From: Paraphysomonas bandaiensis
Taxonomy: Eukaryota > Protista > Chrysophyceae
DNA: 13,304 bases
Direction: 5' to 3'
NCBI GenBank assembly: GCA_965644295.1
Contig: CBFFRP010000055.1
Coordinates: forward strand, 1-13,304
Part shown: piece by piece, positions 1 to 13,304 of the stretch
Numbering within the stretch: position 1 is the first letter of the stretch
Layout: the number at the start of each line of letters is the position of its first letter
Made by a program: the position numbers and the translations under genes
The notes under the pieces: model-generated
Seen by the model: only the letters and a program-made list of their open reading frames with translations
The model's database searches: none
What the model was told of the DNA's origin: nothing

Positions 1-224
1 ACAACTACAGCATTGGGCAGTCGGGGGGTTTACAGGCATATCATCATTTTGACTTATACAGAGACAATTTTGACGTTGCTGCCTGCATGCAGAATTAATT
101 GATTGCTAGGAAACTGTTTTCATTATGTAGTATGTATTAACACTAATTACGTGGAGTGATTTGAATTAGGAAACTAATGTAATAACTTGAAGTATATATG
201 ATACCAACTCGGTGGCGTTCTATT

Positions 225-719
225 CTACAAAATGAAAAATCTGCTATTTACAAATCCAGCTGAATTGTCAATCACGCGTAGACACTTAATGTTCATAAAA
301 TATTTCAAGAAAATATATGTTATTATGAATGTTTTGTTCTGCACGAAACTAATAAAATCACTACAAAAAAGTGATTGATCCAAAAAAGTGAGCTTGTGAT
401 ATCCTTGGGGTGATGATTTCAACATCAAAAACTCCGTTTCTGGAGATGGTGTCATGAGAAAATGATCCACTGGATTATACGTCACAGGAATCTCGAGATT
501 CTCCAAGGCCTCTTGAACCAACGGCAAAATATCGTCGTCAAACGTGAGGCGTGATGCACTGCCTAGAATCTGTCGTGTCACTGGTGTTGCATAGCTTGTC
601 TCAGATTGCTTTCCATGCGACTTGGACAAGTAATAAGATGGTGGCCCACCATCTTGTGAGATTTCAACTCGCCCACCAAAAGTAACATTTACTTTTATTG
701 ACTCGACTTCTTCATCCAT
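225..719 (-). CDS. Hypothetical protein, probably part of a spliced gene
   Basis: 164-aa ORF with protein-like composition in the first ~110 aa and no recognisable motif. A possible upstream exon 881-813 (MVPEQRKGKRKSPRLPEKQQSVQ) ends at a good donor CAG|GTACGA at 812, but its in-frame acceptor is ambiguous. The AT-rich 3' third may be intronic. Confidence 0.4.
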   Translation of the reverse strand: MDEEVESIKVNVTFGGRVEISQDGGPPSYYLSKSHGKQSETSYATPVTRQILGSASRLTFDDDILPLVQEALENLEIPVTYNPVDHFLMTPSPETEFLMLKSSPQGYHKLTFLDQSLFCSDFISFVQNKTFIITYIFLKYFMNIKCLRVIDNSAGFVNSRFFIL

Positions 720-1011
720 GCACTGGTCGACTGATTTCTTTCGTTTTTTGCTATTAGAGTCGTTTTTTGTGTGAATTGGTCATGAATATGAGAGATATGT
801 GTTATTTCGTACCTGGACAGATTGCTGCTTCTCTGGCAATCTAGGGCTCTTTCTCTTTCCTTTTCTCTGCTCTGGTACCATTACACTACTCAGGATAATG
901 CATTGGTGGCATTATTTTCCCATTGACTCCTATATGACACCTGTGGTAGCCTGTTAATGGAGTTATGTTGGGTCATTCTGAGTGTTGTGAGAAGAAAATC
1001 AAATCACTACT

Positions 1012-1027
1012 AAAAAAAAAAAAAAAA
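1012..1027. promoter_or_regulatory. Poly(dA:dT) tract (A16) in the divergent intergenic region
   Basis: The A16 run is seen directly, with further A runs nearby, between two head-to-head genes. A nucleosome-excluding promoter role is inferred from general eukaryotic knowledge. Confidence 0.35.
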
Positions 1028-1256
1028 GTGAACTGCAAAAAAACATCAGCGCTCCTTCGTTGAAAAAGACCATATATCACACACGTTCTTATTATTATTG
1101 CCACAAAAAATAAAAAGTACTGTACGATCGCAGATGGCAGGTGTCAAAAGTGGCTCAAGCTTGAACTGAACGCAAAAATAGCCCAAAACATACCCAATCT
1201 GTTAAACATAACGCCTGTACAGTAGGTAGTTTAAGCAAACTACATTAAGCAGGATA

Positions 1257-1960
1257 ATGGATAACTATCCATTGTTCAGTTATCTCTTCTCTTCCCCCTT
1301 GGTTCAAAGAAACGAAGAGCGTGGATATTCGGAAGTGGATTTCCTGGACTATCCCACAGAGCGAAGAGCTCTGAAGTCTATTATGGAAAAGAAAGCTGGT
1401 ATTCACATTCGTTGGAAAAGTGAAGTAGCCAATATAAATAATTTTCTGAATGCCTATTCCAACAGCAAGATATTGCACTTTACAGGCCACGGAGAAAACG
1501 GTTTCATTCGCTTTCAGTCATACTATTTTCACACTTCTTGATGTTGTAGGTGTGGTTGCATTTGAAAATGAGTATGGCGTATTAGATTTCGTATCTCAGG
1601 AACAGCTCTCGGAAATGTTGCGTGCGGGTCATATTCAGAAGCCAGAATGCGTGTTCCTGTCTGCCTGTTATGCACAGACTGTTGCTGACGCATTTGTGAA
1701 TGTTGGCGTCCAACATGTCATTACGGTAATTAATGACCGTATACTAGACAAGGTACGATGTACTCCCATAAGTTACCACATAATGTATATGCTTGTATTC
1801 AGGCCTCTTTGGACTTTACAGATTCATTTTATTCTGCGTTGCTCGGAGGCAAATCTGTTTCTGAATCTTTCAACTTAGGAATAGCTAGATTGGTGGCTCA
1901 ACACCCAACAGAAAGCGTGAAGTTTGAATTAAAAGGTCACGGAAATCACGACGAACCGAT
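1257..1960 (+). other. CHAT (caspase/separase-clan CD peptidase) domain
   Basis: ILHFTGHG (His codon 1488-1490), AFENEYG, VFLSAC (Cys codon 1666-1668), AFVNVGVQHVI and FTDSFYSALLGGKSVSESF follow the CHAT motif order with an intact His-Cys dyad. Boundaries are approximate. Confidence 0.85.
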
Positions 1961-3689
1961 ATTTCCTTTTACTGACCATTCCATTACCAATGCATTAATC
2001 GACATTACCCCTTCGTTACCTACTTCTCAGTGTCATTCCCCTGCAATGTTTTCTATTGGCCGCCAATGTGAAGTGCACCAAGTTAGTGCTGCACATTATC
2101 TATATGACATGTAACGTCTGTGTAGGTGTACAATCTTCTCATCAACGATATGAAACTGGTCAATATTACTGGTCAAAAGGGTATTGGAAAAACAGAAGTT
2201 GCACTTAGAGTTGCAGAATATTCTCGTGAAAGATACTCTTTCTCGCGGCTCTTATTTTTAGAGTTAAGCAATGCTGGGGACTGTTCCGAAATTGCTTGCC
2301 TTGAAAAACTTGTCGCATCGTTTTGCACAAATACGTCAGAATCAATATCGTCATTGATTTGTCGCAATGACATCGAAGCAGTCGTTGAATATATTCGTGG
2401 GTCCATTGCACAAGATGAAAAGGTCTTGTTATTAATGGATGGAATAGACGCGTGGATTAAAAAGAAAAGAGATTTTCTGCTCGCTTTAGTTTCTAGAATG
2501 CGGCAACGACTTGGGGAATCTGTTTGGATAGTCTTGACCTCCCAGAAAAATGTGAGTGCTATATGCTGCATGGTAACCAAATATTTAAGCCTAAGTATAC
2601 CAGATTGATATGGACGCATGTCGTGAAGTTGTAATCAATTCATTGAGTGACATTCACACTGCTAAGCTTTTTTGCATGCGTGCTCCAAGAAATCTTGACA
2701 GAGACGAGCTTACACTGGAGGTTGATTTGACAATTAATGGTTATTCCTTTCACTCACAAAATATTCACAGGCGAATGAATCTCATAGTGACCCTATCCAG
2801 GCATTTTCGAAGACAAAACTGTTGCATTCTATGAAGGTTTGAATCGATCGGTGTTATATTGCTAAATTTCTTGCAGGGAAATCCGAGGGTGGTTGAATTG
2901 GTAGCGAAGGAACTACAGTTTGATGGTCATGCTCAAAATATTCTACGGTACGAAACATATTTCAGGGAAGAAGTCATCCGAAACATTATGCATCAGGTCT
3001 TAGACTATGTATATAGTTATGGCTATATAACGGACATATCAGATTTTATGTGACCAGGATGTGCCTAGTTGGCAAGATGTATGTGTGAGGATACGTAATA
3101 CGTACCGAAGATATGTTGGAATAGAAACTTCGCGTGCACGCCCTTTGACTGTTACTGACTTTGAATTTTTTGCATCTTGTTCCGCATGGGGATCTGATCC
3201 GCAGTTAGTTCCGGCGTCCAACGGATATGCAATTCAGAATGGTGCATATGAGTCATTCATGACGTGGTTTGAAAGCGTTTCACTGTGCTTGAAACATAGC
3301 TGTTTGTGGAATCGACCTCATTGTATATTTGGGTTCATCAACAGGACGCAAGCAGCTAAAAAACTTCAAAATTGTGATATTGTATGTGTTATTCAGCTCT
3401 TGTTTTCGTTTATAACCTAAACTTATAGGGGACATTTCTAATTGGTGTATCTCAGTCGGAGCCCTGTTTGGTTATAAATGTTGTTACTTCAACTAAAAAA
3501 GTGTTGTCTGTGAAAGTTCAGTTTGATATCAATTCTCCGACACCATTTAGCTATCGTGTCAATCACGATAAGGTCAACAGTTTCATGACATTAGAGGACT
3601 TGCTGATTTCGAATCCACAGCTGCGATATTTTTTTCCTGCTATTGGTGAAGGGTTGATTGAAAAGTTGACATTACTTCCTCAGACATAG
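1257..3689 (+). CDS. CHAT protease - STAND (NB-ARC-like) NTPase - STAT-type SH2 protein; 9 exons, 684 aa
   Basis: Exons 1257-1500, 1550-1752, 1803-2081, 2126-2551, 2604-2720, 2771-2836, 2877-2996, 3043-3381, 3429-3689 (2055 nt). Eight GT-AG introns of 49, 50, 44, 52, 50, 40, 46 and 47 nt join the ORF-track fragments into one stop-free frame. Motifs are restored across junctions: HFTGHGENG/VVAFENEYG, GRQCEVHQ/VYNLL, LHSMK/GNPRVV, LQNCDI/GTFLI. Confidence 0.88.
2050..2910 (+). other. STAND/NB-ARC-like P-loop NTPase domain
   Basis: IGR..E pre-motif, Walker A LVNITGQKGIGKTEVA (G at 2171), Walker B LLLMDGID, sensor strand IVLTSQ, INSLS...AKLF and the GxP motif GNP. Boundaries are approximate. Confidence 0.85.
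3061..3689 (+). other. STAT-type linker plus SH2 domain
   Basis: W..V (start), RPLT..DFEFF, F..WF, LWN...IFGFINRTQAAKKL...GTFLIGVSQSE and F.TLEDLL match the STAT linker-SH2 pattern (RPL..D, F..WF, W..G.I.GFI.K/R..A..LL...GTFLLRFSES). Recognised by eye, no HMM run. Confidence 0.72.
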
Positions 3690-4016
3690 TGCAGAAACAC
3701 GGTATTGAAATTCGTTATAGTGGTTATAAGCCATTTAGATAGTAAAGTTTATGTGGTGCGTAACCATGGTGTTTAACTTCATCAGCTTTGTATTCAGTGA
3801 GAATTTCACGATATCCCAGAAGCAAGTATACTATTTAATTGAGAATCGATATTTCTCAGTTATGATATAGTTGTTACTATTATCTGTAAAGTATTCTTCA
3901 CGTTATGATTAATTTGTTTCTTATTTAACATAGAGAGTGGTAACTTTCGACGAATTAACATACATCAGTAGCTGAATTTACTTCCTTGTAACTATATTCC
4001 CTCTTGCATACTATGT

Positions 4017-4288
4017 ATATTAAACGTCTTTTTATTTAGCAGTAGGCGTTAGAAACCTGTACCAATATAGTGGTTAGTTGAATGCTTGTCATGCTAGCTA
4101 GACCTCTACCCATAACTAATCCGTACAAATTCCATTATCCTACTATTTAACGCTACAGAAGCTGCTTGTGCGTCGCCGCAAGCACCAAGGTGCAACCGCT
4201 TCCGTTCTAAATTTTGTTTGTGAGTTTCGCCCTGCTTGTGCGTCCTTTGACTCACTGGCGTGTGATGTCTGGGGGTCTTCCCTTAGGA
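4017..4288 (-). mobile_element. 3' end of unclassified repeat element, copy A (interrupted by the Copia)
   Basis: Inverted homolog of ~7165-7436. Core 4135-4208 matches the reverse complement of 7246-7319 at 73/74. The tail 4017-4134 is about 80% identical by manual alignment. Confidence 0.7.
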
Positions 4289-4293
4289 TACGG
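4289..4293. repeat. Left 5-bp target-site duplication (TACGG) of the Copia element
   Basis: TACGG immediately precedes TGTTGAG at 4294 and recurs at 8904-8908 immediately after CTTGACA. Confidence 0.9.
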
Positions 4294-4509
4294 TGTTGAG
4301 TTCTGCTATATGAGAGCAATTGAAAGCTGTAGTTATAAGGTATTTAAATTACTGTATTATACAGTTGTAGTCTTGTTAATCGTATTGTGAGAATGAATGA
4401 CGATAAGCATATAGCGGTAAAACGGAATATTGTGACGATGCAAGTTGTAGTGACGATGTAAGATCGTCGTACGAGAAATGAGTGGTAGTGGAGACAACAT
4501 GATATTGAT
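4294..4509 (+). repeat. 5' LTR, truncated at its 3' end
   Basis: 216 bp identical to 8585-8800 except one mismatch (A4478 vs T8769). The last 103 bp of the LTR are missing. Confidence 0.93.
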
Positions 4510-4529
4510 TAGGGTTAGGGTTAGGGTTA
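4509..4529 (+). repeat. Interstitial telomeric-type repeat (TTAGGG)3TTA at a deletion junction
   Basis: TTAGGGTTAGGGTTAGGGTTA lies exactly where LTR identity stops and the integrase-tail sequence (HVSIHVLFDES) starts. It is absent from the 3' LTR. Confidence 0.85.
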
Positions 4530-5832
4530 CATGTGTCAATACATGTGTTATTCGACGAGAGCATTCCCCCCAGAGAGAAGGAGTACTTCGAGGAGCTGGA
4601 GGCTGCGTTAGTTAAACATGATCCCCAGGCTCGACAGGTTGAAGAGTTCAACCATTTGATTGGATCTTACCATACCGATGAGGGTTTCCTGTTTAGGACT
4701 ACGAGAGTCGTGGTTCGGAAAGGTTTGATCGTGGCTTATAGAGCCTTAGTAACTGCTGGTAGAGAGCAGTTGGAGGAGAAGACTCCGATACATATAGCTG
4801 ATGTAGTGAAACTAACACAGTCGTATAATTTGCGCAGGTGGCACGAAAATTCTGCGACCCGTGACGATGGGGCAGGTGGTGAGGAGGAGCGATCGATGCC
4901 GGCTGGGGGTGGGACACCCAAACAGTCTACGGCAGATGACTCATCAGGGAGTGAGCAGACTCCATGTGCCTTACCCGAGAGAAGCGTGAGCACTTCGTCT
5001 AGAGAGACAAGTGTGTGTGTCCCTAGTAGTCAAACTGCTAACCCGCCGGCTGCTATAAGCAAGAGGGTACGAACCCAAAGAGTGATGACCAACGTGTCTA
5101 CTCTGGGTGAAATCAACTTCCTGTGTGGGGAAGATGCGTTAATATGTGTAAGGCAAGTGATGACTTTTTGATTACTGACCCGTCTGATTATAGGGAGCCT
5201 GAGTCGTACGAAGAGTCTCTTCAGTGTAGTGATGCAGACAAATGGAAGGAGGCGCGCAGATTAGAACGGAATGCACTTTTTCAGCGTGAAGTGTTTGAAG
5301 TAGTAGAAACTCCGCCTGATGCTCGACCTCTTAAATCTCGTTACGTATATAAGCGAAAGTACAATAAGGATGGCTCCATCAAGAAGCATAAAGCACGACT
5401 TGTAGCACTTGGGTACGGTCAACGATCTGGCGTAGATGTGGAGAACACATTTGCCCCTGTAGTCAAGAGTATCTCTGTTCGGTTGATTCTGGCGTTGGCT
5501 CTTGTGTTCAGTATGTTTGTGCATCAACTCGATGTATCCAGTGCGTTCTGTTATGCCGATACTGAAGGCGACGTTTACATGAATCCTACTCCAGATTTTC
5601 AACTTCCACCTGGACATTGTTTTAAATTGAAAAAATCTCTATATGGGCTCCGTAGTTCTCCACGATCATGGTGGAAAACCATAAACAAGTTCATCAAATC
5701 CTTGGGATTTCGACCGTGTGTGTTAGAACCTTGCTTGTATCATGCTGTATATAAAGGTCATAAAGTGTATCTCACCATATTATATGTGGATGACATCGTC
5801 ATCGCATGTGCTGACCTTAATATTATTACAGA
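4530..5832 (+). pseudogene. pol: Copia pol, 5' segment: integrase C-terminal tail/linker and first part of reverse transcriptase
   Basis: SIHVLFDE resembles the SRDVxFDE motif at the end of Copia integrase. RT motifs: EPESYEE..W, KARLVALGY.Q..GVD...TFAPV, HQLDVSSAF, LKKSLYGLRSSPRSW, EPCLY, YVDD. Frameshift near 5145-5149. Confidence 0.93.
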
Positions 5833-7436
5833 TTTTCTCTGCCCTACGATGGCAAATACAGTCCAACATAAAGTTTCACCCTATTAACCAGCTCCAAGCC
5901 CAATGTCTCTATTGAGACCGTGGCTGAGTCACATCAGTGTGCCCAGGGCCTTTTACACTCCCTTACTGCTGCATTTTGTTGACCACCACGCTTCCGACAA
6001 ATTACCTGTCACACCATGTTGTACACGCTCCAAGCCCCCCTGCCTGGCCTTGCAACCTTCACCCTACTCAACTACTTCAGTTAAACCACGTGCCTGCACC
6101 AATGCAGCGCTGACCGCACCTATGTGCTATCCCCTCAGCAGACAACTTCGTCTCACCCATCGCTTTCTACGGCTACAACCTCTCAGAACATGGCTCGGAC
6201 CCCCTATGCAATCACTGAATACTCTCGATCCCTCTCAACTGTGCAACAGGGCTGCCTTCTGCCGCCCACTCAACCCAACCCAACATGGTTTGTCTGTGGT
6301 CCATCCACCCAGCAGGCTACCCCCTCACCCTGTTCACCTATCACCCCCCAAAGCACATCCATCTCATTGGATAGACACTGTATTCCGCATACGGTATACT
6401 CGACTACTGTACTACTGTGTCCTACAGGATGTATACCATTCCGTGTATACCTCTACTGCTGTTGGACACATCACCATGTCCATGTACCTGTCTACCTGTA
6501 CTGTTGGACACATCACCAGCTCTCTCTCACTGTCCAACACACTCATATTATCACTGCACTGTCATACACACACACAGTACACTCTACCTCCTCCTAGAAA
6601 ACCCCCGGACAAACTATCTCCTCTCCCTTCGTCTCTGATACCTTGCCGTCATCTTCCTTACACACACTCTCTATGCCTCAGTCTGTACCCCCCTGCACTG
6701 ACACAGACACTAACAAGGGCAGCTGAGGACGTCCGAGTGTCTCCTCCAGACCATCATCATCATCACGATCATCTCGTGCATAGGTCTATCAGAGTACTCG
6801 ACCTCAGTGACTCTTGTTCTGTTGCGCAGTCTCACTCTCCTCAATCAGATGTTGCCTCTCTTGCACCATCACACTCCCTCTCGACTCCCTGTAGCTGGAC
6901 ACACCGGATGACCCTCACATCCCACCCCTGTACAGCTATACACCCTCTTGCATGTGTTCTCTACGCTTCTTCACAGTAGGCCATAACCTCTTGCAAGACC
7001 TTCATCCACATACCTCCGAGCCACTTGAAACAATGCCTAAAGGAAGGCCACCAGATCGCCAATCTCAGAAGGGCATATTACTGTTTCCCCTAACTGCCAT
7101 AAGGCTAATAAGTCAGTCCCCGTGAGGTACATAAGGCTATCTATCATATAGCGAGTGGAGTCTCATCCCAAGAGGAGACCTCCAGATCACACGCGCCGGT
7201 GAGTCCCAGGACACACGATCATGGCGAGCCTCATAACACACACTAAGAACGGAAGTGGTTGCACCTTGGTGCTTGCGGCGACGCACAAGCAGCTTCTGTA
7301 GCGTTAAATAGTAGGATAAAAGAGTTTGTATTGATTAGTTACGGGTAGTAGTCTAACTAGTATGACTAGCATTCTTCTAGCCACTAATTGGTGCAGGCTT
7401 TCAACGCCTATTGCTAAATAATCAGACATTCAATAT
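5833..7436 (+). mobile_element. Unclassified non-autonomous insertion, copy B (1.6 kb), nested in the Copia RT
   Basis: Flanked by the 13-bp direct repeat ATATTATTACAGA (5820-5832 and 7437-7449). Removing the insert and one repeat restores RT in frame: ADLNIITEIKARFCERFDMTDMG. C-rich plus strand, no terminal inverted repeats or LTRs seen, no recognisable enzyme domain. Strand inferred from the PPD-ending frame. Confidence 0.88.
6459..6518 (+). repeat. Internal tandem duplication with 42-bp period
   Basis: CTGTTGGACACATCACCA at 6459-6476 and 6501-6518. Confidence 0.8.
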
Positions 7437-7449
7437 ATATTATTACAGA

Positions 7450-8441
7450 AATAAAAGCTAGATTCTGCGAACGATTCGACATGACGGATATGGGAGCCGT
7501 TGAACATTTCCTCAATGTTCGTGTCACGCGAGGACAGGATTTCATTCAGCTGAATCAGCAGACATATGCGGAGAAAATTCTCCTCAAATTCACTGATTTC
7601 CTCGGTCCCTCATCAAAAATTCGAAAGTCGCCGCTACCCCTCGATGCAATGGACAGAATTAATCAAGTAGACAGTGATCTCACACCTGAGGAGAAAGAGG
7701 GATAGATAATTATCCTTATCGCAGCCTACTGGGTGCCATGTTATATCTATCTATGAATACTCGCCCTGATATTGCATATGCAGTTGTGGTTTGTTATCTA
7801 GATAATATGCATCTAAGCCTACCCGGGCTACATGTTATTTAATGACGTACCTATTGCAGTACGTTAGGGGTACAGTTCGAAAGGGCATTCGGTTCAGTAG
7901 TAAGCACTTCGACATGCACATCTTTACTGATGCAGACTGGGCTGGCGATGTGGTGTCACGCCGATCTACGACTGGATACATAGTATTTGCCGCCGGTGGA
8001 CCACTTATCTGGCAGTCCATTTTACAGGCTACCGTTTCAACGTCATCAATGCAAAGTGAGTATCAGGCTATGTATGCTGGCATGCAAGAACTGGTATGGC
8101 TTCGGGGGGTGTTGGACGAATTGGGACTTCGTCTACGCGAACCCACACCATTTTTCTTGGATAGCCAGAGTGCTCGTGACTTAGCATTGAATCCGGTGTT
8201 CCATAAGCGCTCAAAACACATCGAGATCAAATACCATTGGGTTAGGGAACACGTAGATCCAGATGGCCTCTTTAACACTGCCATAATGTACCACGTTGGA
8301 ACTGATGATCAGACAGCAGACATATTCACGAAATCGTTGTGTGGTGTAACTTTCGAGAAACACAGGAAGAGATGCTTTGGAGAGGATCGAAAATCATCTG
8401 TTGAGGTTATTAGAGAAAAGTCGTTCAAACGACGTAAGTGA
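7450..8441 (+). pseudogene. pol: Copia pol, 3' segment: RT C-terminus and RNase H
   Basis: FDMTDMG...FL, LNQQTY, YPYRSLLGAMLYLSMNTRPDIAYAV (read in a shifted frame), FTDADWAGD..SRRSTTGY, SSMQSEY, DSQSA..LA.NPVFHKRSKHIEIKYHWVRE, QTADIFTKSL. Lesions near 7700, 7786 and 7803. Confidence 0.95.
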
Positions 8442-8575
8442 TCAGTTGACTGTGCTGTGAGACTAGCTGAAATGTCGGAGTCATACGTCCACCTGTTTGT
8501 CCTGTTTGGTTTCGGTGGTTGCGTATCCGTCAGTTATGTCTTGTGATGTGAAGAGTCTATCTACAGCTTTGAATT

Positions 8576-8584
8576 GAGAGGGAG
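8576..8584 (+). other. Polypurine tract
   Basis: GAGAGGGAG directly abuts the TG of the 3' LTR. Confidence 0.85.
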
Positions 8585-8903
8585 TGTTGAGTTCTGCTAT
8601 ATGAGAGCAATTGAAAGCTGTAGTTATAAGGTATTTAAATTACTGTATTATACAGTTGTAGTCTTGTTAATCGTATTGTGAGAATGAATGACGATAAGCA
8701 TATAGCGGTAAAACGGAATATTGTGACGATGCAAGTTGTAGTGACGATGTAAGATCGTCGTACGAGAATTGAGTGGTAGTGGAGACAACATGATATTGAT
8801 GAATGATAAGAGATATTGATTATAATTTATAATTCTCAGCATTGAGTATAAGTTACCTTCTGTTGTTAAGTTAATACTTCTCATATTATGTCAAACCTTG
8901 ACA
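8585..8903 (+). repeat. 3' LTR, complete (319 bp)
   Basis: Starts TGTTGAG after the PPT, ends CTTGACA and is followed by the TSD TACGG. Confidence 0.92.
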
Positions 8904-8908
8904 TACGG
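8904..8908. repeat. Right 5-bp target-site duplication (TACGG)
   Basis: Matches 4289-4293. Confidence 0.9.
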
Positions 8909-9511
8909 CTCTACCAGGTTCTGTGGTACAGGGTTTTGCATTAATGTCCGAAGTGTACCAAGTACTAGTTGGGTGTTCTGTGAGGGGAGTGGAGTGGTGG
9001 AGGGTGTCGTTGTTTCCTTGCATCGCTTGGGCGCCAGGCATAGGTGTAGTTGCCGGAGACAGCGTCTTTGTCGAGGACCAGATGTTTTCAAGCAGTCCGG
9101 TGCTTTATTCCTGCGTGCATGAGTGGTGGTGCATGTGGTTGCAGTGGATGGTAGTCCCGTCTCTGGTCGTCTTTGGACTCCTAGTAATCGTAGCACCATT
9201 GGGCGTTTCCATTTCCGTTTGTGTTGCGGGCGCGGTCGCGGGAGTAACCTAGGGGGTCCTTTGTGTGAGGTAATGTATCGTCGACTTCGGTCCTGAATCA
9301 TTAATTTAGCGGCGTCGAAGAGCGGTTGAAGCAAGCTGATGACCGCTGTTTCGAGATTGCGCAGACCTTGGGTTGTCAAGGGCTGATGGTATGCAAAACT
9401 TAGGTTTTGAAGCCTAAGATCACTGAAAAGAAATGCGCTTGTTTGTCGAAACAAGAAAACAGAATGCTTATTTATCACAGCCAGAAATACAAGCTCCCAA
9501 GTATCTCGCAA
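8909..9511 (-). mobile_element. Body of unclassified element copy A (5' boundary not determined)
   Basis: The minus-strand open frame from 9511 continues across the empty Copia site to the TGA at 4252-4254, giving ...QNLVEPYPKGRPPDITRQ*, which parallels copy B RVESHPKRRPPDHTRR*. The sense strand is C/A-rich, as in copy B. Confidence 0.55.
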
Positions 9512-10453
9512 CCTTAAGCTCCCAAAAGGCAGATCGATTAACTTAGCTTTGATTAGTTAGATAAAGAGAGAGAGTAAGAAGAAGACAACAAGACAGACAG
9601 ACCCCTAGTCTAAAGACTCCTCCTCATACACAGGACATTGTGAATGCAACCACAACCATACAATATGCTCATACATGTACTACACTACATACGATTCATA
9701 TACTACATCGTTTATAGTCAAAAACGCCCTGAAATACGCCTAAATAGGTCTTTTCCAAAAACCTCCGGTTTTTGAGTCCCAAAAACCCAAAAATCCCCAA
9801 TTTTTGAGAATTGCAGAAAATCGCCGTACTATTCCAAATACAGTGTACTCTACTCATACAGAAAATCCTATATAAATACCGCAATACTACCGTGAAAACA
9901 CAATCGCCAACTCATGCATAATACCGACAAAATGCAATCGGGTTCAAAAGCTTACAATCGAACGGTTAAATATCATTTCCTTGCAAGAGTGTGTACTTTA
10001 GACTGGACCATACAAATACACTCATATTCAGATCACTAACATGCCCATGACACCTCTGCATCTGCGTCCAATGGCACCCTACGAATTCCTCCCCATTCAG
10101 GAGAAAATCGATGGTGTGTGATAATGGGAAAATAATCGTATATCATAGTCCGGAACGATGAGCAAGCACATAGAGCTGTTCAAAAACATCATAAGACTTC
10201 TCATATCGATGGGTGGACTACGAATATCGCACATGCGGTACCAATCAATGCTTCCTAACCCAAAACGCTATGACACCGACTACCGTATGGATATAGGCGT
10301 AAACCGACGGGTAGCTATCGCGTAGACCAAAGAAAAACGTGTGTTCGAGGGTAAATCCTAGTAGTCTCTGCTGTCTTACTCTCCTAATAATAATCTGTCT
10401 TTTGTTGTCAATCTCATACAAAACCAGCTACATATACCCTACATATTATGTTA

Positions 10454-13231
10454 TCATATCGTTATTGCAGTAATATAGTTATCAATATTATTATGATGAT
10501 GTAAAAAAACGTGTAGAAGGGTGTTATAAAAGCCCACGGCTTTACAATGGATGTGATCTCCAAAAATCGTCTCTAGTTGTGCAGTGGTGATGGTACCTGT
10601 CCAGTATCTTTCCACCTGTGGCACGGAAGGATTCCAGGCCCGGTTGGAGAGTCTCTTTAGCACATTGGTGGTCCAATGGGGTAAAACCGAATTTCTCAGT
10701 ACCTCTTGAAGCGCGTTTTTGTGGTTGTGAAATGCCGATTCCCTTATTTGAGTGATGGCGTCATATGTGCAGTCTAGGCACATGTGCTTGAGGGAGTCCA
10801 ATCTAAAGCCGCGGTCAGAACAGACGGCTTTGGTCAGGTCTAGTCCGTGTTTAGTTTTAGCCCGGTTTCGACCTATACTGAAGGATTTGTCCCATGTCAC
10901 TCGTTGGCGTAGGTGGGAGCTATCTTTTTCCTTTGTTGAACCACCACCTGCTTGCACCAGTTTGCGCGGGAGTAGTGCTCCACTGTCTGTCCAGTATCTG
11001 GGTGCCCTGTCGGGATTGTGACCGTAGTGTTGATCTCTGTATGCAGTGTAGAACTCCAGCGTCCGTTGTCTGCGGAGGGACTAGAAGTCTGTTAGCAGGG
11101 GGCTCGTACGAAATGGCCGTCGTTCCCCCGAAATGCGCCAGTGCCATAAGCCCGCGGTGAGTATTCGCTCGATGGCTTGGTCTACTTATATGTTACAAAC
11201 AGTGTTGTTTTGTCTTCCCAGTAGACGATCAACCTCAAGCCAGTCTTCTCCAGCTATTGCGTCTGCAAGGTATATACCTTTGTCTTCATATGTCCATTCA
11301 GATTCGTCGGTGGTGCGTCTTTCCGGGTGTGATCGAACCCATGCTACTTTCCTAGTGCAATCTGTGATTGCTGCAATGCTTTCGAGCAGGACTCCCTTGG
11401 CACGATGGCCTAGGGCTCGTCGTCTGGTGGAAAGTGCCTCTTCCGTGCGCGGATGCAAACGGCTTTACAGTCTGTGTTAATCGGCACATGTGCATGGATC
11501 CGCGCCGATAGTATAAGTGCCATTGCAGCGCCCATAAGCTCGTACGCATACGGTCCAAGTCCAGGTACATCGCTGAAAGGTGTCTCTAAGCGCAGGATTT
11601 TTGTAGTGCCGGTCTGCCATTCGTCCTCCGGGGTTAGCCAGACAACCGCCGCTCCTCCATGATGTGCCCATCTTAGACGTGAGGGCACATGGGTGATGCG
11701 GCGCGGGGAGATGGCTGCAGGCGTGTATGATCCGTCTGTAAAGATTGCTTGGTAGGTATCAGAGTCGGCATCATCAAGTTGTAATGTGCGTATGATGTTG
11801 GTCATAGTGTGGGCATCTTCAGGTTCAGGGGGTAGAGGTCGTTGGAGTGTGATGCCGACCTCAGCACCCCATTCCCTTAAACTTAAGGCAAAGTGGTGGT
11901 AGTCTGGGTGCGGAGCAATTGTCTGTGTAAGGAGGAAATGCGCTGCGTCACCTGCATCCCCTCCGAGTGTTAGAGCACGTTGTAGGGAGCCCCATTTTTG
12001 TTCTTGAGCAGAGTCTGAGAAGCGTTTCATTCCTAGTTCATTATGCTTGAGGGATAGATAGATCAATTCCGTAGGGTATCCAGGACCTAGGCTTAGCGCT
12101 TTCCTGTAGAGATGTGCGCAGGTGGAGTCAATGTCCTTGTACCATTGTAGAGGCCAAGAGGCTTTGGTAGCCTTGTACAGTAGTGTGGGTATGATTTGGG
12201 TTTCGATAACCATGACTTTTTTGCAACCAGTTGAGGCCTGCTTGATTCCGAAGTGGGTGCCTGCTGCCTTCAGGTATTGTGTACACACCAGTTATATAGG
12301 AGTCCATGTCGGTGGGTGTCAGGGGTAGATCAGCTCCCAGATAGTGTATCGACGCATAAGTCGTTTGAATTGGTACAGCTTGAGGTTTCCATTGCCAGTC
12401 ATATAAGGTGATGTGATTGGGGTGTTTAGCCAGAGGGAGCGGTTCCTGTAGTCTCGGGAACTCAGTGCAAATTACTTTGGGCACAGAGAGTTCCGTACCC
12501 GAGAAGGTGCAGAACACTGACATTCGTACCGCCGTGTCCTGTGCTTGAGTGACAGATGCATTGATTGTGGTGATGTCATCCGCGAAAGAGACTTTTTTCT
12601 CAGAGGTTGGGGTCTGGGTGAGCAGTGGTGCTGGTGTGAGACAGATTGCTCTAAGATCTATGTCAAGCCATGTGAGAAGTATATCGTGTAGCGCTACCCA
12701 GGCACATGTGGATTCAGTGCCTCCTTGTGTTATACCTCTTGCGGCCTCAAAACCTAGGACGAAGTGGGCAATGAAGTGTCCGTCAGCAGCTAAAAGTTCT
12801 GCCAGAGAACGTGGTTCAATGTTATTCGCCATGAACGGAGTCCATGGGAATGTGAGACCACCGGCGTCTAAATTGCTAAACCATTCAACCACCGCCTTGG
12901 GAACCCCTAGTCTTGCCCATGCTAGTTTCATGAGGTTGGGTGTAATGGAATCGAAGGCGTTTTTGAAGTCCCAGAGTGTACATATGTGTTGTGCATCGTT
13001 CCGTCTGGCTGACTGGGAGGCTGCAAGTACCCGTAAGATGGCCGTATCAGTACCATTTCTCCATCGATATCCATGTTGGGATGGGTGTAGAACCTTCTGT
13101 TCCTCCCAGACTGTGAGTATCCTGTGGGAGATTTTCCGCGTTAGGATTTTCCGCGATATTTCCAGCAGTCCAATTGGTCTAAGGTTGGAGAGTGAGGGTT
13201 CTCCTGGTTTCTTATTGATATCCCTCCTAAT
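10454..13231 (-). mobile_element. Degenerate non-LTR (LINE-like) retrotransposon: RT - RNase H - CCHC-like zinc finger
   Basis: Manual translation from 13231: LRPIGLLEISRKI, HPSQHGYR..GT, WDFKNAFDSI, RGITQGG, SFADD, HYLG (non-LTR RT). RNase H: FTDGS, AYELMG, NTDC, WVRSH...GIYLADAIA. Zinc knuckle: CSDRGFRLDSLKHMCLDC, with the second Cys changed to Arg. Frameshifts near 12290 and 11450, plus in-frame stops at 11186 and ~11082. Confidence 0.9.
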
Positions 13232-13304
13232 TCAAGAACCATTGTGGCAACCATGTGCGAAAGAATTGCGGAGGGGTGGACGGAAGCTGACATGCAGAAA
13301 CCAT

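What the first reader, a model, noticed from the sequence alone, without database searches (positions are those of the whole stretch)
1257..3689. NLR-like protein with a caspase-like CHAT effector, STAND NTPase switch and STAT-type SH2 in the sensor position
Seen: eight short introns fuse the apparently separate ORFs into one intact 684-aa protein with an intact CHAT His/Cys dyad, Walker A/B and GxP motifs, and a linker-SH2 C-terminus. Established: STAND proteins are usually effector-NTPase-repeat sensor (LRR/TPR/WD40/ankyrin), and CHAT-STAND-TPR proteins occur in bacterial and fungal defence or cell-death systems; the linker-SH2 unit is known from STATs, Dictyostelium STAT/SHK proteins and plant SHA/SHB. 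Inference: no repeat domain is present here, so SH2 may be the sensor, coupling a peptide or phosphorylation signal to oligomerisation and proteolysis. This is a candidate protist innate-immunity or death module. I do not know of a characterised protein with this architecture but cannot exclude database homologs.
Basis: partly seen in the sequence, partly recalled or inferred. Interest (0 to 1): 0.85.

Follow-up and report, generated by a model that had tools for sequence, protein, structure and literature searches.

The report
Caspase-like NLR protein ending in STAT-type SH2
The window holds an intact nine-exon protist gene that joins a caspase-like protease, an NLR-type ATP switch and a STAT-type SH2 module; it belongs to an uncharacterised family found in oomycetes, brown algae and uncultured relatives, and its own branch has lost the SH2 arginine that normally binds phosphotyrosine.

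Summary
Eight GT-AG introns of 40-52 nt join nine exons (1257-3689, + strand) into one 684-aa protein. Relatives support seven of the eight junctions, either by sharing the intron or by reading straight across it.

The architecture is confirmed:
- CHAT protease with His78/Cys121.
- NACHT/NB-ARC-like P-loop domain with Walker A, Walker B and a GxP helical domain.
- STAT-type linker plus SH2. The family profile hits STAT6 at 1e-17, and Foldseek's top 39 hits are all STATs.
- No repeat sensor.

The architecture is not unique. One copy per genome occurs across oomycetes (Saprolegnia SDRG_08366, Phytophthora, Aphanomyces), and homologs occur in brown algae. All carry automatic names only, and I found no paper that describes them.

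The window gene belongs to a sister clade known only from environmental assemblies. All seven genes of that clade whose SH2 could be read have Gly in place of the phosphotyrosine-binding Arg (FLIGVS, not FLLRFS), yet they keep the protease dyad and evolve under purifying selection. No winged-helix domain was seen.

Most likely it is a nucleotide-switched, oligomerisation-activated protease regulated by a non-canonical SH2. A role as a pathogen receptor is not supported. It is a new variant of a known kind.

The parts
1257..3689 (+). Whole gene: ATG at 1257, TAG at 3687-3689, nine exons, 684 aa
   Evidence: Rebuilt. Collinear full-length BLASTP matches to oomycete proteins.
1257..1500 (+). Exon 1 (residues 1-81 plus the first base of Gly82). 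CHAT N-terminal part with catalytic His78 (1488-1490) followed by Gly79.
   Evidence: Pfam CHAT weak on this piece alone (12.3 bits). The motif LHFTGHG aligns with LHFSGHG of the family and LHFIGHG of PDB 8tl0. The same exon end occurs in L008/L013.
1501..1549 (+). Intron 1, 49 nt, GT..AG
   Evidence: Position shared with L008/L013.
1550..1752 (+). Exon 2. CHAT core with catalytic Cys121 (1666-1668) in VFLSACYA.
1753..1802 (+). Intron 2, 50 nt
   Evidence: An intron lies at the same place, after NDRILDK, in L004, L007, L008 and L013.
1803..2081 (+). Exon 3. C-terminal part of the CHAT domain and the connector to the NTPase.
2082..2125 (+). Intron 3, 44 nt
   Evidence: P0008 and the oomycete proteins read VHQVY across this junction without a gap. 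The intron is shared with L001, L008 and L012.
2126..2551 (+). Exon 4. P-loop nucleotide-binding domain with Walker A GQKGIGKT (2171-2194) and Walker B VLLLMDGID (2423-2449, NACHT-like DGxD).
   Evidence: Pfam NACHT 31.2 bits, above the 26.7 cut-off, plus AAA_16, AAA_22 and NB-ARC. The family profile hits plant and animal NLRs in the PDB.
2552..2603 (+). Intron 4, 52 nt
   Evidence: L009/L010, L011/P0002 and P0003 read across it without an intron.
2604..2720 (+). Exon 5. End of the nucleotide-binding domain and start of helical domain 1.
2721..2770 (+). Intron 5, 50 nt
   Evidence: P0002/L011 reads DELCLD..AFSKSKLL continuously.
2771..2836 (+). Exon 6. Helical domain 1.
2837..2876 (+). Intron 6, 40 nt
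   Evidence: Position shared with L001, L010, L012 and L013.
2877..2996 (+). Exon 7. Helical domain 1 with the GxP motif GNP (2877-2885).
   Evidence: Aligns with GHPR of the family. Falls in the helical region of the AF2 model of a relative.
2997..3042 (+). Intron 7, 46 nt. An alternative in-frame acceptor at 3057/3058 was rejected.
   Evidence: L001 reads LHQVLYVQDPLTWQD with no intron, matching MHQ|ILCDQDVPSWQD.
3043..3309 (+). Exon 8, first part. STAT-type helical linker domain (residues 486-574).
   Evidence: The family profile matches linker plus SH2 of STAT6 (residues 320-508) at E 1e-17. Foldseek gives STATs over 230-250 of 255 columns.
3310..3381 (+). Exon 8, last part. Start of the SH2 (helix alphaA, FGFINRTQAAKKL) with Arg586 (3343-3345) at position alphaA2.
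3382..3428 (+). Intron 8, 47 nt. It splits the SH2 domain.
   Evidence: The same position is used in L004, L007, L010, L012 and L013.
3429..3689 (+). Exon 9. SH2 strands betaB onward (GTFLIGVSQSE) with Gly604 (3444-3446) where SH2 domains carry the phosphotyrosine-binding Arg. Stop at 3687-3689.
   Evidence: Strand assignment comes from the model of P0047.
4293..8800 (+). Neighbour, not part of the gene. An LTR retrotransposon with identical 217-nt LTRs (4293-4509, 8584-8800) and a copia-type reverse transcriptase (5123-5887).

Best explanation
The locus is an intact, intron-rich gene of an unidentified protist. The protist is probably a stramenopile or a relative. The gene encodes a compact 684-aa member of a family built as CHAT (caspase-like cysteine protease), then a NACHT/NB-ARC-like P-loop NTPase with helical domain 1, then a STAT-type linker and SH2. 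The proposed mechanism is inferred, not shown. The NTPase acts as a nucleotide-dependent switch. Its oligomerisation brings the fused CHAT domains together and turns them on, much as the apoptosome does for caspase-9 and as filament formation does for bacterial SAVED-CHAT. The linker-SH2 module sits where other STAND proteins carry TPR, LRR or WD40 repeats, so it would be the regulatory, ligand-binding or autoinhibitory part. In the oomycete and brown-alga clade the SH2 keeps the phosphotyrosine pocket (Lys alphaA2, Arg betaB5, Ser betaB7) and could read a phosphotyrosine signal. In the window's clade betaB5 is always Gly and alphaA2 always Arg. The module there most likely binds a partner, or the protein's own NTPase, in a non-canonical and probably phosphotyrosine-independent way. 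Given one conserved copy per oomycete genome, the output is more likely regulated proteolysis in signalling, development or cell death than recognition of varied pathogens.
For: Gene model and junctions. One polypeptide in independently annotated genomes: P0013 Saprolegnia (CHAT 40.6 bits, NACHT 28.2, SH2 27.6) and P0019 Phytophthora, with names and sources. CHAT: the family profile hits the solved CHAT protein 8tl0 at E 8e-15 with His and Cys aligned, and the dyad is kept in the window and in all six other window-type genes. NTPase: NACHT above cut-off on exon 4; profile hits to NLRs; an AF2 model with pLDDT 88 whose best folds are Apaf-1, ZAR1 and NRC3/4. Linker-SH2: Pfam SH2 in 17 of 23 C-terminal sequences; STAT6 1e-17, STAT3 1e-14 and Dictyostelium STATa 5e-11, against 3e-5 or worse for any non-STAT SH2; an AF2 model with pLDDT 93 whose top 39 Foldseek hits are all STATs. 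Gly at betaB5 in 7 of 7 window-type genes against Arg in all oomycete-type genes. Purifying selection in the window clade: pN 0.15 against pS 0.84 between L013 and L008/L010, and 0.09 against 0.86 for the SH2 exon. Single copy per oomycete genome, with a gene tree that follows the species tree. The nearest non-family kin are prokaryotic CHAT-NB-ARC-TPR proteins, one of them in an archaeal-looking gene neighbourhood, which supports a swap of the sensor module.
Against: No step of the mechanism has been observed; there are no expression, activity or oligomerisation data. No winged-helix domain, which in STAND proteins holds the ADP-bound off state, was seen after helical domain 1 in the model of a relative. 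In the window only about 35 residues separate the GxP helix from the linker, so the switch may work differently or not at all. I could not fold the window protein itself, because the tools take only uninterrupted references; the folds come from relatives about 30% identical. One clade member (L007) has Asn for the Walker B Asp, and the Ascophyllum homolog lacks the dyad, so not all members need every activity. The organism is unknown.
Confidence: 0.55

Rival explanations
1. It is an innate-immunity receptor of the NLR kind, in which the SH2 senses a pathogen-derived or infection-induced peptide or phosphorylation signal and triggers proteolytic cell death.
For: The effector-NOD-C-terminal binding module layout is that of NLRs, and its best structural kin are Apaf-1 and plant resistosomes. 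The nearest non-family kin are prokaryotic CHAT-NB-ARC-TPR proteins of the conflict-system type. One environmental contig carries two tandem copies, one of which is decaying.
Against: There is one copy per oomycete genome, and same-species database entries are alternative models of one locus. The tree follows the species tree with about 50% identity between Saprolegniales and Peronosporales. The C-terminal module is well conserved rather than hypervariable. The window clade lacks the phosphotyrosine Arg.
Confidence: 0.2
2. The SH2 of the window clade still reads phosphotyrosine, or another phospho-ligand, through a rebuilt pocket that uses the invariant Arg at alphaA2 and Ser at betaB7. The Gly would make room for this. 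On that view the protein is a phosphorylation-gated protease like its oomycete kin.
For: The charge swap is systematic. The window clade has Arg at alphaA2 and Gly at betaB5, whereas the oomycete clade has Lys at alphaA2 and Arg at betaB5. Both patterns are invariant within their clades and under purifying selection.
Against: From established knowledge of SH2 domains, loss of the betaB5 Arg abolishes phosphotyrosine binding in the classic cases, and natural SH2 domains without it are generally non-binders. No structure of a window-type SH2 could be predicted here.
Confidence: 0.15
3. The three regions are separate genes, or the locus is a decayed pseudogene whose open frame after 'splicing' is accidental.
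For: There is no transcript evidence. The window carries retrotransposons next door.
Against: All nine exons are conserved in order in many relatives. Intron positions are shared or are read through by kin. The catalytic and nucleotide-binding motifs are intact. There is no internal stop in 684 codons.
Confidence: 0.02

Closest known systems
Uncharacterised oomycete and brown-alga proteins auto-named 'SH2 domain-containing protein' or 'CHAT domain-containing protein'. Examples: Saprolegnia diclina SDRG_08366 (XP_008612470.1), Aphanomyces invadans H310_01224, Phytophthora cactorum KAG3022702.1, Ectocarpus siliculosus CBN79812.1.
   Same: Same order of CHAT, P-loop NTPase with GxP helical domain, STAT-type linker and SH2. 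They are collinear with the window protein over its whole length at about 30% identity, and share the same His/Cys dyad and Walker motifs.
   Different: They are 720-990 aa, with a long low-complexity insert between the NTPase and the linker. They have few or no introns. Their SH2 keeps GTFLLRFSET with the betaB5 Arg, whereas the window clade has GTFLIGVSQSE. They form a separate clade in the tree (98/98 against 100/99 support). The Ascophyllum homolog lacks the dyad.
STAT transcription factors (human STAT6, STAT3, STAT5, STAT1; Dictyostelium STATa) and plant STAT-like linker-SH2 proteins
   Same: The linker domain plus SH2 forms one unit, with the FWxWF-like motif, the GF(I/L)SK...GTFLLRFSE core (in the oomycete clade) and the (L/F)YPxxPK motif after the SH2. 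Profile E-values run from 1e-17 to 5e-11, and Foldseek TM-scores are 0.5-0.6 over about 240 columns.
   Different: There is no coiled-coil domain, no DNA-binding domain and no C-terminal tail tyrosine; the protein ends about 10 residues after the SH2. The module is fused to a protease and an NTPase. In the window clade the betaB5 Arg is Gly.
Apaf-1 / CED-4 / DARK apoptosomes and plant NB-ARC resistosomes (ZAR1, NRC)
   Same: These are the best structural matches of the nucleotide-binding plus helical domain (Apaf-1 3sfz at 2.7e-7, ZAR1 6j5t, NRC3). The logic would be the same: an NTP switch that activates a caspase-type protease by bringing copies into proximity.
   Different: Here the protease is fused rather than recruited through CARD. 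No winged-helix domain, helical domain 2 or WD40/LRR sensor was detected. The Walker B is of the NACHT DGxD type.
Prokaryotic CHAT-NB-ARC-TPR proteins (P0078-P0081 from metagenomes; P0078 lies in an archaeal-looking neighbourhood)
   Same: These are the next-best hits after the family: 31-34% identity over CHAT plus NTPase, in the same domain order.
   Different: Their C-terminus is TPR repeats, the classic sensor, instead of linker-SH2. They are prokaryotic.
Bacterial SAVED-CHAT (PDB 8tl0, a type III CRISPR accessory protease)
   Same: This is the only solved structure that the CHAT profile finds (E 8e-15), with the His and Cys motifs aligned. It is described as part of a cyclic-oligoadenylate-triggered proteolytic cascade (bioRxiv 10.1101/2023.06.23.546230, listed).
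   Different: Its activation module is a SAVED nucleotide sensor, not a P-loop NTPase plus SH2.

Membership tests
CHAT / clan CD caspase-like cysteine peptidase (Pfam PF12770) | Significant match to the CHAT profile | tested here: met
   Window exons alone are weak (exon 1: 12.3 bits against a cut-off of 24), because introns cut the domain into three. Collinear kin pass (P0011 56.6, P0017 45.4, P0013 40.6 bits). The family profile that includes the window exons hits the solved CHAT protein 8tl0 at 8e-15.
CHAT / clan CD caspase-like cysteine peptidase (Pfam PF12770) | Catalytic His (followed by Gly) and Cys | tested here: met
   His78-Gly79 in LHFTGHG and Cys121 in VFLSACYA align with the dyad motifs of the family and of 8tl0.
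CHAT / clan CD caspase-like cysteine peptidase (Pfam PF12770) | Peptidase activity | not testable with these tools
   Needs a biochemical assay.
STAND NTPase (NACHT / NB-ARC) | P-loop domain with Walker A and Walker B of STAND type | tested here: met
   Exon 4 scores 31.2 bits on NACHT (cut-off 26.7). The motifs are GQKGIGKT and LLLMDGID. Profile hits to ADR2, DARK, NRC and NLRP1.
STAND NTPase (NACHT / NB-ARC) | Helical domain 1 with GxP motif | tested here: met
   GNP at residues 446-448 aligns with the family's GHPR. A helical bundle follows the alpha/beta core in the AF2 model of P0013:235-520.
STAND NTPase (NACHT / NB-ARC) | Winged-helix domain after helical domain 1 | tested here: not met
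   The AF2 model of a relative shows only helices after the core and then disorder. In the window about 35 residues lie between the GxP helix and the STAT-type linker. The window protein itself was not folded, so this result is provisional.
STAND NTPase (NACHT / NB-ARC) | C-terminal repeat sensor (LRR, TPR, WD40, ankyrin) | tested here: not met
   No repeat family appears on any exon or on any family member. The C-terminus is linker-SH2.
STAND NTPase (NACHT / NB-ARC) | Nucleotide-dependent oligomerisation | not testable with these tools
   Needs purified protein.
STAT-type linker-SH2 module | SH2 fold | tested here: met
   Pfam SH2 is found in 17 of 23 family C-termini. The AF2 model has pLDDT 93 and the alpha-beta-beta-beta-alpha order. 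The window C-terminus aligns to these at E 2e-19. The window SH2 itself is split by intron 8, so it could only be tested through the alignment.
STAT-type linker-SH2 module | Helical linker domain contiguous with the SH2 and matching STATs better than other SH2 proteins | tested here: met
   STAT6 residues 320-508 match at 1e-17, against Grb10 at 3e-5 as the best non-STAT. Foldseek ranks 1-39 are all STATs, over 230-250 columns.
STAT-type linker-SH2 module | Phosphotyrosine-binding Arg at betaB5 (FLVR/FLLR motif) | tested here: not met
   Gly604 in the window (GGT at 3444-3446). Gly is also found in L004, L007, L010, L012 (both copies) and L013. Arg is found in all oomycete-type and brown-alga members.
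STAT transcription factor | Coiled-coil domain, DNA-binding domain and tail tyrosine | tested here: not met
   The N-terminal 485 residues are CHAT plus NTPase. The protein ends shortly after the SH2. It is not a STAT.
NLR-type immune receptor (functional class) | Lineage-specific expansion or a diversifying sensor domain | tested here: inconclusive
   Single copy in oomycetes. The C-terminus is conserved. One tandem pair occurs in L012, where one copy has a premature stop. The copy number in the window's own genome is unknown.

The most novel reading that the evidence does not exclude
A whole clade of uncultured protists uses a STAT-type SH2 that has given up phosphotyrosine recognition (Gly at betaB5, Arg at alphaA2) as the ligand sensor or lock of a fused caspase-like NLR. 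The family as a whole would have arisen when a prokaryotic CHAT-NB-ARC-TPR protein swapped its TPR sensor for the ancestral STAT linker-SH2 unit. That would be a direct link between SH2 signalling and apoptosome-like protease activation outside animals.
Probability: 0.25. Interest if true: 0.8.

Novelty: new variant of a known kind. Interest (0 to 1): 0.6.

Why it matters
STAND/NLR proteins are normally read as effector, switch and repeat sensor. SH2 domains are normally read as phosphotyrosine readers of animal-type signalling. This family puts a STAT-type SH2 in the sensor position of a caspase-like NLR, in stramenopiles, which are not known to have JAK-STAT signalling and have very few SH2 proteins (four in Phytophthora infestans, PMC3019232).

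It offers a tractable test of two questions: whether phosphotyrosine or SH2-mediated docking can gate a STAND switch, and what the ancestral STAT linker-SH2 unit did before STATs existed. The family also contains a natural experiment. One clade has the canonical phosphotyrosine pocket and the sister clade has lost it, yet both remain under constraint. Because the orthologue is single copy in important plant and animal pathogens (Phytophthora, Aphanomyces, Saprolegnia), its function in regulated proteolysis or cell death is also of practical interest.

Tried and rejected
1. Single-exon searches for the C-terminus found nothing, because intron 8 splits the SH2. This applied to Pfam and PDB phmmer. 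It was resolved by using family alignments.
The window protein itself was therefore not folded, and relatives were used instead.
3. The metagenome locus scan with the NTPase alignment returned only two weak, uninformative loci.
4. Trying to name the organism failed. The copia reverse transcriptase finds only unnamed environmental sequences at 63-70% identity, followed by plant copia elements at about 36%. A text search for the sample accessions found nothing. The window has no rRNA or tRNA.
5. A search with the SH2 region of P0013 for other architectures returned only the same family.
6. The alternative acceptor at 3057/3058 (a 679-aa model) was rejected because L001 reads the five extra residues without an intron.
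7. Literature searches for the architecture or the locus tags found no description. Two SH2-evolution papers that might mention it are not held.
8. The reading 'separate genes' was rejected on the collinear homologs.
9. The reading 'the Gly is a private degenerative mutation' was rejected because seven genes share it under purifying selection.
Full report
**Observation**

The stretch 1257-3689 contains eight staggered ORFs in different frames. None of the introns is a multiple of three in length. Their GC content is 30-39%, against 41% in the exons.

This is not chance. The spliced protein matches full-length proteins of oomycetes collinearly. For Aphanomyces invadans H310_01224 the matches are residues 6-482 at E 7e-65 and residues 518-668 at E 2e-19.

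Junction support from relatives:
- Introns 1, 2 and 3 sit at the same codons in the environmental relatives L008/L013. Intron 2 is also shared with L004 and L007.
- Introns 3-6 are shared with the closest relative, L001.
- Junctions 4 and 5 are read without any intron by L011/P0002, and junction 4 also by L009/L010.
- Junction 7 is read without an intron by L001. This also settles the acceptor at 3042/3043 rather than the in-frame alternative at 3057/3058.
- Intron 8 is shared with L004, L007, L010, L012 and L013, and is absent in oomycetes.

The start and the stop coincide with the ends of the homologs. The contig is eukaryotic and protist-like. It is not human.

**Domains**

*N-terminus.* The CHAT profile is only weakly visible on single exons. 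It is clear in collinear kin, at 40-57 bits. The family profile, which includes the window exons, finds the solved CHAT protein 8tl0 at E 8e-15 with LHFxGHG and xxxACx aligned. In the window the dyad is His78 (1488-1490) and Cys121 (1666-1668).

*Middle.* Exon 4 passes the NACHT cut-off (31.2 bits). It carries Walker A GQKGIGKT and a NACHT-like Walker B LLLMDGID. The family profile hits NLRs in the PDB. An AF2 model of the corresponding part of P0013 (pLDDT 88) is most like Apaf-1, ZAR1 and NRC3/4. That model shows the alpha/beta core and a helical domain holding the GxP motif (GNP at residues 446-448 in the window), but no winged-helix domain.

*C-terminus.* The family C-termini carry Pfam SH2 in 17 of 23 sequences. 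Their profile hits STAT6 (1e-17), STAT3 (1e-14), STAT5, STAT2, STAT1 and Dictyostelium STATa (5e-11) over both linker and SH2. The best non-STAT SH2 reaches only 3e-5. An AF2 model (pLDDT 93) gives STATs as Foldseek ranks 1-39, over 230-250 of 255 columns.

First, homologs are plentiful. The same architecture is present as one gene per genome in:
- Phytophthora, Peronospora, Pythium, Globisporangium and Lagenidium;
- Saprolegnia, Achlya, Thraustotheca and Aphanomyces;
- the brown algae Ectocarpus, Ascophyllum and Laminaria.

These carry automatic names such as 'SH2 domain-containing protein'. Multiple entries from one species are alternative models of one locus.

Second, the window gene is not an orthologue of these. 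In a tree it falls in a sister clade (support 100/99) made only of environmental sequences. The oomycete clade (98/98) follows the species tree.

Third, every gene of the window clade whose SH2 could be read has G[TVM]F[LI]IGVS, that is Gly at betaB5. These genes are the window, L004, L007, L010, L013 and both copies in L012. All oomycete-type and brown-alga members have GTFLLRFSE with the phosphotyrosine-binding Arg. Conversely, alphaA2 is always Arg in the window clade and Lys in the other.

The change is not decay. The clade keeps the protease dyad. Orthologues L013 and L008/L010 differ at 15% of non-synonymous sites against 84% of synonymous sites, and for the SH2 exon the figures are 9% against 86%.

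**Mechanism**

What is shown:
- It is a single gene.
- The protease dyad is conserved.
- It has a STAND-type P-loop with helical domain 1.
- It has a STAT-type linker-SH2 at the position of the sensor.
- Conservation is clade-specific.

What is inferred is the following. The NTPase acts as a nucleotide switch whose oligomerisation activates the fused CHAT domains by proximity. This follows the precedent of apoptosomes and of the cyclic-oligoadenylate-activated bacterial SAVED-CHAT protease (bioRxiv 10.1101/2023.06.23.546230). The linker-SH2 would be the regulatory module.

In the oomycete clade the regulator could be a phosphotyrosine motif. In the window clade the ligand is probably not phosphotyrosine, or is bound through a rebuilt pocket.

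The nearest non-family kin are prokaryotic CHAT-NB-ARC-TPR proteins. One lies among archaeal-type genes. This suggests the family arose when the TPR sensor was replaced by a linker-SH2 unit.

The conserved single-copy pattern argues for regulated proteolysis in signalling, development or death rather than for a diversifying pathogen receptor. The missing winged-helix domain means the switch may differ from classic STANDs.

**Comparison and novelty**

The protein works like an NLR or apoptosome with a built-in caspase-like effector. It is not a full member of the STAND family as defined, because no winged helix and no repeat sensor were found. It contains a STAT-type module but is not a STAT, because it has no coiled coil, no DNA-binding domain and no tail tyrosine.

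I found no paper that describes the architecture. The P. infestans kinome paper only notes four SH2 proteins in that species (PMC3019232). Two SH2-evolution papers that might mention it are not held.

I rate it a new variant of a known kind. The family is already in the databases but uncharacterised. The window adds a distinct clade with a non-canonical SH2.

**Limits**

- The organism is unknown.
- The window protein itself could not be folded or searched as one piece.
- The folds come from relatives about 30% identical.
- There are no expression or biochemical data.
- No step had to be referred.

Noticed in passing
window 4293-8800: An LTR retrotransposon lies about 600 bp downstream of the gene. 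Its two 217-nt LTRs are 100% identical (4293-4509, 8584-8800), which suggests a recent insertion. It has a copia-type reverse transcriptase at 5123-5887 (RVT_2, E 5e-48) and an ORF at 7842-8441 with the copia RNase H-like ADWAGD motif (motif from my own knowledge; no Pfam hit). At only 4.5 kb with no integrase or protease hit, it looks internally deleted.
   Followed up: partly
window 5900-7000: A C- and T-rich, low-complexity stretch sits inside the retrotransposon (GC skew -0.41 to -0.45). It has a 358-aa Pro/Ser/His/Thr-rich ORF (5903-6979) between the reverse transcriptase and the RNase H-like ORF. It may be a nested insertion or an expanded simple sequence.
   Followed up: no
window 10454-12931, minus strand: Overlapping long ORFs (167, 292 and 267 aa) have only a faint reverse-transcriptase signal (RVT_1, E 0.09). 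This is probably the remnant of a second, non-LTR retroelement. GC is higher here (48-54%) than around the gene (about 40%).
   Followed up: partly
L012 7193-9469 and 10772-13055: A 394-kb environmental contig carries two tandem window-type copies (dS 0.077). Copy a has a stop codon directly after the Walker B motif (DGLDE*). Between the two copies the CHAT exon has dN/dS about 1.0, whereas the NTPase exon has 0.10. Together these suggest a young duplicate that is decaying, or a read error at 9x coverage.
   Followed up: partly
P0077 (Ascophyllum nodosum) and P0233 (Ectocarpus siliculosus): The brown-alga homologs keep the SH2 Arg. The Ascophyllum protein, however, has Asn/Ala in place of the CHAT His/Cys, so it is probably an inactive protease. 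The Ectocarpus model lacks the His region, which may be a mis-annotation.
   Followed up: partly
L007 about 3693-3737: One window-clade member has Asn instead of the Walker B Asp (LLILNGIADG). Its nucleotide hydrolysis, or its nucleotide binding, may be altered.
   Followed up: no
oomycete family proteins, between helical domain 1 and the linker (for example P0019 residues about 560-710): There is a long His/Ser-rich low-complexity insert of 100-250 residues. It is absent from the window protein, which is the most compact member seen at 684 aa.
   Followed up: no
window 1-1250: The upstream region has an A-run (about 1010-1030) and an unexplained 164-aa ORF on the minus strand (225-719) with no family match.
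   Followed up: no
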